Shown in pieces: positions 1-64,000 of a stretch of DNA of 64,000 nucleotides. The stretch is from NCBI GenBank assembly GCA_036002405.1, contig DASYTK010000013.1:3459-67458 (forward strand). Direction: 5' to 3'. Positions within the stretch are counted from its first letter, which is position 1. Each line of letters opens with the position of its first letter. Source of the stretch: Candidatus Limnocylindrales bacterium. GTDB lineage: Bacteria > Chloroflexota > Limnocylindria > Limnocylindrales > CSP1-4. Below the pieces are notes generated by a model, which worked only from the letters and a program-made list of their open reading frames with translations, was not told the origin of the DNA and made no database searches. Made by a program: the position numbers and the translations under genes.

Positions 1-144
1 GACGCACCGATCTGCGTCGTTTACGACCTGGAGGACGATCGGATCAAGCGGGCTCGGGTCTATCTCCAGACGTACGTCGTGCTCCAGCAGCTCGGCGCCA
101 TCCCGGCTGCTGCCGGGCGATCAGCCAGCGCTTCGAACGCCTGA
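1..144 (+). CDS. 3' end (C-terminal fragment) of a gene running off the window start; SnoaL/NTF2-like protein
   Basis: Frame 1 reads ...VVYDLEDDRIKRARVYLQTYVVLQQLGAIPAA and stops at TGA 142-144. This C-terminal strand pattern is typical of SnoaL-like ester-cyclase-fold proteins and is paralogous to the neighbouring minus-strand gene. Confidence 0.35.
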   Translation, partial: DAPICVVYDLEDDRIKRARVYLQTYVVLQQLGAIPAAAGRSASASNA

Positions 145-195
145 CCGCGCCAGAGGGATCCCTGGGAAGTCCGTCAGAAGGACGAACCGCGGCGC

Positions 196-609
196 TCAGT
201 CGATCCGCTCGACCCACTGGCGGCGCCACTCCGGCGCTTCGAACGGGTTCGCGAAGTACTCGGTGGCCTTCGTGAGTTTGCCGTCCTTGACCTCGTAGAT
301 CCCCACGTAGCTCACCGGCGTTCCGTCGCCGTAGTCGATCGTCCCCTCGACGACCCAGTGATCGCCCGCGCCGCTGATCCCACGGAGCGCCATCTTCGGG
401 CTCGTGCCCGTCGACTGCTCGTAGTTCTCGTTGATCGCGATCACATTCGCTTTCCCGCGGATCCGCTCTCCCGACTGCGGCCATTCCTGGACGAAGTCAT
501 CGGTGAGCAGCTCACGCTGAACCCTCGCGAGCTCCTGCATGTCTCCGCTCTCGACTGCCTGGCGGAACCGCTCCACGACCTGGCGGTTCCGATCGACTTC
601 AACGGCCAT
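196..609 (-). CDS. SnoaL-like / NTF2-fold protein (ester cyclase or ketosteroid-isomerase-like)
   Basis: 137 aa ORF with MAVEVDRNRQVVERFRQAVESGD...GIYEVKDGKLTKATEYFANPFE, the characteristic SnoaL_2 N-terminal helix and C-terminal beta sheet. Confidence 0.7.
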   Translation of the reverse strand: MAVEVDRNRQVVERFRQAVESGDMQELARVQRELLTDDFVQEWPQSGERIRGKANVIAINENYEQSTGTSPKMALRGISGAGDHWVVEGTIDYGDGTPVSYVGIYEVKDGKLTKATEYFANPFEAPEWRRQWVERID

Positions 610-731
610 CCGTCGTCCTCCTTCTTCTCGATGCGCTCACGATCCCTCCGGACCGATCGTACGCCCGGCGTCCAGCCGAGACGAGCCAGGTCACGCCGGA
701 ACGCCGCGCCCCGGCGAAAGGCGCGCTACGG

Positions 732-1100
732 CTAGGCGGCCGCCTCCTCGAAGACGACCTCGATGAGCGGACTGCGGCGGATCAGCGGTTCGGGGTCCGG
801 GATGCGCCACGCCTGGGCGACACGCGTCAGGACCGCGCGACGCTCCGCGTCGTCTGTGATCGGCCGGGCGGTCGCCGGGAGATCGGCCCTGACGGCCCCG
901 CGAAGGTGGAGCGTGATCCGCGGGTCGGCCACGAGGTTTGCGTACCAGTCCCGGCGTCCGGGTCGCCCACTGATGTAGATCCGGCCATCGAAGTTGTGGA
1001 ACGCGACCGGGATCCGGTGCTCTCGGCCGCTGCGCCGGCCGGTGGTGGTGATCTCGACCATGTGGCCGCGCGAGAGCGCGCGACGGGTGGGCTCGTCCAT
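732..1100 (-). CDS. deazaflavin(F420)-dependent nitroreductase-family protein (DUF385 / PPOX-class)
   Basis: 122 aa with MVEITTTGRRSGREHRIPVAFHNFDGRIYISGRPGRRDWYANL, the signature of F420H2-dependent reductases. The longer overlapping ORF at 691-1539 is a frame artefact. Confidence 0.7.
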   Translation of the reverse strand: MDEPTRRALSRGHMVEITTTGRRSGREHRIPVAFHNFDGRIYISGRPGRRDWYANLVADPRITLHLRGAVRADLPATARPITDDAERRAVLTRVAQAWRIPDPEPLIRRSPLIEVVFEEAAA

Positions 1101-1269
1101 GACTTCCCTCGTCCAGGGCCGGATCGTTCGGCCAGCCAGGCGAGTCTAGTCGGCCTTCGCCGGAAGGGGCCCAGGCGGCTCGAAGCCGTCTGTCCCGGCC
1201 GAATCGGCCGCCAGCGTGCGGCTGATCCGTCGTCATCGCGGGGCAACGGCCGCCTGAGAGAATCGGGCC

Positions 1270-1593
1270 ATGCGTCCGGACATCGAGCCCGCCGTGCGCA
1301 TCGCCTGGGCGGGCGCCGGCTACACGCAGATCAAGGTCGTGGCACCGCGGCGAACCCGGGGCGATCTCGACGCCTTTGCGAGTGGCATCGCCGACGAGGC
1401 GCTCGTCAACCGCGACTACGCCTCGCTCCGGGCAGCCCTCCGGCGCCGGTTCGGCGGGACCTTCGACATCGACGCCAGGCAGCCGGGCAGTGAGCTCGGC
1501 GGCGGTCCGGCCGAGCCGCTCGTCCTCGTGACGCTCCATCCTCCGAAGGCGGAGCCGAACCCCGATCCGCCGTCGTTCGACGAATTCGCCTGA
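1270..1593 (+). CDS. hypothetical protein (107 aa), probably co-transcribed with the downstream phosphatase
   Basis: Clean ORF whose stop lies 24 nt before the start of the phosphatase gene. No recognisable domain. Confidence 0.4.
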   Translation: MRPDIEPAVRIAWAGAGYTQIKVVAPRRTRGDLDAFASGIADEALVNRDYASLRAALRRRFGGTFDIDARQPGSELGGGPAEPLVLVTLHPPKAEPNPDPPSFDEFA

Positions 1594-1616
1594 GCGACCC
1601 CGTAGACTCGGGGGCG

Positions 1617-2387
1617 ATGACCCTCGATCCTGCCACGCTCGCCACGCCGAGTGAGCGGCATCTCCCGATCCTCGGCACGAGGAACCTGCGCGACGTGGGT
1701 GGCTACCCGGCCGGCCTCGGGCGCCGTACGCGTTGGGGGACCCTCTTTCGGGGCGATTGCCTCGACCAGCTGCCGTCAGCTTCGCAGCGCGATCTCATCG
1801 AGCGCGGGCTGCGCACCGTGATCGACCTCCGCAGCACGAACGAGGCGAGCCACCATCCGAACGTCTTCCAGGCTTCTTCCGACGTCCGATATCTGAACCT
1901 GCCGATCTTCGAGGAGGATCCGTCGACACGCGCCGAATCGATGGCTCACATCTACCGGCTCTTCCTGGAGGAACGCCCAGACGCGATCGCGCCGGTGGTT
2001 CGGGCGCTCGTGGCGCCCGGCGCTCTGCCGGCCATCGTCCACTGCGCGGCGGGCAAAGATCGGACCGGGATCGTCATTGGGCTCGTCCTGGGCTCGGTTG
2101 GCGTCCCGCCCGAGACGATCGCCGAGGACTACGGCCTGACGAGCCAGTGCTTCACGTTCCGGTGGGTGAAGCCCGAAGACGCGGGGGCCGGCGTGGTGGC
2201 GGTTCTCGACGACGAGGCGCCACTCGTTGACTGCCCGCCCGAGGTCATGCTCGAGACGCTCGATTACCTGCGCCAGCGCTACGGCGGGCCGCGCGGTTAC
2301 CTGCTCGGCGCCGGGGTCACGGCCGAGGAGCTCGCCCGGTTGACCGATCTGCTCACGGAGCCCGACCGACCCGACCGATCCAGCTGA
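1617..2387 (+). CDS. protein-tyrosine/dual-specificity phosphatase (CX5R family)
   Basis: Active-site P-loop HCAAGKDRTG (CX5R) together with the upstream RNLRDVGG motif that is typical of bacterial tyrosine phosphatases. Confidence 0.75.
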   Translation: MTLDPATLATPSERHLPILGTRNLRDVGGYPAGLGRRTRWGTLFRGDCLDQLPSASQRDLIERGLRTVIDLRSTNEASHHPNVFQASSDVRYLNLPIFEEDPSTRAESMAHIYRLFLEERPDAIAPVVRALVAPGALPAIVHCAAGKDRTGIVIGLVLGSVGVPPETIAEDYGLTSQCFTFRWVKPEDAGAGVVAVLDDEAPLVDCPPEVMLETLDYLRQRYGGPRGYLLGAGVTAEELARLTDLLTEPDRPDRSS

Positions 2388-2439
2388 ACCCGTCCCCGAG
2401 CCTGCGGCCCGAGTTCGCCTTGCATCCGCTTGCGTCAGA

Positions 2440-2576
2440 CGCACGTAACCGACAGGAGCTGCCGCCTGCCCGTCGAAACCGTGCACGAGGCGCAAGCAAT
2501 CGACGTGAACTGTCGGTTTTGTGCGGGAGGCGCACGGAACTGACAAATCAATCGATGCGCCTGTCCGTTACGTGCG
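2440..2576. promoter_or_regulatory. cluster of AAC(C/T/G)GACA boxes in alternating orientation plus a 17-bp long-range inverted repeat in the 300-bp intergenic region upstream of the lipoprotein gene
   Basis: cgcacgtaaccgacagg (2440-2456) and cctgtccgttacgtgcg (2560-2576) are reverse complements apart from 1 mismatch. Internal boxes are gtgaactgtcggtt and ggaactgacaaa. Confidence 0.4.
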
Positions 2577-2688
2577 TCCAGCGCAAAGCCGGGCGCCCCG
2601 GGGGAACCCATCCGGCCCGGTGCCGAGGTGCACCACGAGACCCGATCTACGCTCCCTACCCGGGATGCTGCGGCCGTAGAGTGCAGAG

Positions 2689-3123
2689 GTGCCCCGCTTC
2701 CTCGTCCGGTGCCCCCGGGGAAGCCGCTCGGGGGTCGTCGCCGCGCTCCTCGCCGCGGCGATCCTCGCCATGGGTTGCAGCGATCTCGAGGAGCTCCTCC
2801 GGCCCGCCCGTCCCGTGGCGATCCTCAACGCGAGCTTCACCGAGGCGCGCGTCCTGTGGGCGGCGACAGATCGGCAGGGCTTCGGGAGCGCGGGCGCGCA
2901 GATCGTCCCGGCCTGCGGGCGGCTGGACATCCCGCTCCAGCCGGGCGACTACGAATTCACGGTGCGATCGAAGGGCGGGCCGATCAACTTCCTCTTCCCG
3001 GTGCCGGACGATCCCGCGCAGCCGGTCTCGACGATCGCGGTGCGCCACGATGGATGGGTCCTCGTGACCGTCGCCGACTTCCTCCTCCCCAGGAGCTGCG
3101 GCCAGCCCGGGTCTGCCGCCTGA
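2689..3123 (+). CDS. putative lipoprotein, unknown function
   Basis: N-terminal signal peptide with lipobox AAAILAMGCS. 144 aa with no known domain. Confidence 0.5.
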   Translation: MPRFLVRCPRGSRSGVVAALLAAAILAMGCSDLEELLRPARPVAILNASFTEARVLWAATDRQGFGSAGAQIVPACGRLDIPLQPGDYEFTVRSKGGPINFLFPVPDDPAQPVSTIAVRHDGWVLVTVADFLLPRSCGQPGSAA

Positions 3124-3334
3124 CCTCGCCCGCGGCCGGTCTCAGGGCCGGCCGGCACGAGCTGAAATACGCGCGATAGGCGGCAGCGATCCGAGCACTC
3201 GTCCTCCGTCAGGCCCGGTCGGGGAATATCCGAATCCGGACCCGGGCGGACCTCCACCGCGAGGTCGGGGGGACCGCCCGGCGTCCTCCATCCCACGAGG
3301 CGCGAAGCCTGGGCCATCGCGTACCGTTTGATAC

Positions 3335-4918
3335 GTGGCGGAGATCGCGCTCGTCCTCGTCCTCCTCTCCGCCGTCGCGCTCTTCGCGACGGTCGCCCGA
3401 AGGGCCGGCATCCCCTACCCGATCCTCATGGTCCTGGGCGGGGTGCTGCTGGGGATCGTCGCCAACGCACTGAGGCTTCCAAGCCCGCGAGTCGACCCCG
3501 AGTTCGTCTTCCTCCTGTTCCTGCCGCCGGTCCTCTTCGCCGCGGCCTACTTCACCTCAATCCGCGATTTTCGGGCCAACCTCCGCCCGATCGCCCTGCT
3601 CGCTGTGGGGCTCGTCGTCGTCACGACGATCTCCGTCGCGGTCGTCGCCCACCTCGTCGTGCCCGAGCTGGGCTGGGCGGGCGCCTTCGTCCTGGGCGCG
3701 ATCGTCTCGCCGCCCGACGCGGTCGCCACGACCGCAATCATGCGCCGCCTCCACGTGCCCCGGCGCCTCGTGACGATCCTCGAGGGGGAAAGCCTCGTCA
3801 ACGACGCGACGGCACTCGTCCTCTACCGGCTCGCGGTGGGAGCCGTCGCGAGCGGGACGTTCTCGCTCCTCGAGGCCGGACGCGACTTCGTCCTCGTGGG
3901 CATCGGCGGCATCCTCGTGGGCGCGGTCATCATCGCGATCGCCGTGTTCGTCCTGGAGCGGCTCGAGGACCCTCCTGTCGAGATCACGATCTCCTTTCTC
4001 ATTCCGGTGACCGCTTACCTCGCGGCCGAGCTCCTCCATGTCTCGGGCGTTCTCGCGACCGTCACCGCTGGTCTCGTCATGGGCCAGCGGGCCTCGAGGA
4101 TCATGAGCTCCGACACGCGGGTCCTGGGCTTCGCGACCTGGTCGATGGCGATCTTCGTCATCAATGGCCTCGTCTTCACGCTGCTCGGGCTCCAGCTCCC
4201 GGGTGTTCTCGACGCGCTTTCGGGTCGGCCGGTCGGCGAGATCGCCCTGGCGGCGGTCGCCGTGAGCCTGACCGTGATCGCGATCCGGATCGCCTGGGTC
4301 TATCCGGCGACCTACATCCCGCGCTGGCTCAGCGCCGCACTCCAAGCCCGCGATCCGGCACCTCCACCTCGCGTCCCGTTCGTCATCGGCTGGGCGGGGT
4401 TGCGCGGGATCGTCTCGCTCGCAGCGGCGCTCGCGCTGCCATTCGGGATCGAGGGAGGACGGCCATTCCCAGAGCGCGAATTGATCATCTTCCTGACCTT
4501 CGCCGTCATCCTCGCCACCCTCGTGGGTCAGGGCCTGACGCTGCCTTTCGTCGTCCGGGCGCTGCGGATCTCGAGCGACCCGACCGGCGGCCGGGAGGAG
4601 CGGACGGCTCGTGTGGCCGCTGCCGAGGCGGCCTCCCGCCGGATCGATGAGCTCGCCGCCGAGTGGCCAGGCCATCTCCCCCTGATCGACAACCTGCGCT
4701 CGATGTACGAGCACCGGCTGGAGCACCTGCCCGGGGACGGCGAGGTCGAAGAGGCGCTCGACCAGGAGCTCGTGGAGCACAAGCGCATCCGACGAGCCGT
4801 CATCGAGGCGCAGCGGGACGCGATCATCGGGCTGCGCGATGACGGCACGATCAGCGACGAGGTCCTCCGCCGGGTCGAGCGTGACCTCGACCTGGAAGAG
4901 CTCCGCATGGAGGCGTGA
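3335..4918 (+). CDS. Na+/H+ (cation:proton) antiporter, CPA1 / NhaP-type, with cytoplasmic C-terminal regulatory tail
   Basis: 527 aa with about 11 predicted TM segments and conserved CPA1 blocks (AYFTSIRDF..., IVSPPDAV, ESLVNDATAL, GWAGLRGIVSLAAAL). Confidence 0.85.
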   Translation: MAEIALVLVLLSAVALFATVARRAGIPYPILMVLGGVLLGIVANALRLPSPRVDPEFVFLLFLPPVLFAAAYFTSIRDFRANLRPIALLAVGLVVVTTISVAVVAHLVVPELGWAGAFVLGAIVSPPDAVATTAIMRRLHVPRRLVTILEGESLVNDATALVLYRLAVGAVASGTFSLLEAGRDFVLVGIGGILVGAVIIAIAVFVLERLEDPPVEITISFLIPVTAYLAAELLHVSGVLATVTAGLVMGQRASRIMSSDTRVLGFATWSMAIFVINGLVFTLLGLQLPGVLDALSGRPVGEIALAAVAVSLTVIAIRIAWVYPATYIPRWLSAALQARDPAPPPRVPFVIGWAGLRGIVSLAAALALPFGIEGGRPFPERELIIFLTFAVILATLVGQGLTLPFVVRALRISSDPTGGREERTARVAAAEAASRRIDELAAEWPGHLPLIDNLRSMYEHRLEHLPGDGEVEEALDQELVEHKRIRRAVIEAQRDAIIGLRDDGTISDEVLRRVERDLDLEELRMEA

Positions 4919-4987
4919 ACGGCCGTCGCCCTATCATCGGTCGAGAGGCCGGGCCCAGGCGCGGCCCAATCACGGGGAGGTCACCGA

Positions 4988-5227
4988 ATGACCGACCAGC
5001 CCGTTCCCGACCGCGACCAGCCTGCCCTCGATCCGAACGAGGCCTGGGGCCAGGACGTCGATGCCAGCCATCCCGACCCGACAGGGCAGGTCGACCGCGG
5101 TGGCGAAGGGGAACACGAGACCACGAGCGACGACGTGAGCGAGGAGGCCGAACGGATCGTCGAGGGCGCAGAACGGGCCGCCCAGCGTGCCGCCGAGCAA
5201 CGGGACGACAGCCGGGAGGGCTCCTAG
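4988..5227 (+). CDS. small acidic hypothetical protein (79 aa)
   Basis: A GGGAGG Shine-Dalgarno sits 7 nt before the ATG. Highly acidic and apparently disordered sequence. Confidence 0.4.
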   Translation: MTDQPVPDRDQPALDPNEAWGQDVDASHPDPTGQVDRGGEGEHETTSDDVSEEAERIVEGAERAAQRAAEQRDDSREGS

Positions 5228-6213
5228 TCGCCCCTCGCCTTCACGCGCCGGACTTCCGAGAGGCGGTACGACAGCAGGGCGAGGACGATCCCGAGATACG
5301 GGACGACGATGGCCTGGGCCGCAGTCGCGAGGAGGGCTGAGATCAGGGTGCTCCCCGGCGCGGGCCTCATGGGATCGCCGCCGACGGCCGTGAGCACGAC
5401 GCCGGGGATGGAAGCCAGGACGACCACGCCCAGGATCGCGAAGCCGACGCTCACGGCGACGTCCGTGGTGACGCCGCGCGTGAGCGCCCTGCTCACCGCG
5501 GCGGCGGCTCGCGGCCCGATCGGCCGTTGGACGACGAGGGCGGGTGCCAGCGACCAGCGACCCAGGGCGACGATCGCGAGGATGAAGACGGCGATGGTGC
5601 CGACCAGCCCGAGGATGCCGAACGCGACGATCCGGCCGAGGTCGAAAGGTGACCGCATGACGAAGAGCCCGCCGAGCGCGAGAAGGGTCGGAACGCGGAC
5701 CAGCAGCCCGACGCTGGCACTGAGCGCGAACAGGGAAAACCAGCGGCCAGCGAGGCGTGCGAGGACGGCGTCAGCGTGGAGGATCGGACCCGGGCGGGCT
5801 GGCAGGACGGCCGCGGAGACGCCGATCGTGAGCATCAGTCCGGTCCACTGGATGACTCCCAGGACGGCGATCGGCAGCAGCAGGCCCGAGAGCTGGCCGA
5901 CGATCGCATCGAAGAGACCGGATACCGCCTCGAAGTCCTCCAGGCTCGTGCCGGGCTCGCCTCTCAGCCGCTCGACACGCTGAATCCACTCCTCCGCGAT
6001 CGCGCCGAACTCGACGGCAGCCTGGTCGAGTCGGACCCACAGCGGAACCGTGGCCACGAATGCCCCGACGAGGGGGACCGCGGCCAGGAGCCTGACCCGC
6101 AGCGGAAGCTCGCGGTAGAACGCCCAGGCCAGCCGCCAGATCGTGACCGGGTCGGTGAGCCGGCGGGAGAGCGGCGGAGGGGCGGGCAGGGGGACGGACC
6201 AGTAGGTCATCTG
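5224..6213 (-). CDS. integral membrane protein, unknown function
   Basis: Multiple hydrophobic TM segments. Start chosen at the ATG of MTYWSVPLP (6213) rather than the Arg-rich extension of the 5224-6348 ORF. Confidence 0.5.
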   Translation of the reverse strand, partial: QMTYWSVPLPAPPPLSRRLTDPVTIWRLAWAFYRELPLRVRLLAAVPLVGAFVATVPLWVRLDQAAVEFGAIAEEWIQRVERLRGEPGTSLEDFEAVSGLFDAIVGQLSGLLLPIAVLGVIQWTGLMLTIGVSAAVLPARPGPILHADAVLARLAGRWFSLFALSASVGLLVRVPTLLALGGLFVMRSPFDLGRIVAFGILGLVGTIAVFILAIVALGRWSLAPALVVQRPIGPRAAAAVSRALTRGVTTDVAVSVGFAILGVVVLASIPGVVLTAVGGDPMRPAPGSTLISALLATAAQAIVVPYLGIVLALLSYRLSEVRRVKARGD

Positions 6214-6250
6214 ACCGCCCGAACGCTGGGGGGCGCCACGCCGGAGCCGG

Positions 6251-6526
6251 CTACATCTGCCGCTCTCGGAATCCCTCCCGGTCCGGGTCGGGCCGGTCCG
6301 TCGATTGCGGTCCCATGCCTGCGCCGGACGATTTCCCCAGGGGCGCATTCTCGCCGGCGGGGTCGCGGCGCCAGGTGGGATTCATCTCCTCCACGACCTG
6401 CTCGGGCTCGATGCCTTCGTCCTCGGCAGTGTCTCCGCTTTCGTCGGGAGGCTTCGCTTCCTTCGCTTCCTTCGCTGCCTTCGCTTCTTTCTCGGCTTTC
6501 CGGTCGCGGTCGAAATCCTTGAGCAT
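6251..6526 (-). CDS. small hypothetical protein with a KEAKAAKEAKEAK repeat
   Basis: A GGGAGG SD lies 6 nt upstream of ATG(MLKDF...). The 91-aa ORF contains an imperfect 9-bp GCTTCCTTC repeat (6458-6490) encoding EAK repeats. Confidence 0.4.
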   Translation of the reverse strand: MLKDFDRDRKAEKEAKAAKEAKEAKPPDESGDTAEDEGIEPEQVVEEMNPTWRRDPAGENAPLGKSSGAGMGPQSTDRPDPDREGFRERQM

Positions 6527-6589
6527 CGCTGACCTCCCTCGCGTGCGCCGACGCGGCAAGTCTAGGACTGCCGCGCACGTCGACCGTCG

Positions 6590-8290
6590 TCAGGCGGCGG
6601 GCTGGCTGAAGGGGCGGGCGGTGCGGCGCCGATCGGCGAGCCGGTCGACGGCAGCGGGTCGGCCGAGAAGGAACCCCTGACCCAGACCAACGCTGAGCCC
6701 GCGCAGCATCGAGCGCTCCTCCTCACGCTCGATGCCCTCGGCGATGAGGACACAGCCGGTCTTGCCCGCGAAGTAATGCAGGCCAGCGATCAGGGCCTGA
6801 CGTCGCTCGTCCGTCTCGAGGGCCCGGACGAGCCCGTTGTCGAGTTTCACGAACTCCGGCTCCAGCTCGATGATGTGGCGGAAGCTGGCGAAGCCGGCGC
6901 CGGCGTCGTCGATCGCGAGGCGGAATTGCGGCCGAAGCGTCTCGAGAGCGCCCTTGAGTGGCTCGTAATCGGGGACGGCGATGTGCTCGGTCAGCTCGAG
7001 GACGACCGGCCGGTCGGCCGCCCCCGCAGTGACGTCCCTGACGAGCCGCGGCTCGAGCAGCGCTCGCGGCGAGACGTTCAGGCTCAGCCATGAGTCCTCT
7101 GGCAATCCGGGCGAAGCCCCGATCGCGGCGCCCAGGCAGACGCGCTCGAGGTCGATCAGAAGCCCGACTTCCTCGGCCTCGGCGAACCTCAGGTCGGGGC
7201 GCGTGCCGTCGGCGAAGCGGGTGAGCGCCTCGTAGCCGATCACCGTGCGGCGTTCCAGGTCGACGATCGGCTGGAAGACCGGACTGAACGCCTGCCGCTC
7301 GATGACCGCGCGCAGGTTCGCCTGGAGCTCGTCGTGACGCTGGCGGTCCTCGATGAGCGGCGCAAGGACCGCGGCGGCCACGGCAGCCCTGTCGACGACA
7401 CCGGGGAGAAGGCGGGCGACCCGGTCGACCTCGCCCTCCGGGCTCAGGCTCGCCCCGGCGAGGACGCCCACGACGCGCCCGGCGTGGCGAAGCGGCGCAT
7501 AGACACCGGGGCCGAACCCGAGCGCGCCGAGTTGGGCGGCGTAGTCGCCGTCCGCGGCACGGACGATCGACTCCTCGACCCAGGGACCCAGGGAGGCGCG
7601 CTCGAGGAGGTAGGCCGCCCTCGTGTCGGGAAGGGCATGGCTGACGGCCAGGGGCGCGCCGGGGGGCGCCTTGACCGCCAGCGGCACCGCCGCGCCGCTC
7701 GGCGTGAAGAGCACGAGGGACGCCGCATCGAGCCCCGGCAGGCCCACGAGCTCCTCGCAGATCGCCTCGGCCGTCTCTTCCGCCGAGGCGCGCGTCTGGA
7801 CGCGCTCGAGCGCGCCCACAAGGTCCGTCCGGGCACGCTGCGATTGCCGCAGCTGCACGGTTCGAGAGGCGACCTCCTCGGCCAGCGCCCGATTCTGAGC
7901 CTGGAGCTGGCGATGGAGGAAGCGCGTCTGGAGCAGGTTCCGGACCCGGAGTAGGACCTCGGTGGGGTCGAACGGCTTCGTGAGTAGATCGTTCGCCCCG
8001 AGAGAGAGGGCGTGCCGCTTCGCCTCGGGCGTGACATCGGCGGTCAACACCAGGATCGGCCGGTAGTCGGTGGCCGGCGTACGGCGCCGGAGCTCGTCCA
8101 GGATCATGAAGCCGTCGACCTCGGGCATGTGGAGATCGAGGCAGACGAGGTCCGGCCCGTGCTCGCCGATCAGGGCGAGTGCCTGGCCAGGGTCGCTTGT
8201 CGAGACGATCCGCGTCAGGCCGGCCCGTTCGAGGATCCGCTGGAGGAGGACGACGTTCGCCTCCTGGTCGTCGACGATCGCGACGGACAT
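6590..8290 (-). CDS. response-regulator receiver - GAF-like - EAL domain protein (putative c-di-GMP phosphodiesterase)
   Basis: N-terminal REC domain (SVAIVDDQEANVVLL...DLHMPEVDGF...TADV). C-terminal EAL signatures YEALTRF, DDAGAGFASF and QGFLLGRP. Start taken at ATG MSVAIV (8290). Confidence 0.8.
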   Translation of the reverse strand: MSVAIVDDQEANVVLLQRILERAGLTRIVSTSDPGQALALIGEHGPDLVCLDLHMPEVDGFMILDELRRRTPATDYRPILVLTADVTPEAKRHALSLGANDLLTKPFDPTEVLLRVRNLLQTRFLHRQLQAQNRALAEEVASRTVQLRQSQRARTDLVGALERVQTRASAEETAEAICEELVGLPGLDAASLVLFTPSGAAVPLAVKAPPGAPLAVSHALPDTRAAYLLERASLGPWVEESIVRAADGDYAAQLGALGFGPGVYAPLRHAGRVVGVLAGASLSPEGEVDRVARLLPGVVDRAAVAAAVLAPLIEDRQRHDELQANLRAVIERQAFSPVFQPIVDLERRTVIGYEALTRFADGTRPDLRFAEAEEVGLLIDLERVCLGAAIGASPGLPEDSWLSLNVSPRALLEPRLVRDVTAGAADRPVVLELTEHIAVPDYEPLKGALETLRPQFRLAIDDAGAGFASFRHIIELEPEFVKLDNGLVRALETDERRQALIAGLHYFAGKTGCVLIAEGIEREEERSMLRGLSVGLGQGFLLGRPAAVDRLADRRRTARPFSQPAA

Positions 8291-8443
8291 CCCGCCCAGG
8301 AGCGGCGGCAGCAAGAGATCGTGGCCGTTCGTCGGGCCGGCGGCACCCTCGGGCATGTTCGGATTCAGCCGTGCCGGTGCGACCGGGCACAACACGTCGA
8401 AGGTACTAGCCGGTCAAGTGCGACCTGACCGTGCCTCGATCGG

Positions 8444-8505
8444 AACTTCGGCCTGCGCCTGTCTGGCGCTAGCCAACTTCGGCCTGCGCCTGTCTGGCGC
8501 TAGCC
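8444..8505. repeat. perfect 31-bp tandem duplication (2 copies) in the regulator/epimerase intergenic region
   Basis: aacttcggcctgcgcctgtctggcgctagcc occurs twice head-to-tail at 8444-8474 and 8475-8505. Confidence 0.9.
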
Positions 8506-8552
8506 TGCACACCGACGCCCCGCCGGGATCCGTGGGCGCAAGAAGGGATCCG

Positions 8553-9554
8553 ATGCTCGTCCTCGTCACCGGCGCGACCGGTTTCCTGGGCCGCTGGATC
8601 GTCCGCGCGCTCGCCGAGGCGGGCCACGAGGCGCGCGTCCTCGCACGCGACCGCGCCCGCGCCGAGCGCGCGCTCGGCGGCGGGGCCGACATCCAGGTCG
8701 GCGATCCGATGCGCCCGGACGATGTTCTGGCGGCGCTCGGGGGCTGCGACCGGCTCGTCCATGCCGCCGCGGTCTACTCCTACGAACGGCGCGACGCCGC
8801 CCGGATGGTGGAAGAGAACCCACGTCTCGCCCGGACGGTGCTCGCGGCGGCGCGCGAGGCGGATGTCGAGCGCGTCGTCGACGTCAGCTCGGCGGTCGTC
8901 TTCCGGCTGGGCGCGTCGCGGGTGGACGAATCGAGCCCGATCGCGGGCCCGGGTGACCGTGGTTGGGACGATCCCTACCTCCAGAGCAAGGCGCTCGCCG
9001 AGCGGGTCGGCCAGGACCTCGACGAGGCCGGGCTCCGCCGGGTGACGATCCATCCCACGTCCGTCCTTGGCCCGGAGGACTCCGGGCCCGGCACGTCCGG
9101 GGGTGTCGTGGTGTCGCTGCTGCGGGGCGGGAGCTCGGCCGATGGGCGGCTCGGCTGGGTCGACGTGCGCGACGTCGCGGCGGCGGCCGTGGCAGCCCTG
9201 GATGCGCCCACCGGCCGCCGCTACCTGGTCACGCCCGGCGTTCGAACGCTCGCCGACGTCGCAGACCGCCTCGACGCCCTGACGGGCCGACACCCGCGAC
9301 GGCTGTTCGTTCCGCCGCGGATCGTCCGGCTGCTCGCCCGGCTGAACGACCTGGCCGCTGGACGCCTGGCGCCGCTGCCCCCGGCGCCCGCCCTCGAGTA
9401 TGTCCTCGACTGCCCGCCCGTCATCGATGGGGCGCTCGCGGAGCGGGAGCTCGGGATTCGCTACCGCGACCTCGACGAGACGCTCGCCGACGCGATCCGC
9501 TGGTGGGCCGCGAACGGCGTGATCCCGGTCGAGCTGGCTGGCCGACTCGCCTGA
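8553..9554 (+). CDS. NAD(P)-dependent epimerase/dehydratase family (SDR) protein
   Basis: Rossmann motif MLVLVTGATGFLGRWIV and a YxxxK region (YLQSK). Start is the ATG at 8553 inside the longer 8070 ORF. Confidence 0.75.
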   Translation: MLVLVTGATGFLGRWIVRALAEAGHEARVLARDRARAERALGGGADIQVGDPMRPDDVLAALGGCDRLVHAAAVYSYERRDAARMVEENPRLARTVLAAAREADVERVVDVSSAVVFRLGASRVDESSPIAGPGDRGWDDPYLQSKALAERVGQDLDEAGLRRVTIHPTSVLGPEDSGPGTSGGVVVSLLRGGSSADGRLGWVDVRDVAAAAVAALDAPTGRRYLVTPGVRTLADVADRLDALTGRHPRRLFVPPRIVRLLARLNDLAAGRLAPLPPAPALEYVLDCPPVIDGALAERELGIRYRDLDETLADAIRWWAANGVIPVELAGRLA

Positions 9555-9593
9555 TCGAGTTTGCTAGGGCCCGGTCGACGGCGCCCGACCGGC

Positions 9594-10979
9594 CTACTCG
9601 GGTGCAGCCGCGGGCTCCGCTGAACGGACGGCCGTCTCGGACCCAGCCTCCGGATGGCGTGAGACCTCGGCGTGCGGGATAGGACCGCCCAGCTCGGTGC
9701 CCCCGAACCGTCCGTCGGCCTCGCGTGTGACCTCCGCGCGCGTCGGCAGTCGGGCCTGGCGTAGCGAGGGCCAGAGCGAGGTGAGGAGGCTCATCGCGAT
9801 GACGGCGCCGCCGACCGTGAAGAGCGTCCGCTGCCCGCCCACGGCCTCGAGGAGGATCCCGCCAACGAGCATCCCCACCGGCTGGAAGCCGAGCGAGATC
9901 GTCCGCGTCGTCGCCCCCACCCGCCCCAGGAGCTCGTCGGGCGTGAGGCCCGCGCGCAGCGCGACATACGAGACGAGGACGAGCGATTCGCCCAGCCCGG
10001 CCAGGAAGGCGAGCAGGGCCATCGGCAGGAGCGTCTCGGCGAAGCCGAGGAGGACCATCATCGAGCCGCTTACCGCCGTGCCGGCCGCCATGAGCCGGCC
10101 GAGCGACCGACCCATCAGGCGCGACGAGGCGAGCGACCCGGCGAGCGAGCCCGCTCCGAAGGCCGCGATCCCCGTCCCGAGCGCGTCGGCGGCGAGGTGC
10201 CGGTCGACCGTGACGTAGTAGGTGATCACCGCGACGAGTGGCGCGACGGCGATCGTGTAGAAGCTCCAGTGGGCGACCGCTGCGCGGAGCGTTCGGTGAC
10301 GGGCGACGAAGGCGATCCCCTCCCCGATCTCCCGCACCAGGCCGCGTCGCACCCGGTCCCCGGTCGCCCTGAGCGAGCGTCGGACGAGGGTCAGGCTGAT
10401 CGCCGAGGCGAGGAAGCTGAGGGCGTCGATCGCGAGGGTGGGACCCGGCCCAATCGCCGCGGCGAGCACCCCCGCCAGCGCCGGGCCCACGATCCAGCCG
10501 AGGGCGAAGGCGGCCTCGAAGTAGCTCGTCGCCTGGCCGAGCCGCTCACGTCCCACGAGGTTCGGGACCGCCCCCGTGTAGCCGGCCATGAAGACGACGC
10601 GCATCGCGTTGATCGGGACGATGACGAGGAGGATCACGCCCATCGTCGGGATGCCCAGCACGAGCGAGAGGGGGATGAGGCCCACGAGGATCGCCCGGGC
10701 GAGGTCGGCGAGGAGCATCATCCGGCGCCGGTCCATGCGGTCGGCCAGGACGCCGGCGGGCAGGCCGAGCAGGAGGTCGGGCAGAAACTGGAGCGCGCCG
10801 ACGATCCCCATCTGGAGCCCGGAGCCGGTCAGCTGGAGGACGAGGAGCGGGAGGGCCGTGAAGGCGACGCCGTCGCCGACCGCCGAGAGGCCCTGACCGA
10901 AGAGAACGACCCGGAAGTCCCGCTCGGCGAGCACGGAGCGGGCAGCCGGCGGCGCGGGGACCGGGGAGGACGAGGACAT
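9594..10979 (-). CDS. MFS transporter
   Basis: 12-TM architecture with MFS motif GxLADRxGRR (GVLADRMDRRR). Start is the ATG MSSSSPV at 10979. Confidence 0.8.
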   Translation of the reverse strand: MSSSSPVPAPPAARSVLAERDFRVVLFGQGLSAVGDGVAFTALPLLVLQLTGSGLQMGIVGALQFLPDLLLGLPAGVLADRMDRRRMMLLADLARAILVGLIPLSLVLGIPTMGVILLVIVPINAMRVVFMAGYTGAVPNLVGRERLGQATSYFEAAFALGWIVGPALAGVLAAAIGPGPTLAIDALSFLASAISLTLVRRSLRATGDRVRRGLVREIGEGIAFVARHRTLRAAVAHWSFYTIAVAPLVAVITYYVTVDRHLAADALGTGIAAFGAGSLAGSLASSRLMGRSLGRLMAAGTAVSGSMMVLLGFAETLLPMALLAFLAGLGESLVLVSYVALRAGLTPDELLGRVGATTRTISLGFQPVGMLVGGILLEAVGGQRTLFTVGGAVIAMSLLTSLWPSLRQARLPTRAEVTREADGRFGGTELGGPIPHAEVSRHPEAGSETAVRSAEPAAAPE

Positions 10980-11074
10980 TCGCGGGCGGCAGCCTCCACA
11001 GGGACAGATGCGGACCGAGAGGGCTGGAGCGCGAGGGTGCTCCATCGTAGCGGCCGGCGCTATCCTCCCCTCGC

Positions 11075-14000
11075 GTGCCGCCGATCGGATCCGCCCGCCT
11101 CGCCGCCGAGCCAGCGGGCCGGCAGGCTGTGACGCGGTGGCTCTGTCTGCTCGCGCTTGGCTCGGTCGTTCTCCTCCCCGCCGCGAACGGGGCGACCGAC
11201 GACGGGACCCTGGTGCGCGCCGCCCAGGCGCAGGCCGAGGCCGTGCCCGATGCGGTCGTCCTCGTCTCGGACCTCCAATCGGAGCTGACCGACGACGCCT
11301 GCGCCGACTGGGACGCCGGCTGCGGCGGGACGGCGCTCGAGGCGCGGGGCGGGGGCGTCTTCGCGACGAGCTTCGAGATCCCGGCCGGGGAGTGGCGCTA
11401 CCGGGTCGCCGTCAGGCGCCCCGCGAACGGTCTGTCGGCGACCGCGGCCGCCCCCTCGATCGAGTCCTATGGCGAGGGCGCGCGGACCGACGGCCCGAAT
11501 CTCGTCCTGCGGGGAGCGTCGGCGCGAAGGGTCACCGTGGTGTACGACGACCGGACCCACTGGCCCAGCGATTCCTGGGCGGGCCAACTCGCGGTCGTGA
11601 CCGGCGAGCTCCAGCAGAGGTTCGGCTGCGAGAAGGCACCGGACCCCACCTGCCTGGCGACACTGATGAGCGACCCCGACGGCGACGGCATCCTGCTCCT
11701 CGCAACGGACGAGCTGCCCGCCGGGGACCTCGAAACGGCGATCGTGACCCTCGATCCGACCGGCACGGCCGTCGACGGCGGACCCATTCCCTTGACGGTC
11801 TCCGTACCCGCCGAGGGTCGACCGGTCCGGATCACCTTCGACCCGCGCTCCCGACGGGCAGCGCTCCGGGCGGATGCGTCGCCGTTCGCGCCCGACGGCT
11901 CGATCGAACCGTTCGGCCTTCTCCACGACAGCCGCGATCCCGTCTATCGGTCGCCCCCTGGCGCCGTCCCCGCGGGCACGGAGGTCCGGCTCCGCTTCCG
12001 GACGTTCCACGACGACGTCACCGCGGTCGAGCTCCGGCTCAGGGACGCGGTCGCCGACCGGATCACGACGCAGGCGATGGAGCGGGTCGCGGCCGGCGTT
12101 CCCTGCCTCGACCCGGTCCTCGAGCGGCAGGGACGCTGTGACTTCTGGGCGCGGACCGTCCGCGCCGAGCGGCCGACCTCGCTCTTCTACCGCTTCATCG
12201 TCCGGGATGGGGAGGCGACCGCGTTCTACGCGGACGACGAGGCGCTCGACGGCGGCCGGGGGAAGTTCGCCCGGACGCAGGCAGACCTCCCCTTCCTCGT
12301 CACGGTCTTCGCTCCGGGGTTCGAACCGCTCGACTGGCTCGTCGACGGCGTCGTCTACCAGGTCTTTCCCGACCGCTTCGCGAACGGCGACGCCACGAAC
12401 GACCCTGGCCGGGACGAGCCGCGTTACGGCTGGCCACCGGCCGAGGACGACCGGATCGCCCAACCGGCCTGGGAGACCCGACCCGAGGCCCCGCGCGGCC
12501 GCGATTACTACGGCGGGGACCTGCCCGGCCTGACCGCCCACCTCGACGACCTCGCCGACCTCGGCGTGACCGTGATGTACCTGAATCCGATCTTCGAAGC
12601 CGCCTCGAACCACGGCTACGACACGCGCGACTACGCGAGGATCGACCATCGCTTCGGGACGGAGGGCGACTTCCGTGACCTCGTCGCGGCGGCGAAGGCG
12701 CGGGGGATCCGGGTCATCCTCGACGGGGTGTTCAACCACGTCAGCTCGGACTCGCCCTATTTCGACCTGTACGGCCACTTCCCGGAGATCGGAGCCTGCG
12801 AGAGCCCGGATTCGCCCTATCGCGGCTGGTTCACGTTCCACCCGCGGCCCTCCGGGCCGTGCGCGGGGCCGAACGGTCCCGGGACGATGGGTTACGACGC
12901 CTGGTCCGGGGTCGCGAGCCTGCCCGTCCTCGACAAGACCCGGCCCGAGGTCCGGGACCTCGTCTACGCAGCGCCCGACTCGCTCGCCCGGCGGTGGCTC
13001 AGGGCCGGGGCAGCGGGCTGGCGCCTCGACGTCATGTCCGATCCCTCGTTCCCGGCCGACTTCTGGCCCGCCTTCCGGAAGGTCGTCAAGGCGACAGATC
13101 CCCAGGCGGCGATCGTCGGCGAGCTCTGGACGCGTGACCAGGTCCTGCCCTGGATCCGAGGCGACGCGGCGGACACGGTCATGGACTACCGCTTCCGAAA
13201 CGCGGTGCTGGGCTACCTGGGCACGATCGACGACGAAGGCTTCCCGGACGCCGGCGAGCACGACCAGCCGCCGTCCGCCCTCGTCCGGAAGCTCGAATCA
13301 CGACGCGAGGACTACCCGGACGCGGCCTATCTCGCGGCGTTCGACCTGCTCGACTCACACGACACGGAGCGAGCGCTCTGGTCGCTCGCGCCGACCGGTA
13401 CGGATCGCGAGGCGCCCGACGCGCTTCGAGTGGCGACGGCCCGCCTCCGGCTCGCCGTCGTCCTCCAGGCGACGCTGCCCGGGGCGCCGACGATCTACTA
13501 CGGCGACGAGGCCGGCCTGACCGGGGCCGACGACCCGGATGACCGCCGGACCTATCCCTGGCGCGGCGCCCGGCCAGACGGCACCCAGACGGGATCCTCC
13601 CCGGGGGGCGATGCCGATCTGCGGGACTGGTATCGCCGCCTCCTGGCGATCCGGCGCGAGAACGAGGTCCTTCGCCGGGGCGACCTGCGCTTCCTTCTTG
13701 CCGACGACGGCCCCCGGACGCTCGCCTACGGACGGCGGTCGCGGAACGAGGTCGCCATCGTCGCGCTGAACCCCGATCCGGAACGGGCGCAGACACTGAG
13801 GATCCCCCTGGGCGACTGGCTTCGCGACGGGGTCCGCTTCCACGACCAGCTCGTCGGGGGCTCGGCCGCGGGCGGGTCGGAGCCGACCGTCTCGGGCGGC
13901 GGCGCGCTCGAGTTGTCCCTCGAGCCCCTGGGGGCCGCGCTCCTCGTCGCCGACGCCGGCCAGGATCTCGGCGGGCCACGAGGGCCGCCGTTGCGGGCGA

Positions 14001-14389
14001 CCCTCGAGGAGGGCGCGGCGACGCTGCGCTGGGAGCCGGCCGCGGGCGCGGCCGCGTACGAGATCTGGCGCTCCCCGCTCCCGGGCGGGGGAGGAATACC
14101 GATCGCGAGGATCGCGGGGCTGGAGTTCGTGGATGCCGAGGCGCCGGCCGAGTCAGTGTCCTGGTACCGGGTGCGAGCGTTGGACGAGGCGGGCAATCCT
14201 GGGCCGCCCGGGCCGGAGGCCTCACTCAGCGTCCCCGGCGGCGCAGCGCCGCCTCCAGGGCCCGGCGCTCGGCGGCCCCGGGGCTCGGACGGCGGCCCGC
14301 CACTCGAGCTCGTTCTCCTGGGGATCGGGATCCTCGTCGTCGTGATCCCGCTGACGATCCTCGCCCTCCAGAGCCGGCGAGCCGGCTGA
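11075..14389 (+). CDS. secreted/membrane-anchored GH13 alpha-amylase-family enzyme (pullulanase/amylopullulanase-like) with N-terminal carbohydrate-binding domains and C-terminal Fn3 + TM anchor
   Basis: All four GH13 regions are present: DGVFNH (I), GWRLDVMSD (II), VGELW (III), FDLLDSHDTER (IV). N-terminal signal peptide and C-terminal hydrophobic anchor LVLLGIGILVVVIPLTILAL. GTG start. Confidence 0.85.
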   Translation: MPPIGSARLAAEPAGRQAVTRWLCLLALGSVVLLPAANGATDDGTLVRAAQAQAEAVPDAVVLVSDLQSELTDDACADWDAGCGGTALEARGGGVFATSFEIPAGEWRYRVAVRRPANGLSATAAAPSIESYGEGARTDGPNLVLRGASARRVTVVYDDRTHWPSDSWAGQLAVVTGELQQRFGCEKAPDPTCLATLMSDPDGDGILLLATDELPAGDLETAIVTLDPTGTAVDGGPIPLTVSVPAEGRPVRITFDPRSRRAALRADASPFAPDGSIEPFGLLHDSRDPVYRSPPGAVPAGTEVRLRFRTFHDDVTAVELRLRDAVADRITTQAMERVAAGVPCLDPVLERQGRCDFWARTVRAERPTSLFYRFIVRDGEATAFYADDEALDGGRGKFARTQADLPFLVTVFAPGFEPLDWLVDGVVYQVFPDRFANGDATNDPGRDEPRYGWPPAEDDRIAQPAWETRPEAPRGRDYYGGDLPGLTAHLDDLADLGVTVMYLNPIFEAASNHGYDTRDYARIDHRFGTEGDFRDLVAAAKARGIRVILDGVFNHVSSDSPYFDLYGHFPEIGACESPDSPYRGWFTFHPRPSGPCAGPNGPGTMGYDAWSGVASLPVLDKTRPEVRDLVYAAPDSLARRWLRAGAAGWRLDVMSDPSFPADFWPAFRKVVKATDPQAAIVGELWTRDQVLPWIRGDAADTVMDYRFRNAVLGYLGTIDDEGFPDAGEHDQPPSALVRKLESRREDYPDAAYLAAFDLLDSHDTERALWSLAPTGTDREAPDALRVATARLRLAVVLQATLPGAPTIYYGDEAGLTGADDPDDRRTYPWRGARPDGTQTGSSPGGDADLRDWYRRLLAIRRENEVLRRGDLRFLLADDGPRTLAYGRRSRNEVAIVALNPDPERAQTLRIPLGDWLRDGVRFHDQLVGGSAAGGSEPTVSGGGALELSLEPLGAALLVADAGQDLGGPRGPPLRATLEEGAATLRWEPAAGAAAYEIWRSPLPGGGGIPIARIAGLEFVDAEAPAESVSWYRVRALDEAGNPGPPGPEASLSVPGGAAPPPGPGARRPRGSDGGPPLELVLLGIGILVVVIPLTILALQSRRAG

Positions 14390-14437
14390 TGGCCGCCGCG
14401 ACCGGGCGGGTGCCCGCGCCCGAGGACTGACTCGAGG

Positions 14438-16135
14438 CTAGGGCGTCGGGCGGGTGATCCGCAGGTCGTCGAGCTGGGCCTCGAGGATGCTGCCGGCTGC
14501 CCGGTCGGCGGCCTCGACGAGGATCCGGATCCGCTCCCCCGCGAACGCGTCGAGCGACGCGGAACGCGTCTGCCAGCCCCCGTCGTCGTCGGTCGCGTCG
14601 CCGCGCCGTTCGAGGATGACCCGCCGCGTGGAGCCGGCGATCACGGTCACGCGGAACAAATCGTCGGTCGAGGAGCGGGTGTCGTGAGCGAAGGAGTAGC
14701 GGAACTCGAGTCGCTGCCCAAGGCCACCGGGCAGATCGATCGCCGGCGAACGGATCGAGGTCAGCCCGCCATCGACGTCGTTCGCCGCGGCCGAGCTGCC
14801 GGCGCTCAGGCCCGTCGTGAGCGCGGCCCGCCCGCTCGTCGTCGTTCCCAGCTGCTTCGGGCCGGAGAAGGAGGTGGGCTCGGGGTCGCCGCGCTGCCAG
14901 CGCCCGGCCGTCGCGGTGTCGGTACCGAAGGGATCGACCTGCCAGCCGCGCGGGATCTCGAAGTCGTCGAAGAAAGCGCCGCAATGGGTGGTCGCCTTGC
15001 CGATCTCGGCGTAGGGGCAGACCGCGCGCTCGAGGAAGTAGAGGATCGCCGCCTTGTTCCGCGTCGTCTCCCGCGCGATGACCTCGTCGGGCGGATAGAA
15101 GCCGTCCCACTGCGGCACCGGGTCGCGCGGGTACAGCTCGATCGTGTAGATGAAGATCCGGTGGATCGCGTAGAGCCAGTCGATCTGATCGCCGTCGGTG
15201 ACGTACAGGTCGCTCGACTGCTCCGGGATGTAGTCGTCCAGAGCTGCGAAGCGCCGACCGATCGCGACGAAGGCGGCATGGTCGTCGGCCGTCATGTCCG
15301 AAGGCAGGTCGGTGTAGGTGTAGCCGTAGGGCCAGAGGACGAGCTCGCCGTTCGAATGGAACGTGAGCGCGGCCCGGATCTGCTGGCGGCCGTTCACGAC
15401 CCGGCTGTCGATGAAATCGCGGATCACGCGCGTCTCCGGGGCCGAAAACGGAGCCGGGCCGCGATATGTCGTCGAGCCGGGTGAGCCGGACGAGCCGCCG
15501 CAGCAGCCCCAGCGATACCCGTAGTTCCGGTTGAGGTCCGTCCCGATGTACGACGATCCGGCGTTCGGCTGGCGGTTCTTCCGCCAGAGCCGGTACGGGT
15601 CGCCCGTCAGGTCGTAGGCATAGCCGTCCGGGTTCACGACCGGCACGATCCAGATCTCGCGGTTCCGGACGATGCTCGTGATCCGGGCGTCCGACCCGTA
15701 GCCGTCCACGAGCCAGTGGAGGATCGCCAGCGTCTGCTCGACCGTGAGGTGCTCGCGGGCATGGTGGAGGCTGTCGAAGAAGACCTCGGGCTCGGGCTCG
15801 TCGATGCTCACGTTGTCGCTGACCTTCACGACCCAGATCGCGCGACCCTCGTAGCTCGTCCCGATCCGGTAGCGCTTCAGCAGTTCGGGATGCGCGGCCT
15901 CCATCGCCTGGATGTCGGCGTTCACCTCGGGAAGGCTGTGATAGCGGCTGTCGTACGGTGGGTAATCGCTCTGGGCCAACAGGGGCGGGATGGCCGCTGG
16001 CCCGGCCGGACGGGCGCTCGCCGGGACGGCCACGCCGGCGAGGAGGACGAGGGCAAAGAGGAATGGCTTCAGCTTCGGCCCCAGGCGATCTCTCCGGATG
16101 ACGCGACCGCCGCCGTTGGTCGAGGCAGCCCTCAC
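14438..16135 (-). CDS. secreted M14-family zinc carboxypeptidase
   Basis: Signal peptide, Zn-ligand motif HHAREH (HxxE), and conserved NRNYGYRWGCCGGSS and NPDG blocks. GTG start overlapping the upstream stop (GTGA). Confidence 0.8.
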   Translation of the reverse strand: MRAASTNGGGRVIRRDRLGPKLKPFLFALVLLAGVAVPASARPAGPAAIPPLLAQSDYPPYDSRYHSLPEVNADIQAMEAAHPELLKRYRIGTSYEGRAIWVVKVSDNVSIDEPEPEVFFDSLHHAREHLTVEQTLAILHWLVDGYGSDARITSIVRNREIWIVPVVNPDGYAYDLTGDPYRLWRKNRQPNAGSSYIGTDLNRNYGYRWGCCGGSSGSPGSTTYRGPAPFSAPETRVIRDFIDSRVVNGRQQIRAALTFHSNGELVLWPYGYTYTDLPSDMTADDHAAFVAIGRRFAALDDYIPEQSSDLYVTDGDQIDWLYAIHRIFIYTIELYPRDPVPQWDGFYPPDEVIARETTRNKAAILYFLERAVCPYAEIGKATTHCGAFFDDFEIPRGWQVDPFGTDTATAGRWQRGDPEPTSFSGPKQLGTTTSGRAALTTGLSAGSSAAANDVDGGLTSIRSPAIDLPGGLGQRLEFRYSFAHDTRSSTDDLFRVTVIAGSTRRVILERRGDATDDDGGWQTRSASLDAFAGERIRILVEAADRAAGSILEAQLDDLRITRPTP

Positions 16136-17856
16136 GAGCGAGTCACGGAGACGTCGTCGAAGGCCGCCTCGACGAGACTCGCGTTCCCCCCGTCGACGGC
16201 CTCGAAGACGAGCCGGATCACGCGCCCGGCAAAGGCGTCCGGGATTCGCACGAGTTTCGTCGTCCAGGCGCCATCCCGGTTCACCGCCGCGCCGTGGAGC
16301 TGCCAGACGGTCGCCCTGAGGCCTCCCGAGACGATCCGGAGTCGAAAGACGTCCTCCGCGCTGGACGCCGCGGAGTGGGCGAACGAATAGCGGAACCGAA
16401 CCCGGGGAGCGGCGCCCGCGGGCAGGTCGATGACGGGCGAGCGCACGCTCGTCAGGCCGCCGTCGAGGTCGTAGGCGCTCGCGGTCGAGCCCGCCGCAAG
16501 CCCGGTGACGAAGGCGTCCGACCCGCTCGACGCGGTGCCCAGCTGCTTCGGGCCGTCCGATGAGGTCGGTTGGGGGTCACCGCGCTGCCAGCGCCCGGCC
16601 GTCGCGGTATCGGTCCCCAGCGGGTTGACGCGCCAGCCGCGGTAGATCTCGAGGTCGTCGAAGAAGGGTCCGCAATGCGTCTCGGCCCGGTCGACCGCGG
16701 CATACGGACACCAGGCTTGATCGATCAGATAGAGGACCGCGCGTTTGTTCCGGCCGGTCTCGCTCGCGATCGTCGAGTCATCGGCGTACCAGCCCACGGT
16801 CAGCTCGAACGTGTAGGCGAAGATCCGCTGCCGCCCGTATTCCCAGTCACGCGTCGTTCCGCTGCTGATGTAGAGATCGCTCGCCTGCTGCGGCCGGTAG
16901 CCGTTCGTGGCCGCCATTCGCCGGCCGATCGCGACGAAGGCCTCGTGGTCGAGGCGGGTCATGTCGGGCGGGACGTCGGTGTACGTGTAGCCGTACGGCC
17001 ACATCACGAGGCGGCCCGAGGTATGGAAGGTGATCGCGGTCCGGATCTGCTGACGGCCGCCGACGACGCGGCTCTCGATGAAGTCGCGCATCGCGCGGAC
17101 CTCGGGCGCCGACCAGGCCGATGGGCCGCGATAGAGATTGCTGCCCGGCCACGTGCTGGAACCGCCACAGCAGCCCCAGCGGTAGCCGTAGTTCCGATTG
17201 AGATCGGTCCCGATGTACGAGGAGCCCGGAGTCGGCTGTCGATTCTTCCGCCACATGTGGAATCGCCCACCGGAGATGTCGTACGTCGCACCGTCCGGGT
17301 TGACGGCGAAGACGATCCAGATCTCGCGCCGGTCAACGAGCCGGGTGATGACGTCGTCGTGGCCGTAGCCGTCCGTCAGCCAGCCCAGGATCGCGAGGGT
17401 CATCTCGAGGCCCATGTGCTCTCGGGCGTGGTGGAGGCCGTCGAAGAGGACCTCCGGCTCCGCCTCGTCGACGTTCGGGTTGTCGCTGACCTTGACGGCC
17501 CAGATCGGCCGTCCCTCGTAGCTCGTGCCGATCGAGAAACGACGAACGATGTCCGGATGGGCGCTGGCTACCGCGGCTACCTCCGCGTTCGCCTCGGGGA
17601 TCGTGTGATATCCCTCGTAGCCGGCCGGAAAGTCCGCCGCCCCGGCCGGGGCATCCAGCCCCTCGTCGGCGGTCGGCAGGGCGGCGTTCGGGAAGCTCGC
17701 GTCCAGAGGCAGGGAATCCACGCGGAAGCCCCGGGCAGCCCGCTCATCGTCGCCGGCGCGAGCCGCGAGAGGCACGACGAGCAGCCCGACGAGGACGAGA
17801 ACCCCCGCGTGACGGAGCACGGCGCGCCCCGTTCGGGGCGGTCGGCCTGGGGACAT
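16132..17856 (-). CDS. secreted M14-family zinc carboxypeptidase (tandem paralogue)
   Basis: Same motif set (LHHAREH, NRNYGYRWGCCGGSS) at roughly 50% identity to the downstream copy. Signal peptide after the ATG MSPGRPP (17856). Confidence 0.8.
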   Translation of the reverse strand: MSPGRPPRTGRAVLRHAGVLVLVGLLVVPLAARAGDDERAARGFRVDSLPLDASFPNAALPTADEGLDAPAGAADFPAGYEGYHTIPEANAEVAAVASAHPDIVRRFSIGTSYEGRPIWAVKVSDNPNVDEAEPEVLFDGLHHAREHMGLEMTLAILGWLTDGYGHDDVITRLVDRREIWIVFAVNPDGATYDISGGRFHMWRKNRQPTPGSSYIGTDLNRNYGYRWGCCGGSSTWPGSNLYRGPSAWSAPEVRAMRDFIESRVVGGRQQIRTAITFHTSGRLVMWPYGYTYTDVPPDMTRLDHEAFVAIGRRMAATNGYRPQQASDLYISSGTTRDWEYGRQRIFAYTFELTVGWYADDSTIASETGRNKRAVLYLIDQAWCPYAAVDRAETHCGPFFDDLEIYRGWRVNPLGTDTATAGRWQRGDPQPTSSDGPKQLGTASSGSDAFVTGLAAGSTASAYDLDGGLTSVRSPVIDLPAGAAPRVRFRYSFAHSAASSAEDVFRLRIVSGGLRATVWQLHGAAVNRDGAWTTKLVRIPDAFAGRVIRLVFEAVDGGNASLVEAAFDDVSVTRS

Positions 17857-18028
17857 CGAGGCGAAGGATAGAGCCTCGCCAGCCGTCCGGTATGGGCAGG
17901 TCTGGCTATCGCGCGTTTGGCCCGCCCGTGCGAGTGCCATCCGAGCTGGCACGCGGGACGCCGAAGGTCCCAGCCAGCGGTCCTCGCCAAGGTGCCCCAG
18001 GACCGCGTGACGACGGAAGGAGAAGCGA

Positions 18029-18175
18029 ATGATCGTCCAGCTCGACTGTCCCTGGTGCGCGGGATCGGTGGCGGCCGACCCCGATGCGCTCGACGAGCCC
18101 GTGCGCTGCGAGGACTGTGCGCTGACCTTCGAGGTCGCGCCCGACGAGGAAGTCGCGGTAGCTCAGGCCGCTTGA
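18029..18175 (+). CDS. small zinc-ribbon protein (48 aa), below the ORF-track length cutoff
   Basis: A GGAGAAG SD lies 6 nt before ATG. The product MIVQLDCPWCAGSVAADPDALDEPVRCEDCALTFEVAPDEEVAVAQAA has two CxxC pairs. Confidence 0.35.
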   Translation: MIVQLDCPWCAGSVAADPDALDEPVRCEDCALTFEVAPDEEVAVAQAA

Positions 18176-18527
18176 TCGGCGTCTCGAGTCGCCGCCCTCA
18201 AAAGGCGTGCCACGCCCGAGGGTGGCTCCAGCGACACTGGGCCGCTCAGGCGCTCGCTCGGGCGAGTCGGAAGGCCACCATCGTCCGAGCCGAGCCGCGC
18301 CACGCGCAAGAGGCTCCAGCTACGGTGGACGGGCCGATTCGCTGTCACCCACGAGCAAGGCTCGTACGAACGCTCGATTCTCCCGGAGTTGCTGTCAGCT
18401 ACGAGCGAGGCTCGTGTAAGTCGACGCCCGACGCGTTGGCAGGGGCCGCTGGGCCGGTCAGCGCGGGTGCACCCACGCTCAACCACGGGGCCCGCGGACC
18501 GTCGCGCCACACCCGACCGTCGGCGGG

Positions 18528-18815
18528 CTACTCGATCGGGATGTCCTCTCGCCGGCTCTGTGGCTCGGTCTCCTCGTCTCCGATCGAGCGCGCCCAGTGA
18601 TCGGCCATCGAGCGGAGCGCCAGGAGCTGTTCGCGCCATGCGGCTCGGAAGTGCTGGCGGGCCTCGTCCGGGACGAGCATCTTCGCGATGTGACGGCTGC
18701 GCTCGGTGGCCCGCTCCCGCCACTCGAGCCGGGCCAAGCGGCGCTCGAGCTGGGCGATCCGCTCGGCGTCGGAGACCGACTCGGGCGGGGGCGTGCCGGT
18801 TGCTCCGCTATCCAC
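18528..18815 (-). CDS. hypothetical helical protein (95 aa) overlapping the 3' end of the ArsA-family gene
   Basis: 8-nt overlap with the upstream ATPase gene suggests co-translation. No recognisable domain. Confidence 0.45.
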   Translation of the reverse strand: MDSGATGTPPPESVSDAERIAQLERRLARLEWRERATERSRHIAKMLVPDEARQHFRAAWREQLLALRSMADHWARSIGDEETEPQSRREDIPIE

Positions 18816-20079
18816 CTCTCGAACCTCCCGCGGCCATGCGATCGGGAGCCGCGAACCGGACCGTCAGCCGGCCATCCTCCATCCTCGCCCCGAGCGCCGG
18901 AGCGCCCACGAGGATCCGCGGCAGGACGAGCGTACGCCGCCACGTCCCGACGTGCACGGTGAGCTCGTCCCCGTTCCGGGACAGCGAGACGTCCTCCTTG
19001 GCCGTGAGCGGCAGCTCGAGGGCGATGACGAACCTGCCGTCCTCGCGGTGGATGCTGTACGGGCGGCCCCGATAGAAGAACGTCGTCGGGTCGCCCTCGC
19101 CGAATACGCCGTTGGCAAGCTCGCGGAGAGGGGCATCGCCGACGATCTCGTGCTCGAGATGGGGAACGCTGTGCACCGGGACGGGGGCAAAGGCCTGCTC
19201 GACGAGCGGTAGGTACTCGGTCTGAGCGGTGCGCCAGGCGTCGAAGAACGCCCCCACGCCGGGTGGCAGGACCCGGTTGCAGATCACCAGGTCCGTCGGG
19301 TACCCGAACATGTGGAAGTAGGTGAACGAGCGCTGCGCCTCGGAGATCGCCGTACGCTCGAGGTTCAGGACGAGGCGGACGGAGGAGGTATCTGGATCGG
19401 CCATCAGGCGATGGACGTGATCGAGCCGCCGGAGGAGCCGCTCGGCCGCGTCGTAGACGTCCTCGTCGGGCATCGGCACCCCGATCGCCCGCTGGAGAAG
19501 CGGCCCGCCGAGCCTCGTGATCCGGCGCCCAAGCGGGGCGATCCGCTCGACCCACCAGCGGGCTGCTTCGGGCAGCGCGAGGAGCCTGAGCGTCTCGCCG
19601 GTCGGCGCAGCGTCGACGACGATGACGTCGTAGCGACCCGAATCGTGGTGGTCCGCGATCCAGAGGAGACTGCCGAGCTCGTCCATGCCCGGCAGGACGG
19701 TCATCTCCTCCGCCATCACCTCGTCCAGGCCGCGCCAGCTGAAGAGCTCGGCGACGTAGGCCTGGATCGTGCCCCAGTAGCGCTGGATGTTGAGGAACAC
19801 GTCCGGCTCGTGTCCCCAGAGACCGGGCGCGAGCGGCTCGGGCTCCGCGCCGAGCGGCCGATCGAAGGCGTCGCCCAGGCTGTGGGCGATATCGGTGGAG
19901 AGAACGATCGTCCGGTAGCCGCGCTCCGCGCAACGCACGGCCGTCGCGGCGGCGATGCTCGTCTTCCCGACCCCGCCCTTGCCGGTGTAGACGATGATCC
20001 GCGTCACGCGAGACTCCGCATCACGGCCATCGTAGGCGAGAGCCCAGGTCGACGCCGCCGGAAATGGTGCCGCCCGCAT
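18808..20079 (-). CDS. ArsA/GET3-family anion-transporting-type ATPase with C-terminal HSP20/alpha-crystallin-like domain
   Basis: Deviant Walker A GKGGVGKTS and the ArsA signature DAAPTGETLRLLALP. The C-terminal 110 aa (FVIALELPLTAKEDVSLSRNGDELTVHVG) resemble an alpha-crystallin fold. Confidence 0.75.
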   Translation of the reverse strand: MRAAPFPAASTWALAYDGRDAESRVTRIIVYTGKGGVGKTSIAAATAVRCAERGYRTIVLSTDIAHSLGDAFDRPLGAEPEPLAPGLWGHEPDVFLNIQRYWGTIQAYVAELFSWRGLDEVMAEEMTVLPGMDELGSLLWIADHHDSGRYDVIVVDAAPTGETLRLLALPEAARWWVERIAPLGRRITRLGGPLLQRAIGVPMPDEDVYDAAERLLRRLDHVHRLMADPDTSSVRLVLNLERTAISEAQRSFTYFHMFGYPTDLVICNRVLPPGVGAFFDAWRTAQTEYLPLVEQAFAPVPVHSVPHLEHEIVGDAPLRELANGVFGEGDPTTFFYRGRPYSIHREDGRFVIALELPLTAKEDVSLSRNGDELTVHVGTWRRTLVLPRILVGAPALGARMEDGRLTVRFAAPDRMAAGGSRGG

Positions 20080-20114
20080 CCGCCATCTGCCCGGGCCATA
20101 CTCGGGACCCCGTG

Positions 20115-20888
20115 ATGGAACCCTCCCCCACCGCCCGGGTCACCTTCCTGGGGCACTCGACCGTGCTGCTCGAGCTCGATGGCGCACGGCTCCTGACGGA
20201 CCCGATCCTCGGCGGGCGGGTCGGCCCGCTGCGACGACATGGCTCCGCGGTGCCCATGGAGCTCCTCGAGGGGATCGACGCGGTCCTCGTCTCGCACCTC
20301 CATTGGGATCACCTCCATCTGCCCTCGATCCGGCTCGTGCCCGGCGATCCACTTCTCGTCGTGCCTCGTGGTGCCGGCCGGGCGCTCACGCGCCGGGGAT
20401 TCCACCGCGTCGAGGAACTCGACCCGGGCGGGACCGTCGGGCTGCGGTCGGTCACCGTCAGCGGCACCTCGGCGAGGCATGCCGTCTATGCACCCATGGC
20501 TCCTCGGGCCGACTCGCTCGGCTTCCTCGTGCGGGGCGAGCGCACCGTCTACTTCGCGGGCGACACCGATCTCTTCGACGAGATGGAGCAGCTGACGCCC
20601 GCTCACGAGACACTCGACCTGGCTCTCCTCCCGGTCTGGGGCTGGGGTCCGTTCCTGGGCCGCGGTCACCTCGACCCACTTCGCGCCGCCAACGCGCTAC
20701 GCCTCCTCCGACCCCGCCTCGCCATCCCGATCCACTGGGGCGCGCTCTATCCCGTCGGGATTCCCTGGCGCCGGCCCCACGCCCTGCGGGACGCGCCCCA
20801 TCACTTCCTCCGGCTCGCGGCCGGGATCGCGCCGGAAGTCGAGATCCGGGTGCTCGAGCCCGGGGAGTCGACCAACCTCGACGGCTGA
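20115..20888 (+). CDS. MBL-fold metallo-hydrolase
   Basis: HxHxDH-type motif SHLHWDHL and a downstream His/Asp ligand pattern. ATG at 20115 (MEPSPTARVTFLGHS). Confidence 0.7.
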   Translation: MEPSPTARVTFLGHSTVLLELDGARLLTDPILGGRVGPLRRHGSAVPMELLEGIDAVLVSHLHWDHLHLPSIRLVPGDPLLVVPRGAGRALTRRGFHRVEELDPGGTVGLRSVTVSGTSARHAVYAPMAPRADSLGFLVRGERTVYFAGDTDLFDEMEQLTPAHETLDLALLPVWGWGPFLGRGHLDPLRAANALRLLRPRLAIPIHWGALYPVGIPWRRPHALRDAPHHFLRLAAGIAPEVEIRVLEPGESTNLDG

Positions 20889-20948
20889 TCCGCGACGTTC
20901 CGGGATCGTGCCACCCGAGCTGGCACGGTCGGCGCGCAGGATCGGCAC

Positions 20949-22238
20949 ATGGAAGCTGTCAGACCGATCCCCCTCCGATCCATCGAACGCGATCGCCCCA
21001 CGATCCGCCTGGCCGACGACCGGATCGTCATCGAGTCCCTCGTGCTCGCGGATCGCGGCCTGGCCGCCTTCCTGGCCGAGCGCCCGCCCGACGATCGTCC
21101 GGGGCTCGTCGAGCGCGCCCTGCGCATCGGCCTGCTCGCGCTCCAGGACGCCGGCGTCACCATCGACGTCGAGTTCGTGAGGCGCGAGTTCGAGACGCTC
21201 GTCCGCCAGACGGAGGTCGCGAACGAACGGGCCGCGACCGCGCTCGATCGAGTCCTTCGAGACAACTTCGCCGACGGGGATGGACGCCTCCCCCGAACGC
21301 TGGAGCGCTTCCTGGGTGACAGGGGGGCCCTCCGCCATCTCGTGGACGAGCTCTTCGACGAGCGGAAGCGGGACAGCGCGATCGGCCGGCTCCGTGAGCT
21401 GCTCGGCAGCTACTTCGACGGCGACGCCTCGCGGCTCGCCCGGCTTCTCGATCCCACCCGGGAAGGCTCGCCGCTCCATCAGTTCCGGGGGGAGGTCAGC
21501 GAGGGCTTCGCCCGCATCGGCGAACGGCTGGCGGCCCTGGAGGCCGCCGGCACGGCTCGCGCCGCGGAGCGCACGCGCTCGTCGGCGAAGGGGACGGATT
21601 TCGAGGAGCTGCTGGCCGATCTCCTCGGTGACATCGCGCGCGGAGCCGGCGACCTCCTGGACCGCACTTCGACCGAAGCGGGGACCGCGATCCGCTCGAA
21701 GAAGGGCGACTTCGTCCTCAGCCTGGACCCGAGGCTCTCCCGGGGAGCCGACCTTCGGATCGTGGTGGAGGCGAAGGATCGGGCGATCTCGGCGCGCGCG
21801 ATCCGCGATGAGCTCCGGGAGGCGCGCGAGAACCGGGACGCCGCGATCGGCCTCGTCGTCTTCACCCGGGCGCACGCCCCGAGCGGGGTCGAGCCCTTCA
21901 CCGTCGTCGGGAACGACGTCTACTGCGTCGTCGATCCCGAGGCGCCCGACCGCTCGTACCTCGAGGCGGCCGTCCGGCTCTGTCGGATGCTCGCCCTGGC
22001 GACCCTGCGCGAGACACAGATCGAGGTCGACTCCGCCGCGATCTCCACTGCCGTGACCGGTATCCGCGAGCAGCTCGAAGTCGTGCGCACGATGAAGTCG
22101 CAGCTCACCTCCGTCGGCAACGCGACGCGCACCGTCGCGGACGGACTCGACCGGCTGCGCGAGGGGATCCTCGCTCGCGTCTGTGAGGTCGAGGCAGAGC
22201 TGCGCGTCGCAGCGCCGGCGAGCGCGGGCGGAGCCTAA
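20949..22238 (+). CDS. coiled-coil protein with C-terminal RmuC-like / PD-(D/E)xK nuclease-fold domain
   Basis: Long helical N-terminal region, then KKGDFVLSLDPRLSRGADLRIVVEAKDR matching the RmuC pattern (PDFIV...IVIDSK). Confidence 0.45.
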   Translation: MEAVRPIPLRSIERDRPTIRLADDRIVIESLVLADRGLAAFLAERPPDDRPGLVERALRIGLLALQDAGVTIDVEFVRREFETLVRQTEVANERAATALDRVLRDNFADGDGRLPRTLERFLGDRGALRHLVDELFDERKRDSAIGRLRELLGSYFDGDASRLARLLDPTREGSPLHQFRGEVSEGFARIGERLAALEAAGTARAAERTRSSAKGTDFEELLADLLGDIARGAGDLLDRTSTEAGTAIRSKKGDFVLSLDPRLSRGADLRIVVEAKDRAISARAIRDELREARENRDAAIGLVVFTRAHAPSGVEPFTVVGNDVYCVVDPEAPDRSYLEAAVRLCRMLALATLRETQIEVDSAAISTAVTGIREQLEVVRTMKSQLTSVGNATRTVADGLDRLREGILARVCEVEAELRVAAPASAGGA

Positions 22239-22596
22239 GGCCCCTCGGGCGGGGGCGGGGCTACCAGTAGATCGTCGGTGGCCCGCCCAGCTCGCCCTCG
22301 GGCGCCATGATCAGGAAGCGCCGCCGCCGCCCGAGGAGAAGCCCTGGAAGCGGAACGTGACCTCCGGGACTCCTGCGATCGCCCGTCCCTCGTGCGGACT
22401 TCCCCTTCCCGCGATGGTGCATCTCGCTCGGAGGGCGCGTGCGGCTCTCGCAGCACCCGATCGGCGGGTGCCGTAGGCTACGCCGAGCATGGCCTCCCAC
22501 GGCACCGTCACCGGTTCCCAGACCAGCCCGGCCGCGGCAGTCGAGGCGCCCGTCCGGCCGCCGACCCCGAAGAGCCCCGCTCGCCACGAGCTGGGG

Positions 22597-23382
22597 ATGC
22601 GGGTCGGCCTCATCTTCCCCACTCGCGAGATCACCGAGCAGTTCTACCTGCCGCTCATCTACACCGCCTGCCGGACCTGCTACAGCGAGCTCGAGCCGCA
22701 GGACATCTTCGAGCGGGCGACGACGGGACAGGTCGCGACCGAGAAACAGCAGGCGCTGGTGCGCAAGGTGATCGAATCGGGCCACGGTTCGACGATCGAG
22801 CACATCGTCTTCACCTTCGCGATCAGCGGCGTCACCCGCACCCTCAGCCACCAGCTCGTCCGGCATCGGGCCGGCGTGGCCTTCGACCAGCAGTCCCAGC
22901 GCTACGTCAACTACAAGCGACCCGCCTACATGGTGCCGGGCACGCTCGAGGAGGCCGATCCGGGGCTGCGCGAGCGCTTCCGCACCGAGATGGACGACGC
23001 CCTCGCCTTCTACGGGGAGCTCCTCGAAGCCGGCGTTCCGGGAGAGGACGCCCGCTTCGTGATGCCGAACGCGACGCGGACGAACCTGATCATGACCGCC
23101 AATCTCCGGGCGCTCATCCACATGTCCGGTCTGCGGCTCTGCACGATGGCCCAGTGGGAGATCCGGCGCCTCTTCCAGCTCATCCGGCACGAGGTCTTCC
23201 AGGTCAGCCCGTTCCTGGGCTCGTTCCTGGCCCCGAAGTGCGTGCCCCTGGGCTACTGCGACGAGGATCGCAACCGCGACGAGCACTGCCCGATCCGCCC
23301 GCACAAGGACAACGTCCTCGCCGCCTGGGCCGAGAAGCGGGCAGCCGCGCGCACCGCGGGCAGGGAGTTACCGACCGTCTAG
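22597..23382 (+). CDS. thyX: flavin-dependent thymidylate synthase ThyX
   Basis: ThyX signature RHRAGVAFDQQSQRY (RHRxxSxxxxSxR) plus conserved upstream blocks. ATG at 22597. Confidence 0.85.
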   Translation: MRVGLIFPTREITEQFYLPLIYTACRTCYSELEPQDIFERATTGQVATEKQQALVRKVIESGHGSTIEHIVFTFAISGVTRTLSHQLVRHRAGVAFDQQSQRYVNYKRPAYMVPGTLEEADPGLRERFRTEMDDALAFYGELLEAGVPGEDARFVMPNATRTNLIMTANLRALIHMSGLRLCTMAQWEIRRLFQLIRHEVFQVSPFLGSFLAPKCVPLGYCDEDRNRDEHCPIRPHKDNVLAAWAEKRAAARTAGRELPTV

Positions 23383-23793
23383 CGGACCTGACAAGGAGAC
23401 GTCGGGGAACCCGGCCGACCGATGGCAGGCATCCCTGGTGAGTCGGTCGGCGGGAAGAGGGGGACGGGGCTTCCGGCGGCCCGACGAGGGTATCGACACC
23501 GGGATGCCGATCGCGCCCCGCCGAGCCGACGCCTGCCGACGCAGGATCTCCCGCCCGAAAGCGGGAAATGAAGCGCCCGAAGGAACCGATCGCGTGATCC
23601 GGTGGCTTTGATGTGATCGCGGCTCCGGTTTCAGCGCCGGCCCCTCCGGGCAGGACCTACCGTAGTCGGCACCGTGCGCCGAATCAACGCGGTTATCCAC
23701 GAACTGGGCGACGTCCTTCCAGGCACCGTCCACGAAAGCCACGCCGCTGTGGACGGAGGGTGGACAAATCGGTGGACAGGGCGGGCATGGAAC

Positions 23794-23817
23794 GGCCCCG
23801 GCCATGCGGCCGGGGCC
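23794..23817 (-). terminator. GC-rich perfect hairpin downstream of the RDD gene (candidate intrinsic terminator)
   Basis: GGCCCCGGCC-atgc-GGCCGGGGCC, a 10-bp stem with a 4-nt loop, about 25 nt after the RDD stop. No clear U-tract, which is common in high-GC taxa. Confidence 0.35.
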
Positions 23818-23839
23818 GTGAGCTGCTACAAGACTCGGA

Positions 23840-24475
23840 TCAGGCCGCGGCCCGACCGGCCTTCACGACGACGGTATGGGCGTAGCGATCGTGCAGCCCT
23901 TGCTTTGTCGGGCTCTGGGCGGTCGTGACCAAGAGCGCGATGAGCCAGACGAGTCCGGCCAGGGAGATGATCAGCCCCAAGGCGGGGATCGGGTTCAGCA
24001 GCTGCGCCAGGCTGAACGGCGCGCCAAGCAGGATCCAGCGGGTGATCGCCTGGTTCTGCGTCAGGGTGGAGCCGTCGGTCTCGTTGCCGATCTGCATCCC
24101 GAGGAGACGCATCCCGATCGTCGCCCGCATCGACGTCCACGTGTAGACGAAGTAGGCGCCGCTGATCACCAGCCCGACGACCGCGATCACGACCGTCGCG
24201 ATGAAATTCAGCTGACCGGTGACCGGGTCGACGATGCCCCCACCGCCGAAGATCCCACCCAGGACCGCCAAGATGATGATGTTGATGATCCCGATGATGA
24301 TCACGTCGATGATGTAGGCGATCGCACGGTTCGGGACGTCTGCGTAGTAGTAGCCGGCCGGTCCCGCAGACGGCGCAGGCGGCGGTGTGCTCCAGGTGTT
24401 CGAGGGCGGCGGCGGGGGCGGGGGAGTCGTCCCCTCCGGCGCACCGCCGGACGTTCCCGGACCGGTCGATTCCAT
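23840..24475 (-). CDS. RDD-family membrane protein with Pro-rich N-terminus
   Basis: An AAAGGAGAGAG SD precedes ATG(MESTGPG, 24475). The R..D..D pattern sits in a 3-TM core (RAIAYIIDVIII...). Confidence 0.65.
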   Translation of the reverse strand: MESTGPGTSGGAPEGTTPPPPPPPSNTWSTPPPAPSAGPAGYYYADVPNRAIAYIIDVIIIGIINIIILAVLGGIFGGGGIVDPVTGQLNFIATVVIAVVGLVISGAYFVYTWTSMRATIGMRLLGMQIGNETDGSTLTQNQAITRWILLGAPFSLAQLLNPIPALGLIISLAGLVWLIALLVTTAQSPTKQGLHDRYAHTVVVKAGRAAA

Positions 24476-24717
24476 GCTCTCTCTCCTTTGTCGACGCACC
24501 GGTCGCCGGTGCCGCGACGGCCGGTCCCTCGACCGACCATGGACCCTCAAGTCGGACCGGCGAAAGGGCGTGCGCCGGCCCGCGCCGCGCACAGGATAGC
24601 CCCCTATCGCCGCGGTGAGAACCCGGTTTCGCGACTTCGAGCGTTGCGGCTCGGCCGTGCGGCTTGCAGAACAGCCCCGCGAGGCCCCCCCGGGCACGCG
24701 TGCCCAGTGCAGGAGCG

Positions 24718-24740
24718 GACCCCGGCATGGCGCCGGGGTC
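24718..24740 (-). terminator. hairpin downstream of the DUF4383 gene (candidate terminator)
   Basis: GACCCCGGC-atggc-GCCGGGGTC. The 14-bp palindrome GGGCACGCGTGCCC lies nearby at 24692-24705. Confidence 0.3.
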
Positions 24741-24779
24741 CTGGATCGCGGCGAGTCGGATCGCTTGCCCGGCCCGGGA

Positions 24780-25193
24780 TCAGCGAGCCGCGACTGGGGA
24801 CGCGCTCCCGCGGGCGAGGTAGCCGACCGCGAGGCTCAGCACCGCAAGCACCGCGTGGAGGGCGTGATCGGCGGCGTTCACGTTGTACTGGAGGATCCCG
24901 AACAGGGACGGGCTCAGGAGCAGGAGGACGAAGAGCAAGGCATAGAGAACGCCGAGCCCGATCACCCCGTTCGCCTGGGCCTCACCGCTCAGACCGAAGG
25001 CGATGTAGAGGGCGAGGGCGCCGGTCACGAGGTGGACGATGTTGTGGACGGCGCCGGTGACGAAGATCGCATCCTCCTCGCCGACGATCGGGTTCGAGAT
25101 GAACCCGAGCAGGCCGACGATGACGAGCACGATCCCGATCACGGCCGCATAGGCCTGCGCGAGGCCGTAGTTTCCGATCCGATAGTCCCTCAT
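24780..25193 (-). CDS. DUF4383-family small membrane protein
   Basis: 137 aa with four TM segments and a family-typical N-terminus (MRDYRIGNYGLAQAYAAVIGIVLVIVGLLGFISNP). A GGGAGG SD lies upstream. Confidence 0.7.
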   Translation of the reverse strand: MRDYRIGNYGLAQAYAAVIGIVLVIVGLLGFISNPIVGEEDAIFVTGAVHNIVHLVTGALALYIAFGLSGEAQANGVIGLGVLYALLFVLLLLSPSLFGILQYNVNAADHALHAVLAVLSLAVGYLARGSASPVAAR

Positions 25194-25681
25194 TCAGACC
25201 TCCCTGCTGGCGATACTGCGAAGGCGTGCGCGTCCCCTGATCCCACTCGCACGTCCCGCGCACGAGCGCAACCCCGGGCCGAGTCGGCAACGCGCTTGCT
25301 GGGCTGCGCGGTGCCACCCGTCACCGGCGCCTCGAGCCGGACCGCAGCGCTCCGGACCGATCACGCGGGCACAAGCCTAGGGCCGGAATCCCTGCCTGTC
25401 GATGGGTGAACGGGCCCTGCCGTTGCACAGGTGCGCCGGGCGCGGGCGCGCCCTGAAGCTCCGCTCGTTCGCCGCCGGGGTACGACTGGCCACGAGAACC
25501 GGTACCTCTGGCCCCGTCCGTGTCGCCCGTGGGCGCGCCTAGAGTGCACTCGACCGCTCCGGTCCAACGTGGCGATCCGCCCGCGATCGCCGAGATGAGG
25601 GCCCGACCGCGAGACCGGCGGGATACAGACGAACGCGTTGACCGAGTCCGCCCGACCGAGGCGGCAGGTTCGGAGGAGCAG

Positions 25682-27268
25682 ATGGCCGCCACGGACACGA
25701 TGCACGGCGATCCGGTCGCTACCGAAGGCGACGACGGCCAGCCTGCCACCGGGAGCGAAGCGACCCCCGTGGTGCCGCGATCCCAGTCCTTCGCGAGTGA
25801 GCTTCTCCGCGCGATGCACGTGGCGGCGATGCAGAACCGCGACGCGATGATGGAACACTTCCGCTCCGGCGCGAGCCAGTTCCTCGACGGGATCAAGGAG
25901 CGTTCCGCGGTCGAGGCGAACGAACTCCGACGGACGGCCGACGAGGACCTGACGTCGATCCGCGAATGGTCGAAGGCAGAGATCGCGCGGATCAAATCCG
26001 AGGCGGACGGGCGAGTCGCCGACCGCCGGGCCGAGCTCGACCGCCAGCTCGAGCAGCAGGACACGCTGATCGAGCGGGAGATCCAGAAGGTGAGCGCCCG
26101 GATCGGGGCCTTCGAAGAGCAGGTCGCGGCCTTCTTCGGCGGCCTGGAGCAGGAGACGGACCCGAGCGCCTTCGCGAGTACCGCCCAGCGGATGCCGGAG
26201 CCGCCGGACCTCCAGACGACCGCCGCCGATGCCCGAGCCGAGGCCATCCGCGAGCTGGCCACAGGAACCGGGCCGGAGGCGACCGCTGAGCCGGTGCTCG
26301 AGGAAGCCCAGGCGACGCCCGAGGACTCCAGGGAGGCCGCCGAGCCCGGCGAGACCGCCGCGCCGGCCGAGACGCCCGAGGCGCATTCGGAGTCGGTCGA
26401 GGCAGCCGCCGACACGCCCGAGCCGGCCACGCCGTCATGGGAGACGCCACGAGCCTGGGATCCGAGCCCGTCCCCGGTCGACGAGAACGCCGGGGGATCG
26501 TTCGGAGGGACACCCTCAGAGAGCGTCGGCTACGGCGCGGAAGAGCCTGCGATCATCACGGCGAACGAAACCGGCGGCGACGGCGAGCCGAGCGCCGCGG
26601 ACACCCGACCGATGCCTGGCAATGCCCCGGAGGGCGGCGGCGGCTGGTCTACGGCCGTCGACCCCCGCCTCGTCTCGCTCGGCATGATGCCCGGCAACGG
26701 CTACGTCGGCGATGCCGCCACTGACGACCCCGCCTGGCAGCCGGCCAGCCCCGCCCCGGACGCGAGTCCGGAGAGCTCGGCTCCGCCAAGCTTCGAGGCA
26801 CCTTCCGGCTCCGATTCGTTCGGGCAGCCCTCAGGCTGGTCCGATCAGCCCATGACCACCTCAACCGAGCCGGCCTCGGATAGTGAACCGGCTCTCATCG
26901 AGCACGACCCGGCGGCGCGGTTGGCGGGGCTCGTCCCCTCCTCCGAGCATCCCGCCACCGCCCGCATCGCCGAGCCGGTGCACGCGGCCGCCCCGGTCGA
27001 CGTCGTTCCCACCCAGGTCGTTGTCACCGGGCTCGTGAGCGTCGCCTCGATCGCTTCCTTCAAGCGTCACCTGGCCCGGATCCCTGGCGTCCAGTCGGTC
27101 GGCGTGAGCTCCGGTCCGGAGGGCGAGTTCATCTTCAAGGCGACCCACGAGCCGCACGTCGCCCTGCGCGACGTCGTCCCGTCACTCCCCGGATTCGGGG
27201 CTCGCGTCGTGAACGCCACTGACGGGGCACTCCACGTCACCGCGAGGGACCCCGAGGCCGACGCGTAG
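25682..27268 (+). CDS. hypothetical protein: N-terminal coiled coil, long acidic Pro/Ala/Glu-rich linker, conserved C-terminal beta-rich domain
   Basis: A GGAGGAG SD sits immediately before ATG 25682. No Pfam-like signature recognised. Confidence 0.55.
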   Translation: MAATDTMHGDPVATEGDDGQPATGSEATPVVPRSQSFASELLRAMHVAAMQNRDAMMEHFRSGASQFLDGIKERSAVEANELRRTADEDLTSIREWSKAEIARIKSEADGRVADRRAELDRQLEQQDTLIEREIQKVSARIGAFEEQVAAFFGGLEQETDPSAFASTAQRMPEPPDLQTTAADARAEAIRELATGTGPEATAEPVLEEAQATPEDSREAAEPGETAAPAETPEAHSESVEAAADTPEPATPSWETPRAWDPSPSPVDENAGGSFGGTPSESVGYGAEEPAIITANETGGDGEPSAADTRPMPGNAPEGGGGWSTAVDPRLVSLGMMPGNGYVGDAATDDPAWQPASPAPDASPESSAPPSFEAPSGSDSFGQPSGWSDQPMTTSTEPASDSEPALIEHDPAARLAGLVPSSEHPATARIAEPVHAAAPVDVVPTQVVVTGLVSVASIASFKRHLARIPGVQSVGVSSGPEGEFIFKATHEPHVALRDVVPSLPGFGARVVNATDGALHVTARDPEADA

Positions 27269-27288
27269 CGGCGCGGAGGGCACGCGAC

Positions 27289-28527
27289 GTGACTCGTCCC
27301 GCCGTCATCTGCGCCCTCCCGCCCGAGGAGGCCCTGCCGGTCGTCCAGGAGCTCGCGAACGCGGGCTTCGACGTCGTGCGCCTTGGTGCGGCTGAGGAGC
27401 TCGAGGCCGTCCTCCGAACGCGTCGCGACGTCGGACTCGCGATCATCGACGGCGAGTCCGACTTCGACGCCTCCCTCGAGTTCTATTCGATCCTCCACGA
27501 TCAGGGTCGGCACATCCCGGCGCTCATGATCGTTTCGCCGCGGACGTTCGAGCGCCTGAGCGCAAGCACGACCTCGAACAACGACGAGTTCTTCACCCGC
27601 CCCTACAGCGCGGAGTCCCTGCGCTGGCGTGTCGAGGCGATGATCATTCGCGCGCAGACGTTCGACGACGGCAGCGGCGAGATCCTGCGCACGCCCGAAG
27701 GTGTCGGCGAGTGGGGCAAGCGCGCGCTCGTGGTGGCGCTCTTCAATCCGAAGGGCGGCGTGGGCAAGACGACGATCGCGACGAATCTCGCCTCGGCCCT
27801 CCAGGTCCTCCGTGGCCAGCGCGTCCTGCTCATCGACGCCGACCCGGTCAGCGGGCACATCGCGACCTCGCTCGGGCTCGACCGGATCCAGGCCGTCGCC
27901 GATGCCTGGGACGTCGATGAGAACACCGACGTCCCCACCCTGCCCGAGCTCGCGGCGGCGCACCCGAACGGCCTGCGCGTCGTCGTCCTCACGACGAATC
28001 CCCTCCAGCAGCACCGCGTTGCGCCGACAGCCTTCGTCGACGGCCTGGCCGCCTGCCGGGCCGGCTTCGACGTCGTGATCCTCGATCTTCATCCCGATTA
28101 CGGCCAGCTCAACCAGGCGATCTTCGAGCGCTGCGACCGGATCCTCGTCCCCATCACGCCGGATCTGCCCGCGATCCGCGCCGCGCTCCAGTTCGTCGAG
28201 CTCTCCCAGGATCTCGGGGTCCGGGATCGCATCGCAATGGTCGTCAACCGGGCGAACAGCGGCGTGGGAGTGGCGGACATGGAGAAGGCGACCGGGCTCA
28301 GGGCGTTCGGGCAGATCCGCTCCGGCGGTCTCCTCTTCGTCCGAGCCGCGAACGAGGGCACGACCGTCGTCGAGAAGTTCCCCACCGAGAAGGTCTCGGC
28401 CGATTTCGAGGCGCTCGCGGACCGGGTCCTCCTGCGCGAGGTCCCGATCAACGAGACGGACCGGGGCTTCCTGAAGCTCTTCAGCCGGGTGCGCGAAACC
28501 CGGCCGCGCGAGGTCGCGCGAGCCTAA
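27289..28527 (+). CDS. TadZ/CpaE-like protein: receiver-like N-domain fused to ParA/MinD-family ATPase
   Basis: Deviant Walker A FNPKGGVGKTTIA with LIDADP. The N-terminal 120 aa are REC-like (LAIIDGESD). Confidence 0.75.
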   Translation: MTRPAVICALPPEEALPVVQELANAGFDVVRLGAAEELEAVLRTRRDVGLAIIDGESDFDASLEFYSILHDQGRHIPALMIVSPRTFERLSASTTSNNDEFFTRPYSAESLRWRVEAMIIRAQTFDDGSGEILRTPEGVGEWGKRALVVALFNPKGGVGKTTIATNLASALQVLRGQRVLLIDADPVSGHIATSLGLDRIQAVADAWDVDENTDVPTLPELAAAHPNGLRVVVLTTNPLQQHRVAPTAFVDGLAACRAGFDVVILDLHPDYGQLNQAIFERCDRILVPITPDLPAIRAALQFVELSQDLGVRDRIAMVVNRANSGVGVADMEKATGLRAFGQIRSGGLLFVRAANEGTTVVEKFPTEKVSADFEALADRVLLREVPINETDRGFLKLFSRVRETRPREVARA

Positions 28528-29126
28528 CCCGCCCCTTCGTCGGCCGCCCGCGCGAGGGGTCGGACCGCCTCCATCGTCCGAGCGTCGATCTCCCGTGCCT
28601 CCTTGAGGTAGGCCCGATTCACGAGCACCAGGTCGTTCGCCGGGATCGGGAGCGGCTGCCGATCGAGGAATGCGACGGCTCCTCCCACCGGGATGAAGAG
28701 CTCCGGGTGGTGGGCGAGGAGTGCGTCGGCGTCGTCACCCGGCCGGACCCGCACGGTCCCCACGACCCGCAGCGGCGGGCAGTGGAGGACGACGTCCAGG
28801 GGGACGACGGCGCCCCGCACGAGCTCGTTCCGCGATCCCGACTCGGCCGGGACGGCAAGGGCCACGACGAGATCGTAGGGATCGATGCTGCGCAGCCCGG
28901 GGGCGGGCTCCAGCGGCTCTGAGCCGTCGACCGGGCCCCAGCGCACGCCGGCGATCGGGATCGGAGCGCGCCGGTTCAAAGCATCCCAGGCGCGACCCTC
29001 GATCTCCATCACCCCCTCGATGCGCCACTCGTCGGTGAAGCCGACGAACGGGATGCCGTCGGGCAGGGAGGTCGCCTCGGGGACGGACCGCGGGGCGCCG
29101 CGGCGCCGGAAGAGATCGAAGGGCAC
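28524..29126 (-). CDS. hypothetical protein (200 aa)
   Basis: Clean ORF with no recognisable motif. Confidence 0.4.
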   Translation of the reverse strand: MPFDLFRRRGAPRSVPEATSLPDGIPFVGFTDEWRIEGVMEIEGRAWDALNRRAPIPIAGVRWGPVDGSEPLEPAPGLRSIDPYDLVVALAVPAESGSRNELVRGAVVPLDVVLHCPPLRVVGTVRVRPGDDADALLAHHPELFIPVGGAVAFLDRQPLPIPANDLVLVNRAYLKEAREIDARTMEAVRPLARAADEGAG

Positions 29127-29138
29127 GCCGGGGCCGGC

Positions 29139-29414
29139 TCAGTCTTCCTCGGCCGCCCCGCTGCGCTCCCGGATCGTCTCGACGACGCTGGTGTCCGCCA
29201 GCGTCGTCGTGTCACCGAGCGTGCGGCCATCGGCGATGTCGCGCAGGAGCCGGCCCATGATCTTGCCGGAGCGGGTCTTCGGCAAATCCGGGCTGTGGGC
29301 AAAGGGGAGGTCCCAATCGAGCGTCCGCTCGAACGGCTTGCGCCAGAGCAACCAGTCACGCCCCAGCCGCTCGGCCAGGAGGGCCTCGCTCTCCGGGCGC
29401 TGCTCGACGGTCAC
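29139..29414 (-). pseudogene. remnant of the 3' end of an acetyl-CoA synthetase (AMP-forming) gene
   Basis: The ORF ends ...[39 protein letters not shown], matching the extreme C-terminus of Acs ([18 protein letters not shown]...GDTSTLADPSVV). No upstream adenylation domain is present. Confidence 0.45.
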
Positions 29415-29487
29415 GGCTTCCTCCCTCTGCGTTCGTGTGCGGATTGTAGGCCGGACCCCGAGCTCTCCAGACCGGCCTCGCGGCGCA

Positions 29488-30345
29488 TCAGCCAGCCAGT
29501 CGGATCCCCTGCTCGGCGAACGCGGCCAGGATCCGACGTCGGACCTCCCCCGCGGCCGCCCACCGATCGGGGGCGGCAACCGTGCCCAGGATCTTCAGAG
29601 TGACGCCCGTGCCGGTGATCGACTCGATCCTGTCGACCCGAGGCGGCTCGAGGACGCGCTTCTCCCAGCTTGAGTCGGCGGCCATCGCCCGGCCGACCTC
29701 ATCGATCGCGGCCGTGGCCTTCTCGAGGTCCGTGTCGACCGCGACCGTGACGTCGATGTTGATCCGGGCCCAGATGCGGGTCAGGTTGCTGGCCACGCCG
29801 ATCAAGCCGTTCGGGACGGTGTGGAGGGTGCCATCCATATCCCGCAGCGCCGTCCTCCGGAGCGTGAAGTCCTCGACCGCCCCGGTGACCTCGGAGATGC
29901 GGACGACGTCCCCGACGGAGAACTGGTTCTCCACGAGGATGAAGGCGCCCGCGATGTAATCGCGGACGAGACTCTGGGCACCCAGGCCCAGGGCGAGCCC
30001 GAAGATCCCCAGTCCGGCGATCGCCGGCCCGATGTCGAGCTCGAGCGTCCGCAGGGCCATGAGCACGGCGATGACGACGATGATCGTCCGCGCCAGGGCG
30101 TTGCCCAGGCTGACCAGGGTCCGGCGCCGCTTCTCCAGCTCAGCCTTCGAGAGCTCCTGCGCCGTCCCCTCGAGCGCCTCTCGATCGAGGAGGGCACGCA
30201 CCAGGCCCCTGACCGCGAGGTCCGCGCCCCGCAGGGCGACGACGGTCACGACGAAGATCACGAGAAGCTGGACGACCGCACCGGTGGCCGTCTCGAGGAG
30301 ATCGACGAGCCGGATCGCGCGGAGCCGCTCGACCAGCTCGTCCAC
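29488..30345 (-). CDS. small-conductance mechanosensitive channel (MscS family)
   Basis: Three TM helices followed by the MscS beta-domain ([40 protein letters not shown]). Confidence 0.8.
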
Positions 30346-30392
30346 GCTCCTAGCCTAGCGACTTCGAAGGGCGCGCCTGGGGCTTCGTGGGG

Positions 30393-31739
30393 CTAGTCGG
30401 CGGTCGTGGCGCGCGCCTCGAGGGCAGCGCCGAGGGCATCGGCGAAGATCGACACGACCCGCTCGACGTCGTCGCCGCCGGCGTGGGCCTCACAGACGAA
30501 CCAGGGCTCGCGTGAGTCGGGCTCGGGCATCGCGCCGCGCTCGATCATGCCCTGGGCGACGGTGTCATAGAGCTCGTGGTCCGTGTCGGCCCAGCCTCGG
30601 TAGTCGTCCGGGATCCGCTCGGCGAACATGATCCCGAACATCGAGGGATGTCCGGTGAAGACGAAGGGCAGGCCGCGCCCGGACACGACCTCGGCGACTC
30701 CTCGCTGGATCGTCTCGCCGATCGCCCGGATCGTTGCCAGGACCGGCGTGTCGCGGATGATCTCGAGCGTCCGCACGGCCGCTGCGGCGGCGACCCGGTT
30801 CCCGGCGTAGGTCCCGCCGTGGCTGACGTGATCGGGCAGGACGCTCATGATCTCGCGTTTTCCGCCGAAAGCGGCCGCCGGGTAGCCGTTGCCCAGCGCC
30901 TTCGCGTAGGTCGCCAGGTCGGGCGTGATCCCAAACGCCTCGGCCGCCCCGCCAGGGGCGAGCCGGAAGCCGGTCTTGACCTCGTCGAAGATGAGGATCG
31001 AGCCGAATTCCTGCGTCATCGCCCGCACGCCGTCGAGGAATCCGGGCGCGGGGAGAATGCCCTGGGCATTCCCCAGGATCGGCTCGATGAGCACCGCCGC
31101 GATCCGCTCGCCGTCCCGCTCGAAGACCCGGCGAAGGGTCGCCAGGTCGTTGTACGGGACCGGGATCACCGTCTCCATGATCGCCTTCGGGATGCCTCGC
31201 CCCCAGGCCAGGCGGACCGGGTTGTCGCGCTCGCCCAGGTCGCCCACGTCGTTCGGGAGGACGCTGATGAGCGCGTAATCGTGGATGCCGTGGTACTGGC
31301 CCTCGAACTTCACGATCAGGTCACGGCCGGTGTAGCCGCGCGCCACGCGGATCGCGTGCATCGTTGCCTCGGTGCCGGACACGGTCAGCCTGGCCATCTC
31401 GCAGAACGTCAGCTCGCAGATGAGCTCGCAGGCCGCGACCTCGTCCTCCGTGGTCAGCGAGAAGCTCACCCCCTGGCGCATCCGGTCGGCGACGTGGTCG
31501 TCCACCCGGGGATCTGCGTGGCCCAGGATGGCCGGCCCGTAGCCGAGCCGGAGATCGATGAACTCGTTGCCGTCGACGTCCCAGACGTGGCCCCCCTTCC
31601 CACGGTCGATGTAGATCGTCGCCTCGCCCCAGGCGCGGAAGTTCGAGTCGGTCCCGCCGGGCATCGTGCGCGTCGCCCGGCGGTAGATCTCGAGCTGCCG
31701 GTCGCGACGAAGCGTCCGAGAGGTGCGTGGGATCGCCAT
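30393..31739 (-). CDS. class-III PLP-dependent aminotransferase (glutamate-1-semialdehyde aminomutase-like)
   Basis: Motifs FSLTTEDEVAACE, LIFDEVKTGFR (PLP-binding Lys) and ATYAKALGNG. ATG at 31739. Confidence 0.75.
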   Translation of the reverse strand: MAIPRTSRTLRRDRQLEIYRRATRTMPGGTDSNFRAWGEATIYIDRGKGGHVWDVDGNEFIDLRLGYGPAILGHADPRVDDHVADRMRQGVSFSLTTEDEVAACELICELTFCEMARLTVSGTEATMHAIRVARGYTGRDLIVKFEGQYHGIHDYALISVLPNDVGDLGERDNPVRLAWGRGIPKAIMETVIPVPYNDLATLRRVFERDGERIAAVLIEPILGNAQGILPAPGFLDGVRAMTQEFGSILIFDEVKTGFRLAPGGAAEAFGITPDLATYAKALGNGYPAAAFGGKREIMSVLPDHVSHGGTYAGNRVAAAAAVRTLEIIRDTPVLATIRAIGETIQRGVAEVVSGRGLPFVFTGHPSMFGIMFAERIPDDYRGWADTDHELYDTVAQGMIERGAMPEPDSREPWFVCEAHAGGDDVERVVSIFADALGAALEARATTAD

Positions 31740-31970
31740 GTCCCTCCCTGCCTGGCTGTGCTGGGTGCTTCGCACGACGAGATTCGCGCAAAACCCGCAA
31801 AGATCGTGCGAATCACGCCGCTCGCGAGTCCGAGCGGAGTGTACTCCGCCAATCCGGCATGGAGGAGCACCGTCCGCGATGGGGCGGTGCTCCGCGAGGG
31901 GCGGGGCCGCTAGTCGCTCACTTGTCCCACCAGCGCTCGACGCTGTCCCTGTCGCGCTCCCGCCCGAAGA

Positions 31971-33476
31971 TCACGAACCGGGGCTGAGCGTTTCCGAGGC
32001 CGGGTTGCTCGGTGTGGCCGGAGGCAACCCAGGCGGTGCCCGAAGGGCGGAAGGTCCGGACCCGGCTGTAGTCGCCCCACACGTTCCCCTCGGGCCCCGC
32101 CGTGCTGGAGTTGGCGACATGGAGGTCCCAGGGCGCCGGAACCCCATTTGAAGTCGTCGTCGCGCCCGACCACCATGTCCGGGTAGGTGCTGGGGGTGAA
32201 ATAGCATGATGGGTTGGCCCTGGAGGCTGAGGCCAGCCTCGCGGAACGTTGCAGAGTCGATGTAGGGGTAGGTGAACCCGCCGCCCTCCTTGACGTTCCA
32301 GAAGAAGCCGATCTCTCGGTAGCCTCCGACCGAGCGGATCCAGGCTCCGGTGATCGTCTGGTCGGCGCGCTCGCAGGGGTCGCTGGCGCCGAGAATCGGG
32401 CAGTTGCCGTTCCGGTTCGTGAACGTCCAGGCCGCCACCGTCCGGTCGACGTAGGTGAGGGGCGAAGCGCCCTGGGCGTTCTTGTAGATCCGGATCGTGC
32501 CGGCGCCCGCGTTGTACGTGTCACCCATGTAGAAGGCCGTATCGGAGCCCTCCACGCCGGACCAGCTCCAGCCGGTCGTGACGGACCAGTACGTGGCGCT
32601 CGCCGCCCCGCAGTTTCGGAGGGTCTGCAGGTTGTATCGAAGGAGGACCATCCGGTCGAACACGCCCGCCGTCGTGAAGAGGTTCGTCGTGATCAGCAGG
32701 TTGTTGTTCTGGAGGTGAAGACGCGGGTAGTCCCACCAGCGGTTCGTCCAGGTCCCGTCCACGTTGGTGGGCGCCACCGTGTACATGCACCACGTCGCTC
32801 CGCCATCGAGGGAAGCCCCGAGCTTGAAGACGTTCTGCGTGCCGCCGACCGGGACGAGCCCCTGGCGGTACCACAGGTGCATGTCCCGAGCCGGGTCGTA
32901 GATCGTGTCCTGGTCGCAGCAGAAATCGGCGAAGTCGGCGTACGGGTCCGTGTACGACCACGACTGGCCGCCGTCGATCGAGCGCGCGGCGTACCAGTTG
33001 TGCGTGTACCAGACGAACTTCCCGCTCTGCGACACCGCAGGCTCGTTGATACTCGAGCTGTATCCACCCGGCGGCGCAAGCGTCGTGTTACGGAAGATCG
33101 TCAAGGTCCCGGGGGCGCTGGGTCGCCGGAGCGATGTTTCGGTGCCCGGCCTGGGGCCGGTGACCGCGCCCGGCGACTGCGGCTCGCGCGCCGCCCAGGC
33201 TTCTTGAGAGCGCTGCATGTGGGCACGGCTGTTGCGGAGCTGCGCAGCCGTCGGGCGCCGTGGCTGGGCGGAGAACCGAGCCTGAAGGAGCTGTGGCCGC
33301 ACCGTGGCGCTCTGCCTCCCCGCGATCGAGCCGTCCCAGACGACCTCTTCATCAGGCGCGCTCGGCGGAGCCGTGCCGCCCCCGGTGAGACCCCCTGCAG
33401 CCAGCGCGAGCGGCACGACGACGATCAAGCCGAACCACGGCGTCGCGCGCCGATCGATCGCGAATAGTCGGTCCAT
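31971..33476 (-). CDS. secreted BNR/Asp-box repeat (sialidase-fold) protein; C-terminal ~90 codons disrupted by apparent frameshifts
   Basis: Signal peptide MDRLFAIDRRATPWFGLIVVVPLALAAGG. Asp-box repeats SIDGGQSWS and SLDGGATWC. After about 32.2 kb the protein-like sequence continues in the other two frames to TGA at about 31918. Confidence 0.55.
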   Translation of the reverse strand: MDRLFAIDRRATPWFGLIVVVPLALAAGGLTGGGTAPPSAPDEEVVWDGSIAGRQSATVRPQLLQARFSAQPRRPTAAQLRNSRAHMQRSQEAWAAREPQSPGAVTGPRPGTETSLRRPSAPGTLTIFRNTTLAPPGGYSSSINEPAVSQSGKFVWYTHNWYAARSIDGGQSWSYTDPYADFADFCCDQDTIYDPARDMHLWYRQGLVPVGGTQNVFKLGASLDGGATWCMYTVAPTNVDGTWTNRWWDYPRLHLQNNNLLITTNLFTTAGVFDRMVLLRYNLQTLRNCGAASATYWSVTTGWSWSGVEGSDTAFYMGDTYNAGAGTIRIYKNAQGASPLTYVDRTVAAWTFTNRNGNCPILGASDPCERADQTITGAWIRSVGGYREIGFFWNVKEGGGFTYPYIDSATFREAGLSLQGQPIMLFHPQHLPGHGGRARRRLQMGFRRPGTSMSPTPARRGPRGTCGATTAGSGPSALRAPPGLPPATPSNPASETLSPGS

Positions 33477-33506
33477 CTCCCTCTCCCTCTCCCTCTCCCT
33501 CAGCGA
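33477..33506 (-). repeat. hexanucleotide microsatellite (AGGGAG)5 on the coding strand, directly abutting the ATG of the BNR gene
   Basis: The plus strand reads ctccct x5 at 33477-33506. On the minus strand this gives five overlapping Shine-Dalgarno-like AGGGAG units immediately 5' of ATG. Confidence 0.9.
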
Positions 33507-33612
33507 TTGGGCCATGCGGCTCGGGCGGGCGGGGCGTGGGTACCCGCGATCGACGGGCCGCTGTGTAGCGACCCCGGCGGATCGAACGGGAGCCGCGACC
33601 CCCTCGAGCGCG

Positions 33613-34983
33613 ATGGGCGTAGTCTGCGTCCACGCCCTCGGCCGCGCGGCCCGGATCCGCACACCTGGGGGAGGAGGCACGCCCGTCGTCACCCCCATCT
33701 CGTCCCCGCTGGCCTTCGACGTGGAGGTGGTCCGGGCCCATTTCCCCGCCCTCGCGGTCGAGCACGATGGGCGTCCCGTCGTCCGCCTGGACGGGCCGGG
33801 CGGGACGCAGGTCCCGCGCCAGACGATCGAGGCCATCGCGGGCTACCTCGGCCGGGACAACGCGAACACGTACGGGCGGTTCGCGGCGAGCGAGGCAACG
33901 GACGCCCTCCTCGCGGAGGTCCGCCAGGCTACGGCCGACTTCCTCGGCGCGGGCGATCCGGGCGAGATCGCGTTCGGGGCGAACATGACGACACTCGCCT
34001 TCGGTCTCTCCCGGGCGCTCGGGCCGACGCTCCGGCGCGGCGACGAGATCGTCGTCACGCGGCTCGACCACGACGCGAACGTCGCGCCGTGGCTCCGGCT
34101 CGCCGAGGAGCAGGGCGCGGTCGTACGCTGGGTCGACGTCAAGCTCGATGACTGCACGCTCGACCTGGCCGGCCTGGAGCGGCAGCTCGGGCGGCGGACC
34201 CGGCTCGTGGCGGTGGGTCTCGCCTCGAACGCGGTCGGCACGATCAACGACGTCGCCCGGATCGCGGCGCTCGCTCACGACGCCGGGGCCTGGTGCGTCG
34301 TCGACGCGGTCCACGCCTGTCCGCACCTGCCGGTCGACGTCGCGGCGCTGGGCGCGGACCTGCTTCTCTGCTCGCCCTACAAGTTCTTCGGCCCTCACCT
34401 CGGGGTGCTCTGGGGTCGCCGGGAGCTGCTCGAGCGACTGCCCGTCGCGAAGGTACGCCCTGCACCCGACGGGCTTCCGGGCCGCTGGGAGACGGGCACC
34501 GGGAACCACGAGGCGCTGGCAGGCCTGCTCGGAACGTTCGCCTATCTCGAGTGGCTCGGCGCGGAGTGGGGCGGGGAGCGGAGCGGGCCTCATGGGCCAA
34601 CGGGGCGTCGGGCCCGGCTGGTGGCGGCGATGCGCGCGATCCGCGCCTACGAGGGCTCCCTGGTGCCCGGCCTGATCGAGGGGCTGGGCGCCGTCCGCGG
34701 CCTGCGCATCCGCGGGATCACCGACGCAGCCCGGCTGGACGAGCGGTGTCCCACCGTGGCCTTCACGCTGGACGGCCACCACCCGGCCGAGATCTCGGCC
34801 TCCCTCGGAAGGCTCGGGATTGCGACCTGGGACGGCGACTACTACGCCTATGAGCTGGTCGGGGCGCTCGGGCTGGCGGAAACGGGCGGGATGGTCCGCG
34901 TCGGGCTGGTCCACTACAACACGGCCGAGGAAGTCGAGCGGCTCGTCGATGCCCTCGAGCAGCTGAGCAGGCCGAGAGCCTAG
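33613..34983 (+). CDS. class-V aminotransferase / cysteine desulfurase-like protein
   Basis: Fold-type I class V pattern (AFDVEVVRAHFPAL..., HDAGAWCVVDAVHA, SPYKFFGPHLGVLWG). ATG at 33613. Confidence 0.7.
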   Translation: MGVVCVHALGRAARIRTPGGGGTPVVTPISSPLAFDVEVVRAHFPALAVEHDGRPVVRLDGPGGTQVPRQTIEAIAGYLGRDNANTYGRFAASEATDALLAEVRQATADFLGAGDPGEIAFGANMTTLAFGLSRALGPTLRRGDEIVVTRLDHDANVAPWLRLAEEQGAVVRWVDVKLDDCTLDLAGLERQLGRRTRLVAVGLASNAVGTINDVARIAALAHDAGAWCVVDAVHACPHLPVDVAALGADLLLCSPYKFFGPHLGVLWGRRELLERLPVAKVRPAPDGLPGRWETGTGNHEALAGLLGTFAYLEWLGAEWGGERSGPHGPTGRRARLVAAMRAIRAYEGSLVPGLIEGLGAVRGLRIRGITDAARLDERCPTVAFTLDGHHPAEISASLGRLGIATWDGDYYAYELVGALGLAETGGMVRVGLVHYNTAEEVERLVDALEQLSRPRA

Positions 34984-36761
34984 GCCCCCCTGGCAGCCGC
35001 CGCCCGACTGGGGCCCGCGGACTGGCGGGCGTTCGCCTCGGTGGCGAGCCAGCGCGGCAGCTCGCGACGGAGCGTCGCGAGGGGCACGGCGCCATGCCCC
35101 AGGAGCGCGTCGTGGAAGGACCGGAGGTCGAAGTCCCGACCGGCCCGCTCGGCGAGCTCTCGGCGGAGGGCGCCGATCTCGCGCTGGCCGACCATGTAGG
35201 CCAGGGCCTGGGCCGGCCAGCTGATGTAGCGATCGGTCTCCGTCTCTGCCTCGAGGCGGGAGAGGCCGCTCTGCTCGAGCAGCTGGACGCATCGCTCACG
35301 GTCCCAACGAAAGGCGTGGATGCCGGTGTCGACGACGAGGCGGGCCGCTCGCCAGGCCTGCGCATCGAGCATCCCCCAGCGCTCGCGGGCGTCGGCGTAG
35401 AGGCCCATCTCGTCGGCCAGGCGCTCGCTGTAGAGGCCCCAGCCCTCGCTATACGCCACGCCCGCGAGGCGGGAGCCGTGGCGCCGGAAGGGATGAAGAT
35501 CCTCCAGCTCGCCCTCGATCGCGATCTGGAAGTGGTGCCCGGGGACGGCCTCGTGGAACGTCCGTGCCGCGAGCTGATGGAGCGGCCGGCTCTCCGGCCG
35601 GTACGTGTTGACGTAGTAGATGCCCGGCCGCGACCGGTCGGCGGTGGGCGGCAGGTAGAAGGCTGGCGGCGCCTCCTGTTCCTGAAACGGCTCCACGGCC
35701 CGGACCACGCATGCGGCGCGCGGCTGTCTACCGAACCAGCCCGGCGCCGCCGCCACGGCCCGCTCGATCTGGGCCTCGGCCAGGGCGACGATACCTTTCG
35801 GCAACTCGGCGTAGTTGTGCGGGTCGGAATCGAGCGAACGCCGCACGGCGGCCGCGTCCCGGTAACCAAGTTCGGCTGCGATCACCGCTCGCTCCTGGTC
35901 GATCGCCTCGAGCTGGCGCAGGCCGAACTCATGGAGATCCTGGGGATCGGCGTCGAGCGTGGTCCAGGCGAGGATGGCGGTGCGGTAGATCGCCTCGCCG
36001 TCGGCGAGCGCCCAGAGGCCGTCGCCGGACCGGGCATGAGGCGCATACGTCTCGAGCCTCTCGAGGAAATGGGCGAGCGCGGGACGGACCGTCCGCTCGA
36101 GCGTCTGTCGGAGGCGCCCGCGCTGGGGCTCGTCCAGGCTCGCCGCGAGGGCAACCAGGAGCGGCGCCTCGTCGACGGGCGTCTCGACCGCCCGGCGCGT
36201 CTGCTCGATGACCCGCGCGATCACCGGCGCCGCCGCCGTCCGCGCCTCGGACACGCCCTCGTCGAGGTTCGACTCGTGCGCCTGGAGGTAGGCCGGCAGG
36301 CGCTCGAGGCGGGCGATCAGGCGGTCGAACCGCTCGGGCGTATCGGCCCGCTGGATCCTGGCCAGATCCCCTGGCAGGGTCTGCGGCCCGTTGAACTGGT
36401 CGATGGGCGCAAGCTGCCAGACCCGGTGTCCGAGCTGGGCGAGGCCGATCCGTGCGACGACGCCCAGCATGTCGAGGGTGACCCGGTCGTCCTCGCCCAG
36501 GGACTCCTCGTCGATCGCGGCCGCTCCCTCGAGCACCTCCCGATAGGCGGCCTCGTCCGCGGCGCGACCCGCTGGACCCGGATCGTCGAGGCGGTCGTCG
36601 TAGCGCTCGTCGCCGAGGAAGGTCGCATAGAGCGGCTGGCGCTCGAGGAACCCCTCCCAGAAGCGGTCGGCAAGCTCCCCGACCGCCTTGGCCGCAGTGG
36701 GTTTCGATTCCTCGGGACGCGCCTGGGCCGTCCCGAGGCCCGCGCTTCGCGGGTCGCTCAC
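34980..36761 (-). CDS. DUF885-family protein (metallopeptidase-like HExxH-variant fold)
   Basis: Characteristic [10 protein letters not shown] block and overall family size. Its start overlaps the stop of the upstream 945-aa gene by 4 nt. Confidence 0.7.
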
Positions 36762-39595
36762 CCCTCGAAGAGCGGCAGCTGCTCGCCCTGGAGCTCGATG
36801 TCCGGATCGAGGCCGAGGTACGGCGCGAGTCGTTCCAGGTCGGAGCCCTCGCTTGCCACGAGGGTGCGCAGATGGTCCGCTTTCAGGAGGTGCCAGTTGT
36901 CCTCATCGAGGGCCTGACGAAAGATCGGGGAGCGCTCGAGCTTGAAGCGGACAAGCTCGGCTCGCTCGGGCGGGATGACGAGGAAGCGGACGATCCGGTC
37001 GTCGGTGGGGATGCGCCGGCCGCGGCGAAGGAGCGGCTCGCCGAGCATCGCGGTCCAATCGACCTCGAAGAGAAGGGTCGCCCGCCCGCGCATGTACCAG
37101 ATGCAATCGATCTGCTCGAGTGCCTCGGACGAGCCGCGCGAGACGAGCGGCAGGTAGGTCCGCTGCTCGAGCTCGGAGAGGAGAGAGCCCAACGCGACGC
37201 CGCGGTACTGGTGCTTCTGCTCGTGCTTGTTGATCCAGCAGCGCAGCCCGATCCGGTGCCCGAACTCCGTGAGCAGACCGATCAACTCCGTGTGTTCCTG
37301 GTAGCGCGCCTGGAGCCGGTCGTCGCTTCGGATCGCGTCGGGCGTCGAATCCGCGCTCCGGTAGCTCTCGAGGCAGGCTCGGACGAGCGGCTCGTCCGGG
37401 GTGTCGTGGCCGCGGAACATCCCCGCGATCCGCTCGAAGAAATCGGTCTCCGACAGGCCCGGCGAGGTGGACAGCAGGCTGAAGACCGCCCATTCGACCC
37501 GATCGCAGAGCGGCACCCCGGAAGCCGCGATGTCGTTCCGGTCGCGCAGCCACCAGCGGCCCGGCTCCACCTCGTCGAGCCGGGGGTGTGTCGGCCGCCG
37601 GAGCTCGTGGACGATGAGGTCGAGCAGGAGGCTCACCTGGTCCGTCCCAGCCCGGTCGTGGAGGGGGTCGGCCTCAACGGCCTCGCCCGTGCGCGCGGAG
37701 GTCGCCGGCTGCCGACCGAGCCCCTCCCCTTCCATCTCTGGCGCGCCAGCCGCGCCATCCACCCGCTCCCTCGTGGGCCCTGTCTCGGGCCCCGATTCTG
37801 TCGACGTCTCCGCCTCCGCCGCCGTGGCCTCGGCTTCCTCGAGGACGGAGCGCCGGGCGCGCTCGCGCACGGAGGCCGGGAGCTCACCGAACAGCCCCAC
37901 CGCCTCGGCCGCTCGTTCCGCGCGCGCGACGGTCTCGCTGAAGACGCGCGTCCCGACGAGACGCCGCAGGTGACCGACCCGATCGAGCCCCACGAGAACC
38001 TCCGCCAGGAGGCGTTCGAAGCGGGCGGGCTCCCCTCGCGCCTGCAGGACCGAGACGGCGATCTCCGTCACGGCCTCCTCGAGATCGTGGAGGCGGAACG
38101 TGCTCGTCTCCTGGGGCGGAGGCGCTCCCCGAGCGTGGGAACGGAGCCAGTCGCGGCCCGTCGTCTCCGGCGGCGCGAACTCGAGCGTGCCGCCGATCTC
38201 GTCGCCTGCTTCCGCCAGCAGCGCGCCGGTAAGGCGATAGCCGGCGCCAACGCCGCCGAGCGCACCGGCCACGAGCCCTTCGGGACCGCCCGGCTCGAGC
38301 ATGACGACCGCCCGCGCGTCCGGCGCGAGGGCCGGCGCGACCGCGGCGAGCGAACGCCGCAGGGCGGCCGCTTCCCACCCCCAATCGCTCCGCGGGGTCG
38401 GGCCGAAGAGTGCCTCGAGGGGCAGGCTCGCCGCCGCGTCGCGCCCGAGGACGAGCGCGCTCGCGAGGTAGGCGAAGCTGAGGTTCTCGGTCGACCAGCG
38501 GGGCGGCGGCTGGGTGAGAACGAGCCGCACCTTCGCCCGGGCCGTCTCCTCGGCCAGCGTCGTCGCGGCCGGCGGGAGCACCGGCTCATTCCCGCGCATC
38601 GCGGCGCTGCCTCGCTTCAGGACGACGTTGACCGAGCCGTCCATCAGCGCCCAGAGGTCCTCACCGAGACGGGCCTGGACGGTGACGCCGCCGGCTCCCT
38701 CGAGCGAGTGGAGGAACGCTCGGACCTTCTGGCAGCCCTCCAGGAAGAGATGCCAGGGGTTGTGCTCCCGCCACTGGCGATTGGCGGGAAGGTTGAAGCG
38801 GGCATTGCTGATGCGGAGCGGGGCAGGTCGCCCGGAGTGCGTGTTCAGCCGCGAGCCGGGCACGACGACGTGGAGGAGCGCAAGTCGAAGCGCGGCCTCG
38901 AGAGGGGCCGCGCGGAGGTCATCGCGCAGCCGCTCGAGGACCGCCTCGACGCAGATCAGGTTGCGCGGCGTATAGAGCTTGAGGAGCGCCTCGGGCAGCT
39001 CGTGCCGACCGTCGAGGACCGGGAAGCGCCCCAGGAGGTAAGCCAGCGTCGTCTCGGGCAGCTCGATCGAGCGGATCCGCTCGATGTCTCGCTCGTCGAC
39101 ATCGGCGGTTCGGAGCTCGGGTCCGCCGAGCTGTTCGCGGCAGGCTGGGCAGCGATAGAGCTTGCGCTCGGGTGCCTCGGCCTCGCCGTCCCAGATGAAC
39201 TCCTCCACGATGACCGCGCGTTCGCAGCCCGGGCAGGTCGAGGCATAGAGATCGTTCAGGGCCTGATGCAGGCTGACGTGACCGCGGGGCTGGAACGTGA
39301 GCGACTTCACCGCGGCGTCGAAATGGCGCAGGTCGGGCGGTCGGAGGACTACCTCGGCGAGCAGCCTCGTCAGGGCGCTGGACTCGAAGGCGTAGGCGCG
39401 CCGCAGCCGGTTCACTGCCGCGCGAGCGACCCAGCCGCCCCGGCCGTGGAGGTCGAGGACGATGTCGCCGGGCGCGGTGCGCGCGTCGAGCTCGGCCTCG
39501 ATGAGATTCGCGGGCGGAGGGGGCGCGAGCCGGGCGAGCGCGGGGAGGATCGGCGGCTGCTCCGGCCGGATCAGCGACGCGAGCGGGTCACCCAT
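36758..39595 (-). CDS. large conserved hypothetical protein (945 aa) with a MTase-like motif I, Cys4 zinc ribbon and C-terminal nuclease-like region
   Basis: Possible SAM-MTase-like motif I near the N-terminus (DIVLDLHGRGGWVARAAV). Zinc ribbon CPGCER...CPACRE. C-terminal block IDCIWYMRGRATLLFEVDWT. Translationally coupled to DUF885. Confidence 0.55.
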   Translation of the reverse strand: MGDPLASLIRPEQPPILPALARLAPPPPANLIEAELDARTAPGDIVLDLHGRGGWVARAAVNRLRRAYAFESSALTRLLAEVVLRPPDLRHFDAAVKSLTFQPRGHVSLHQALNDLYASTCPGCERAVIVEEFIWDGEAEAPERKLYRCPACREQLGGPELRTADVDERDIERIRSIELPETTLAYLLGRFPVLDGRHELPEALLKLYTPRNLICVEAVLERLRDDLRAAPLEAALRLALLHVVVPGSRLNTHSGRPAPLRISNARFNLPANRQWREHNPWHLFLEGCQKVRAFLHSLEGAGGVTVQARLGEDLWALMDGSVNVVLKRGSAAMRGNEPVLPPAATTLAEETARAKVRLVLTQPPPRWSTENLSFAYLASALVLGRDAAASLPLEALFGPTPRSDWGWEAAALRRSLAAVAPALAPDARAVVMLEPGGPEGLVAGALGGVGAGYRLTGALLAEAGDEIGGTLEFAPPETTGRDWLRSHARGAPPPQETSTFRLHDLEEAVTEIAVSVLQARGEPARFERLLAEVLVGLDRVGHLRRLVGTRVFSETVARAERAAEAVGLFGELPASVRERARRSVLEEAEATAAEAETSTESGPETGPTRERVDGAAGAPEMEGEGLGRQPATSARTGEAVEADPLHDRAGTDQVSLLLDLIVHELRRPTHPRLDEVEPGRWWLRDRNDIAASGVPLCDRVEWAVFSLLSTSPGLSETDFFERIAGMFRGHDTPDEPLVRACLESYRSADSTPDAIRSDDRLQARYQEHTELIGLLTEFGHRIGLRCWINKHEQKHQYRGVALGSLLSELEQRTYLPLVSRGSSEALEQIDCIWYMRGRATLLFEVDWTAMLGEPLLRRGRRIPTDDRIVRFLVIPPERAELVRFKLERSPIFRQALDEDNWHLLKADHLRTLVASEGSDLERLAPYLGLDPDIELQGEQLPLFEG

Positions 39596-39705
39596 GCGGC
39601 GGCGCGGCCCTCCTGCTCATCCCGGCCAGTCTACCCGCCGGCCCAAGCTCCGCCCGCGTCCGGCCGGCACGGATCCGGGCCGGGCCGGGCGTCGCCGAGC
39701 GAGGG

Positions 39706-40620
39706 TCAGCTCTCCTCTTCCTCGAGCTCCTCGGTGGCTTCCACGAACGGGGACTCGGGCGGCTCCTCGTCCTCCGCTACCTCCGTCGGGAGGATGCGCC
39801 CGATGTCCTCGATCCCCTCGTCCTCCTCGTCGAGCTCGAGCTCCTCCTCGAGCTCCATCTCCTCCCGCACCAGCGTGCCCTTCGTGTAGGGACGCAGGTC
39901 ACTCACCCGGGCTGCGGTCGGGAAGGAGACCTTCCCATAGTTCCGCGGGTCCTGGTAGATCTCCCGGATGATGATCCGGACGTCGCGATCGCCCAGGCTC
40001 GTGACCCCGGCGGCGTACTTGTTGCCATCAGCGATCAGCTTGAGCAGCCGCGCGGCGACGCGCGGCTCGACGGCCCCGATGACGTGGCCGTTCGAGCGAG
40101 CGACGAGTTTCGGCCCCTCGGGCATGAGCTCGACCGCATCGCCCGGGTTGACCTGGGCGAGCTCCTTGGGCCGGGCGAGGTCCCAGAGTCCGGCGAAGCC
40201 GGTCTTGCCGGTCTCCTCGATGAAGATCGCCACGGACGCCTTGCTGCCAGGGCTGGCAGGCACGGTCCGCTCGCCCGCCTCCGCCTGGAGAAGTCGGAGC
40301 CGGTCGATGTTCCGTTCGGCGATCCGATTCGTCGGATCGAGCTGGAGTGCGGCCTGATAGTGCTCGCGCGCCTCGGCGAGCTGGCCCATTTCCCAGAGCG
40401 CCTTCGCGAGCCGGTTCTCGACCTCGCCGTCGGCGGCCATCTCGAGGAGGCGACGATTGAGCTCGGCGGCCGTCTCCCAGTCGCCGGCCGTGGCGGCGTC
40501 GATCGCCTGTTCGGTCAGCTGCCGCTTGAGCCGGGTGGGGTTGATGGCCACAGGTGTCGGTTCGGTCAGATCGGGGAAGCTCATCGGTCCCTTCTGCGCG
40601 CGGGCGCGCGGGTCGACCAT
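39706..40620 (-). CDS. TPR-repeat protein with acidic C-terminal tail
   Basis: TPR-like helices (AKALWEMGQLAEAREHYQAALQLDPTN) and an EEELELDEEDE tail. Confidence 0.55.
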   Translation of the reverse strand: MVDPRARAQKGPMSFPDLTEPTPVAINPTRLKRQLTEQAIDAATAGDWETAAELNRRLLEMAADGEVENRLAKALWEMGQLAEAREHYQAALQLDPTNRIAERNIDRLRLLQAEAGERTVPASPGSKASVAIFIEETGKTGFAGLWDLARPKELAQVNPGDAVELMPEGPKLVARSNGHVIGAVEPRVAARLLKLIADGNKYAAGVTSLGDRDVRIIIREIYQDPRNYGKVSFPTAARVSDLRPYTKGTLVREEMELEEELELDEEDEGIEDIGRILPTEVAEDEEPPESPFVEATEELEEEES

Positions 40621-40727
40621 CGCGGGGGGTGGACAGTCGGGGGCTGCCCTCGCCCGGCCGCGCGGCTCGGTGGAAGCCGAAGGGTTGTACCAGAGGGCTT
40701 CGGGGGTGTCAAACGCGGGCGCGCCGA

Positions 40728-41525
40728 TCAGCGGAGCAGGAGGTTCCAGGCGACGGCGAGGATCGCCGCGCCGGCAAGGGCGAGGTACTCGGTCAGCCAG
40801 CCAGACGAGCGGCGCTCCGCGCCCGAGGCGGACCGGTAGGCGCTCCAGAGGTAGAACACCGCCGCGAGCAACGCCGGACCGAGCAGCCCCGGCAGCGAGA
40901 TCGCCCGCGCGAATCCGGCCGTGACTGCGATGACCACCGCGTACGTGCCGGCCGACCAGGTCGCCTGCCGGACCGAGGCCGAGCGGAAGGCGGCCAGCCG
41001 GTAGCCAAGGACGAAAGCGACGAGAGCATCGGCCGAGGCGAGGAGGGCAAGGGCGGCCCCGCGGCTGGGAAGCGCGGGAAGGACGGAGTGGCCGGATCCG
41101 CTATCGATCGCGCCAGCGATTGCCACGAACGAGAGGAAGGCGAGGAGGACGACCAGGGGCAGCGACTGCTGCTGGCGCCGTCCCTGGGCGATCTCCATCG
41201 ACAACAGCAGCCGGGCCTCCATGAAAAGGGACACCCCGACGAGGCCGCCGCCAAGGGCGAGCGAGAGGAGGCCGGCGAGCGTGGGCCCTCCGAGATGCGC
41301 GAGGCCGACCGTCGCGAAGGCGGCAACCGATGGCGCCGCGAGCGATTCGAGGGGGACGCCGCGCGGGTCGAGGTCGGCGAGGACGCTGAACGCACCGAAG
41401 GCCGTGGCGCCAACGACGAGCAGGGATCCGAGCCAGAACGCCGGTCCGCGCAGGAAGAGCGCGATCGCGGCGACCGCGACGACGAGCGTCACGAGGTTGA
41501 CCAGGCGTGCCCGCTCGGTGCGCAC
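40728..41525 (-). CDS. integral membrane protein (about 8 TM), unknown function
   Basis: Continuous hydrophobic segments with no motif. Confidence 0.5.
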   Translation of the reverse strand: MRTERARLVNLVTLVVAVAAIALFLRGPAFWLGSLLVVGATAFGAFSVLADLDPRGVPLESLAAPSVAAFATVGLAHLGGPTLAGLLSLALGGGLVGVSLFMEARLLLSMEIAQGRRQQQSLPLVVLLAFLSFVAIAGAIDSGSGHSVLPALPSRGAALALLASADALVAFVLGYRLAAFRSASVRQATWSAGTYAVVIAVTAGFARAISLPGLLGPALLAAVFYLWSAYRSASGAERRSSGWLTEYLALAGAAILAVAWNLLLR

Positions 41526-41562
41526 CGGTGGATTCTAGGCAGCCGGCCAGGCCAACCGTGCC

Positions 41563-43509
41563 CTACGCGACGCGGGCCGGCTTCTCCCCGACCCAGTCGA
41601 GGAAGGCATCGCGCGGGAGCGTGTTCGCGACGTCTGTCGCCGTGATCCACCCCCGCCGTGCGACGGCGACCCCCCAGCCGATGTTGTCGAACTCACGCAG
41701 GTAGTGAGCGTCCGAGTCGATCACCAGGCGGCAGCCCGCGTCTCGGGCCGCGCGGGCTCGTCGATCGTCGAGGTCGAGCCGCTCGTCCGAGCCGTTGATC
41801 TCGAGGAGCGTGCCCGTCCGGGCCGCCTCGGCATAGACGGCCTCCCAGTCGAGATCGAGATCGGCGCGGATCCCCAGTTTCCGCCCGGAAGGGTGGGCGA
41901 GGATGTCGACGTGAGGGCTGCGCAGGGCCGTGAGCGTGCGAGCCATGAGCTGCTCTCGGGGCTGGCGGCGGCCCACGTGCACACTGGCTACCACGACGTC
42001 GAACCCGGCCAGGAAGCGCTCGTCGAAGTCGAGGCGGCCGTCGGCACGAACTTCGAGCTCGCAGCCGTGGAGGAGCCGGAACCCGTCCGGATGTGCGCCG
42101 GGGGGGATTCGGCCCAGCGCCTCTTCGCGGGCGAAACTCTCGTTCAGCTCGCCCACGATCCGCCGCTGCTCCTCGAAGCGCTGGGGGTCCAGCCCGTTCG
42201 CGATCGAGAGGCTGATCGTGTGGTCGGTGAGGACCTGGTACGCGTACCCTCGCGCCCGACCGGTGCGCGCCATCCGCTCGATCGAAACGGCCCCGTCCGA
42301 CCAGTCGGAGTGGGTGTGGCAGTCGCCCACGATCTCTTCGAGCGCGATCAGGTCGGGCAGCCGGCCCGCCCGGGCGGCCTCGATCTCCCCGCGATCCTCC
42401 CGTAGCTCGGGTGGGATGAAGGGCAGGCCGAGGAAGGCGTAGACGCCCTCCTCCTCGGCGAACGTGCGGAGCTCGGACTCGTCGCCGGCGAGCGGCTGGC
42501 CGCTCGGTCCCAGGCGCTGGAAGCCGTGCTCGGAAAGGGTCCAGCCCAGGTCGCGGGCGATTTCGCGAAGCCGTACGTTGTGTGCCGCGGACCCGGTGAA
42601 ATGGACCAGGTAGGTCCCCGCCCTGTCCGGCGGCATGACCATCAGGTCGACCTGGGGGCCTCGGACGAGACGGACGGTGGCCTTATGGCCGCCGTGGGCG
42701 ACGACCCGAGCCACCGAGGGCAGGGCCGCGAAGCGCTCGAGCAGCCTTACCGGGTCGTCCGTCTCGGCGAGAAGGTCGAGATCGCCGATCGTCTCGCGGC
42801 GGCGACGGAAGGATCCCGCCGGAATGACCCCCCGAAGGCCGCGGGTGCCGATCAACGCGCGGATCGTGCGCTCGATCAGCTCGGCGGCCTGGCCGAGCCG
42901 GAGGCGCGCCGGTTTCCGCTCGAGCGCGTCGAGCCCGGCAAGGACCTTCTCCTCGGTGCGCGCGGTCATCCCACGGACGGTCCGGAGGCGACCGGCGCGC
43001 GCGGCCTCCTCGAGTTCGCGGAGAGTCGTCACCCCGAGCTGCTCGTGCACGAGCCGGACCGTCCGTGGTCCGATGCCGGGCACCGCCAGGAGGTCGACGA
43101 GCGTCGGAGGAAGCTCCTGCCGCAGGCGCTCGTAGAAGCGGAGACGGCCCGTGTCGGCCAGTTCGGCAAGCTTCTCGTCGATCGCCTTGCCCACGCCGGG
43201 CAGCCTGGGCGGCCGACCCTCGCGGTAGCCCAACGCGACGTCGACCGTCGCGTGGGCGATCGAGTCGGCGGCGCGCCGGTAGGCGAGCGCCTTGAAGGGC
43301 AGCTCGCCCTTCAACTCCATCATGTCGCCGATCTCGTAGAAGAGCCGGGCCAGCTCCCCGTTCGAGAGGAGCGGCACGTCATCGCCGCGTGACGCCCGAG
43401 GCCGCTCGTCGAAGGGCGGCTGCTCAGGGTCGGGTGTGGCGGGACGATCCTCGAGCGGTCCCTCGCGCTCGCGACCCGTGGCCGCCCCTGATTCGGTGGC
43501 TCGCGGCAT
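41563..43509 (-). CDS. polX: family-X DNA polymerase with C-terminal PHP phosphoesterase domain
   Basis: Pol-beta-like N-terminus (ELARLFYEIGDMMELKGE..FKALAYRRAA), GIGPRTV HhH motif and nucleotidyltransferase GSFRRRRETIGDLDLL. The PHP domain carries HTHSDWSDG and further His/Asp blocks. Confidence 0.8.
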   Translation of the reverse strand: MPRATESGAATGREREGPLEDRPATPDPEQPPFDERPRASRGDDVPLLSNGELARLFYEIGDMMELKGELPFKALAYRRAADSIAHATVDVALGYREGRPPRLPGVGKAIDEKLAELADTGRLRFYERLRQELPPTLVDLLAVPGIGPRTVRLVHEQLGVTTLRELEEAARAGRLRTVRGMTARTEEKVLAGLDALERKPARLRLGQAAELIERTIRALIGTRGLRGVIPAGSFRRRRETIGDLDLLAETDDPVRLLERFAALPSVARVVAHGGHKATVRLVRGPQVDLMVMPPDRAGTYLVHFTGSAAHNVRLREIARDLGWTLSEHGFQRLGPSGQPLAGDESELRTFAEEEGVYAFLGLPFIPPELREDRGEIEAARAGRLPDLIALEEIVGDCHTHSDWSDGAVSIERMARTGRARGYAYQVLTDHTISLSIANGLDPQRFEEQRRIVGELNESFAREEALGRIPPGAHPDGFRLLHGCELEVRADGRLDFDERFLAGFDVVVASVHVGRRQPREQLMARTLTALRSPHVDILAHPSGRKLGIRADLDLDWEAVYAEAARTGTLLEINGSDERLDLDDRRARAARDAGCRLVIDSDAHYLREFDNIGWGVAVARRGWITATDVANTLPRDAFLDWVGEKPARVA

Positions 43510-44961
43510 CTACGCGACGACGACGCGGTCCCGACCGGCCCGCTTGGCCGCGTAGAGTGCGCGGTCCGCGGCCGCGACGAGCTCGTTCAGTGGTGCCTCG
43601 GATCCCTCGGCGACGGCAACCCCGACCGAGACGCTGACCGGCTCCTCGATGCCCATCTCCCGGAGGGGGAGCGAGGCGACGGCCTGGCGTAGGCGCTCGG
43701 CGACGTCGAGGGCCTGCTCGGGGGTGGCGCGACGGAGGACGACGGCGAACTCCTCGCCCCCGTAGCGAGCGGGCAGGTCGTCCGCCCGGACGGTGGTCGC
43801 GATCGCCCCCGCAACGCGCCGCAGGACGAGATCGCCGGTCGCATGGCCGTACCGGTCGTTGAGGCCCTTGAAGTGGTCGATGTCGACCATGAGCGCACCG
43901 ATCGCGTCGCCCACGCGACGCCGCCGGCTGGAGAGGACGTCAGCGAGCTCGTCGAGATACCGACGGTTCGGGAGGCCCGTGAGCGCATCGATATTCGCCC
44001 GCACCTCGGCCGCTTCGTGGGCGTAGGCGCGGGCCAGGGCGGCTGAAGCCTCCTCGGCCGCCCACGCGAGCCGCAGGCGGGTGCCAGGCGACCACCGATC
44101 GCCGGTCCGGCGCGAGAGGACGAGCGCCCCGATGACCCTTTCCTGGGCGAGCAAGGGGGCGGCCAGGGTGTGCTTGAAGCCGTAGGCGCGCCGGACGACG
44201 GCCGCGATCCGCTCGGCGGTCGCGCTCGGATGCGCCTCCGGCCGGGATGCACCGTTCCGAGTCGGCCGGCTCGGGGCCGCCTCGCCAGTCGGCCGGCTCG
44301 GCGCCGCCTCGCCGATCGGCGGATCGATGAGCAGAGGCCTCGAGCGACCGATTCGCGCCGCCGAGGCAGCCGCGCTCATCCGTCGGTCGGGGACCCCGGC
44401 GGAGAGGCGCACGACGCTCGGATCCATGACCGGCACTGAGAATGCCGGGCCGTCCGACTCGTCTGTGGGGAGCCTGCCGCCTGGCGGGTCCGCGGCGAGC
44501 AGCGTCGTCGCGGCGGGGACCTGGCCGCTCCCCGAGACGAGCGTCGTCTCCAGGAGACGATCGTCCTGTCGCAGGCGAGCGACGACGACATGGTCGGCGC
44601 GCGAGGCGGTCCGCAGCTCCTCGACGAGTGCCTCGACGATGGAGCCGGACGAGACCGAGCGCGAGAGGCCGGCCAGGAACCGCTTCGAGCTCTCCTCGCT
44701 CTCTCGCCAGCGGGCGGCCGCCGTGGCGACGAGCCGGCGATAACCCAGCAACGCGAGGGCCAGGGCGACAAGGAGGGCGAGCGCGGCCATGTCGAGCGGG
44801 TCGAAGGCGCCCGCGACTGACCGCGCGAGGACCGCGATCGCCAGAAGCACGGACGCGCCGACGATGACCCGCCAGAGCGTCTCGACGCGCGCCTCTTCGT
44901 GGCGGAGATTCGCCCGGATCCAGCGGTCGGGTCGCGCCAGGCGGCGACGCCGATCGATCAC
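43510..44961 (-). CDS. membrane-anchored GAF-like - GGDEF diguanylate cyclase
   Basis: N-terminal TM segments and the A-site RYGGEEF with upstream conserved blocks. Contains an in-frame 27-bp tandem repeat. Confidence 0.8.
   Translation of the reverse strand: MIDRRRRLARPDRWIRANLRHEEARVETLWRVIVGASVLLAIAVLARSVAGAFDPLDMAALALLVALALALLGYRRLVATAAARWRESEESSKRFLAGLSRSVSSGSIVEALVEELRTASRADHVVVARLRQDDRLLETTLVSGSGQVPAATTLLAADPPGGRLPTDESDGPAFSVPVMDPSVVRLSAGVPDRRMSAAASAARIGRSRPLLIDPPIGEAAPSRPTGEAAPSRPTRNGASRPEAHPSATAERIAAVVRRAYGFKHTLAAPLLAQERVIGALVLSRRTGDRWSPGTRLRLAWAAEEASAALARAYAHEAAEVRANIDALTGLPNRRYLDELADVLSSRRRRVGDAIGALMVDIDHFKGLNDRYGHATGDLVLRRVAGAIATTVRADDLPARYGGEEFAVVLRRATPEQALDVAERLRQAVASLPLREMGIEEPVSVSVGVAVAEGSEAPLNELVAAADRALYAAKRAGRDRVVVA
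44258..44311. repeat. in-frame 27-bp tandem duplication (2 copies, 1 mismatch) inside the GGDEF gene
   Basis: agtcggccggctcgg(g/c)gccgcctcgcc x2, encoding the repeated peptide GEAAPSRPT in the inter-domain linker. Confidence 0.85.
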
Positions 44962-45048
44962 GGCGTCACGCCGCCACGGTGTTCACAGCGGCTGATTCTA
45001 CGGAGACGCCCCGTCAGGCGAGGCGGGCTGTCGCGGGCGGGTGCCCGG

Positions 45049-45839
45049 CTACGCCGGATCTTGGCGAGGCGGGCTGTTCCGTGCGGGCGCTCGGAGCCGC
45101 TTCGGCACCCCGGCGCCCCGACGCCGCCACGGAATCAACCGACCCGCCCGGGGGTCGCACCAGACCAGCCCCGGCAGTGTCGGTGGCTCCGCACCCGAGG
45201 TGAGGGCGCTCGCCCAGCCGGCGGATGAGCCCGGGAAGGCGGCGGCGAACACCTCGGGATATCGGGCGACCAGCGAGCGATTCCGTGCGATCGAGCGTAC
45301 GACCCAACATCCCGTGATGCGGTATCGGTTGCCCTGCCCGATCGCGACGGCCAGTGCCTCGGCTTCCGCAAGCTTCCGCACGAACGACCGTCGCGCGGCG
45401 CCGATATCGTCGATCGTGTTCCACGCCTCCACGACGAGAAGGAGCCGGCGGCGATCGTCGCGGAGGGCGACGTCGATCGAACGGCGCGGGTCGCTCGCGC
45501 GGGTGGGGAGCTCGAAGCTGCCGGCGAACCCGGCAGAACGCGCGAAGCGAAGGAGAACCTCCTGGATGGCCAGGTGGCCCGCGTCGACGGGGTCGCCGAC
45601 GACATCCCGCTCGAGCTGAAGCCGCAGCGGTCGGCCGACCGCGAGCGCAACGCGCTGGAGAGTCGCGATCGACAGCCTGTCGCCGAACCCGCGCTCGATC
45701 CGACTGACAGTCGTCTGGTGAAGGCCACATCGCTCACCGACAGCGGCCTGGCTGAGACGCCGTCGTCGTCTTGCGGCCCGGAGCTCGCCTCCGAGCCTCG
45801 CGAGCTGCGTCCGATTCTCACGCTCGGCCTTGTCGGACA
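45049..45839 (-). CDS. XRE-family helix-turn-helix transcriptional regulator with C-terminal uncharacterised domain
   Basis: HTH signature LSQAAVGERCGLHQTTVSRIERG. ATG at 45839 (MSDKAERENRT). Confidence 0.65.
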
Positions 45840-45908
45840 TCGGCGGTCGACGGCGCCGGCGCTTGCGCTCGAGCGTTGGCGACGCGGCCATCGATTGGGC
45901 CGGACCAG

Positions 45909-45972
45909 GTCGCGACACCTGGGGCGTCTCCGGCTGCGACACCGGAGCATGTCGCGACACCTGGGGCGTCTC
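45909..45972. promoter_or_regulatory. two identical 22-bp direct repeats (plus a third GCGACACC box), 70-130 bp upstream of the XRE regulator start: candidate operator
   Basis: gtcgcgacacctggggcgtctc occurs at 45909-45930 and 45951-45972. GCGACACC boxes are spaced about 21 bp apart. Confidence 0.4.
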
Positions 45973-46221
45973 AAGCTGCCTTCCTGTCGGATGCATGCGG
46001 ACGATGCTTGCAAGCGGGGCGTACCGGTGGATTGGCTGACGCGCTGCGAGCAACAGTCCCGGGCTTATCGGCGAGATCGCCCCTCCCTAAGCGCGCCTGG
46101 CATCGAGCCACGATAGGCGCGCCTGAGCGACGCGCTTGATCGTGTCCAGCCGGATCCCTAAGCATCCCCGGCTTGAGCGCGCTTGCTGGGGGGCGGAGGC
46201 GAGCCCGGGCGGGGGCGCGGC

Positions 46222-46335
46222 CGGCGAGGTGAGCCATCCCGCGCGGGTGCGCGGCAGCGCCGGATCTTGGCGAGGTGAGCTCGGCCGAGCGGGCCCGGCC
46301 GGCGAGGGCTGTCCCGCGCGGGTGCCCGACTCGGA
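46222..46335. repeat. GC-rich imperfect-palindrome repeat family (GGCGAGG...CCCGCGCGGGTGC units); a second cluster lies at 45022-45100
   Basis: The exact 18-mer cgccggatcttggcgagg occurs at 45057-45074 and 46258-46275. ggctgtc(c)cgcgcgggtgccc units are present at both loci, flanking the regulator gene. Confidence 0.6.
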
Positions 46336-46580
46336 CTCTCATCGAGTTGACCCTCGACGCGGGGCGCCTCTACACTCGCGCCGCGGTCGTCGGATGCCGT
46401 CCATGTCCGGCGGCACGCGGCCGAACGAGCTTCGGAGGAGCGCTCCCGCAGTGGAGACCGGACCCAGTACGGTCGGCGCGCGACGCGCCGGCAAAAGCGA
46501 GGTCCGACCCGCCCCGTAGCCCGCCCGCGCCTCGGCGCCCGGGTCAGCGCACGGCGGGCGGACCGCCTGCGAGGTGGCCC

Positions 46581-47846
46581 ATGCTCTACCTCAGCCAGGT
46601 CATCGGCCGTCCCGTGCGCGACGGCCAGGGGGAGTCGATCGGGAAGGTCGCCGACCTGATCGTGGCGCTCGGCGATCGCTACCCGCCCGTCACCGGGCTC
46701 GTCGTGATGACCGACCGCCGGCGGATCTTCCTGCCCTGGTCGGACGTGGCCAGCTTCGACGCGTCGGGGGCGACGCTGGCGACCTCGATCATCGACATCG
46801 GGAAGTTCGCCCAGCGGCCGAACGAGCTGCTTCTCTTCCTCGACCTCCAGGACAAGCAGATCGTCGACCTCGACGGCCGCAAGGTCGTCCGGGTGAACGA
46901 CCTCGTCCTCGACGAGATCGAGGGCAAGCTCCATCTCGTCGCGGTGGACGTCGGTCCCGCCGGCCTGCTCCGTCGGCTCGGCGTCGAGGGACCGGTTCGG
47001 ACGCTGGCCCGGAACCTGGGGCGCTCGGTGCCCGAGCGATTCATCGACTGGGAGGACGTCGACCCGCTCGAGAGCTCGATCGCCTCGATCCGCCTGCGCG
47101 TCCCTCACCGCGGCCTGCGCGAGCTCCACCCGGCCGATCTCGCCGGGATCATCGACGAGCTGGCACCTCGAGATCGGGCCGGGATTCTGGCGACGCTGGA
47201 CGATGAGATCGCGGCCGATGCGATCGAGGAGATGGAGCCCGACACACAGGTCGAGGTCATGGAGGACCTGGCGCCGGAGCGGGCGGCCGACATCCTCGAG
47301 GAGATGAGCCCCGACGATGCCGCCGACCTGATCGCGGACCTGTCGGACACGGCGCGGGACCGGATCCTGCCGCTGATGGAACGCGAGGAGGCCGAGGAGG
47401 TGCAGGAGCTCCTGGGCTATCCCGAGGACAGCGCGGGCGGGATCATGACGACCGAGTACATCGGGATCCCGGCGACGCTCAAGGCGAGCGAGACGATCGA
47501 CCGGCTCCGCGAGCTCGAGCCGGACGCCGAGACGATCTACTACGTCTACGTCGTCGACGAGGCCGGCAAGCTGGTCGGCGTCCTCTCGCTCCGCGACCTG
47601 ATCGTCGCCCCGGCCGACGCGGTCGTGCGCGACTTCATGCTCGGCGAGCCCGTCGCCCTCGGAGTCCTCGCCGACCAGGAGGAGGTCGCCCGCGTCGTGG
47701 CTCGATACAACCTGCTCGCCGTTCCGGTCGTGGACGACGAGGGGCGGCTCGTGGGGATCGTCACAGTCGACGATGCGCTCGATACGGTATTGCCGACTGC
47801 CTGGAAGCGGCGGCTGCCCCGGGTCTTCAGCCGGGGCGGGGGCTGA
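46581..47846 (+). CDS. cytosolic PRC-barrel + MgtE-N + tandem-CBS protein (MgtE-like Mg2+-sensing module lacking the membrane domain)
   Basis: PRC-barrel-like VIGRPVRDGQGESIGKVADLIV, the acidic MgtE_N helical bundle, and a CBS pair (IYYVYVVDEAGKLVGVLSLRDL...VPVVDDEGRLVGIVTVDD). No TM segments. A GAGGTGG SD precedes ATG 46581. Confidence 0.75.
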   Translation: MLYLSQVIGRPVRDGQGESIGKVADLIVALGDRYPPVTGLVVMTDRRRIFLPWSDVASFDASGATLATSIIDIGKFAQRPNELLLFLDLQDKQIVDLDGRKVVRVNDLVLDEIEGKLHLVAVDVGPAGLLRRLGVEGPVRTLARNLGRSVPERFIDWEDVDPLESSIASIRLRVPHRGLRELHPADLAGIIDELAPRDRAGILATLDDEIAADAIEEMEPDTQVEVMEDLAPERAADILEEMSPDDAADLIADLSDTARDRILPLMEREEAEEVQELLGYPEDSAGGIMTTEYIGIPATLKASETIDRLRELEPDAETIYYVYVVDEAGKLVGVLSLRDLIVAPADAVVRDFMLGEPVALGVLADQEEVARVVARYNLLAVPVVDDEGRLVGIVTVDDALDTVLPTAWKRRLPRVFSRGGG

Positions 47847-49219
47847 TGCGGCTGCCGGCCGCCCCGGAGGGGGTCCGCCGTCGGGTGCGGGCGGCCGGCT
47901 CGGAGCTCGGGCCGCTCGCGCGATTCCGGGAGCGGATCGCGGCAGGCGACCTCTTGCGACTGCGTCCCCGCTTCCGAGGTCGGGGCCTGCTCGCGTTCCT
48001 CGCCGTCATGGGCCCCGGGCTGATCGCGGGCATCGCGGGGAACGAGGCGGGTGGCCTGACGACCTACTCGGTGCTCGGCGCCGAGACCGGCTTCCGGCTG
48101 CTCTGGCTGTTCCCCCTGACGACCGTCGTCCTGATGATCGTCCAGGAAATGGCCGCTCGGTTGGGCGTCGTCACCGGCCAGGGCCTCTCCGACCTCATCC
48201 GCGACTGGTTCGGGGTCCGCTGGACGGCGTTCGCGATGCTCGTCCTGTTCGTCGCGAACCTGGGCCAGACGATCGCCGAGTTCGCGGGAATCGCGGCCGC
48301 GCTCGAGATCTTCGGCCTGCCGCGGCTGCTCACCGTGCCCTTGACGGCGGTCGCCCTGTGGGCGCTCGTCCTCTTCGCGAGCTACCGGACCGTCGAGCGA
48401 GTCTTCCTGTCGGTCATCCTCGTCTTCGTCACGTACATCGTGTCGGCCTTCGTCAGCGGGCCGGACTGGGGAGAGGTGGGACGGGCGCTCGTCACGCCGA
48501 GCTTCGAGCTCGCTCCGGCGACGCTCCTGCTCATGGTCGCGCTCGTGGGCACGACGATCACGCCGTACATGCAGTTCTACCTCCAGTCGGCCGTCGCCGA
48601 GAAGGGGATCGACGAGGAGGAGCTCCGGCTGGAGCAGGCCGACGCGGTCGGAGGCGCGATCTGGACGAACGTCGTCGCGCTCTTCGTCGTCGTGGCCACG
48701 GCCCAGACGCTCCACGCGGCGGGGGTGCGGATCACGGACGCGGCCGACGCCGCGCAGGCGCTGGGACCCGTGGCCGGGGAGCTCTCGACCGCCCTCTTCG
48801 CGATCGGGCTCTTCGGAGCAAGCGTGCTGGCGGCGATGATCCTGCCGATCAGCACCTCGTTCGTCATCTGCGAGGCGTTCGGCTGGGAGTCCGGGGTCGG
48901 GAAGCCCTTCCGGGAAGCACCCGCCTTCTTCGGGATCTACACCGTGACCCTGTTCGCAGGTGCGGTGATCGTCCTCCTCCCCTTCCTGCCGCCGCTCATC
49001 GACGTCCTGCTCTTCACGCAGAACCTGCAGGGGTTGCTCCTGCCGATCGTGCTCGTGTTCATGTTCCGGCTGGTGAACAACGAGCGCCTGCTGGGTCGCC
49101 ACGTGAACGGCCCGATCCGGAACGCCTTGACGCTGGCGGCGATCGTGCTGGTCGTGGCCCTCGACGCGATCCTTCTAGGAGTCGGCGCGCTCGAGGCGAT
49201 CGGTCTTCGGCTCGGCTGA
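47846..49219 (+). CDS. NRAMP-family transporter with non-canonical metal-site residues (NRMT-like)
   Basis: About 11 TM segments. TM1 reads MGPGLIAGIAGNEAGGLTT, where EAGG replaces the canonical DPGN. TM6 reads GTTITPYMQFYLQS, where TPY replaces MPH. ATG overlaps the upstream stop (TGATG). Confidence 0.8.
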   Translation: MRLPAAPEGVRRRVRAAGSELGPLARFRERIAAGDLLRLRPRFRGRGLLAFLAVMGPGLIAGIAGNEAGGLTTYSVLGAETGFRLLWLFPLTTVVLMIVQEMAARLGVVTGQGLSDLIRDWFGVRWTAFAMLVLFVANLGQTIAEFAGIAAALEIFGLPRLLTVPLTAVALWALVLFASYRTVERVFLSVILVFVTYIVSAFVSGPDWGEVGRALVTPSFELAPATLLLMVALVGTTITPYMQFYLQSAVAEKGIDEEELRLEQADAVGGAIWTNVVALFVVVATAQTLHAAGVRITDAADAAQALGPVAGELSTALFAIGLFGASVLAAMILPISTSFVICEAFGWESGVGKPFREAPAFFGIYTVTLFAGAVIVLLPFLPPLIDVLLFTQNLQGLLLPIVLVFMFRLVNNERLLGRHVNGPIRNALTLAAIVLVVALDAILLGVGALEAIGLRLG

Positions 49220-49226
49220 GACGCGA

Positions 49227-49415
49227 CTACGGGATGAAGCTTCCGGCGTCTCCGTCCGGAACGGCCCCGATCTTCTCGGTCAGCTCCTCCACGGTGCCGT
49301 GCCTGATCAGCTCCGGGCGGACGTACGGCTCGCGGGGAGGCGCGGCGGCGCCCTTCGTACCCGCGTCCTCCAGCCCGAGGCTGGCGGTCGCGCTCTCTGG
49401 CGTTCGGGTCTCCAT
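49227..49415 (-). CDS. candidate lasso-peptide precursor (62 aa; leader with YxxPxLxxxG motif, predicted core KIGAVPDGDAGSFIP)
   Basis: Small ORF translationally coupled to the cyclase (stop/start ATGA at 49424-49427), with a second ATG preceded by an AGGAG SD. The leader ...EPYVRPELIRHGTVEELTE matches the Y-x2-P-x-L-x3-G-x5-T-x motif bound by PqqD-like RREs. Confidence 0.5.
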   Translation of the reverse strand: METRTPESATASLGLEDAGTKGAAAPPREPYVRPELIRHGTVEELTEKIGAVPDGDAGSFIP

Positions 49416-49423
49416 CGATCTCC

Positions 49424-51370
49424 TCATGCCTGATCGGCCAGTTCGGCGTCGTGGCCATTGTCCACCGCCGGCGCAAGAGCCGCAGCGCTCGCCAGCGTCC
49501 GACGGCGGAGCGTTCGCGCTTCCATCCAGGCCTCGACGGCAACCGCGTTGATCACTCGTGGATCCAGGTCCCTTCGGTTCCGTCGATACGCCGCCCAGGC
49601 CGACCAGAGACCGGCCGGATCGGCGAGGACCGCCCTCGATGCGACGAATCCGCTGAGCAGGCGCTCGATCCGCGGCGCTTCGTGTTCGAGCAGGCCTCGC
49701 TCCACGAGGTCGGTGATCGTCGCCTTGGTCGTGCGTAAGCGGATCGTCTCCGGCAGCAGCCCGATCATCGCCTCCCTCAGCACTGCCCGCCCCCATCCGG
49801 CTCGATAGAGGACGGGCCGCGGCAGGTTGAGCGTGAAATCGACGAGGCGCCGGTCGAGGAACGGAAAGCGCCACTCGACCCCGGCATGACTCGCAAGCTC
49901 GTAGAACTCGACCCGGTACCAGGCTGTGAGGCCGTTGTGGAGACCTTCGTAGGCCAGTCTCGCGGCCCGGGTCCGGAGGGGCGGGGCCGGGAGCGGGTCG
50001 ACGAAGGATTCCGAGCGCGGCTGGGCGGGACGCAACCCGTTCCGACGCCTGCTCCGCCTGAGCCGCCCCAGGGAGGCCCGCAGCCGCGGCGCGAGGCTCG
50101 CCCGCACCGATTCGCGTGCCAGGATCCGGAGGCCCCGGCGCCGGGAGAGCCGCCAGAAGTGCGGAAGCTCAACGGCGAAGTCGCGCAGCGACACGTCTCG
50201 CCAGAGGCGCGGAGCCAGGTGGTACGGCGTGGAGACGAGGATCTCGTCGCCTCCGTGGCCGCTCAACAGGACCCGCAACCCGTCGGCGTGGGCGGCCCGA
50301 AGCGCGCCCACCGAGAGCGCCCGGAACATGAACGGGTCGGGCTCGGGCAGTGGATATCCGGCGTCGTCGCCGAATTCGCGGAGCGCCCATCGGTCGTCGC
50401 TCGGGATCAGCGTGATCGGGCTACCAGGCAGGCACTCGAGGAGCGCGTCGAGGTAGCGCCGCTCGTCGGCGGCGGGCGAGCGTTCGTACACGTAGGAGTA
50501 GAGCCGAGGGGCAGGGACGGCGCCCTCGTCGCTGGCGCGGCCGGCGAGCGCCGCGATCGCTGACGAGTCGAGCCCGCCGCTGACTTTGATCGCCACCGGT
50601 CCGACGCTGCGGAGCCGGGCGCGCACCGCCAGGTCGAGGAGATCCCCGAACCGCTCGACGTAGTCGTGCTCGGAGCGGAGGGGCTGCTCGACCTGCGCGC
50701 CAGAGATCCAGAACCGTCGCAGTCCCACCTCGCCGTCGGCGGCTTGCAACTGATAGCCCTGCGGCAGCCGCGAGATGGGCCGGTAGGCGGTCTCGGTCGT
50801 CCATCGATCCCACTCGCCGAGGACGATCTCGGCGAGGAGCGGCTCGTTCAGCGGTGCGTCGCCGCCGAGGCCGGCAAGGACGGCGTCGACGCCAGAGGCG
50901 AAGACGAGGAGTGACCCGTGGCGCGCGTAGTAGAGCGTCCGGATCCCGGCTGGATCTCGCGCGCAGAGCAGGCGACCGGCGATCGAGTCCCAGAGCCCGA
51001 AGGCGAAGTCGCCGATCAGGTGGGTCGGACAGTCGCTGCCCCACCGCTGATAGGCGGCCAGGATGAGCTGCGCGTCGCTGGGAATGCCGGGCGGCAGGTA
51101 CCCGGCCAGGATCGGCAGCAGCTCTTCCCGGTTGTCGATCCGCGCGTCGGCCGCGACGCAGACGTGCCCGCCGTGGCCCACGAGGGGCTGACGCTCGCCG
51201 AGCTCCTCGGGGGTCGTCCACGAATGGGCATGGATGAGCGCGACGTGCCCCCTGCTCCACCGGTCGATCCCGTCCGGGCCCCGGTGGCGCAATGCTTCGG
51301 TCAGGCTGGCAAGCAGGCTGGGGTCGACCGGCTGACCGGTCAGGTCCAGGAGCCCTGCGATCGCACTCAT
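49424..51370 (-). CDS. lasso-peptide cyclase (asparagine-synthetase-like, C protein)
   Basis: AsnB-like fold with N-terminal MSAIAGLL lacking the catalytic Cys (MCGI to MSAI). PP-loop region SGGLDSSAIAA. ATG at 51370 overlaps the stop of the upstream gene (ATGA). Confidence 0.8.
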   Translation of the reverse strand: MSAIAGLLDLTGQPVDPSLLASLTEALRHRGPDGIDRWSRGHVALIHAHSWTTPEELGERQPLVGHGGHVCVAADARIDNREELLPILAGYLPPGIPSDAQLILAAYQRWGSDCPTHLIGDFAFGLWDSIAGRLLCARDPAGIRTLYYARHGSLLVFASGVDAVLAGLGGDAPLNEPLLAEIVLGEWDRWTTETAYRPISRLPQGYQLQAADGEVGLRRFWISGAQVEQPLRSEHDYVERFGDLLDLAVRARLRSVGPVAIKVSGGLDSSAIAALAGRASDEGAVPAPRLYSYVYERSPAADERRYLDALLECLPGSPITLIPSDDRWALREFGDDAGYPLPEPDPFMFRALSVGALRAAHADGLRVLLSGHGGDEILVSTPYHLAPRLWRDVSLRDFAVELPHFWRLSRRRGLRILARESVRASLAPRLRASLGRLRRSRRRNGLRPAQPRSESFVDPLPAPPLRTRAARLAYEGLHNGLTAWYRVEFYELASHAGVEWRFPFLDRRLVDFTLNLPRPVLYRAGWGRAVLREAMIGLLPETIRLRTTKATITDLVERGLLEHEAPRIERLLSGFVASRAVLADPAGLWSAWAAYRRNRRDLDPRVINAVAVEAWMEARTLRRRTLASAAALAPAVDNGHDAELADQA

Positions 51371-52599
51371 CGAACGGCCCGGACGCGGCCGGGGAGCGCG
51401 AGGAGCCGGGGGACGTACTTCCTCGTGAGACGAAGGGGGCGGATGGCACGATAGGCGATGGGCAGGCGTCGAGCGCCCGGCAGGGCATCCCAATCGCCGC
51501 GGGTGGGCGTCGACAACGCGGCCCAGACGAGCGCCACGCGGTCGCGCGCCCGTTCCCGGACCTGGAGGTCGAACCGTTCGAGGCCCTCGAACAGGCGATC
51601 GTCGCGTCCGCGCCCGCCCTCCATGAGACGAGCGTCGATCCACTCCGCCAGGCGTCCGGCCGTGGCATCCCTCGCCATGTTGGCCGCCACCTCGGGCGGG
51701 ATCGTCGCGCCCCCGATCGTCTCGGCCAGACGCAACGCGATGGCAAGGATCCGATTGATCCCCTCTCTCCGCGCCCGGACCACAACGCGATCCCAGTCGA
51801 GGAAGGGCTCGGCTGCGATGAGCGCGGCGACGTCGGCGATCCAGGCCAGCCGTCCCCAGCGGTGCTTCGTCCCGTGGATAGCGAGTGCGAGCAGCAGGTC
51901 ATCGAGCGCCAGGTCATTGACCGGCACACCGCCGAGCGAGGTCACCCGCAGGCGCTCCCAGATCGATTCGGCGTCGAAGCCGCGGGAGTAGTAGGTGGGC
52001 ACGACAGTCCAGTGGATCTCGACGAAGGCCCTGCGACCGGGCGCCTGGAGCTGCACCTCACCGATCCGCTCGAGGTAGGCGCTCTCCTGCCAGTCCGGAA
52101 GCGGGTGGAACCGCTCGTAGCCGCGCTCGAGCAGGAGTCCGACGGATTCGGCGATCCGGCCCCGCGGCACGATGATGTCGAGATCACCGAACTGGCGCAG
52201 GCCGAGGTCACCGTAGGCGGACAGGGCGAGGAGGGGCCCCTTCCAGGGGACGGCCGGGATGCCCGCCTCGGCGAACGTCGCCAGGATCTCCATGAGGCGA
52301 CCGGTCAGGGCGAGGTTCCGATCGGCGATCGCCCGCGCCCTGGTCGCGATCGCAACGGCCGCGTCCGGAGGAACGAGCCCGCCCCAGCCCGCCGCCGCCC
52401 GAGCCAGGAGAGGGACCAGCGCGTGTCTCTCCGCGGCAGCCAGCAGACCCGTCCAGTCGAGCCCGCGCGCCTCGGCCGGCGTGACCGAGGGCGGATCGGC
52501 GGGGAAGCGAGCCAGCGCGCGGAGGATCGTCGGCTCGCCTGAGACTGCCTCGGGCGTCCGATCCGCGGGAACCGCCGAAACTCCCGCCGCCATCGTCAT
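51367..52599 (-). CDS. nucleotidyltransferase-family protein of the lasso cluster (putative tailoring enzyme)
   Basis: Minimal-NTase motif GPLLALSAYGDLGLRQFGDLDIIVP. ATGA overlaps on both sides. Confidence 0.65.
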   Translation of the reverse strand: MTMAAGVSAVPADRTPEAVSGEPTILRALARFPADPPSVTPAEARGLDWTGLLAAAERHALVPLLARAAAGWGGLVPPDAAVAIATRARAIADRNLALTGRLMEILATFAEAGIPAVPWKGPLLALSAYGDLGLRQFGDLDIIVPRGRIAESVGLLLERGYERFHPLPDWQESAYLERIGEVQLQAPGRRAFVEIHWTVVPTYYSRGFDAESIWERLRVTSLGGVPVNDLALDDLLLALAIHGTKHRWGRLAWIADVAALIAAEPFLDWDRVVVRARREGINRILAIALRLAETIGGATIPPEVAANMARDATAGRLAEWIDARLMEGGRGRDDRLFEGLERFDLQVRERARDRVALVWAALSTPTRGDWDALPGARRLPIAYRAIRPLRLTRKYVPRLLALPGRVRAVR

Positions 52600-53552
52600 G
52601 CCGGATCCTGGGCGACGATCCGCACCGCTTCGTCGAGCCGCGTCAGGTCACGCGGTCGCCGCAGCCGATCGATCGGGACCCCGGAGACGACCCTGGCGCA
52701 CTGGCCGAGGTGCTCCCCGGCGGTCCCGGAATCGAGCAGGACGCGGGCAAGGAACGAGTGCCGCACGAGCTCCGCGATCGCATCGAGCGAAGCGATCCGC
52801 TCCCTCTCGACGCGGCGCCCCTCCGCGAGGACGTGGATCGCGGCCAGGGGAAAGGGCCTCTCCCCCGCCGGCTCGATCGGCCGGCCGCGTTTCTGGCGCG
52901 CGAAACCGAGAGGAACCACCGCCCGGTCCTCCTCGCCCAGGAAGGTGGCGGCCGCAGGGGTGAGCTTCAGCATCGGAACTCCCGGATGAAGCACCGGGGA
53001 GCCCGCGGCGATCTCGATCGCGGCGAGATCGTCGGTGAGCACCGTCATCCCGGCACGCCGACAGGCGGCGGCGAGCGTCGACTTGCCGGCGCCGGGTTGG
53101 CCGAGGAACAGGTGGGCCCGCCCGGCCATCAGGATCCCGCTCGCGTGCAGGGCCAGGTGGCCGCGCTGATGAAGGAGAAAGGCGAGCCCGGGACCGAGGA
53201 TCATCGCCCGCAGCTGCTCCCCCGACGCGCCGGGCGCCGCCTCGACGACGATCTCGCGGCCGGCCTTCACCTCGAGGGCGCCGATCCCGTCGTAGACGAG
53301 GCGGGCGAGGTCCCTCTCCACCCGTCGCCGCCCCATCCTGAGCGACATCGGGATCATGTGCTCGTCGTGTTCGAGAGTCCCGCGCCGGACGGTCGCGACC
53401 GGATCGCCCGCCACCGGATGAAGCTCGGGCAGAGGCAGCTCCGAATCGAAGATCACGCCGTAGGCCCGATAGCGCCGGTCGGCCGCGCCGATCTCGGACC
53501 TGTGGCCCTCAGATCGCGTTGGCGATGCGCGATTCCACCGATACCGACCCAT
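52596..53552 (-). CDS. HPr-kinase-related (HprK-like) serine kinase of the lasso cluster
   Basis: HprK C-domain P-loop GILMAGRAHLFLGQPGAGKSTLAAACRRAGMTVLTDD. N-terminal RYRAYGVIFDSELPLPEL resembles lasso tailoring kinases. Start uncertain (ATG 53552, GTG 53591 or GTG about 53458). Confidence 0.65.
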   Translation of the reverse strand: MGRYRWNRASPTRSEGHRSEIGAADRRYRAYGVIFDSELPLPELHPVAGDPVATVRRGTLEHDEHMIPMSLRMGRRRVERDLARLVYDGIGALEVKAGREIVVEAAPGASGEQLRAMILGPGLAFLLHQRGHLALHASGILMAGRAHLFLGQPGAGKSTLAAACRRAGMTVLTDDLAAIEIAAGSPVLHPGVPMLKLTPAAATFLGEEDRAVVPLGFARQKRGRPIEPAGERPFPLAAIHVLAEGRRVERERIASLDAIAELVRHSFLARVLLDSGTAGEHLGQCARVVSGVPIDRLRRPRDLTRLDEAVRIVAQDPA

Positions 53553-53979
53553 CGCTCCTTCCCGACTCACGACGAAGCTGGGTAAAGGCACGCCGCTCTT
53601 CTCCGCCGACCACGATCGTCTCGCCTGCCATCACCCATGCGTGCGCCCTGAGTCGCTCGCCCGGGGAACGCGCCACCCCGATCTGAAGCTCGCTGGGGAC
53701 TCCCGAGCGAGCCAGGAGCAGCTGTGCGGCAAAGGCCTGCGTGAGGCAGCTCGCGCCCGGTACGACGCGGCTTGCGGCGCGCACCGCCCAGCCCACCCTG
53801 GCCACGTCGATCGGGGCACGTCCACTCGTGGCGCGCGATCGGCCGAGCACGAACGCGTGGACCCGACGGAACGAGAGCAGCGGCAGGACGGCACGAGTCG
53901 ATGCGACCGCGATCAACGCCTGGAGCACCAGTCTCCGATCGGCCATCGACAGGCCGAGGAACCTACGCAGCCTCGCCAT
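53509..53979 (-). CDS. lasso-peptide leader peptidase B2 (transglutaminase-like Cys protease)
   Basis: Catalytic-Cys region ASCLTQAFAAQLLLARSGVPSELQIGV and a His region LRAHAWVMAGE. Overlaps B1 by 17 nt. Confidence 0.75.
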   Translation of the reverse strand: MARLRRFLGLSMADRRLVLQALIAVASTRAVLPLLSFRRVHAFVLGRSRATSGRAPIDVARVGWAVRAASRVVPGASCLTQAFAAQLLLARSGVPSELQIGVARSPGERLRAHAWVMAGETIVVGGEERRAFTQLRRESGRSDGSVSVESRIANAI

Positions 53980-54283
53980 CGCCCCGTCGGGCGCCAGGGG
54001 CCTCGGTCTGGATGAGTCCCTGGCCGTTCAATTCCGTCATGAGGGCGATGAGATCGGCTTCGCAGCGCTCCGGCTCGACGTCGTACTCGCCGACGATCGT
54101 GTCCCGGATCTCGCGCACCGACCGGCGGCGCTCGAGGAGGCGCCAGATCCGGGCACCCACCCGGTTGAGCCCGTAGTAGACCCCGGCGTCCAGGTCGAGC
54201 AAGGCCGCCTCGCCGGAGAGATCGGCCGAGACCACGCGCGGCGTGGCCCAGACGACCGTGTCGAGCGTCATGTCCACGGGCAC
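53963..54283 (-). CDS. lasso-peptide B1 protein (PqqD-like RiPP recognition element)
   Basis: 106 aa with GEAALLDLDAGVYYGLNRVGARIWRLL....CEADLIALMTELNGQGLI, the canonical PqqD/RRE pattern. Confidence 0.8.
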   Translation of the reverse strand: MPVDMTLDTVVWATPRVVSADLSGEAALLDLDAGVYYGLNRVGARIWRLLERRRSVREIRDTIVGEYDVEPERCEADLIALMTELNGQGLIQTEAPGARRGDGEAA

Positions 54284-54307
54284 ATCCTTGCCACCGGCGT
54301 CATGCCC

Positions 54308-55738
54308 TCAGCCCACGTGCTCGCCGGTCCCCCGCTCGACCGGATAGCCGGCTGCGCGCCACGAGGGCACGCCACCGCTGACCCACCCGACCCGCTCGAA
54401 GCCGGCCTGGCGGAGCAGGCTCGCGGCGACGGACGAGCGATAGCCCGAGGCACAGATGGTCACGATCGGCCGGTCGCGAGGCAGCCGATCGAGCCGCTCC
54501 GGGAGGTCGCCCGCCATCAGGTGGACGGAACCGGGGATGTGGGCTCGCTCGAACTCGTCGCGCTGGCGGACGTCGAGGATGAGCGGTCCCCGTCCATTCG
54601 CGGCCGGGACGTCACGCTCCCCGGTAGCGAGCAGGTCGTGGAGTTCGCCGACCGTGAACCGGCCGCTCGCCTCGACCGGCCCGCCCGAGCCCTGCCAGGC
54701 TTCAAAGCCCCCGTGCAGGTAGCCTTCGATGCCCTCGTATCCGATCCGCAGCGCCTGGCGGACCGCGTCGTCCCACTCCGCGGTCGAGGCGAGAAGCAGG
54801 ATGAGCGGCCGGTCGTGGGGCACGACCCAGCCAAGCCACGTCCCGAACGAGCTGCCGGCGGGGATCGAGATCGAGCCCGGGACGTGCGCGAGGATGTGCT
54901 CGGCCGGGCTGCGCAGGTCGACCAGGAGATGATCACCCGCCAGGAGCTCACGCACCCGGTCCACCGGCAGCGGCTGGGCCTCGGGCAGGCGCCCGATCGG
55001 GCGTGGCCCCTGCTGGTTGATCGGCCGCATCCGGGCGAAGTACCGGGGATAGGCGGGCTGGTCGGCCAGGAGCGTCCGGACGAAGGTCTCGACGTCCTCG
55101 ATCGCCAGCAGGCCGTCGTGCCGCCGCTCGTAGCCGAGCGTGCTCCAGGGCGTCGAGGCGATCGACTTCGAGCAGAGCGACCCGCCGCCGTGGGTCGGAT
55201 AGATCGCCACATGATCGGGGTGGGGAAGGATCCGCTCGTGGAGCGAGGCGTGCATCTGGCGTGCGAATGACTCCGCGTTTTCCGCGCCGAGCAGATCCGT
55301 CCGTCCGACCGCGCCCACGAGCAGAGACCCACCCGTGAACATCAGGAGCGGCTCGTCGGCCCGACTCCGGTCGGCCACGGCATAGCAGACGTGCTCAGGC
55401 GTATGGCCCGGCGTCTCGAGCGTCGTGAAGCGGATCGAGCCCACGTCGAAGGCGTCTCCCTGCCGCAGGGCCTGGTACGGCTGCGCGAGGTCGGCCCCTG
55501 CGCCGATCACGTGCCGGGCGCCGGTGAGCTCGACGAGCTCGCGGGCACCGGAGACGTAGTCGTTGTGCAGGTGCGTCTCGGCGACGTGGCTGATCCGGAG
55601 CCCCCGCTCACGCGCGGCGTCGAGGTAGACGTCGACGTCACGGCGCGGATCGACGACCGCGGCGATCCCCTGGGTCTCGTCCGCGACGAGCGCGCTGATA
55701 TGGCCAAGGCCCGGGACGACGAACTGCCGCAGGTCCAT
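54308..55738 (-). CDS. MBL-fold metallo-hydrolase fused to two rhodanese domains (persulfide-dioxygenase/sulfurtransferase-like)
   Basis: N-terminal HxHxDx motif ETHLHNDYVSG plus downstream metal ligands. C-terminal rhodanese with active-site loop ICASGYRSS. Ends 24 bp before the lasso B1 start on the same strand. Confidence 0.7.
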   Translation of the reverse strand: MDLRQFVVPGLGHISALVADETQGIAAVVDPRRDVDVYLDAARERGLRISHVAETHLHNDYVSGARELVELTGARHVIGAGADLAQPYQALRQGDAFDVGSIRFTTLETPGHTPEHVCYAVADRSRADEPLLMFTGGSLLVGAVGRTDLLGAENAESFARQMHASLHERILPHPDHVAIYPTHGGGSLCSKSIASTPWSTLGYERRHDGLLAIEDVETFVRTLLADQPAYPRYFARMRPINQQGPRPIGRLPEAQPLPVDRVRELLAGDHLLVDLRSPAEHILAHVPGSISIPAGSSFGTWLGWVVPHDRPLILLLASTAEWDDAVRQALRIGYEGIEGYLHGGFEAWQGSGGPVEASGRFTVGELHDLLATGERDVPAANGRGPLILDVRQRDEFERAHIPGSVHLMAGDLPERLDRLPRDRPIVTICASGYRSSVAASLLRQAGFERVGWVSGGVPSWRAAGYPVERGTGEHVG

Positions 55739-55796
55739 CGCCGGAGGATAGCAGCGCAGTGCGGCCGCTCCGACCCTGGGCTACCATCCGCTTCCC

Positions 55797-57509
55797 GTGC
55801 CCCCTTTGGATCGCTCGCGCCCGGCCGACGGCCTGCGATCGTTCGCCCGGCCGCTTCTCCAGCCGGGTCGCCCGCTGGCGGTCCACCCCGTGCTCTTCGC
55901 CGCCTACGCGGTCCTCTTTCTCTACGCCCAGAACATCGGCGAGGCGGAGCTCGGCGATCTGTGGCCGCCGCTCGTCAGGATCGTCCTCGCAGTCGCCGCC
56001 TCGCTCGTTCTCGGCACGCTCCTCTTGCGAGATGCTCGACGCGCAGCGCTCGTCCTGACGGCCGCGGTGGTGGCGTTCTTCGCGTTCGGCCACGTCGCGA
56101 ACCTCATCGAGCCCTGGCGGGTCGACCCCGCCGCCCAGATGGCCGCCTGGGTGACTCTCATCCTCATCGCCGCCTTCGTCGCGCTGGTCGCGAGACCGCT
56201 CCTTTCGCCTGCGACGCGGCTGCTCGATGCGATCGGCGCCGTCCTCGTGGGGATCGCCCTCGTTCAGATCGTCCCGGCCGAGATCGCCCGGGCCGCGATC
56301 CATCCGACGGCGAGGGCCTCGACGGTCGCCGCGGGGAGCGCCACGACGCAGGGGCCGCTGCGCGACATCTACTACCTGATCTTCGATCGCTACGGCTCGA
56401 ACAACTCCCTCAAGGTCGGCTTCGGCATCGACAACGACCTGCCCGACTGGCTGACCCAGCGCGGCTTCTCCGTCGCGCCGCTCAGCCACGCGAACTACGT
56501 GCGCACGACGCTGTCGCTGGCGGGGACCCTGAACCTGGACTACTGGAACGAACTGGCGGACCGGATGGGCCCGGACAACAGGAACTACGGACCGATCCAC
56601 GAGATGCTCCAGGACCATGCCGTCGCTCGGTTCCTGAAGGACCGCGGCTACCGCTACATCCACCTGGGGTCCTGGTGGGACCCCACGAAGAGATTCCGGA
56701 TCGCCGACGAGAACCTCGTCTGGGAGGATGCCCCGCCCGAGTTCGAGCTCGTGCTCTACGAGACGACCGCGGCGCCCACGATCGAGCGCTGGCTGTCGCC
56801 GCCGACCGCGATCCCCGGCGGAGAGCAAGCGCATCGGGAGAGCGCGCTCTACGAGCTGCGGACGCTCCTCGACCTCGTCGACGATCCGGGCCCCAAGCTC
56901 GTCACCGCCCACGTCCTCCTGCCCCATGAGCCGTACGTCTTCGACGCCCAGGGGCGCTACATCCCGAAGCCCCAGCGGCTCGCCCGTCCGGAGAGCGCGC
57001 GGTACGGCGACCAGATGCGCTACCTGAACGGCCGGATCCGCGAGCTCGTCTCGGCGATGCTCGCCCTCCCCGAGGAACGCCGCCCGATCATCGTCATCCA
57101 GGCCGACGAGGGCCCCTACCCTCCGCGCTTCGTCGACCCGAATCTGCCCTGGACCGAGGCGACGGTGCCCGAGCTGGAGATGAAGTACGGGATCATCAAT
57201 GCCTTCTACCTGCCGGGCCTGAAGGAGGACCCCGTCTATCCCACGATCAGCTCGGTGAACACGTTCCGGCTCATCTTCAGCGAGTACTTCGGTGCGGATC
57301 TTCCCTTCCTGCCGGACCGGAGCTTCGTGAGCCGGACGAGCACGTATCCCTACGATCTGACCGAGATCACCGACTTGCTGCCGACCGTGAACGGCAAGCC
57401 GCCTCCTCCGCCGAAGTCGGTCATCCCGGGACCCGGGCGGGACGGCCGACCGCTCGAGCCCTCGGCCCCGCCGGCCGCTCCCGCACAGACGCCCCTGCCG
57501 CCCGAATAG
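55797..57509 (+). CDS. membrane-anchored alkaline-phosphatase-superfamily protein (sulfatase / LTA-synthase-like)
   Basis: N-terminal multi-TM region followed by a large extracytoplasmic hydrolase-like domain and a Pro-rich C-terminus. Assignment is by architecture only. Confidence 0.45.
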   Translation: MPPLDRSRPADGLRSFARPLLQPGRPLAVHPVLFAAYAVLFLYAQNIGEAELGDLWPPLVRIVLAVAASLVLGTLLLRDARRAALVLTAAVVAFFAFGHVANLIEPWRVDPAAQMAAWVTLILIAAFVALVARPLLSPATRLLDAIGAVLVGIALVQIVPAEIARAAIHPTARASTVAAGSATTQGPLRDIYYLIFDRYGSNNSLKVGFGIDNDLPDWLTQRGFSVAPLSHANYVRTTLSLAGTLNLDYWNELADRMGPDNRNYGPIHEMLQDHAVARFLKDRGYRYIHLGSWWDPTKRFRIADENLVWEDAPPEFELVLYETTAAPTIERWLSPPTAIPGGEQAHRESALYELRTLLDLVDDPGPKLVTAHVLLPHEPYVFDAQGRYIPKPQRLARPESARYGDQMRYLNGRIRELVSAMLALPEERRPIIVIQADEGPYPPRFVDPNLPWTEATVPELEMKYGIINAFYLPGLKEDPVYPTISSVNTFRLIFSEYFGADLPFLPDRSFVSRTSTYPYDLTEITDLLPTVNGKPPPPPKSVIPGPGRDGRPLEPSAPPAAPAQTPLPPE

Positions 57510-57575
57510 CCGCGCGGGACGACGTTCCCACCGCGGGGACGACCACGTATCCTTCCTGCCGAGGAGGAGAGGGGT

Positions 57576-58928
57576 ATGGGGCTCTTCATCGTCGGCGCCG
57601 GACACGTCGGACTGGTCACGGCGGTCGGCTTCGCGCGGCTCGGCCATCACGTGACGGTCAGCGACATCGATCCCGAACGGATCCGAAGTCTCGGCCTCGG
57701 GAGGAGCCCGTTCTACGAGCCAGGGCTCGATGACGGTCTGCGAGAGGCCGTCGAGAGCGGGCGCCTCTCCTACACCCACGACCCCCTTCCACCACCCGAT
57801 GCGGCGGTCACGTTCGTCTGCACCGCGACGGCGCCGACCTCGATCGAGCGGCTGCCGATGGACTCCGTCGAGGCCGTCCTGGACGGCCTGCTGGTCGCCG
57901 CGGCCCCCGACCACGTCGTCGCCGTTCGCTCGACCCTGCCGCTCCATGGCGTGACACGGCTGCGGGGGATCCTGGGAGCACATGCCGGACCACGCCCGCG
58001 GGTGGTCGTGAATCCAGAGTTCATGCGCGAAGCGACAGCCCTCGCGGATTTCGCCCGCCCGAGCCGGGTGCTCGTGGGCTGGCTCGAGGATGAAGACCGC
58101 GCCGCCGCCGTCCGAGTCGCCGAGCTCTTCGCGCCGCTCGAGGCGCCGACGGTCGTCACCGACGCGAGCTCGGTGGCGATCGCGAAACTGGCCGCGAACT
58201 CCTTCCTGGCCGCCAAGGTCACGTTCGCAAACGAGGTGGCCCGGATCTGCGACGCGCTCGGGGCCGATGCGACGACCGTGCTGGGCGCGGTCGGGATGGA
58301 CCCACGGATCGGGAGCGCCTTCCTCGCCCCCGGGCCAGGCGTCGGCGGCTCGTGTCTGCCCGACCAGGTCGCGGCGCTGGCCGACGACACTCGCCGGCGA
58401 GGGATCCGGCTACCGCTTCTCCAGACGATCGGCGAGGCGAACGAGGTCCACGCCGAAGCGATCGTGGAGCGACTGGGTCATGAGCTTGCGGATGAGGGTG
58501 GCCTGATCGGGAACCGGATCTGTCTGCTGGGACTCGCGTTCAAGTCGGACACCGACGACGTCTCGGCGTCACCTGCCCTGAGGCTCGCCGCGGCGCTTCG
58601 TCGGGCCGGGGCATGGGTGACCGCCTATGACCCGCGCGTCACGGCCGAGATCATCGGCCTCGAGGCCGGCGTCGAGCTCGCCCCCGATCCCGGCGCCGCG
58701 GTGGCTGGGACGCAGGCCGTGCTGATCACCACGGAATGGCCGGAGTTCGCCTCCCTCACCTGGGAGCAGCTCGCGAAACGGATGCGCGGGGACCTCGTCT
58801 TCGACACCCGGCGGATCGCCGACCCCGATGCGGTCGGGCGGGCCGGCCTACGCTACCTCGCGCTCGGCCGCGCGGACGGCCTTCCGGTCGCCGCGCACGA
58901 GATCCTCGTCCGGGCCTCGACCGGCTGA
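57576..58928 (+). CDS. UDP-glucose/GDP-mannose 6-dehydrogenase family enzyme
   Basis: N-terminal Rossmann GAGHVGLVTAVGFA and catalytic Cys block GPGVGGSCLPDQV. A GAGGAGAGGGG SD lies upstream. Confidence 0.85.
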   Translation: MGLFIVGAGHVGLVTAVGFARLGHHVTVSDIDPERIRSLGLGRSPFYEPGLDDGLREAVESGRLSYTHDPLPPPDAAVTFVCTATAPTSIERLPMDSVEAVLDGLLVAAAPDHVVAVRSTLPLHGVTRLRGILGAHAGPRPRVVVNPEFMREATALADFARPSRVLVGWLEDEDRAAAVRVAELFAPLEAPTVVTDASSVAIAKLAANSFLAAKVTFANEVARICDALGADATTVLGAVGMDPRIGSAFLAPGPGVGGSCLPDQVAALADDTRRRGIRLPLLQTIGEANEVHAEAIVERLGHELADEGGLIGNRICLLGLAFKSDTDDVSASPALRLAAALRRAGAWVTAYDPRVTAEIIGLEAGVELAPDPGAAVAGTQAVLITTEWPEFASLTWEQLAKRMRGDLVFDTRRIADPDAVGRAGLRYLALGRADGLPVAAHEILVRASTG

Positions 58929-59761
58929 GGCCGGGCCAGCAGGCCGACGTGTGGCCCGGTCGATCCCGGCCGCGCGGTGCTCAGGTGGTCCAGCTCCCAT
59001 TCGGAGGCCAGCTCGTCCAGGAGGCCGTCGCCCGGTTCGTCGTCGTCGGAGACGATCAGGCCGGAGGGCGCCATGAACGGGCGGACGGTACGGAACTCAA
59101 ACTCGCGGTGTGACCGGGAGTGATCGGAGTCGTGCAGGAACAGGTCGATGGGCGCCAGGCGCGCGACCGCGTTGGGCAAGACCTTCCGGCTGTCGCCCAG
59201 GAGCAGCCTCCAGCGATGCCGGTACTCGTGGGCCACGAGCCAGCCCGGCCCGTCGACGCCGAGCGGCAGGTCTGTGCTGGGCAGGTCGATGCTCGTCAGC
59301 GCCCCGTGCCTGTTCCGGTCGAGGGCTCGGAGAATGAGCGCCGTCGACAGACCGTCGTGGACGCCCGTCTCGACGACGACGCCTGGACCCAAGAGGCGGA
59401 CGAGCGCGTAGAGGATCTTGAATCGTCCGAGGTCGAACGTGTCAGCCCACTCCGGCCGCGTCTCGCGGTATCTGAGCCGCAGCTCCCCCAGGATCTGCTC
59501 CGCCTCCGCCTCACGAAAGAGCGCGTCGGCCACCGCCGCGGGCCGACCCGTGGCCTGCGCCACGAGCTCGATGCCGGCGAGGCGCGACGATGCCCGGTAG
59601 CGGTTCGAGAGGCCGAGCGGATCACCCCTCACCAAGCGAATGACGTGCCGTGCCGTGCGGTCGGGATGGCGAAGGGCGCGGGCGATCGCCGGCACCGCAC
59701 CCTCGACTGCGATCCGGCGGCGGTAGATCTCCAGGAGACCGCGACGCGTACGGTCCCTCAC
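58853..59761 (-). CDS. class-I SAM-dependent methyltransferase (CmcI/TylF-like)
   Basis: Motif I-like VVVETGVHDGLSTALIL and motif LFLHDSDHS. Convergent with Ugd, with about 75 nt 3' overlap. Confidence 0.55.
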   Translation of the reverse strand: MRDRTRRGLLEIYRRRIAVEGAVPAIARALRHPDRTARHVIRLVRGDPLGLSNRYRASSRLAGIELVAQATGRPAAVADALFREAEAEQILGELRLRYRETRPEWADTFDLGRFKILYALVRLLGPGVVVETGVHDGLSTALILRALDRNRHGALTSIDLPSTDLPLGVDGPGWLVAHEYRHRWRLLLGDSRKVLPNAVARLAPIDLFLHDSDHSRSHREFEFRTVRPFMAPSGLIVSDDDEPGDGLLDELASEWELDHLSTARPGSTGPHVGLLARPQPVEARTRISCAATGRPSARPSAR

Positions 59762-60691
59762 CCCTGGCCTCCTCCGGCCGACGCGCCAGCCGCCTGAGGA
59801 TGCTCGAGCCCGGGCTTGCGCGCGATCACCCCGATGTGGTTCGGCCGTCCATCGGAGAGAACGTCGGCGAGGCGGACGACCGCCCCGGCCAAAACCCGCA
59901 CGGGTGCACGAGCTCGACTGAACCTGCGCAACGACAGGGCCCGACGCTGGCGATAAGGACGGGTCGACGTCAACTCAAAGCCGACGGATTCGAGGAGCTG
60001 CGCGATGCTCGTCGGGTCGAAGGCGAAGCGGTGGGCAGGCGAATAGACCTGCAGCAGGATCCAGGACCAGCGTCCGAATGACAGGCGATAGGCCATGCGC
60101 GCGATCCGGCGGTACGGTCCGTCCGAGGGCATCTGTGCGACGAGCCAGCCTCCGCGCCGCAGGAGCCGATGGATCGCCTCGAGCTCGACTCTCGGTTCGG
60201 TGACGTGCGGCAGCACGCACATGCTGGTGACGACGTCGCAGGAAGCGGGTTCGAGCTCGAGCCGAGGAAGGGGACCGACGAGGAACCGGATGCCCAGCCG
60301 ACCGAGTGGCACGGCCGGGCCACCAACGAGGTCATTGCCCTGCGCCGTCCAGCCGCGCCTCGCGGCCTCCAGCAGGACCTGGCCGTTCCCGCAGCCGTGG
60401 TCGTGGAGAAGCCCAGGGCGGCGACGCGACCGACCCGACCAGATCGAGGATCTCCGCGGCCCGCTCATCGGTGCCGCACGACCCGGGCCGTCCGTAGAGC
60501 CGGTCCAGCGCCGCCTCCGTCCCATCGGTGGGTGGCGTTTCGCGGCAGTCGACGAAGTCCACCGAGTGCTCCGGGCAACGAAGCACGGGCGCAGTCGAGG
60601 CATCAGCGGGCACCGCGCCGATCCGGAGGTACTCGCGCCCCGGGCCGCAGAGCGGGCAGGCAGCGAACTGCGCTCGAGTGCGACGCTCCAT
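59758..60691 (-). pseudogene. C-methyltransferase-like gene (Zn-ribbon N-domain + class-I MTase) interrupted by a +/-1 frameshift near 60.42 kb
   Basis: N-terminus (60691-about 60430) reads MERRTRAQFAACPLCGPGREY...RCPEH...LDRLYGRPG...AAEILDLVGS (Methyltransf_13-like Zn domain). Motif I LLHDHGCGNGQVLLEAA continues in another frame; the shift falls in a ccgccc run. This could be a sequencing error rather than a true pseudogene. Confidence 0.45.
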
Positions 60692-60747
60692 CCCCGAATG
60701 ATGACTCCACCTGCCGTCGGGGGACTGCCTGTCGTGGAGCCGGGACG

Positions 60748-61656
60748 ATGATCGCGGCGCAGCTCCGGCGGATCGGTCGCAGGATCGCGGTCGTCGTCCT
60801 GCGTCCGGCCACGGTCCGGCGCTCGGCTCGGCTCCTGACGCGACGCGGTTTCGTGCCCCAGGCGCTCTGGCTCCGGCTTCCCGTCGACGCCGACTTCCCT
60901 GTCGCGGTCCCGGGGGGATCGTCGTTCCTGTACCGATCGAGTGCCGGGGACGGCGTCGGGCGCGCGCTTTACTGGCGCGGCCTGCGGGGCTATGAGCCCG
61001 AGACGGTCGCGATCTTCTCATCCCTGGCGCGTGCGGCTCGGACCGTTGTCGACGTGGGCGCGCATGCGGGAGTCTTCACCCTGCTCGCCTGCGCTGTGAA
61101 CCCCGAGATCCGGGTCATCGCCTTCGAGCCGGTGCCCGGCCTCGTCGCCGCCCTCGAGCGAAACCTCGCCTTGAACGGCTGGACCCAGCGCTGCGACATC
61201 CGACGACTGGCCGCCGCAGACCTCATCGGATCCCTGCCGCTCCGCGTCCCTGCCGGAGGCGCCCCGGTGGGCGCCACGCTCGCCGAGCCACGTCATCGAT
61301 CCCTCGACGAGCACACGATCGTGGTCCAGACGACGACGCTCGACGCGGCGATCGGCCCGGAAGCAGGTGCGGTCGATCTCGTGAAGATCGACGTCGAGCG
61401 TGCCGAGGATCGCGTCGTCCGAGGGATGATCGGGATCCTCCACAGGGACCGGCCGGCCATCGTGGTCGAGTGCATCAGGGGCGGTCCGACGGCCTCGATC
61501 GAGCAGCCGCTCCGAGGGCTCGGGTACCGCTTCTTCCACCTTCGTGATGCGCCGGTCGAGGTCGACCGGCTCGAGGCCGATCCCGGGCGCCGCTGGCGGA
61601 ACTATCTCTGCCTGCCCGATTCCCGGACGCTGCCCTCTCCGACGGAGCTGCCCTGA
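60748..61656 (+). CDS. FkbM-family methyltransferase
   Basis: FkbM motifs VVDVGAHAGVFTL and DLVKIDVERAEDRV. ATG at 60748. Confidence 0.7.
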   Translation: MIAAQLRRIGRRIAVVVLRPATVRRSARLLTRRGFVPQALWLRLPVDADFPVAVPGGSSFLYRSSAGDGVGRALYWRGLRGYEPETVAIFSSLARAARTVVDVGAHAGVFTLLACAVNPEIRVIAFEPVPGLVAALERNLALNGWTQRCDIRRLAAADLIGSLPLRVPAGGAPVGATLAEPRHRSLDEHTIVVQTTTLDAAIGPEAGAVDLVKIDVERAEDRVVRGMIGILHRDRPAIVVECIRGGPTASIEQPLRGLGYRFFHLRDAPVEVDRLEADPGRRWRNYLCLPDSRTLPSPTELP

Positions 61657-62822
61657 GCGGACGTGCGACCGGAGGACGTCGCGCCCGCCGGGGCGAGCCC
61701 GCCCACCGGTCGTCCCGCCAGCGCCTCCTCGTAGACGCCCAGCGTCGCGCGAGCTACGTCGTCCCAACTCCAACTGGCGGCCCGCCGTCGGCCGGCCGCC
61801 ACGAGCTCGTCGCGGCGCGCGAATGCCTGTCGGATCCCCTCGGCGATCCCGGGCTCACTGCGAGGGTCGACGAGGATCGCGGCTCCCCCGGCCGTCTCGG
61901 GCATCGCGGAGGTGGCCGACGCGACGACGGGGGCACCGGCGGCCATCGCGTCGAGGATGGGGAGCCCGAACCCCTCGTAGCGCGAGACATAGGCGAAGGC
62001 CCCGCAGGCCGCGGTGAGCTCGCGGAGCTCCTCGTCTGGCACGTAGCCCGCCAGGACAATCCTCCGGGCCGCAGGGCCCTCGCGCAGCAAGCGACGCGTG
62101 GGGCCGTCGCGCCAGCCGGGCGGGCCGCAGATGACGAGGCGGAGACCGGGGTCGTCGACAGCCAGCCGCGCGAAGGCCCCGGCCAGCCGGCCGAGGTTCT
62201 TGCGAGGCTCGAGCGTTCCCGCCGCGAGCACGTACCGGCCGGGCTCGAGTCCGAGCCGGCTGAGGATCCCGCCGCCCGATCGATGCGATCCGCCGGCGGA
62301 GGACGGCTCGGCAGGCGTCCCCCACGACGTGGCGAGCGGGATGACCGCGATCCGACCGCGAGGCACCCGGAGGAGACGCTCGACCTCGCCGCGGGTCGCA
62401 TCGGAGGGAACGATCACGGCCCGTGCCACCCTCGCCGCGGCGAGGAGCAGCGGGACGGTGAGCAGCCGCCCGACCGGGTGGTAGTGGGGATAGCGCAGGA
62501 CCGAGAGATCCTGGATCGTGAGGACGAACGGGACGCTCGAGCGCAGCGGCGCCGCCGCGTTCGTGTAGTGGGCGAGTGCGACGCCCAGCCTCCGGATCTC
62601 TCGGTCGGCGCGAACGAGCAGCCAGCGGTAGCGCGAGCCGCCGGCGAAGATCGTGGCGGCGAGCCCCGGCGGCGGCGGGGGATCGGCGTCCCCTCGGACC
62701 CCGACGAAGATAATGCGCTCCGGGGCGAGCCGGCCGAGCGCCGAGCGGAGCTCGCGTACGTAGACGCCCACGCCCGTGAGAGGACGTCGCTCCGGAGCCG
62801 CCTCGACGGCGATCCGCGGCAT
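61602..62822 (-). CDS. GT4-family glycosyltransferase
   Basis: GT-B C-terminal motif VSRYEGFGLPILDAMAAGAPVVAS (EX7E-like). ATG at 62822 (MPRIAVEAAP). Confidence 0.75.
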   Translation of the reverse strand: MPRIAVEAAPERRPLTGVGVYVRELRSALGRLAPERIIFVGVRGDADPPPPPGLAATIFAGGSRYRWLLVRADREIRRLGVALAHYTNAAAPLRSSVPFVLTIQDLSVLRYPHYHPVGRLLTVPLLLAAARVARAVIVPSDATRGEVERLLRVPRGRIAVIPLATSWGTPAEPSSAGGSHRSGGGILSRLGLEPGRYVLAAGTLEPRKNLGRLAGAFARLAVDDPGLRLVICGPPGWRDGPTRRLLREGPAARRIVLAGYVPDEELRELTAACGAFAYVSRYEGFGLPILDAMAAGAPVVASATSAMPETAGGAAILVDPRSEPGIAEGIRQAFARRDELVAAGRRRAASWSWDDVARATLGVYEEALAGRPVGGLAPAGATSSGRTSAQGSSVGEGSVRESGRQR

Positions 62823-62935
62823 CCCTCGCTCCTCGTTCCCGTCGCGGCTGACGGGCGACCCTACAATCGGCACCCCCAGTCCGGTACTCACGGGGAAGGA
62901 GGAACGCCCTGACGCCTCCACGCGGCGCCGACTCG

Positions 62936-63826
62936 ATGCCCGAGGTTTCGGTCGTCGTGCCCTCGATCCAGGGCTGGCCCGCCATCGCTCAGACGCTCGA
63001 GGCGATCCGCGACCAGGCGGATGGTCGCCCGGTCGAGGTCGTCGTCGTCGACGGGAGCGACCGGCCCGAGCCGCCCGAGGACGCGCGCTGGCCCGGCCTG
63101 CGCTGGCTGCGGGCGCCCGGCCGCTCGACATATCAGCTGCGCCCGCTTGGATATCGGGCGACGAGCGGAAGCCTCGTCGCGGTCACCGAGGATCACTGCA
63201 TCCCCGCCGCGGACTGGATCGAGCGGATCGTGGCCGCTCATGCCGCCTATCCCCGGGCGGCCGTCGTCGGAGGCGCGATCGAGAACGCCTCGCCAGAGCA
63301 GGTCGTGGCGCGCGCCGCGTTCCTTGTGACTCACACTCGTTTCATGCCGCCACTGCCACGCGGACCCGCCGAGCACCTGCCCGGACCGGCCAACCTCTCC
63401 TTCAAGCGCCACGTCCTCGAGCGGATCCCGGAGCATGGCTCGCTCGGCGTCGTCGAGGGCTTCGACGGAGCCGCGCTCGCCGCCGAGGGCGAGATCCTCA
63501 TCCTCGACGATCGGATCCGGGTCGGACACCGGCATGCCTTCGACCTCCGCGAGGAGTCGGCGATCCAGTTCCACGACGGGCGCACCGCGGCCGGCTTTCG
63601 CCGAACCGTCATGGACCGCCGGGACTGGCTCCGGCTCGCTGCGCTCGGCCTCCTCCCCTTCGCCCGTAGCCTCCGCGGAGCGACGACCGCAACGCGGAAG
63701 GGTGTCCCCCCGCGGCGCGTGGCGGGCGCGCTTCCGCTCATCGTATGGCTCCAGCTCTGCCATGCGCTGGGCGAGCTCGTCGGCTATGCCTCGGGACCCG
63801 GGACGAGCCCGGGCAAGCTCGTCTAG
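62936..63826 (+). CDS. GT2-family glycosyltransferase
   Basis: N-terminus VSVVVPSIQGWPAIAQTLEAIRDQ...VEVVVVDGSD (GT-A fold DxD region), with a TEDHCIP block. Confidence 0.65.
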   Translation: MPEVSVVVPSIQGWPAIAQTLEAIRDQADGRPVEVVVVDGSDRPEPPEDARWPGLRWLRAPGRSTYQLRPLGYRATSGSLVAVTEDHCIPAADWIERIVAAHAAYPRAAVVGGAIENASPEQVVARAAFLVTHTRFMPPLPRGPAEHLPGPANLSFKRHVLERIPEHGSLGVVEGFDGAALAAEGEILILDDRIRVGHRHAFDLREESAIQFHDGRTAAGFRRTVMDRRDWLRLAALGLLPFARSLRGATTATRKGVPPRRVAGALPLIVWLQLCHALGELVGYASGPGTSPGKLV

Positions 63827-63865
63827 ATCGTGGTCGTCGAGGCGGTCCCACGGGCGACAGCCGCG

Positions 63866-64000
63866 ATGGGGCGGGCCCGCAGTCCCCGGCTCTCGATCGT
63901 CCTGGCCACCCGCGATGGGTGGCCGGCGGTGCGCTTCTGCCTCGACCCGATCCTCCGCCAGGTCGGCGATATCGGGGCGGAGATCGTCGTCGCCGACGGC
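63866..64000 (+). CDS. GT2-family glycosyltransferase, 5' part only (continues beyond window end)
   Basis: MGRARSPRLSIVLATRDGWPAVRFCLDPILRQVGDIGAEIVVADG is a typical GT2 N-terminus. The ORF is open to the end of the window. Confidence 0.45.
   Translation, partial: MGRARSPRLSIVLATRDGWPAVRFCLDPILRQVGDIGAEIVVADG

Follow-up and report, generated by a model that had tools for sequence, protein, structure and literature searches.

A predicted Mg2+ uptake operon of the NRMT type with a conserved uORF-containing leader in a Candidatus Limnocylindrales genome

Two overlapping genes in a contig of a Candidatus Limnocylindrales bacterium (Chloroflexota), within the 64,000-nucleotide stretch of DNA analysed here (the window), raise the question of whether a transporter related to the Nramp family and a soluble protein resembling the cytosolic portion of MgtE constitute a Mg2+ uptake system, and how the expression of such a system would be controlled. 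Our results favor an operon of two genes for Mg2+ uptake, belonging to the published NrmT/NRMT type, a reading to which we assign a probability of roughly 0.65. The gene pair typifies an already known arrangement, described in 2014 (Shin et al., 2014; PMC4072509); by itself it adds little, and the newer observation is a conserved leader carrying a tiny upstream open reading frame (uORF). The features of the locus are collected in Table 1.

Table 1. Features of the gene pair and its upstream region (window coordinates).
Feature	Position	Strand	Description
Promoter-like TTGACC-18 nt-TACACT	46347..46376	+	Consensus scan; one site vs 0.1 expected by chance
Leader, ~170 nt	46418-46586	+	Profile; conserved in about 80 Limnocylindria sequences
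uORF Shine-Dalgarno (SD) GGAGGA in small hairpin GGAG-gagcg-CUCC	46434..46446	+	Sole exact pattern match in the window
uORF GTG..TAG, 22 codons, METGPSTVGARRAGKSEVRPAP	46451..46519	+	Conserved reading frame and peptide ends
Structured spacer	46520..46580	+	H1 ~46527-46538, anti-SD 46541-46548, H2 46553-46567, main SD GAGGTGG 46571-46577
Gene 1, partner	46581..47846	+	421 aa, soluble PRC-barrel + MgtE_N + 2xCBS protein
Gene 2, predicted NRMT-clade SLC11 transporter	47846..49219	+	457 aa, signature ExxG-TxxT

The gene pair and its poreless partner protein

The junction of the two genes reads GGGGGC-TGATG-CGG, with a 1-nt overlap in which a single A is common to the TGA stop of gene 1 (47844-47846) and the ATG of gene 2 (47846-47848), as the original prediction had described. 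Identical copies of both genes occur in two independent JGI metagenome contigs, where the gene calls again yield 421 and 457 aa. In the product of gene 1, hereafter the partner, Pfam assigned two stretches to the PRC barrel (best 2-56) and residues 182-283 to MgtE_N (E=3.6e-28), and it recognized a CBS pair reaching to about residue 402. The MgtE membrane domain PF01769 was not found in the partner by Pfam, and the protein ends 18 residues beyond the second CBS domain; the partner is therefore not an MgtE transporter. The TIGR00400 mgtE model was matched over positions 27-251 of 450 only, below cutoff, and the best solved relative is the cytosolic domain of Thermus thermophilus MgtE (2YVY; E=5e-49, 46% identity over 228 aa). 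The domain composition that had been read from the letters, including the lack of a membrane domain, was thus confirmed by Pfam, and the proposal that gene 1 is the Mg2+-sensing portion of MgtE on its own is borne out by Pfam, NCBIfam and PDB comparisons in the form of a predicted MgtE cytosolic sensor module (N domain and CBS pair) without pore.

From the six cytosolic Mg2+-site residues of T. thermophilus MgtE that were checked, five are retained in the partner, with E59, D91, D95, D247 and D250 corresponding to D213, D245, D249, D398 and D401, while D226 is replaced by Asn, leaving one site incomplete. The D95 position is Asp in 69 of 69 partners. The plug-helix sites E258 and D259 of MgtE have no equivalent; where MgtE has its acidic plug helix, the partner C-terminus displays a conserved basic tail, LPTAWKRRLPRVF, which could be a contact with the transporter. 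An AlphaFold2 model of the partner, built on a low-diversity alignment of 32 sequences, had a mean pLDDT of 63, with the N-terminal 180 residues mostly below 50, and was too poor for use. The extra C-terminal part of L080, one of two long Actinobacterial partners (the other being L049), was considered as a possible location of the MgtE pore and was negative in Pfam.

The informative loci, 77 in number, belong to Chloroflexota, Clostridia, Syntrophales, Nitrospirota, Actinobacteria and others; in 74 of them the gene immediately before the NRMT gene encodes a full-length partner homolog, PRC region included. Among loci with both genes, and with the transporter start codon chosen by a heuristic, the partner stop and the closest transporter start are in most cases separated by -4 to +36 nt, with many stop/start overlaps. 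According to Shin et al. (2014; PMC4072509), who described these loci as 'mgtE-nramp operons', the majority of NrmT genes are located immediately 3' of a gene for a homolog of the MgtE cytoplasmic domain; the authors term the partner 'small' and make no mention of PRC barrels, whereas our survey reveals a conserved PRC+MgtE_N+CBS protein of ~415 aa across phyla.

In our reading, the partner would close upon binding of Mg2+ (perhaps ATP) and then restrain the transporter, a cytoplasmic feedback role already speculated by Shin et al. (2014; PMC4072509). A rather doubtful alternative is that the partner is co-transcribed without gating anything, acting instead as a metal chaperone or buffer, as an assembly or stability factor, or as a PRC-barrel regulator of another target. 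A chaperone role was listed as an alternative by the same authors, and in the only published co-expression test, that of Acp2976/Acp2977 from Acidobacterium capsulatum, the partner had no effect on Mg2+ rescue (PMC4072509). Moreover, NRMTs are active alone, EleNRMT in proteoliposomes and CabNrmT in complementation (PMC4072509), the NRMT gene is found without partner at three loci, and neither the PRC barrels nor the basic C-terminal tail have a counterpart in MgtE gating. Against a mere passenger stand the adjacency of both genes across phyla with their frequent overlaps, the conservation of the partner, which exceeds that of the transporter among top matches (78-87% vs 68-84% identity), and the retention of those Mg2+ ligands at the N-CBS interface that drive MgtE closure. 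The question of the partner's role dates from 2014 and has been ignored by structural work, the protein going undiscussed in the EleNRMT paper (PMC8806188), and the present survey sharpens it; our literature search, of incomplete coverage, returned nothing relevant on later work on the partner or on PRC+MgtE+CBS proteins.

A conserved leader with a candidate uORF

Upstream of the partner gene, 19 of the 21 related loci scanned have a -10-like element (TACACT, TAGACT or TACGCT) at a corresponding distance, 206-252 nt ahead of the partner ATG. Within the leader, a conserved GGAGG or GAGG stands 11-13 nt ahead of the uORF start codon GTG and is followed by CUCC, and we infer the pairing of this hairpin because its SD side cannot covary. 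The uORF peptide follows the pattern M-[ED]-x-G-P-[SRN]...V-[RH]-P-x-x-stop. In a set of 82 unique leaders picked without any ORF filter, an in-frame stop occurs 20-36 codons past the GTG in 81, compared to 17 and 7 for the other two frames; the uORF has fifteen different lengths, with the reading frame kept in all of them, and its Gly and Pro codons show synonymous changes (GGA-to-GGT; CCC/CCT/CCG). The leader and its uORF were absent from the earlier sequence reading.

Covariance model R1 matches positions 46502-46586 (40.8 bits, E=7e-5), and across 706 kb it gave one match per locus, always on the + strand. In 71 aligned leaders, 86.6% of cells were paired vs 37-56% in slid controls, compensatory changes were observed in 13 of 18 pairs, and the observed covariation was reached by 0 of 500 shuffles, figures that are biased towards the structure in their pairing counts, as H1 and H2 were recovered only with a structure drawn by hand and a covariance-model realignment. 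On a plain MAFFT alignment, RNAalifold recovered the anti-SD:SD helix alone, and in 81 of 83 leaders the MFE structure pairs the main SD with the anti-SD that precedes it, the sole leader fold supported; this helix shows little covariation because it is nearly invariant. The window's own leader, a GC-rich sequence, folds no better than shuffles (z=-1.31), and no terminator-like site was found. Rfam gave no match for the whole window at gathering score, noise only at E<=10 for 45800-46700, and no match in 18 Chloroflexota loci; the M-box (RF00380) was likewise missing from the window at gathering score and from 45800-46700 at E<=10. The leader is consequently neither an M-box nor a member of any curated family. 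Taken together, the leader appears to hold a translated-looking 22-codon uORF plus a predicted helix sequestering the main ribosome-binding site, and it is lineage-specific.

It is unlikely, in our judgment, that the leader is instead an untranslated structured RNA (a riboswitch or a protein-binding site) or simply a conserved 5' UTR, in which the uORF would be incidental and Mg2+ sensing would not be needed. The covariation of H1 and H2 and the conservation of the SD-sequestering helix would fit such an element, as would the capacity of the most conserved leader nucleotides (GUGGAGnCCGGACCCAG) to pair with GGUCCG further down and the unusual invariance of the Gly codon GGA in a genome of 70% GC. 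Conversely, the uORF frame and its conserved stop are maintained through the many length changes in a manner not seen for the other frames, GGAGG stands 11-13 nt ahead of the GTG, the codon changes noted above are synonymous, the leader of L001 carries VRP -> LRP, which weakens the pairing and keeps the peptide, and no Rfam family matches.

A relation of the uORF leader to Mg2+ is indicated by its second genomic context, since the same leader precedes corA, followed by full-length mgtE, in three contigs (L126, L185 and L203). All three are of one lineage, their CorA proteins sharing at least 93% identity. When the leader was sought before other CorA genes, one of eight CorA loci was positive (L203) and seven were negative, which restricts the corA association to one lineage. 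The profile matched at just one further locus, L208, where the match is upstream of a partner gene on the opposite strand. That the leader is common to the corA-mgtE operon supports a Mg2+-related role and suggests, by analogy, a translational Mg2+ sensor comparable to mgtL/corL, in which the Mg2+-dependent efficiency of uORF translation would decide whether the SD-sequestering helix forms. Our literature search, of incomplete coverage, also turned up no relevant work on Mg2+ transporter leader peptides from bacteria other than enterobacteria.

A wider reading, which we put forward tentatively as a possibility, is that Limnocylindria harbor an undescribed translational Mg2+ sensor (conserved ME-x-GP...VRP peptide, two hairpins and an anti-SD helix) placed over NRMT plus partner, CorA and MgtE, and that in addition the partner gates an SLC11 uniporter by Mg2+/ATP. 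The leader would then have no relation to either the M-box or mgtL, and the three importer types none to one another. Should the leader respond to Mg2+, it would be a third independent way, besides the M-box and mgtL/corL, of placing transporter genes under Mg2+-dependent control, and it would mark Mg2+ regulons in a lineage of soil and freshwater that is abundant yet uncultured.

Binding site and substrate of the transporter

The product of gene 2 matches the Pfam family Nramp (PF01566, E=6.3e-91). In HMMER searches its best solved relative is EleNRMT (PDB 7QIA; E=6.7e-105, 45% identity over 403 aa), while the canonical Nramps DraNramp, ScaDMT and EcoDMT match far more weakly (about 1e-22; none of the canonical Nramps better than 5.7e-24). 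When the protein is aligned by HMMER with DraNramp and with a clade-B Nramp, its N-E-A-G-G falls under (I/M)-D-P-G-N and its T-T-I-T-P-Y under A-T-V-M-P-H, so that the EAGG-for-DPGN and TPY-for-MPH replacements are real and a misalignment by eye is ruled out. The original prediction of an NRMT-like permease is likewise upheld by the gap between these scores and, apart from the alpha1 Asp, by the NRMT signature, published as DxxG-TxxA/T and present here as ExxG-TxxT. Its argument that both replacements remove soft ligands holds for Met-to-Thr and fails for Asn-to-Gly, given that Asn is a hard oxygen ligand and only Met is soft. The family to which this transporter belongs is very large (786 clusters at 50% identity, E<=1e-30), and its fold has been known from a solved structure since 2022.

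The key residues are E67, G70, T236, T239, Y241, E145 (= Ele E133) and Q392 (= Ele Q379). In the alpha1 motif G70 replaces Asn as in NRMTs, and the Asp, the defining residue, is replaced by E67, which retains the carboxylate; the alpha6 motif TxxA/T is satisfied by T236 and T239, TxxT being the commonest variant among 150 representatives. According to pairwise HMMER alignments only, the alpha6b histidines of canonical Nramps correspond to Y241 and L246, DraNramp residues E124, D131, R352 and R353 have F, T, I and T as their counterparts, and the alpha3 Glu (E145) and alpha10 Gln (Q392) are retained while the proton-pathway residues are lost. We thus assign gene 2, from its sequence, to the NRMT clade of SLC11 transporters, with a predicted widened all-oxygen site (Gly for Asn, Thr for Ala, Thr for Met) matching that of EleNRMT and with the canonical Nramp H+-pathway residues apparently absent. 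EleNRMT is a proton-independent transporter of Mg2+ and Mn2+ (PMC8806188); by extension, the present protein would take up Mg2+ (and Mn2+) in largely hydrated form, with the membrane potential as the driving force.

One deviation affects the metal-binding Asp (Ele D55), which is considered universally conserved in SLC11 proteins and whose D55A substitution strongly compromises transport in EleNRMT (PMC8806188). Glu at this position, as in E67, is rare, at about 2% of relatives: close relatives have Asp in 197/202 and Glu in 5/202, and diverse representatives Asp in 117/122 and Glu in 2/122. This natural variant offers an easy test of how strict the ligand is.

We also deem it improbable that the pair primarily imports Mn2+ or another transition metal, with the partner sensing that metal or something else. 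Support comes from Acp2977, which is paired with an MgtE-like partner in the absence of an M-box and which rescued a Mn2+-uptake mutant fully and a Mg2+ one only partly, at millimolar levels, being mainly a Mn2+ importer (PMC4072509). Furthermore, Mn2+ is also transported by EleNRMT, the window lacks an M-box, and the Glu-for-Asp change could alter selectivity. In 10 Firmicutes loci, however, an M-box (RF00380, 88-154 bits) precedes the partner gene of pairs of the DAGG/TTITPY type, that is, with the same TxxT and PY as here. The absence of a soft ligand from the transporter site, the MgtE Mg2+-site acids kept in the partner and the leader in common with a corA-mgtE operon also speak for Mg2+. 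As for E67, it is very improbable that Glu has inactivated or repurposed the transporter, despite its rarity and the effect of D55A, since the carboxylate is retained, Glu is inherited (P0002 and P0003, 82-84% identity) and also occurs independently in L070 (51% identity), and conservation is otherwise good across the binding site and the protein as a whole, with the ORF intact in both independent contigs.

Comparison with known systems

EleNRMT of Eggerthella lenta (Ramanadane et al., 2022; PMC8806188) resembles the present transporter in the Gly at the Asn position, in Thr at T224, in the conserved equivalents of Q379 and E133, and in the replacement of the alpha6b histidines and of the alpha3/alpha9 proton-path residues. 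The two differ in the alpha1 residue (Asp55 vs E67), in the Met position, which is Thr here (TxxT, then PY) and Ala in EleNRMT (TxxA, then PW), and in an N-terminal extension of ~45 aa in the Limnocylindrales protein. With the cytosolic domain of T. thermophilus MgtE (2YVY/2YVX), the partner has in common the N domain and the tandem CBS, as well as the ligands of Mg4, Mg6 and Mg7 and one ligand of Mg5; it lacks the plug helix and the 5-TM pore of MgtE, and carries ~170 additional N-terminal residues of PRC barrel.

Among complete operons, the NrmT loci of Clostridium acetobutylicum (Ca_c0685 and Ca_c3329; PMC4072509) display the same gene order, an MgtE cytoplasmic-domain gene followed by an Nramp-related gene, although the partner there is split over two genes, unlike the single gene found here. 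The Clostridium loci that we retrieved encode a PRC+MgtE_N+CBS partner of the present architecture together with a DAGG/TTITPY transporter. The Acp2976/Acp2977 pair of A. capsulatum likewise combines a partner and an NRMT-clade transporter without an M-box; its transporter acted mainly in Mn2+ import, and its partner had no measurable effect (PMC4072509).

With regard to regulation, an M-box is frequent and not obligatory upstream of mgtE-nramp operons (PMC4072509), and we found it in 11 Firmicutes loci. The clostridial operons are under M-box control, while the present operon has a uORF leader in place of the M-box; both elements stand at the same place before the partner gene, presumably with a shared physiological purpose. 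The mgtL and corL elements of Salmonella and E. coli (mgtA, corA; PMC11552253) likewise place a short uORF in the leader of genes for Mg2+ transport, and have in common with the candidate Limnocylindria uORF an acidic residue and Pro near the N-terminus and an SD within a stem, which is predicted here. Downstream structures decide expression in mgtL/corL (PMC11552253) and would do so in the present leader. The leaders come from different phyla and have no sequence relationship, and their outputs appear to differ, with Rho-dependent termination in mgtL/corL and apparent SD sequestration, acting on translation, in Limnocylindria.

The partner-transporter gene pair

The locus is a known system that had been correctly read, in which a partner gene (ORF1) precedes a gene of the NRMT clade of transporters (ORF2), and the pair is a further member of this system with a rare Glu at the metal-binding Asp. 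The original prediction held that ORF1 is an MgtE-like cytosolic module devoid of a membrane domain, that its stop overlaps the start of ORF2 within TGATG, and that ORF2 is an NRMT-type transporter with EAGG and TPY motifs, these being read by eye; each of these statements was borne out. The window has a GC content of ~71%, GAGGTGG is located 3 nt ahead of the ORF1 ATG, and the junction sequence (...GGGGGC TGATG CGG...) indicates that the ORF1 stop and the ORF2 start have one base in common. Identical ORF1 and ORF2 proteins, with the same gene calls, were found on two independent JGI metagenome contigs, and both proteins also appear among the deposited sequences of a Candidatus Limnocylindrales (Chloroflexota) MAG.

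Divergently oriented upstream of the operon (43510-46053, - strand) are genes for an HTH_3/XRE-type regulator and a GAF-GGDEF diguanylate cyclase; an HTH_3/XRE-type gene also neighbours the operon in both JGI contigs. A lasso-peptide-like cluster lies right after the transporter gene (49227-53979, - strand). The C-terminal part of its 66-aa product, YVRPELIRHGTVEELT-EKIGAVPDGDAGSFIP, fits YxxPxLxxxGxxxxxTx, the motif of lasso leaders; KIGAVPDGDAGSFIP is predicted as the core, although Lys would be an atypical first residue.

Features of the locus, in window positions
Feature	Position	Strand	Details
GAF-GGDEF diguanylate cyclase	43510-44961	-	
HTH_3/XRE-type regulator	45049-46053	-	
Promoter-like element	46347-46376		TTGACC-18-TACACT
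GGAGGA	46434-46446		within small GGAG/CUCC hairpin
uORF (upstream ORF in leader)	46451-46519		GTG start, 22 codons, METGPSTVGARRAGKSEVRPAP
Hairpin H1			after uORF
Anti-SD	46541-48		consensus GCCACC, here GGGUCAGC
Hairpin H2			GGCGGG...CCGCC, between anti-SD and main SD
Main SD	46571-77		GAGGUGG, then ATG
ORF1, partner	46581..47846	+	421 aa
ORF2, transporter	47846..49219	+	457 aa
66-aa gene	49227-49427	-	putative lasso precursor
Cyclase	49424-51643	-	Asn-synthase-like
NTP_transf_5	51367-52599	-	
Possible kinase-like ORF	52596-53591	-	weak AAA_33
Transglut_core3	53509-53979	-	PF13471

ORF2 is an Nramp-family protein (Pfam, E=6.3e-91) whose by far best solved relative is EleNRMT from Eggerthella lenta (PDB 7QIA; E=6.7e-105, 45% identity over 403 aa), as compared with ~1e-22 for DraNramp, ScaDMT and EcoDMT. 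HMMER alignments to canonical Nramps placed NEAGG of the query under (I/M)DPGN and TTITPY under ATVMPH, and thus the motifs read by eye were correct. The NRMT clade is defined by DxxG in helix 1 and TxxA/T in helix 6, and EleNRMT carries Mg2+ and Mn2+, not Ca2+, without proton coupling, T224 being important for Mg2+ and D55 and Q379 being required; its transport was followed in proteoliposomes, using calcein for Mn2+ and Magnesium Green for Mg2+ (Ramanadane et al., 2022; PMC8806188). The query shares Q392 (Q379 in EleNRMT) and E145 (E133) and has the NRMT-type residues G70, T236 and T239; the two helix-6b histidines of canonical Nramps are replaced by Y241 and L246, and DraNramp residues E124, D131, R352 and R353 by F, T, I and T. 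Every defining feature of the clade is kept but one, the metal-binding Asp, described as "universally conserved in all SLC11 proteins" (PMC8806188), which is Glu in the query (E67). Of 202 close relatives, 5 carry this Glu (the query, an identical database copy, two proteins 82-84% identical, and an independent one of 51% identity at locus L070), as do 2 of the 122 diverse representatives having a residue at that column; the variant is therefore genuine and has been inherited, though it is uncommon. TxxT followed by PY is the most frequent type of site in the family (DxxG-TxxT 41, TxxA 35 and TxxS 16 among 150 representatives).

The MgtE-like partner

We retrieved 80 genome loci of relatives, from Chloroflexota, Clostridia, Syntrophales, Nitrospirota, Margulisiibacteriota, Actinobacteria and others, 77 of which had sufficient upstream DNA to be informative. 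An ORF1 homolog lies immediately upstream on the same strand in 74 of these 77, so that the pairing is conserved. Where the contig permits, the homologs span query residues 1-3 to about 400-420, and hence include the PRC region. By a heuristic choice of start codon, the nearest transporter start is found at -4 nt from the partner stop in 17 loci, at -1 nt in 3, and otherwise mostly within +36 nt. In three Bacillota/Clostridium loci (L033, L043 and L072, the last with an M-box directly before the transporter gene), some 4 kb ahead of the NRMT gene contain no partner gene, and the partner is hence dispensable in some lineages.

This arrangement is documented: most NrmT genes adjoin a homolog of the MgtE N-terminal cytoplasmic domain, forming "mgtE-nramp operons", and a role of the partner in cytoplasmic feedback regulation or as a chaperone was speculated (Shin et al., 2014; PMC4072509). 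The central idea of the original prediction, gating of the transporter by the partner, thus restates a hypothesis already in print, which is reasonable and twelve years old. In the sole partner test of that study, with Acp2976/2977 of A. capsulatum, co-expression was without effect, and the transporter acted mainly on Mn2+ (Shin et al., 2014). The partner goes unmentioned in the 2022 EleNRMT structural paper (PMC8806188), and our literature search found no later work on it.

In ORF1, Pfam detects a PRC barrel split over two stretches, MgtE_N (E=3.6e-28) and a pair of CBS domains, but not a membrane domain, and the NCBIfam mgtE model covers it by cytosolic positions 27-251 of 450 only, below cutoff. 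Among solved structures, the closest to ORF1 is that of the Thermus thermophilus MgtE cytosolic domain (TtMgtE; E=5e-49, 46% identity). PRC is never named by Shin et al. (2014). The partner is not small (median length 415 aa), is more conserved than the transporter, and displays the same PRC, MgtE_N and CBS architecture in Clostridium.

Mutation of TtMgtE E59, D91/D247, D95 or D226/D250 impairs Mg2+-dependent closure. Five of these six positions are acidic in the query partner (D213, D245, D398, D249 and D401); that of D95 is Asp in all 69 of 69 partners, and that of D226 mostly Asn. The acidic plug helix of MgtE (E258, D259) is missing, and in its place Chloroflexota partners have a conserved basic C-terminal tail, LP-x-AWK(R/K)RLPR(L/V)F, which in the window reads LPTAWKRRLPRVF. 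All these features are consistent with a predicted Mg2+-sensing clamp, and bear at most indirectly on contact with the transporter.

In two loci, L080 (Coriobacteriales) and L049 (Actinomycetes), the partner has a C-terminal extension of about 215 aa that contains several hydrophobic segments. In a Pfam search with the L080 protein alone, this extension was not recognised as an MgtE pore. In the lineage to which Eggerthella belongs, the partner may thus be anchored in the membrane.

The leader, its downstream genes and the transported ion

The most interesting element at the locus is the uORF leader, which lies upstream of the region considered in the original prediction. About 170 nt ahead of ORF1 are conserved, with 66-77% identity in related loci, and a whole-leader profile matches window 46418-46586 (E=1e-24). 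This profile gave exactly one match per locus in 99 sequences, always on the strand of the following gene, and none in 55 loci of other phyla. A pattern scan of metagenomes added ~70 instances, for 83 unique leaders altogether. No Rfam family corresponds to the leader, nor was it described in the literature within reach of our search, and it looks undescribed.

In 82 leaders picked without any ORF criterion, an in-frame stop occurs 20-36 codons past the GTG in 81, compared with 17 and 7 for the other frames, and the uORF frame is kept across fifteen different lengths. The peptide has conserved ends, M-[ED]-x-G-P-[SRN] and V-[RH]-P-x-x, with a variable middle, and its Gly and Pro codons show synonymous changes. 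Taken together, these comparative data argue for translation of the uORF.

Regarding structure, for 81 of the 83 leaders the minimum free energy fold has the main SD base-paired to the anti-SD that precedes it, H2 being nested inside. A three-helix model on a plain MAFFT alignment paired 81.5% of cells, versus 38-45% when slid; for the covariance-model alignment (71 sequences, fitted to the model) the values were 86.6% versus 37-56%. The covariance model gave one match per locus in 706 kb, all on the + strand, several of them absent from the seed alignment. The same model-fitted alignment, which is made up of interrelated sequences, shows compensatory changes at 13 of 18 pairs. It contains 81 double-change cells (26±4 after shuffling), a number that none of 500 shuffles attained. 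The anti-SD:SD helix hardly varies at all. The leader of the window itself is no more stable than shuffles (z=-1.31).

The first ORF past the leader is the partner gene in 94 of the 99 matches. In L126, L185 and L203, the leader, complete with uORF and anti-SD, stands before an ORF of 26 codons (MTTLNQPFGQVVPLVPGRASACRGRG in L126), which begins at the SD/ATG of the leader. The TGA of this ORF overlaps the start codon, ATG, of a gene for CorA (GMN motif; PF01544), followed in L126 and L203 by a full-length MgtE gene. Given this overlap, corA would be reached by translational coupling via the second small ORF. One regulatory element would thus serve three unrelated Mg2+ transporter families. The link to corA is a narrow one, since the CorA proteins of these three loci share at least 93% identity, and seven other CorA loci have no such leader.

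Two further loci, L206 and L207, have CorA genes 78-79% identical to that of L126 without the ME-x-GP leader, and, some 100 nt ahead of corA (locus position 2501), a Pro-rich short ORF behind GGGAGG that encodes MGSSQPPSPH or MSSSQPPSPH, each ending at a stop; it may represent a second leader-peptide type for Chloroflexota Mg2+ transporters. In addition, L208 (JGI contig Ga0679468_0001164) has a Mg2+-transport cluster within 6 kb, with a leader-preceded PRC, MgtE_N and CBS gene, two CorA genes and an Nramp gene not next to the partner gene.

As for the relevant ion, homology to EleNRMT points to Mg2+. In 10 Firmicutes loci whose site is of the same type (DAGG/TTITPY), M-box riboswitches (88-154 bits) precede the partner gene, and in one Firmicutes locus the M-box is directly upstream of a partner-less transporter. 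The new leader also counts for Mg2+, its sharing among transporter families following the same logic that took Shin et al. (2014) from the M-box to NrmT. Against Mg2+ we count the A. capsulatum precedent and the lack of an M-box match at this locus and in 18 Chloroflexota loci.

Comparison with enterobacterial leader ORFs

The leader has no terminator-like site, and control is therefore probably translational. At high Mg2+, ribosomes would complete the uORF and terminate a few nt before H1, favouring the anti-SD:SD helix and turning expression OFF; at low Mg2+, an early stall in the uORF would let an alternative fold occupy the anti-SD, turning expression ON. The OFF fold is the only one that the data support; both the ON fold and the direction in which regulation works are guesses.

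In enterobacteria, mgtA and corA are under the short leader ORFs mgtL and corL, whose translation is inefficient at low Mg2+ owing to acidic residues and Pro close to the N-terminus; the SD of these leader ORFs is located in a stem, and their efficient translation leads to repression of the transporter (PMC11552253). The Limnocylindria uORF likewise encodes an acidic second residue and Gly-Pro at positions 4-5, and has an SD in a hairpin and downstream structures; its leader would add a novel type to the leader-peptide mechanisms that control Mg2+ transport.

Follow-up and report, generated by a model that had tools for sequence, protein, structure and literature searches.

What is made by an operon that joins lasso-peptide genes to an HprK-like kinase and a nucleotidyltransferase? 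Such a locus is found in a MAG of an uncultured Candidatus Limnocylindrales (Chloroflexota) bacterium, within the 64-kb stretch of DNA analysed here (the window). Six minus-strand ORFs are present at 49227-54283 in the order B1-B2-K-N-C-A, and an earlier sequence-only reading, which had proposed six genes in this order, was confirmed for every ORF and for the family assignments. Judged from the sequence, they constitute a complete lasso-peptide operon that comprises the precursor (A), B1, B2 and cyclase (C) genes as well as a kinase (K) and a nucleotidyltransferase (NTase, N), with intact catalytic motifs and without an exporter. The best explanation of the whole, to which we assign a probability of roughly 80%, is a class II lasso operon whose product would contain a Lys1-Asp7 ring, a phosphorylated Ser12 and a group added by the NTase. 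The genes are probably co-translated: B1 and B2 overlap by 17 nt, and ATGA junctions can be read directly from the sequence at K/N, N/C and C/A. The proposal that all junctions overlap stands for B1/B2, K/N and N/C, whereas at B2/K and C/A it depends on the start codon. B2 and K overlap by 44 nt, provided that the kinase starts at ATG 53552, while the NCBI start, GTG 53456, leaves a 52-nt gap instead; an alternative precursor start, ATG 49415, lies 8 nt past the cyclase stop and hence is not the ATGA start.

The PqqD-like RiPP recognition element B1 (53963..54283, minus strand; 106 aa from GTG 54283, with alternative starts at GTG 54277 and ATG 54271) matches PF05402 at 2.8e-19 and NF033536 (lasso_PqqD) at 2.5e-17, the latter with 62.8 bits and thus under the curated cut-off of 80. 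The transglutaminase-like lasso leader peptidase B2 (53509..53979, minus strand; 156 aa) matches PF13471 at 7.7e-24 and NF033537 (lasso_biosyn_B2) with 86.9 bits (cut-off 33), and its catalytic residues Cys78 and His113, the latter within an HAW motif, are present. The best-scoring NCBIfam models of B1, C and A all score under their curated cut-offs, and for the 648-aa Asn-synthetase-like lasso macrolactam cyclase C (49424..51370, minus strand) the best model is NF033535 (6.7e-115, 385 bits, cut-off 525). Matches of this protein to PF00733 (Asn_synthase, 2.8e-39), GATase_7 and GATase_6 are what would be seen if the large ORF encoded a genuine glutamine-dependent asparagine synthetase and its neighbourhood were no RiPP cluster, the alternative that the earlier reading had itself named. 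However, the protein begins with MSAIAG and has Ser as residue 2, where AsnB carries the nucleophilic Cys; the asparagine synthetase models TIGR01536 and AsnB (NF006949, cut-off 499) reach only 199 and 113 bits; and the neighbourhood of the ORF includes B1, B2 and a precursor that carries a lasso leader motif. An asparagine synthetase identity was therefore rejected, its probability being negligible. The PP-loop of the cyclase, SGGLDS, is located at residue 264.

The precursor A (49227..49415, minus strand) has two candidate starts: ATG 49415, which has an AGGAGA Shine-Dalgarno sequence and is the choice of both NCBI and Logan, gives 62 aa, and the ATGA codon at 49427 gives 66 aa. Its leader (49275-49415) contains YVRPELIRHGTVEELTE, with the lasso leader motif YxxPxLx3Gx5Tx and several Ser and Thr residues, and scores 18.9 bits against NF033521 (lasso_leader_L3, cut-off 19); no ORF besides A was retrieved in a search of the 64-kb window for the leader motif. 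Lasso leaders are cleaved after Thr(-2) plus one residue, here Thr(-2)-Glu(-1), which leaves the predicted 15-residue core KIGAVPDGDAGSFIP (49230..49274), read directly from the sequence, with Lys1 encoded at 49272-49274, Asp7 at 49254-49256, Asp9 at 49248-49250, Ser12 at 49239-49241 and Phe13 at 49236-49238. Known lasso rings contain 7-9 residues, and the acidic residues of the core in this range are Asp7 and Asp9. A profile search recovered at least 52 members of the precursor family, with the conserved core motif K-x-G-x3-D-x-D...G-S-F-x-P; the pattern K-x-G-x3-[DE]-x-[DE]...G-S-F fits 52 of the 53 profile matches. The Lys occupies core position 1 in 33 members, 2 in 12 and 3 in seven, and is never found later; therefore, closure onto the acidic K+6 residue gives rings of 7, 8 or 9 residues. 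A macrolactam between Lys1 and Asp9, with a nine-residue ring and the six-residue tail AGSFIP, would also fall inside the known range. Position K+8 is acidic in 51 of the 52 members, and in three of the 52 (P0170, P0172 and P0173) K+6 is Gly and only the second Asp is left. Yet this ring is unlikely: in the 19 members whose Lys is the second or third core residue, closure onto the second acidic residue would require rings of 10 or 11 residues, of which we know no example, P0171 keeps the first Asp alone, and three residues (AGS) would be left as a loop ahead of Phe13. We know of no characterised lasso peptide with Lys at position 1.

The HprK-like (PEPCK-fold) P-loop peptide kinase K (52596..53552, minus strand; 318 aa) was assigned from its family profile, AF2 fold and motif. 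Its start at ATG 53552 has the Shine-Dalgarno sequence GGAAGGAG upstream and retains the near-invariant Tyr28. In a single-sequence search the HprK-related matches were weak and the cut-offs of PF07475 and TIGR04352 were not reached; the HprK/P fold was recovered through the family profile, which matches the HprK/P structure 1jb1 with E=1.1e-7. The AF2 model (pLDDT 88.6) retrieved PEPCK (~1e-6) and HprK/P (6e-5 to 5e-4) with Foldseek. The motif reads H136...G151-x2-G154-x-G156-K157-S158...D174-D175, in which H136, K157, D174 and D175 are invariant in an alignment of 30 homologues, and its spacing is identical to that of H148-G163-G166-G168-K169-S170-D186-D187 in BsfK (PMC10368454).

Which residue the kinase would modify is less directly indicated. 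PadeK, ThcoK and BsfK phosphorylate the linear precursor, assisted by B1 and before cleavage (PMC9266682, PMC10368454), and kinases of the PadeK/ThcoK/SyanK/PsmK type use a C-terminal Ser. The core here ends in GSFIP, and only 3 of the 53 precursors of the family have a C-terminal Ser. Because this best-established substrate rule of the kinase family does not apply, we infer Ser12 as the phosphosite from other features. It is the sole hydroxyl residue of the core and lies in the tail, three residues from the C-terminus, within a Gly-Ser-Phe sequence that is conserved in the family, where the Ser never varies and the Phe is retained by at least 46 of the 52 members. In addition, the kinase is present on every sufficiently long contig with the precursor family (the window, L049, L052, L055, L059 and L082-L085), and the phosphosite of BsfK is likewise a non-terminal core Ser (PMC10368454). 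These observations, together with the placement of K and N inside the operon, where overlaps or ATGA join them to B2 and C, argue against a role of both enzymes off the core, be it modification of the leader, action on some other cellular substrate or an immunity or regulatory function, with an unmodified lasso peptide as the product. The absence of the C-terminal Ser needed by the characterised PadeK-type kinases and the Ser and Thr residues available in the leader would fit such a role, which we nevertheless regard as very improbable.

The NTase (51367..52599, minus strand; 410 aa) belongs to PF14907 (NTP_transf_5; 3.4e-53) and has a nucleotidyltransferase fold. K120, R135 and D139-x-D141 are its invariant residues (D139 and D141 among 14 homologues), and the DxD pattern is the same as that of the catalytic D134/D136 of PsmN, whose modelling templates include the ANT(2'')-Ia structures 5cfs and 4xje (PMC6993621). 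The best folds for the AF2 model (pLDDT 82.8) are ANT(2'')-Ia (5cfu, 5cfs, 4xje), LnuA and FKRP, the top Foldseek matches 5cfu, 4wqk, 5cfs and 4xje having a TM of ~0.62 on the target and E values of 1e-3 to 1e-2. The sole experimental datum for this enzyme family is the PsmN-dependent addition of +162 and +324 Da to phosphorylated pseudomycoidin, with nucleotidylated species not reported there (PMC6993621), and by analogy the group added here may be a hexose. It is also conceivable, though less probable, that the NTase adds a non-hexose group in phosphodiester linkage, either by nucleotidylating Ser12 or its phosphate (e.g. with AMP or UMP) or by transferring a phospho-alcohol from an NDP-activated donor in the manner of LicD/FKRP. 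The PsmN masses speak against this, whereas the fold is that of the nucleotidyltransferases ANT(2'')-Ia and LnuA, and FKRP, a ribitol-phosphate transferase, was matched as well; moreover, the authors of the PsmN work could not exclude a route via a substrate made for host glycosyltransferases, and the published studies report no activity of the enzyme in vitro (PMC6993621, PMC11912497). No NTase gene was found at the other loci that encode precursors of this family (L049, L052, L055, L059 and L082-L085), so within-family co-occurrence lends no support to the substrate of the NTase here.

On the favoured reading, B1 would bind the YxxPxL leader of the precursor, and the kinase, helped by B1, would phosphorylate Ser12 in the linear precursor. 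B2 would then cleave the leader after Thr(-2)-Glu(-1), and the cyclase would adenylate Asp7 and join it to the alpha-amine of Lys1 to form a 7-residue macrolactam. The tail GDAGSFIP would pass through this ring, with phospho-Ser12 and Phe13 as plugs on either side, and the NTase may extend the Ser12 phosphate with a further group. Hence, the predicted product is a Lys1-Asp7 macrolactam lasso peptide with phospho-Ser12 and possibly an NTase-dependent extension. More tentatively, we suggest that the family represents a distinct and widespread class of tailored lasso peptides, in which the kinase phosphorylates the conserved in-tail Ser beside the Phe plug, the phospho(glyco)Ser serves as the upper steric lock on the small Lys1-Asp7 ring, the NTase extends the phosphate at this locus and the invariant Lys has a separate role. 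If so, a bulky anionic phospho(glyco)serine would be an enzymatically installed lock on an unusually small ring, and the Lys, 0-2 residues from the cleavage site, could serve, for example, in target binding or in a salt bridge with the phosphate.

The absence of an ABC exporter (D gene) claimed previously was borne out, as the ABC signature motif occurs in no real ORF of the 64-kb window and no ABC Pfam match was found in the ten neighbouring ORFs scanned from 36.7 to 64 kb. Exporter absence and direct kinase-NTase coupling go together with precursors that lack a C-terminal Ser: an ABC gene is present at 31/33 loci with C-terminal-Ser precursors versus 14/33 without, where the exporter is thus absent at 19, and K and N are adjacent at 2/33 versus 10/33 loci, respectively. 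As to distribution, one genome scan placed kinase homologues next to lasso genes in ~80 species from a dozen phyla, with taxa including Chloroflexota, Cyanobacteria, Acidobacteriota, Rokubacteria, Binatia, Planctomycetota and even Methanothrix. A kinase and NTase pair outside Firmicutes has been described in Bradymonas (PMC10368454) and a kinase in Sphingobium (PMC8498205), and the commonest order among relatives is B1-B2-C-A-K, with the precursor downstream of the cyclase. The sequence-only reading was right in its identification of a lasso operon with a kinase, a PF14907 NTase, a 15-residue core and probable phospho/glyco tailoring, which HMMs, motifs, predicted folds and ~90 related loci support. 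It overstated the rarity of the locus, since the kinase/NTase pair is not limited to Firmicutes, the downstream precursor is usual and the lack of an exporter is shared by the 19 loci above. The gene set itself is already known and widespread; the precursor family and the position of the in-tail Ser are uncharacterised.

Compared with named systems, the operon appears from its gene content to be a subtype apart from paeninodin and pseudomycoidin, combining the lack of a C-terminal Ser and of an ABC exporter with direct coupling of K and N. The pseudomycoidin cluster psmCAKB1B2ND of Bacillus pseudomycoides also has a split B1/B2, a cyclase, a kinase of the HprK type and an NTase of the PF14907 type, the latter with an ANT(2'')-like fold and a catalytic DxD; it yields a disulfide-free class II lasso peptide, the class predicted here. 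In contrast, it has the order C-A-K-B1-B2-N-D with an ABC exporter, a C-terminal phospho-Ser and an Ala1-Glu9 ring (PMC6993621). Paeninodin (pade), ThcoK and SyanK systems likewise have a split B1/B2 and a His-Lys-Asp-Asp HprK-like kinase acting on the linear precursor, but these kinases recognise the C-terminal Ser that is missing here, and pade has an exporter and no NTase, the reverse of this locus (PMC9266682, PMC8498205). This lack of a C-terminal Ser, overlooked by the earlier reading, is the main departure from characterised PadeK-type systems. The bsf cluster of the non-Firmicute Bradymonas sediminis (A-B1-B2-C-D-K-N) encodes both K and N and a B1-stimulated kinase with a non-C-terminal site; however, this site is Ser3 inside the ring rather than a tail Ser, the leader carries Ile at -2, where Thr is canonical, and the cluster includes an ABC exporter (PMC10368454). 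Also comparable are the uncharacterised Anaerolineales and metagenome loci of the same precursor family, which share the core motif, contain K along with B1, B2 and C, and lack an ABC exporter. Their order is B1-B2-C-A-K with 1-5 copies of A, and most of their cores have a variable extension past GSFxP, whereas the single precursor of the window ends there. Three of them (L082-L084) carry an extra S9 peptidase upstream of B1.

Six consecutive minus-strand ORFs span 49227-54283 in sequence of uniform G+C content (about 70–73% across the window), and their positions, together with profile searches, confirm the six-gene lasso-peptide operon with kinase and nucleotidyltransferase (NTase) genes that the sequence-only reading had proposed. 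The PqqD-like RRE protein B1 (53963-54283; PF05402, 2.8e-19) is followed by the leader peptidase B2 (53509-53979), which matches PF13471 (7.7e-24) and NF033537 'lasso peptide biosynthesis B2' (86.9 bits, above the cut-off of 33). Next come the HprK-like kinase K (52596-53552), whose sequence by itself gives weak matches only (TIGR04352, HprK-related kinase A, 2.3e-9), and the NTase N (51367-52599; PF14907 'uncharacterised nucleotidyltransferase', 3.4e-53). The cyclase C (49424-51370) has Asn_synthase and GATase domains and NF033535 'lasso peptide isopeptide bond-forming cyclase' as its top NCBIfam model (6.7e-115), and the residues YVRPELIRHGTVEELTE of the small precursor ORF A, which ends at 49227, match the lasso leader model NF033521 at 18.9 bits against a cut-off of 19. 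The sequence comes from a metagenome-assembled genome (MAG) of Candidatus Limnocylindrales, an order in the Chloroflexota class Candidatus Limnocylindria, with locus tags running from VGQ47_01325 (the precursor, a 'hypothetical protein') to VGQ47_01340 (the kinase).

Read from the sequence, the junctions are those claimed earlier, a 17-nt overlap of B1 and B2 and ATGA at K/N, N/C and C/A, except that the precursor may use ATG 49415 instead of the ATGA start; this codon is preceded by an AGGAGA Shine-Dalgarno sequence, gives 62 aa and is the start in both NCBI and Logan. For the kinase, ATG 53552 is the most plausible start; it has the Shine-Dalgarno sequence GGAAGGAG, keeps a Tyr that is near-invariant among homologues and makes the gene overlap B2 by 44 nt. 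In the NCBI record the start is GTG 53456, 32 codons downstream, yielding 286 aa, a version that is probably truncated at the N-terminus. The stretch 53456-53552 has the strong Shine-Dalgarno sequence at its ATG and restores a Y-x-A-Y-G N-terminal strand conserved in homologues. A scan of 48.8–56.2 kb for sigma-70 promoters and intrinsic terminators, poorly suited to high-GC Chloroflexota sequence, found none above shuffled expectation.

The downstream flank is an unrelated, convergent Nramp transporter gene (47846-49219, plus strand), whose stop codon lies 7 nt from that of the operon. A plus-strand gene running from 46233 to 47846, whose product combines PRC-barrel, MgtE_N and CBS domains, abuts the Nramp start at 47846, which points to a coupled and regulated pair for divalent-metal uptake. 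Upstream, an MBL-fold protein with two rhodanese-domain matches, resembling persulfide dioxygenases, is encoded on the minus strand (54308-55738). Its gene ends 24 nt before B1 and may be co-transcribed with the operon; no counterpart accompanies related clusters. The reported lack of an ABC exporter holds, as real ORFs of the 64-kb window contain no ABC-transporter signature and none of the ten neighbouring ORFs scanned is an ABC protein.

The enzymes have intact catalytic motifs. In the cyclase, which begins with MSAIAG, Ser occupies the position at which glutamine-dependent Asn synthetases carry their nucleophilic Cys; the PP-loop SGGLDS is present. The lasso-cyclase model scores 385 bits, compared with 199 for TIGR01536 and 113 for AsnB, and a true asparagine synthetase, which the sequence-only reading had named as the outcome that would contradict it, was therefore rejected. 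B2 contains Cys78 and His113, the latter within an HAW motif. A profile of the kinase alignment matches HprK/P catalytic-domain structures (1jb1, E=1.1e-7), and the AlphaFold model (pLDDT 88.6) resembles ATP-dependent PEP carboxykinases and HprK/P, which form one common fold superfamily. Aligned with 29 homologues of 33–43% identity, the kinase has invariant H136, K157, D174 and D175, a His-Lys-Asp-Asp motif essential in paeninodin-type kinases by mutagenesis (PMC9266682). Its full pattern, H136-x14-G151-x2-G154-x-G156-K157-S158-x15-D174-D175, has spacing identical to that of BsfK from the Bradymonas bsf cluster (PMC10368454).

For the NTase, a word-indexed protein search found 14 homologues, the closest in loci L087–L089, where the surrounding genes were little help, and K120, R135, D139 and D141 are invariant. 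Sequence searches against the PDB gave nothing significant for this enzyme, and the predicted fold alone is informative: the folds nearest to the model (pLDDT 82.8) are aminoglycoside 2''-nucleotidyltransferase (5cfu, 5cfs, 4xje), LnuA and the FKRP catalytic domain. PsmN of the pseudomycoidin cluster shares the DxD pattern and the templates 5cfs and 4xje, and is inactivated by D134A/D136A (Zyubko et al., PMC6993621). PsmN is needed for the addition of one or two hexoses to the phosphate, although its in vitro activity and mechanism are not established (PMC6993621, PMC11912497). The modelled fold of N is like that of nucleotidyl- and phospho-alcohol transferases and unlike that of glycosyltransferases, and would thus suit a modification other than a hexose, an alternative that we regard as possible but the less probable one.

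The lasso leader rule, with Thr at -2, gives the same 15-residue core as proposed earlier, KIGAVPDGDAGSFIP, in which Ser12 is the sole Ser, Thr or Tyr. Clearly homologous cores occur in four Anaerolineales loci (L049, L052, L055 and L059), and a precursor profile built from 11 sequences recovered 66 metagenome proteins. Among the best 53 of these 66, the pattern K-x-G-x3-[DE]-x-[DE]-x(0-4)-G-S-F fits 52; the Ser of Gly-Ser-Phe is invariant across the family, Pro stands two residues past Phe in 42 precursors, and only three of the 53 end in Ser. The stretch after GSFxP is variable (2–16 residues after Phe), and the window peptide ends exactly in ...GSFIP. The core Lys occupies position 1 in 33 of the 52 members, position 2 in 12 and position 3 in seven, and is never found later. 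The invariant Lys (codon 49272-49274 in the window) is thus separated from the Thr(-2) cleavage site by 0, 1 or 2 residues across P0121–P0173, and being the N-terminal residue does not explain its conservation.

Known lasso rings comprise 7–9 residues. With Lys at positions 1–3, the acidic residue at K+6 always yields a ring of 7, 8 or 9 residues, whereas closure at the second acidic residue would mean rings of 10 or 11 residues in 19 members. Three family members keep only the second Asp, which speaks for a Lys1-Asp9 ring, and one keeps only the first. On this evidence, we consider Lys1-Asp9 rather unlikely and favour Lys1-Asp7 for the window peptide by about two to one.

Given the gene content, gene coupling, leader motif and conserved core positions, and modelling the steps on what is known of the family, we propose that B1 would bind the YxxPxL leader and help the kinase to phosphorylate Ser12 on the linear precursor. 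B2 would then cut after Thr(-2)-Glu(-1), and the cyclase would activate Asp7 and close the macrolactam onto the Lys1 alpha-amine, with the tail GDAGSFIP threaded, while the NTase would place a further group on the phosphate. The calculated [M+H]+ values are 1443.748 for the linear core and 1425.737 for the lasso (minus H2O), rising to 1505.704 with one phosphate, 1585.670 with two, 1667.756 with phosphate and one hexose, 1829.809 with phosphate and two hexoses, and 1754.790 with AMP. That K and N act elsewhere than on the core seems improbable. More speculatively, the conserved Ser-Phe pair would be well placed to flank the ring on either side, in agreement with the suggestion of Zyubko et al. 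that a bulky phospho-glycosyl group may serve as a lock (PMC6993621).

One group of characterised lasso kinases (PadeK, ThcoK, SyanK and PsmK) acts on the linear precursor by (poly)phosphorylating its C-terminal Ser at the side chain, and this Ser was described as the feature that kinase-associated precursors conserve (PMC9266682, PMC8498205, PMC6993621). In contrast, the window precursor ends in ...GSFIP. BsfK, aided by B1, phosphorylates Ser3 within the ring, and the Bradymonas cluster has genes for an NTase and an exporter as well (PMC10368454), whereas in the window the predicted site, Ser12, lies in the tail and no exporter is present. The psm and bsf clusters already make the kinase and NTase set a known one, also outside Firmicutes, to which it had been ascribed. 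In a scan for kinase relatives, reduced to one genome per species (80 loci; the protein database holds more than 470 homologues), nearly all loci have B1, B2 and C beside the kinase, plus small ORFs with the leader motif, and they occur in Chloroflexota, Cyanobacteria, Acidobacteriota, Rokubacteria, Binatia, Planctomycetota, Verrucomicrobiota and archaeal Methanothrix MAGs. The archaeal kinase homologues lie in MAG chromosomes (L040, a Euryarchaeota archaeon with a 2.6-Mb chromosome, and L044 and L050 from Methanothrix), and those of L040 and L044 are accompanied by B1, B2, C and lasso-type precursors, suggesting that methanogens carry kinase-associated lasso clusters.

Relatives usually have B1-B2-C-A-K and then an ABC transporter and N; a precursor downstream of the cyclase, earlier singled out as a distinguishing trait, is thus normal. 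What is unusual is the placement of K-N between B2 and C; in the nearest kinase relative (43% identity) the order is C-B1-B2-K-N, and B2, K and N overlap there in the same way. We compared the 66 genome loci in which a precursor could be recognised, some on short contigs, so that absences are upper bounds. Among the 33 whose precursors end in Ser, 31 have an ABC gene nearby and two have K and N directly adjacent, compared with 14 and ten, respectively, of the 33 whose precursors do not. The C-terminal Ser rule thus holds for about half of genomic kinase-associated clusters. The window unites all three minority traits (no C-terminal Ser, no ABC gene, adjacent K-N), which sets it apart as a subtype distinct from the paeninodin/pseudomycoidin type; the literature searched contained no experimental study of it. 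Inside its own precursor family, no other cluster seen has an NTase.

The operon is real and correctly identified, and adds a further variant to a kind of RiPP cluster that is already known and widespread; the combination is no surprise. Few systems for phosphorylated or phosphoglycosylated lasso peptides have been characterised, and these six coupled genes without an exporter form a compact test case, since the single hydroxyl residue of the core makes kinase- or NTase-dependent mass shifts assignable unambiguously. With this operon, phosphorylation of a Ser inside the tail and the chemistry of PsmN-type enzymes could be studied cleanly by experiment, and it represents a conserved precursor family from uncultured Chloroflexota. 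Its product would be the first characterised Chloroflexota lasso peptide, as far as the searched literature shows, and the first characterised member of a family with at least 52 members.

Several relatives depart from this layout. The window holds a single precursor and no second one, while four to five tandem, diverged copies lie between cyclase and kinase in L059 (6774-7769), L055 (5389-6392) and L082 (4700-5473). Glycosyltransferases were considered for the ~2-kb K-N gap of many related loci, as in L078, and rejected; the gap mostly holds an ABC transporter, and a GT2 pair is limited to four Hydrogenedentes loci. These four (L069, L075, L076 and L078, from Hydrogenedentes/Hydrogenedentota MAGs; e.g. 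L078 6870-13872) have the order B1-B2-A-K-GT2-GT2-N-ABC, and the 8 kb to each side contain no Asn-synthetase-like cyclase. The precursors of these four combine a lasso-type leader with Pro-rich cores of 8–10 residues (LIPPVSPI, LLPSPVSP, QPPPGSPSLP) that contain no Asp or Glu, making a lasso macrolactam impossible, and these clusters may represent a cyclase-less, leader-guided class of phospho/glyco-peptide RiPPs. Likewise, an HMM from 40 cyclases found no cyclase-like ORF in the full ±8-kb span around the kinases of L053 (Phycisphaerales), L058, L060, L068, L009 and L050; most of these, though not L050, also have B1, B2 or N, and one of four tandem precursors in L053, VIPIGGGSGLPVPK, has no acidic residue. 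Finally, in three loci with the same precursor family as the window (L082 144-1979, L083 5374-7248 and L084 2214-4088), the gene upstream of B1, translationally coupled to it, encodes an S9 peptidase that bears a Tricorn-like beta-propeller; this peptidase does not occur in the window or in L049, L052, L055 and L059. Tested as an AtxE2-type isopeptidase, it matches only generic S9/acylaminoacyl peptidases among PDB sequences; possible roles are those of a lasso isopeptidase or of an enzyme for post-proline trimming of the variable extension that follows GSFxP.

Follow-up and report, generated by a model that had tools for sequence, protein, structure and literature searches.

Lasso peptides are knotted bacterial natural products. 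According to the current rules, on which both genome-mining tools and engineering efforts are built, the first core residue is the second one after a conserved Thr, residue 1 is small, the acceptor acid is located at position 7–9, and lasso kinases act on a C-terminal Ser. Here we compare the closest described systems with a locus on a 64-kb stretch of DNA (the window) from Candidatus Limnocylindrales (Chloroflexota), the genome of which was assembled from a metagenome. The locus is a translationally coupled lasso operon on the minus strand that encodes, in this order, B1 (PqqD), B2, an HprK-like kinase (K), an NTP_transf_5 enzyme (N), a cyclase (C) and a 62-aa ORF (A).

The paeninodin/pseudomycoidin-type systems (Pade, Thco, Syan and Psm), which use an HprK-like kinase with or without PsmN, resemble the window in having split B1/B2 proteins, an Asn-synthetase-like cyclase, a kinase with the His-Lys-Asp-Asp motif, an NTP_transf_5 homologue and a YxxPxL...T-x leader. 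Their precursors, however, have Ala first, a 9-residue ring and a phosphorylated Ser at the end, whereas the window core has Lys1, Asp7 and an internal Ser (G-S-F). The gene order differs as well: A-C-B1-B2-D-(N)-K with an ABC exporter in these systems, as opposed to the A gene being last and the exporter missing in the window. PsmK and PsmN mediate phosphorylation and then glycosylation of Ser, and the bulky groups have been proposed to serve as a thread lock (PMC6993621). Huascopeptin and the xanthomonins, from Streptomyces and Xanthomonas, combine a short core (13–16 residues) with a 7-residue macrolactam, as is predicted for the window peptide, and huascopeptin, with Asp7 as in the window, demonstrates that a 22-atom ring is threadable; however, these peptides start with Gly, lack tailoring enzymes and do not involve Lys.

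Class V lasso peptides (triculamin, lariocidin and gelatinamin) share with the window a conserved Lys located exactly six residues N-terminal to the acceptor Asp; their cyclases belong to the same broad clade, and their metagenomic relatives also have K and N homologues. The class V Lys is residue 2 of a proven Ala/Ser1-Asp8 ring, and its ε-amine subsequently becomes linked to the C-terminus through a clostripain-like transpeptidase (PMC13178200). In the window, by contrast, Lys directly follows Thr-x (i.e. is at +1), the PGDG of class V has as its counterpart PDG and then GSF, and there is no peptidase besides B2 in or beside the operon, and no clostripain-like transpeptidase. Finally, the linear polyphosphorylated peptides (LPPs; LppK, LppN, LppB and LppS) also employ an HprK-like kinase and an NTP transferase, whose RiPP precursor substrate has a YxxP leader, and their phosphorylated Ser is internal (Ser3), as is the sole Ser of the window core. 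LPP clusters, however, have no cyclase or B2, encode a leader peptidase of the SpI type and an exporter resembling MsbA, and yield linear products. We considered an LPP-type pathway as a separate user of K and N in the window and rejected it: there is one RRE only, no SpI peptidase and no second precursor.

A full lasso gene set surrounds the 62-aa ORF, with B1 (the RRE), B2 and the Asn-synthetase-like cyclase encoded in one operon (Table 1). The cyclase is identical to NCBI protein P0002. A preliminary description of the locus had referred to a region upstream of B1 beyond 55.7 kb; B1 itself is located at 54.0–54.3 kb, not near 55.7 kb, and the gene upstream of it (54308–55738) encodes an MBL-fold/rhodanese protein. 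No exporter or immunity gene adjoins the cluster, and scans of the operon for sigma-70 promoters and intrinsic terminators yielded no signal above the shuffled expectation. We know of no cultured producers among the Limnocylindria, and this would be a first tailored lasso system from this group of Chloroflexota.

Table 1. Features of the lasso operon, in window coordinates
Feature	Position	Strand	Remarks
Precursor peptide gene (A), 62-aa form including stop codon	49227..49415	minus	NCBI VGQ47_01325; NF033521; GC3 0.89
Leader peptide, residues 1-47	49275..49415	minus	motif unique in six frames; Y31, P34, G40, L45, T46 invariant
RRE-binding and cleavage motif YVRPELIRHGTVEELTE	49275-49325	minus	single six-frame match in window
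Predicted core KIGAVPDGDAGSFIP	49230..49274	minus	K48, G50, D54, G58, S59, F60 invariant in alignment A2
Core codons K48; G50	49272-49274; 49266-49268	minus	both residues invariant in A2
Core codons D54 (putative acceptor); D56	49254-49256; 49248-49250	minus	D54 invariant, D56 variable
Core codons G58-S59-F60	49236-49244	minus	invariant in A2
Lasso cyclase (C), 648 aa, asparagine-synthetase-like	49424..51370	minus	NF033535 E = 6.7e-115; PF00733, PF13537
NTP_transf_5 nucleotidyltransferase homologue (N), PsmN-like tailoring enzyme	51367..52599	minus	PF14907 E = 3.4e-53; same gene in L091
HprK-like kinase (K)	52596..53591	minus	TIGR04352 partial match; start codon uncertain because the ORF overlaps the B2 end
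Leader peptidase B2 (transglutaminase-like Cys protease)	53509..53979	minus	NF033537 86.9 bits vs cut-off 33; PF13471
RiPP recognition element B1 (PqqD family)	53963..54283	minus	PF05402 E = 2.8e-19; NF033536 E = 2.5e-17

The 62-aa ORF very probably encodes a lasso peptide precursor. Translation of minus strand 49427..49227 yields MRRSMETRTPESATASLGLEDAGTKGAAAPPREPYVRPELIRHGTVEELTEKIGAVPDGDAGSFIP up to the stop codon. The first ATG (49427–49425), which lies in an ATGA overlap with the TGA stop codon of the cyclase (49426–49424), gives a 66-aa form; the second ATG (49415–49413), with AGGAG (49424–49420) ahead of it at a 4-nt spacer, gives the 62-aa METRT... form that NCBI annotates as a hypothetical protein. 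The AGGAG noted earlier ahead of the second ATG is thus in place, but it is the 66-aa and not, as had been stated, the 62-aa form that starts in the overlap. The strict motif Y..P.L...G.....T. matches once in all six frames of the window; exactly 15 residues separate it from the stop. The leader assignment made in the preliminary description (Y-x2-P-x-L-x3-G-x5-T-x) is borne out by the NCBIfam leader model NF033521 (lasso_leader_L3; cut-off 19), which scores the 62-aa form at 19.1 bits and the 66-aa form at 18.9 bits, the former being barely over the cut-off. The models NF033528 (lasso_cyano; 14.9 bits, below the cut-off of 33) and NF033534 (rhodolasso; no match) do not recognise the window peptide. 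The leader of about 47 aa is indeed long, but it is no oddity, since leaders of 36–53 aa are normal in the family.

Could the ORF be a chance open frame in GC-rich DNA, with the real substrate encoded elsewhere? Spurious ORFs are numerous in high-GC DNA and the NCBIfam score is marginal, yet we regard this as extremely improbable and, in practice, effectively refuted. The leader motif occurs nowhere else in the window, independent metagenomes encode homologous peptides of conserved leader and core directly after homologous cyclases, and the GC content at codon positions 1/2/3 of the ORF (0.71/0.56/0.89) follows the same pattern as in the cyclase, nucleotidyltransferase, kinase, B2 and B1 genes. 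Nearly all related loci also have a precursor-type ORF immediately behind the cyclase. Moreover, no other candidate is found in or around the operon. The candidate precursor of the preliminary description therefore stands, given the unique motif, the NCBIfam leader match and the homologous peptides after homologous cyclases.

The window peptide belongs to a small, uncharacterised family of lasso precursors, with approximately ten distinct relatives, all from metagenomes. Since they are invariant in our MAFFT alignment (A2, Table 1), Lys at core position 1, Asp7 (not Asp9) and the internal Gly-Ser-Phe are family features. Instead of a small residue (usually Gly, but also Ala, Ser or Cys), Lys48 comes after Thr-Glu at core position 1; its position directly after Thr-x, pointed out previously, is real and invariant in the approximately ten relatives. 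A small residue at this position is typical but not obligatory, as Trp1, Tyr1 and Leu1 are known in lasso peptides. Asp7 and Asp9 had both been suggested as acceptor; the former, one of the usual positions (7, 8 or 9), is retained because D54 is invariant, and the latter is not, because D56 is Gly in four relatives. The C-terminal Pro is present, but it is not conserved among relatives and cannot serve as a signal.

The closest homologues of the cyclase (56–58% identity) precede ...ELTE|KFGVIPDGGGGGSFGGI (L001) and ...ELTE|KIGAIPDGGGGGSFGGI (L006 and L091), and further relatives with Lys at +1 are P0124, P0125, P0126, P0132, P0135 and P0136. The L091 locus, at 409713–429925 of Ga0604940_0000003 (JGI 3300066659), is a complete cluster that encodes the same enzymes as the window; it comprises C, five A genes, N, K, B2 and B1, and the contig measures 1.27 Mb. 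When the peptide by itself was the query, a word-indexed search returned only the peptide itself. GTDB representative genomes yielded no relative either with the cyclase as a single query or with the pattern TEK[ILF]G[AIV][IV]PD, so that, at that stringency, species-representative genomes lack the family. A metagenome scan with an alignment of 12 cyclases returned, among the matches listed, mostly distant cyclases (29–44% identity) and no new close relatives. The top phmmer match, P0122 (1784 aa), was discarded as a chance hit, its 152-aa repeat containing KDGDAGSF ten times, and P0128 is likewise unrelated.

With moderate confidence we favour the A gene being the genuine precursor of a K/N-tailored class II lasso peptide encoded in the order B1-B2-K-N-C-A and made as follows. 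B1 would bind the YVRPEL motif, and B2 would cleave after Thr46-Glu47 to release the 15-residue core KIGAVPDGDAGSFIP. The cyclase would adenylate Asp54 (core Asp7) and couple it to an amine of Lys48 (core Lys1), by default assumption the α-amine, with Lys (K-x5-D), and not the spacing to the Thr-x site, setting the ring register. The resulting Lys1-Asp7 macrolactam would be a 7-residue, 22-atom ring of huascopeptin size, through which the tail GDAGSFIP would thread, with Ser12/Phe13 at the ring as a lock. The kinase is predicted to phosphorylate Ser59, the sole hydroxyl residue of the core, on the linear precursor, and the NTP_transf_5 enzyme may further decorate the phosphate, as PsmN does. 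We rejected the objection that a 22-atom Lys1-Asp7 α-amine ring is too small, as huascopeptin contains a Gly1-Asp7 ring (PMC9784485). In the literature that could be searched we found no characterised lasso peptide that starts with Lys, and nothing relevant on N-terminal-lysine lasso peptides or on lysine side-chain closure by a lasso cyclase; matches to 'Lys1x' were set aside, since they meant Lys10, Lys16, Lys17 or Lys18.

An unexpected result concerns the relation between Lys and Asp. In 39 of 93 related cores, the acceptor Asp is preceded by Lys at a distance of exactly six residues, as compared with 0–10 of 93 for other offsets, and the distance from the Thr-x site to the acceptor Asp ranges from 7 to 13 residues. 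In L091 five precursors, whose Lys is at +1, +5, +4, +4 and +4, share a single cyclase. The fixed Lys-Asp spacing, the drifting Thr-x-Asp distance and the L091 cluster together indicate that the ring register follows Lys. The extra three to four residues between Thr-x and Lys in the L091 paralogues, which read GNV, GIT, GAPG or ALP, count against our preferred explanation, casting doubt either on cleavage at Thr-x or on the α-amine as the nucleophile. Two less probable alternatives to the Thr-x/α-amine scheme are a Lys side-chain isopeptide and Lys-directed cleavage.

As regards the first, the same precursor and enzymes might produce a macrolactam between the Lys48 ε-amine and Asp54, i.e. a side chain to side chain lasso-type peptide; we consider this unlikely. 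Such a ring would have 26 atoms, as many as a canonical 8-residue Glu ring, and the α-amine would stay free; paralogues with 1–6 residues between Thr-x and Lys would keep these as an N-terminal stub. Closure on the ε-amine would account for the constant Lys-Asp spacing in the face of the drift from Thr-x. In L091, α-amine chemistry after Thr-x would generate rings of 7, 11, 10, 10 and 8 or 10 residues, a spread that exceeds the ±1 reported for fusilassin, a system with ring-size tolerance. Stub-bearing members have G, A, S or Q right after Thr-x, as expected of a genuine P1', while a cut right before Lys would mean cleavage after Pro in L091-5 (ALP|K) and L024 (KP|K). Furthermore, the clade shows the 7-residue spacing almost exclusively where Lys occupies position 1: of the 14 cores whose acid is at position 7, 12 start with Lys, and the other two also carry Asp8. 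The same pattern recurs in a second cyclase clade (L012, L037, L038, L075, L024, L036, L044 and L055; mutual identity 41–63%), with acids at positions 7, 9, 10 and 13, and ε-amine closure on the conserved Lys might, with similarly low probability, extend to L012, L037, L038, L075, L024 and others of this clade.

Against ε-amine closure, use of a side-chain amine is known for no lasso cyclase. In the triculamin/gelatinamin family, which also has K-x5-D (Lys2, Asp8), NMR reveals an Ala1-Asp8 α-amine ring and a free Lys2 that enters another link afterwards (PMC13178200). A Lys at -6 can thus have another role; for the cores of the [A/S/T]K.G...DG type we discarded K-x5-D as support for Lys closure because of the Ala1-Asp8 ring seen in gelatinamin by NMR. 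P0145 and P0154 combine Lys at +1 with an Asp only at position 9, which fits ordinary α-amine chemistry, and the stub-bearing paralogues might escape processing altogether. Were ε-amine closure to operate, the products would be side-chain-to-side-chain macrolactams of constant size, with the N-terminus free or extended by a short stub and two free ends on one side of the ring, a lasso-like topology undescribed for any lasso cyclase.

Even less probable, in our view, is that B2 cuts relative to Lys and not after Thr-x, possibly between Thr46 and Glu47 to release the 16-residue core EKIGAVPDGDAGSFIP. Such a cut would allow an 8-residue Glu1-Asp8 ring with Lys at ring position 2, as in triculamin-like peptides, an outcome to which we assign a comparably slim chance. 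Eight-residue Asp rings are the norm in the clade (39 of the 54 cores without Lys at -6), Lys is ring residue 2 in the sole K-x5-D family with a solved structure (PMC13178200), and in the paralogue pair GKTGTNADGDAGSF / KLGSSSDGDAGSF the two Lys residues align with each other. However, cleavage of this kind would move Thr from the strongly conserved P2 to P1 and would leave Pro as the nucleophile at the N-terminus of L091-5 and L024, and the residue before Lys is variable (E, A, R, Q, G, T, D, V, N, W or P).

Together with the approximately 90 related cores, the window locus reveals a large branch of lasso clusters, kinase-associated and so far uncharacterised, in which the rules fail in a pattern: the Lys-to-Asp distance is fixed, the Thr-x-to-Asp distance drifts and the conserved Ser is internal. 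Should Lys determine where cleavage occurs or act as the nucleophile itself, core prediction would change, lasso cyclase chemistry would extend further, and engineering would gain a new scaffold whose N-terminus is free.

Finally, Ser59 is the likely target of the kinase and the nucleotidyltransferase, an assignment that we infer, since all the characterised lasso kinases modify a C-terminal Ser (PMC9266682), and the window core ends in Pro with its sole Ser fourth from the end. That this Ser is internal, as first described, is confirmed by its invariant position within G-S-F. It is, however, less exceptional than had been thought: only 12 of 48 kinase-associated precursors in our survey end in Ser, and the RiPP HprK-like kinase LppK phosphorylates the internal Ser3 (PMC13381572). 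The precursor assignment might be right and K and N still not act on Ser59, being inactive or directed at another substrate or residue. In favour of this, C-terminal Ser is as infrequent as stated, 23 of the 48 precursors have no Ser in the last four residues, and LppN was inactive in heterologous expression (PMC13381572). We nevertheless hold this to be improbable: Ser59 is invariant and the only Ser or Thr of the core, K and N are translationally coupled in the operon and both recur in L091, and the catalytic residues of the kinase are intact. The window kinase retains the His-Lys-Asp-Asp set (motif from PMC9266682), and H149, G169-K170-S171 and D187-D188 are invariant among 32 homologues including that of the window. 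In L088 and L089 the kinase gene directly follows the precursors.

Reverse-strand translation of 49227-49427 gives MRRSMETRTPESATASLGLEDAGTKGAAAPPREPYVRPELIRHGTVEELTEKIGAVPDGDAGSFIP followed by a stop codon. The ATG at 49427 overlaps the cyclase stop codon (ATGA), as the preliminary description had it, while the 62-aa form that it placed at this start begins instead at the ATG at 49415, behind the AGGAG Shine-Dalgarno sequence that it had correctly pointed out (spacer 4 nt). This form is annotated by NCBI as a hypothetical protein (VGQ47_01325) of a Candidatus Limnocylindrales MAG (phylum Chloroflexota). Spurious ORFs are numerous in the window, the GC content of which is 71%; the GC content of the peptide frame by codon position (0.71/0.56/0.89) resembles that of the neighbouring genes. 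The proposed leader motif, in its strict form Y-x2-P-x-L-x3-G-x5-T-x, is present and occurs only once in the six frames of the 64 kb, with a stop 15 codons on, and the NCBIfam model lasso_leader_L3 matches the 62-aa peptide at 19.1 bits (cut-off 19). We consider the ORF very probably a true lasso precursor. The lasso genes on the minus strand overlap and are translationally coupled as one operon.

Features of the lasso operon and its flanks
Feature	Coordinates	Strand	Evidence or remark
MBL-fold hydrolase with two fused rhodanese domains	54308-55738	minus	upstream of B1
B1 (PqqD)	53963-54283	minus	PF05402
B2	53509-53979	minus	NF033537, 86.9 bits
HprK-like kinase	52596-53591	minus	TIGR04352, partial match
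NTP_transf_5	51367-52599	minus	PF14907, 3.4e-53
Cyclase	49424-51370	minus	NF033535, 6.7e-115
Precursor peptide gene	49227-49415	minus	start, coding GC, motif and leader-model evidence
NRAMP transporter	47846-49219	plus	convergent, downstream of peptide gene

A word-indexed database search with the window peptide alone returned no match besides itself, and relatives were reached via cyclase homologues, by inspecting the DNA after each cyclase. The closest cyclase (58% identity) is followed by the peptide ...YAPPRMIRLGTVNELTE/KFGVIPDGGGGGSFGGI (slash, predicted cut) and the second-closest (56% identity) by ...YIPPTITRLGTVTELTE/KIGAIPDGGGGGSFGGI. Exhaustive phmmer and profile searches gave six relatives with Lys immediately after Thr-x, the usual cleavage site (P0124, P0125, P0126, P0132, P0135 and P0136; P0125 reads …ELTE/KLGIIPDGGGAGSFIP), and two with Gly-Lys there (P0129 and P0137). 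In an unguided MAFFT alignment of nine members, Y31, P34, G40, L45, T46, K48, G50, D54, G58, S59 and F60 are invariant, and K48, Asp7 (D54) and Gly-Ser-Phe are regarded as conserved for this reason. Judged from these sequences, the Lys at core position 1, rightly read at the outset, is a selected feature of the family, and Gly-Ser-Phe a conserved tail motif. Asp7 is the predicted ring acceptor; Asp9, initially offered as the other candidate, is Gly in four relatives. Because the C-termini vary (IP, GGI, LD, LTS, IPPG or extensions by 10-25 residues), no signal can be read into the terminal Pro of the window peptide, earlier singled out as atypical. In the literature searched, the coverage of which was incomplete, no lasso peptide was found that begins with Lys.

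The Lys-to-Asp spacing was followed in cores collected at loci with related cyclases and with the leader type of the window peptide; of 94 distinct ones, 93 offer an acceptor candidate, defined as an acid from position 7 onwards. Lys lies exactly six residues before the first such acid in 39 of the 93, compared with 0-10 cores for each other offset and a background Lys frequency of 6.7%. When Lys is absent from -6 the acid sits at position 8 (39 cores) or 9 (9 cores); when it is present the acid is found at 7, 8, 9, 10, 11 or 13. Twelve of the 14 cores with an acid at position 7 begin with Lys, and the remaining two also carry Asp8. Lys(-6) cores go with cyclases of three clades: a G-S-F clade (window, L001, L006 and L091), another (called here the second; L012, L037, L038, L075, L024, L036, L044 and L055; mutual identity 41-63%, acids at 7, 9, 10 and 13) and a triculamin-like one ([A/S/T]K.G...DG). 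Second-clade cores (e.g. GCDKQLGSTDGFTFMG..., QDKRYGSSDGFTFLG..., KVIGFGDAII... and QKIIKPKTPGSSDD...) keep K-x5-D constant with the acid at 7-13, and several lack any Asp or Glu at the canonical 7-9.

At L091, a 1.27-Mb JGI contig, one cyclase and one B2 accompany five cores (KIGAIPD..., GAPGKGGPGLD..., GNVKTGPGFD..., GITKGGIAAD... and ALPKNGPDID...), of which the K-x5-D unit is the constant feature. Cleavage after Thr-x with alpha-amine closure would give them rings of 7, 11, 10, 10 and 8 or 10 residues; the fusilassin cyclase, a permissive enzyme, reportedly tolerates a change in ring size of +/-1. B2 may instead cut directly before Lys wherever it stands, yielding an alpha-amine Lys1-Asp7 ring, which is chemically feasible since huascopeptin has a 22-atom Gly1-Asp7 ring (PMC9784485); this demands a cut after Pro in two members, and for the window peptide the product equals that of canonical cleavage. 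A canonical cut followed by closure onto the Lys epsilon-amine, with a ring of 26 atoms throughout and a stub of 0-6 residues, is unlikely: the literature searched, itself incompletely covered, has no case of a ring closed by a Lys side chain, and Lys at -6 is not always the ring nucleophile, given that NMR in the triculamin/gelatinamin family places an alpha-amine ring at Ala1-Asp8, with Lys2 later forming a second link to the C-terminus via a clostripain-like enzyme (PMC13178200). Alternatively, the ring may always comprise eight residues with Lys as ring position 2; in the window peptide, Thr would then be the P1 residue.

H149, G169-K170-S171 and D187-D188 are kept in 32 kinase homologues, the window's included, and H149, K170, D187 and D188 are counterparts of the His-Lys-Asp-Asp residues essential in paeninodin-type kinases (PMC9266682). 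The characterised kinases PadeK, ThcoK, SyanK and PsmK phosphorylate the linear precursor at its C-terminal Ser, the NTP_transf_5 protein PsmN is required for hexose addition onto the Ser phosphate, and the bulky groups are proposed to keep the thread in place (PMC9266682, PMC6993621). Since Ser59 is the sole hydroxyl residue of the window core, is invariant and adjoins Phe60, it would be the kinase target, and Ser(P)-Phe could act as the thread lock. Its position fourth from the end, pointed out as an anomaly, is indeed internal and yet less exceptional than assumed: only 12 of 48 surveyed precursors adjoining a kinase homologue end in Ser, and the RiPP kinase LppK phosphorylates internal Ser3 (PMC13381572). 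Most of the 48, which belong to the cyclase clade surveyed (L010, L011, L018, L035, L045 and others), thus lack a terminal Ser, and 23 have none among their four final residues; metagenomic diversity is therefore not described by the C-terminal-Ser rule as published.

By analogy, the locus probably works like a tailored paeninodin/pseudomycoidin-type system. The membership features open to in silico checks are all present: the leader motif, the B1/B2/C set, a position-7 acceptor, an intact kinase and a nucleotidyltransferase. The gene order is different, and the exporter is missing; no ABC exporter or second RRE was found around the operon. Two typical traits are also absent, as residue 1 is not small and the C-terminal residue is not Ser. 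The locus is neither a class V nor an LPP system. We judge the full mechanism, as stated for the window peptide, to be rather probable. The cluster at L091 is complete, with thioredoxin, cyclase and five precursors in tandem, and with NTP_transf_5, HprK-like kinase, B2 and B1 encoded on the other strand; the kinase/nucleotidyltransferase pairing with this peptide family thus recurs.

Triculamin/lariocidin-like precursors ([A/S/T]K.G...DG.G.P.T...) adjoin HprK-like kinase homologues on metagenome contigs (L053, L076, L078, L080, L081 and L085), often with an NTP_transf_5 homologue, a pairing not seen mentioned in the class V literature read. One cyclase followed by four to five tandem precursor genes is seen at L091:10001-11008 and L006:1767-2528; all these precursors share the G-S-F tail and carry Lys at +1, +4 or +5 from Thr-x, always with Asp six residues later. 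At two other loci, L088 and L089, a kinase gene lies directly 3' of the precursors, and the third tandem precursor (L088:338-529, L089:305-496), ...LTA/LPGSQPGGPGGSQDLAG, is without Lys; its sole acidic residue, at position 14, fits neither the canonical nor the K-x5-D pattern.

The NRAMP stop lies 7 bp from that of the peptide gene (49219-49227), and a scan of the DNA between and around the two revealed nothing resembling a terminator. The MBL-fold/rhodanese gene ends 25 bp before B1 on the same strand and may be co-transcribed with the operon; L001 and L091 have a thioredoxin gene ahead of the cyclase instead. At L002:10174-11352 and L004:10642-11928, with cyclases 41-46% identical to the window's, the precursor is directly followed by a protein of 390-430 aa that matches PqqD (RRE) and may be an RRE-fused tailoring enzyme, and then by a kinase homologue.
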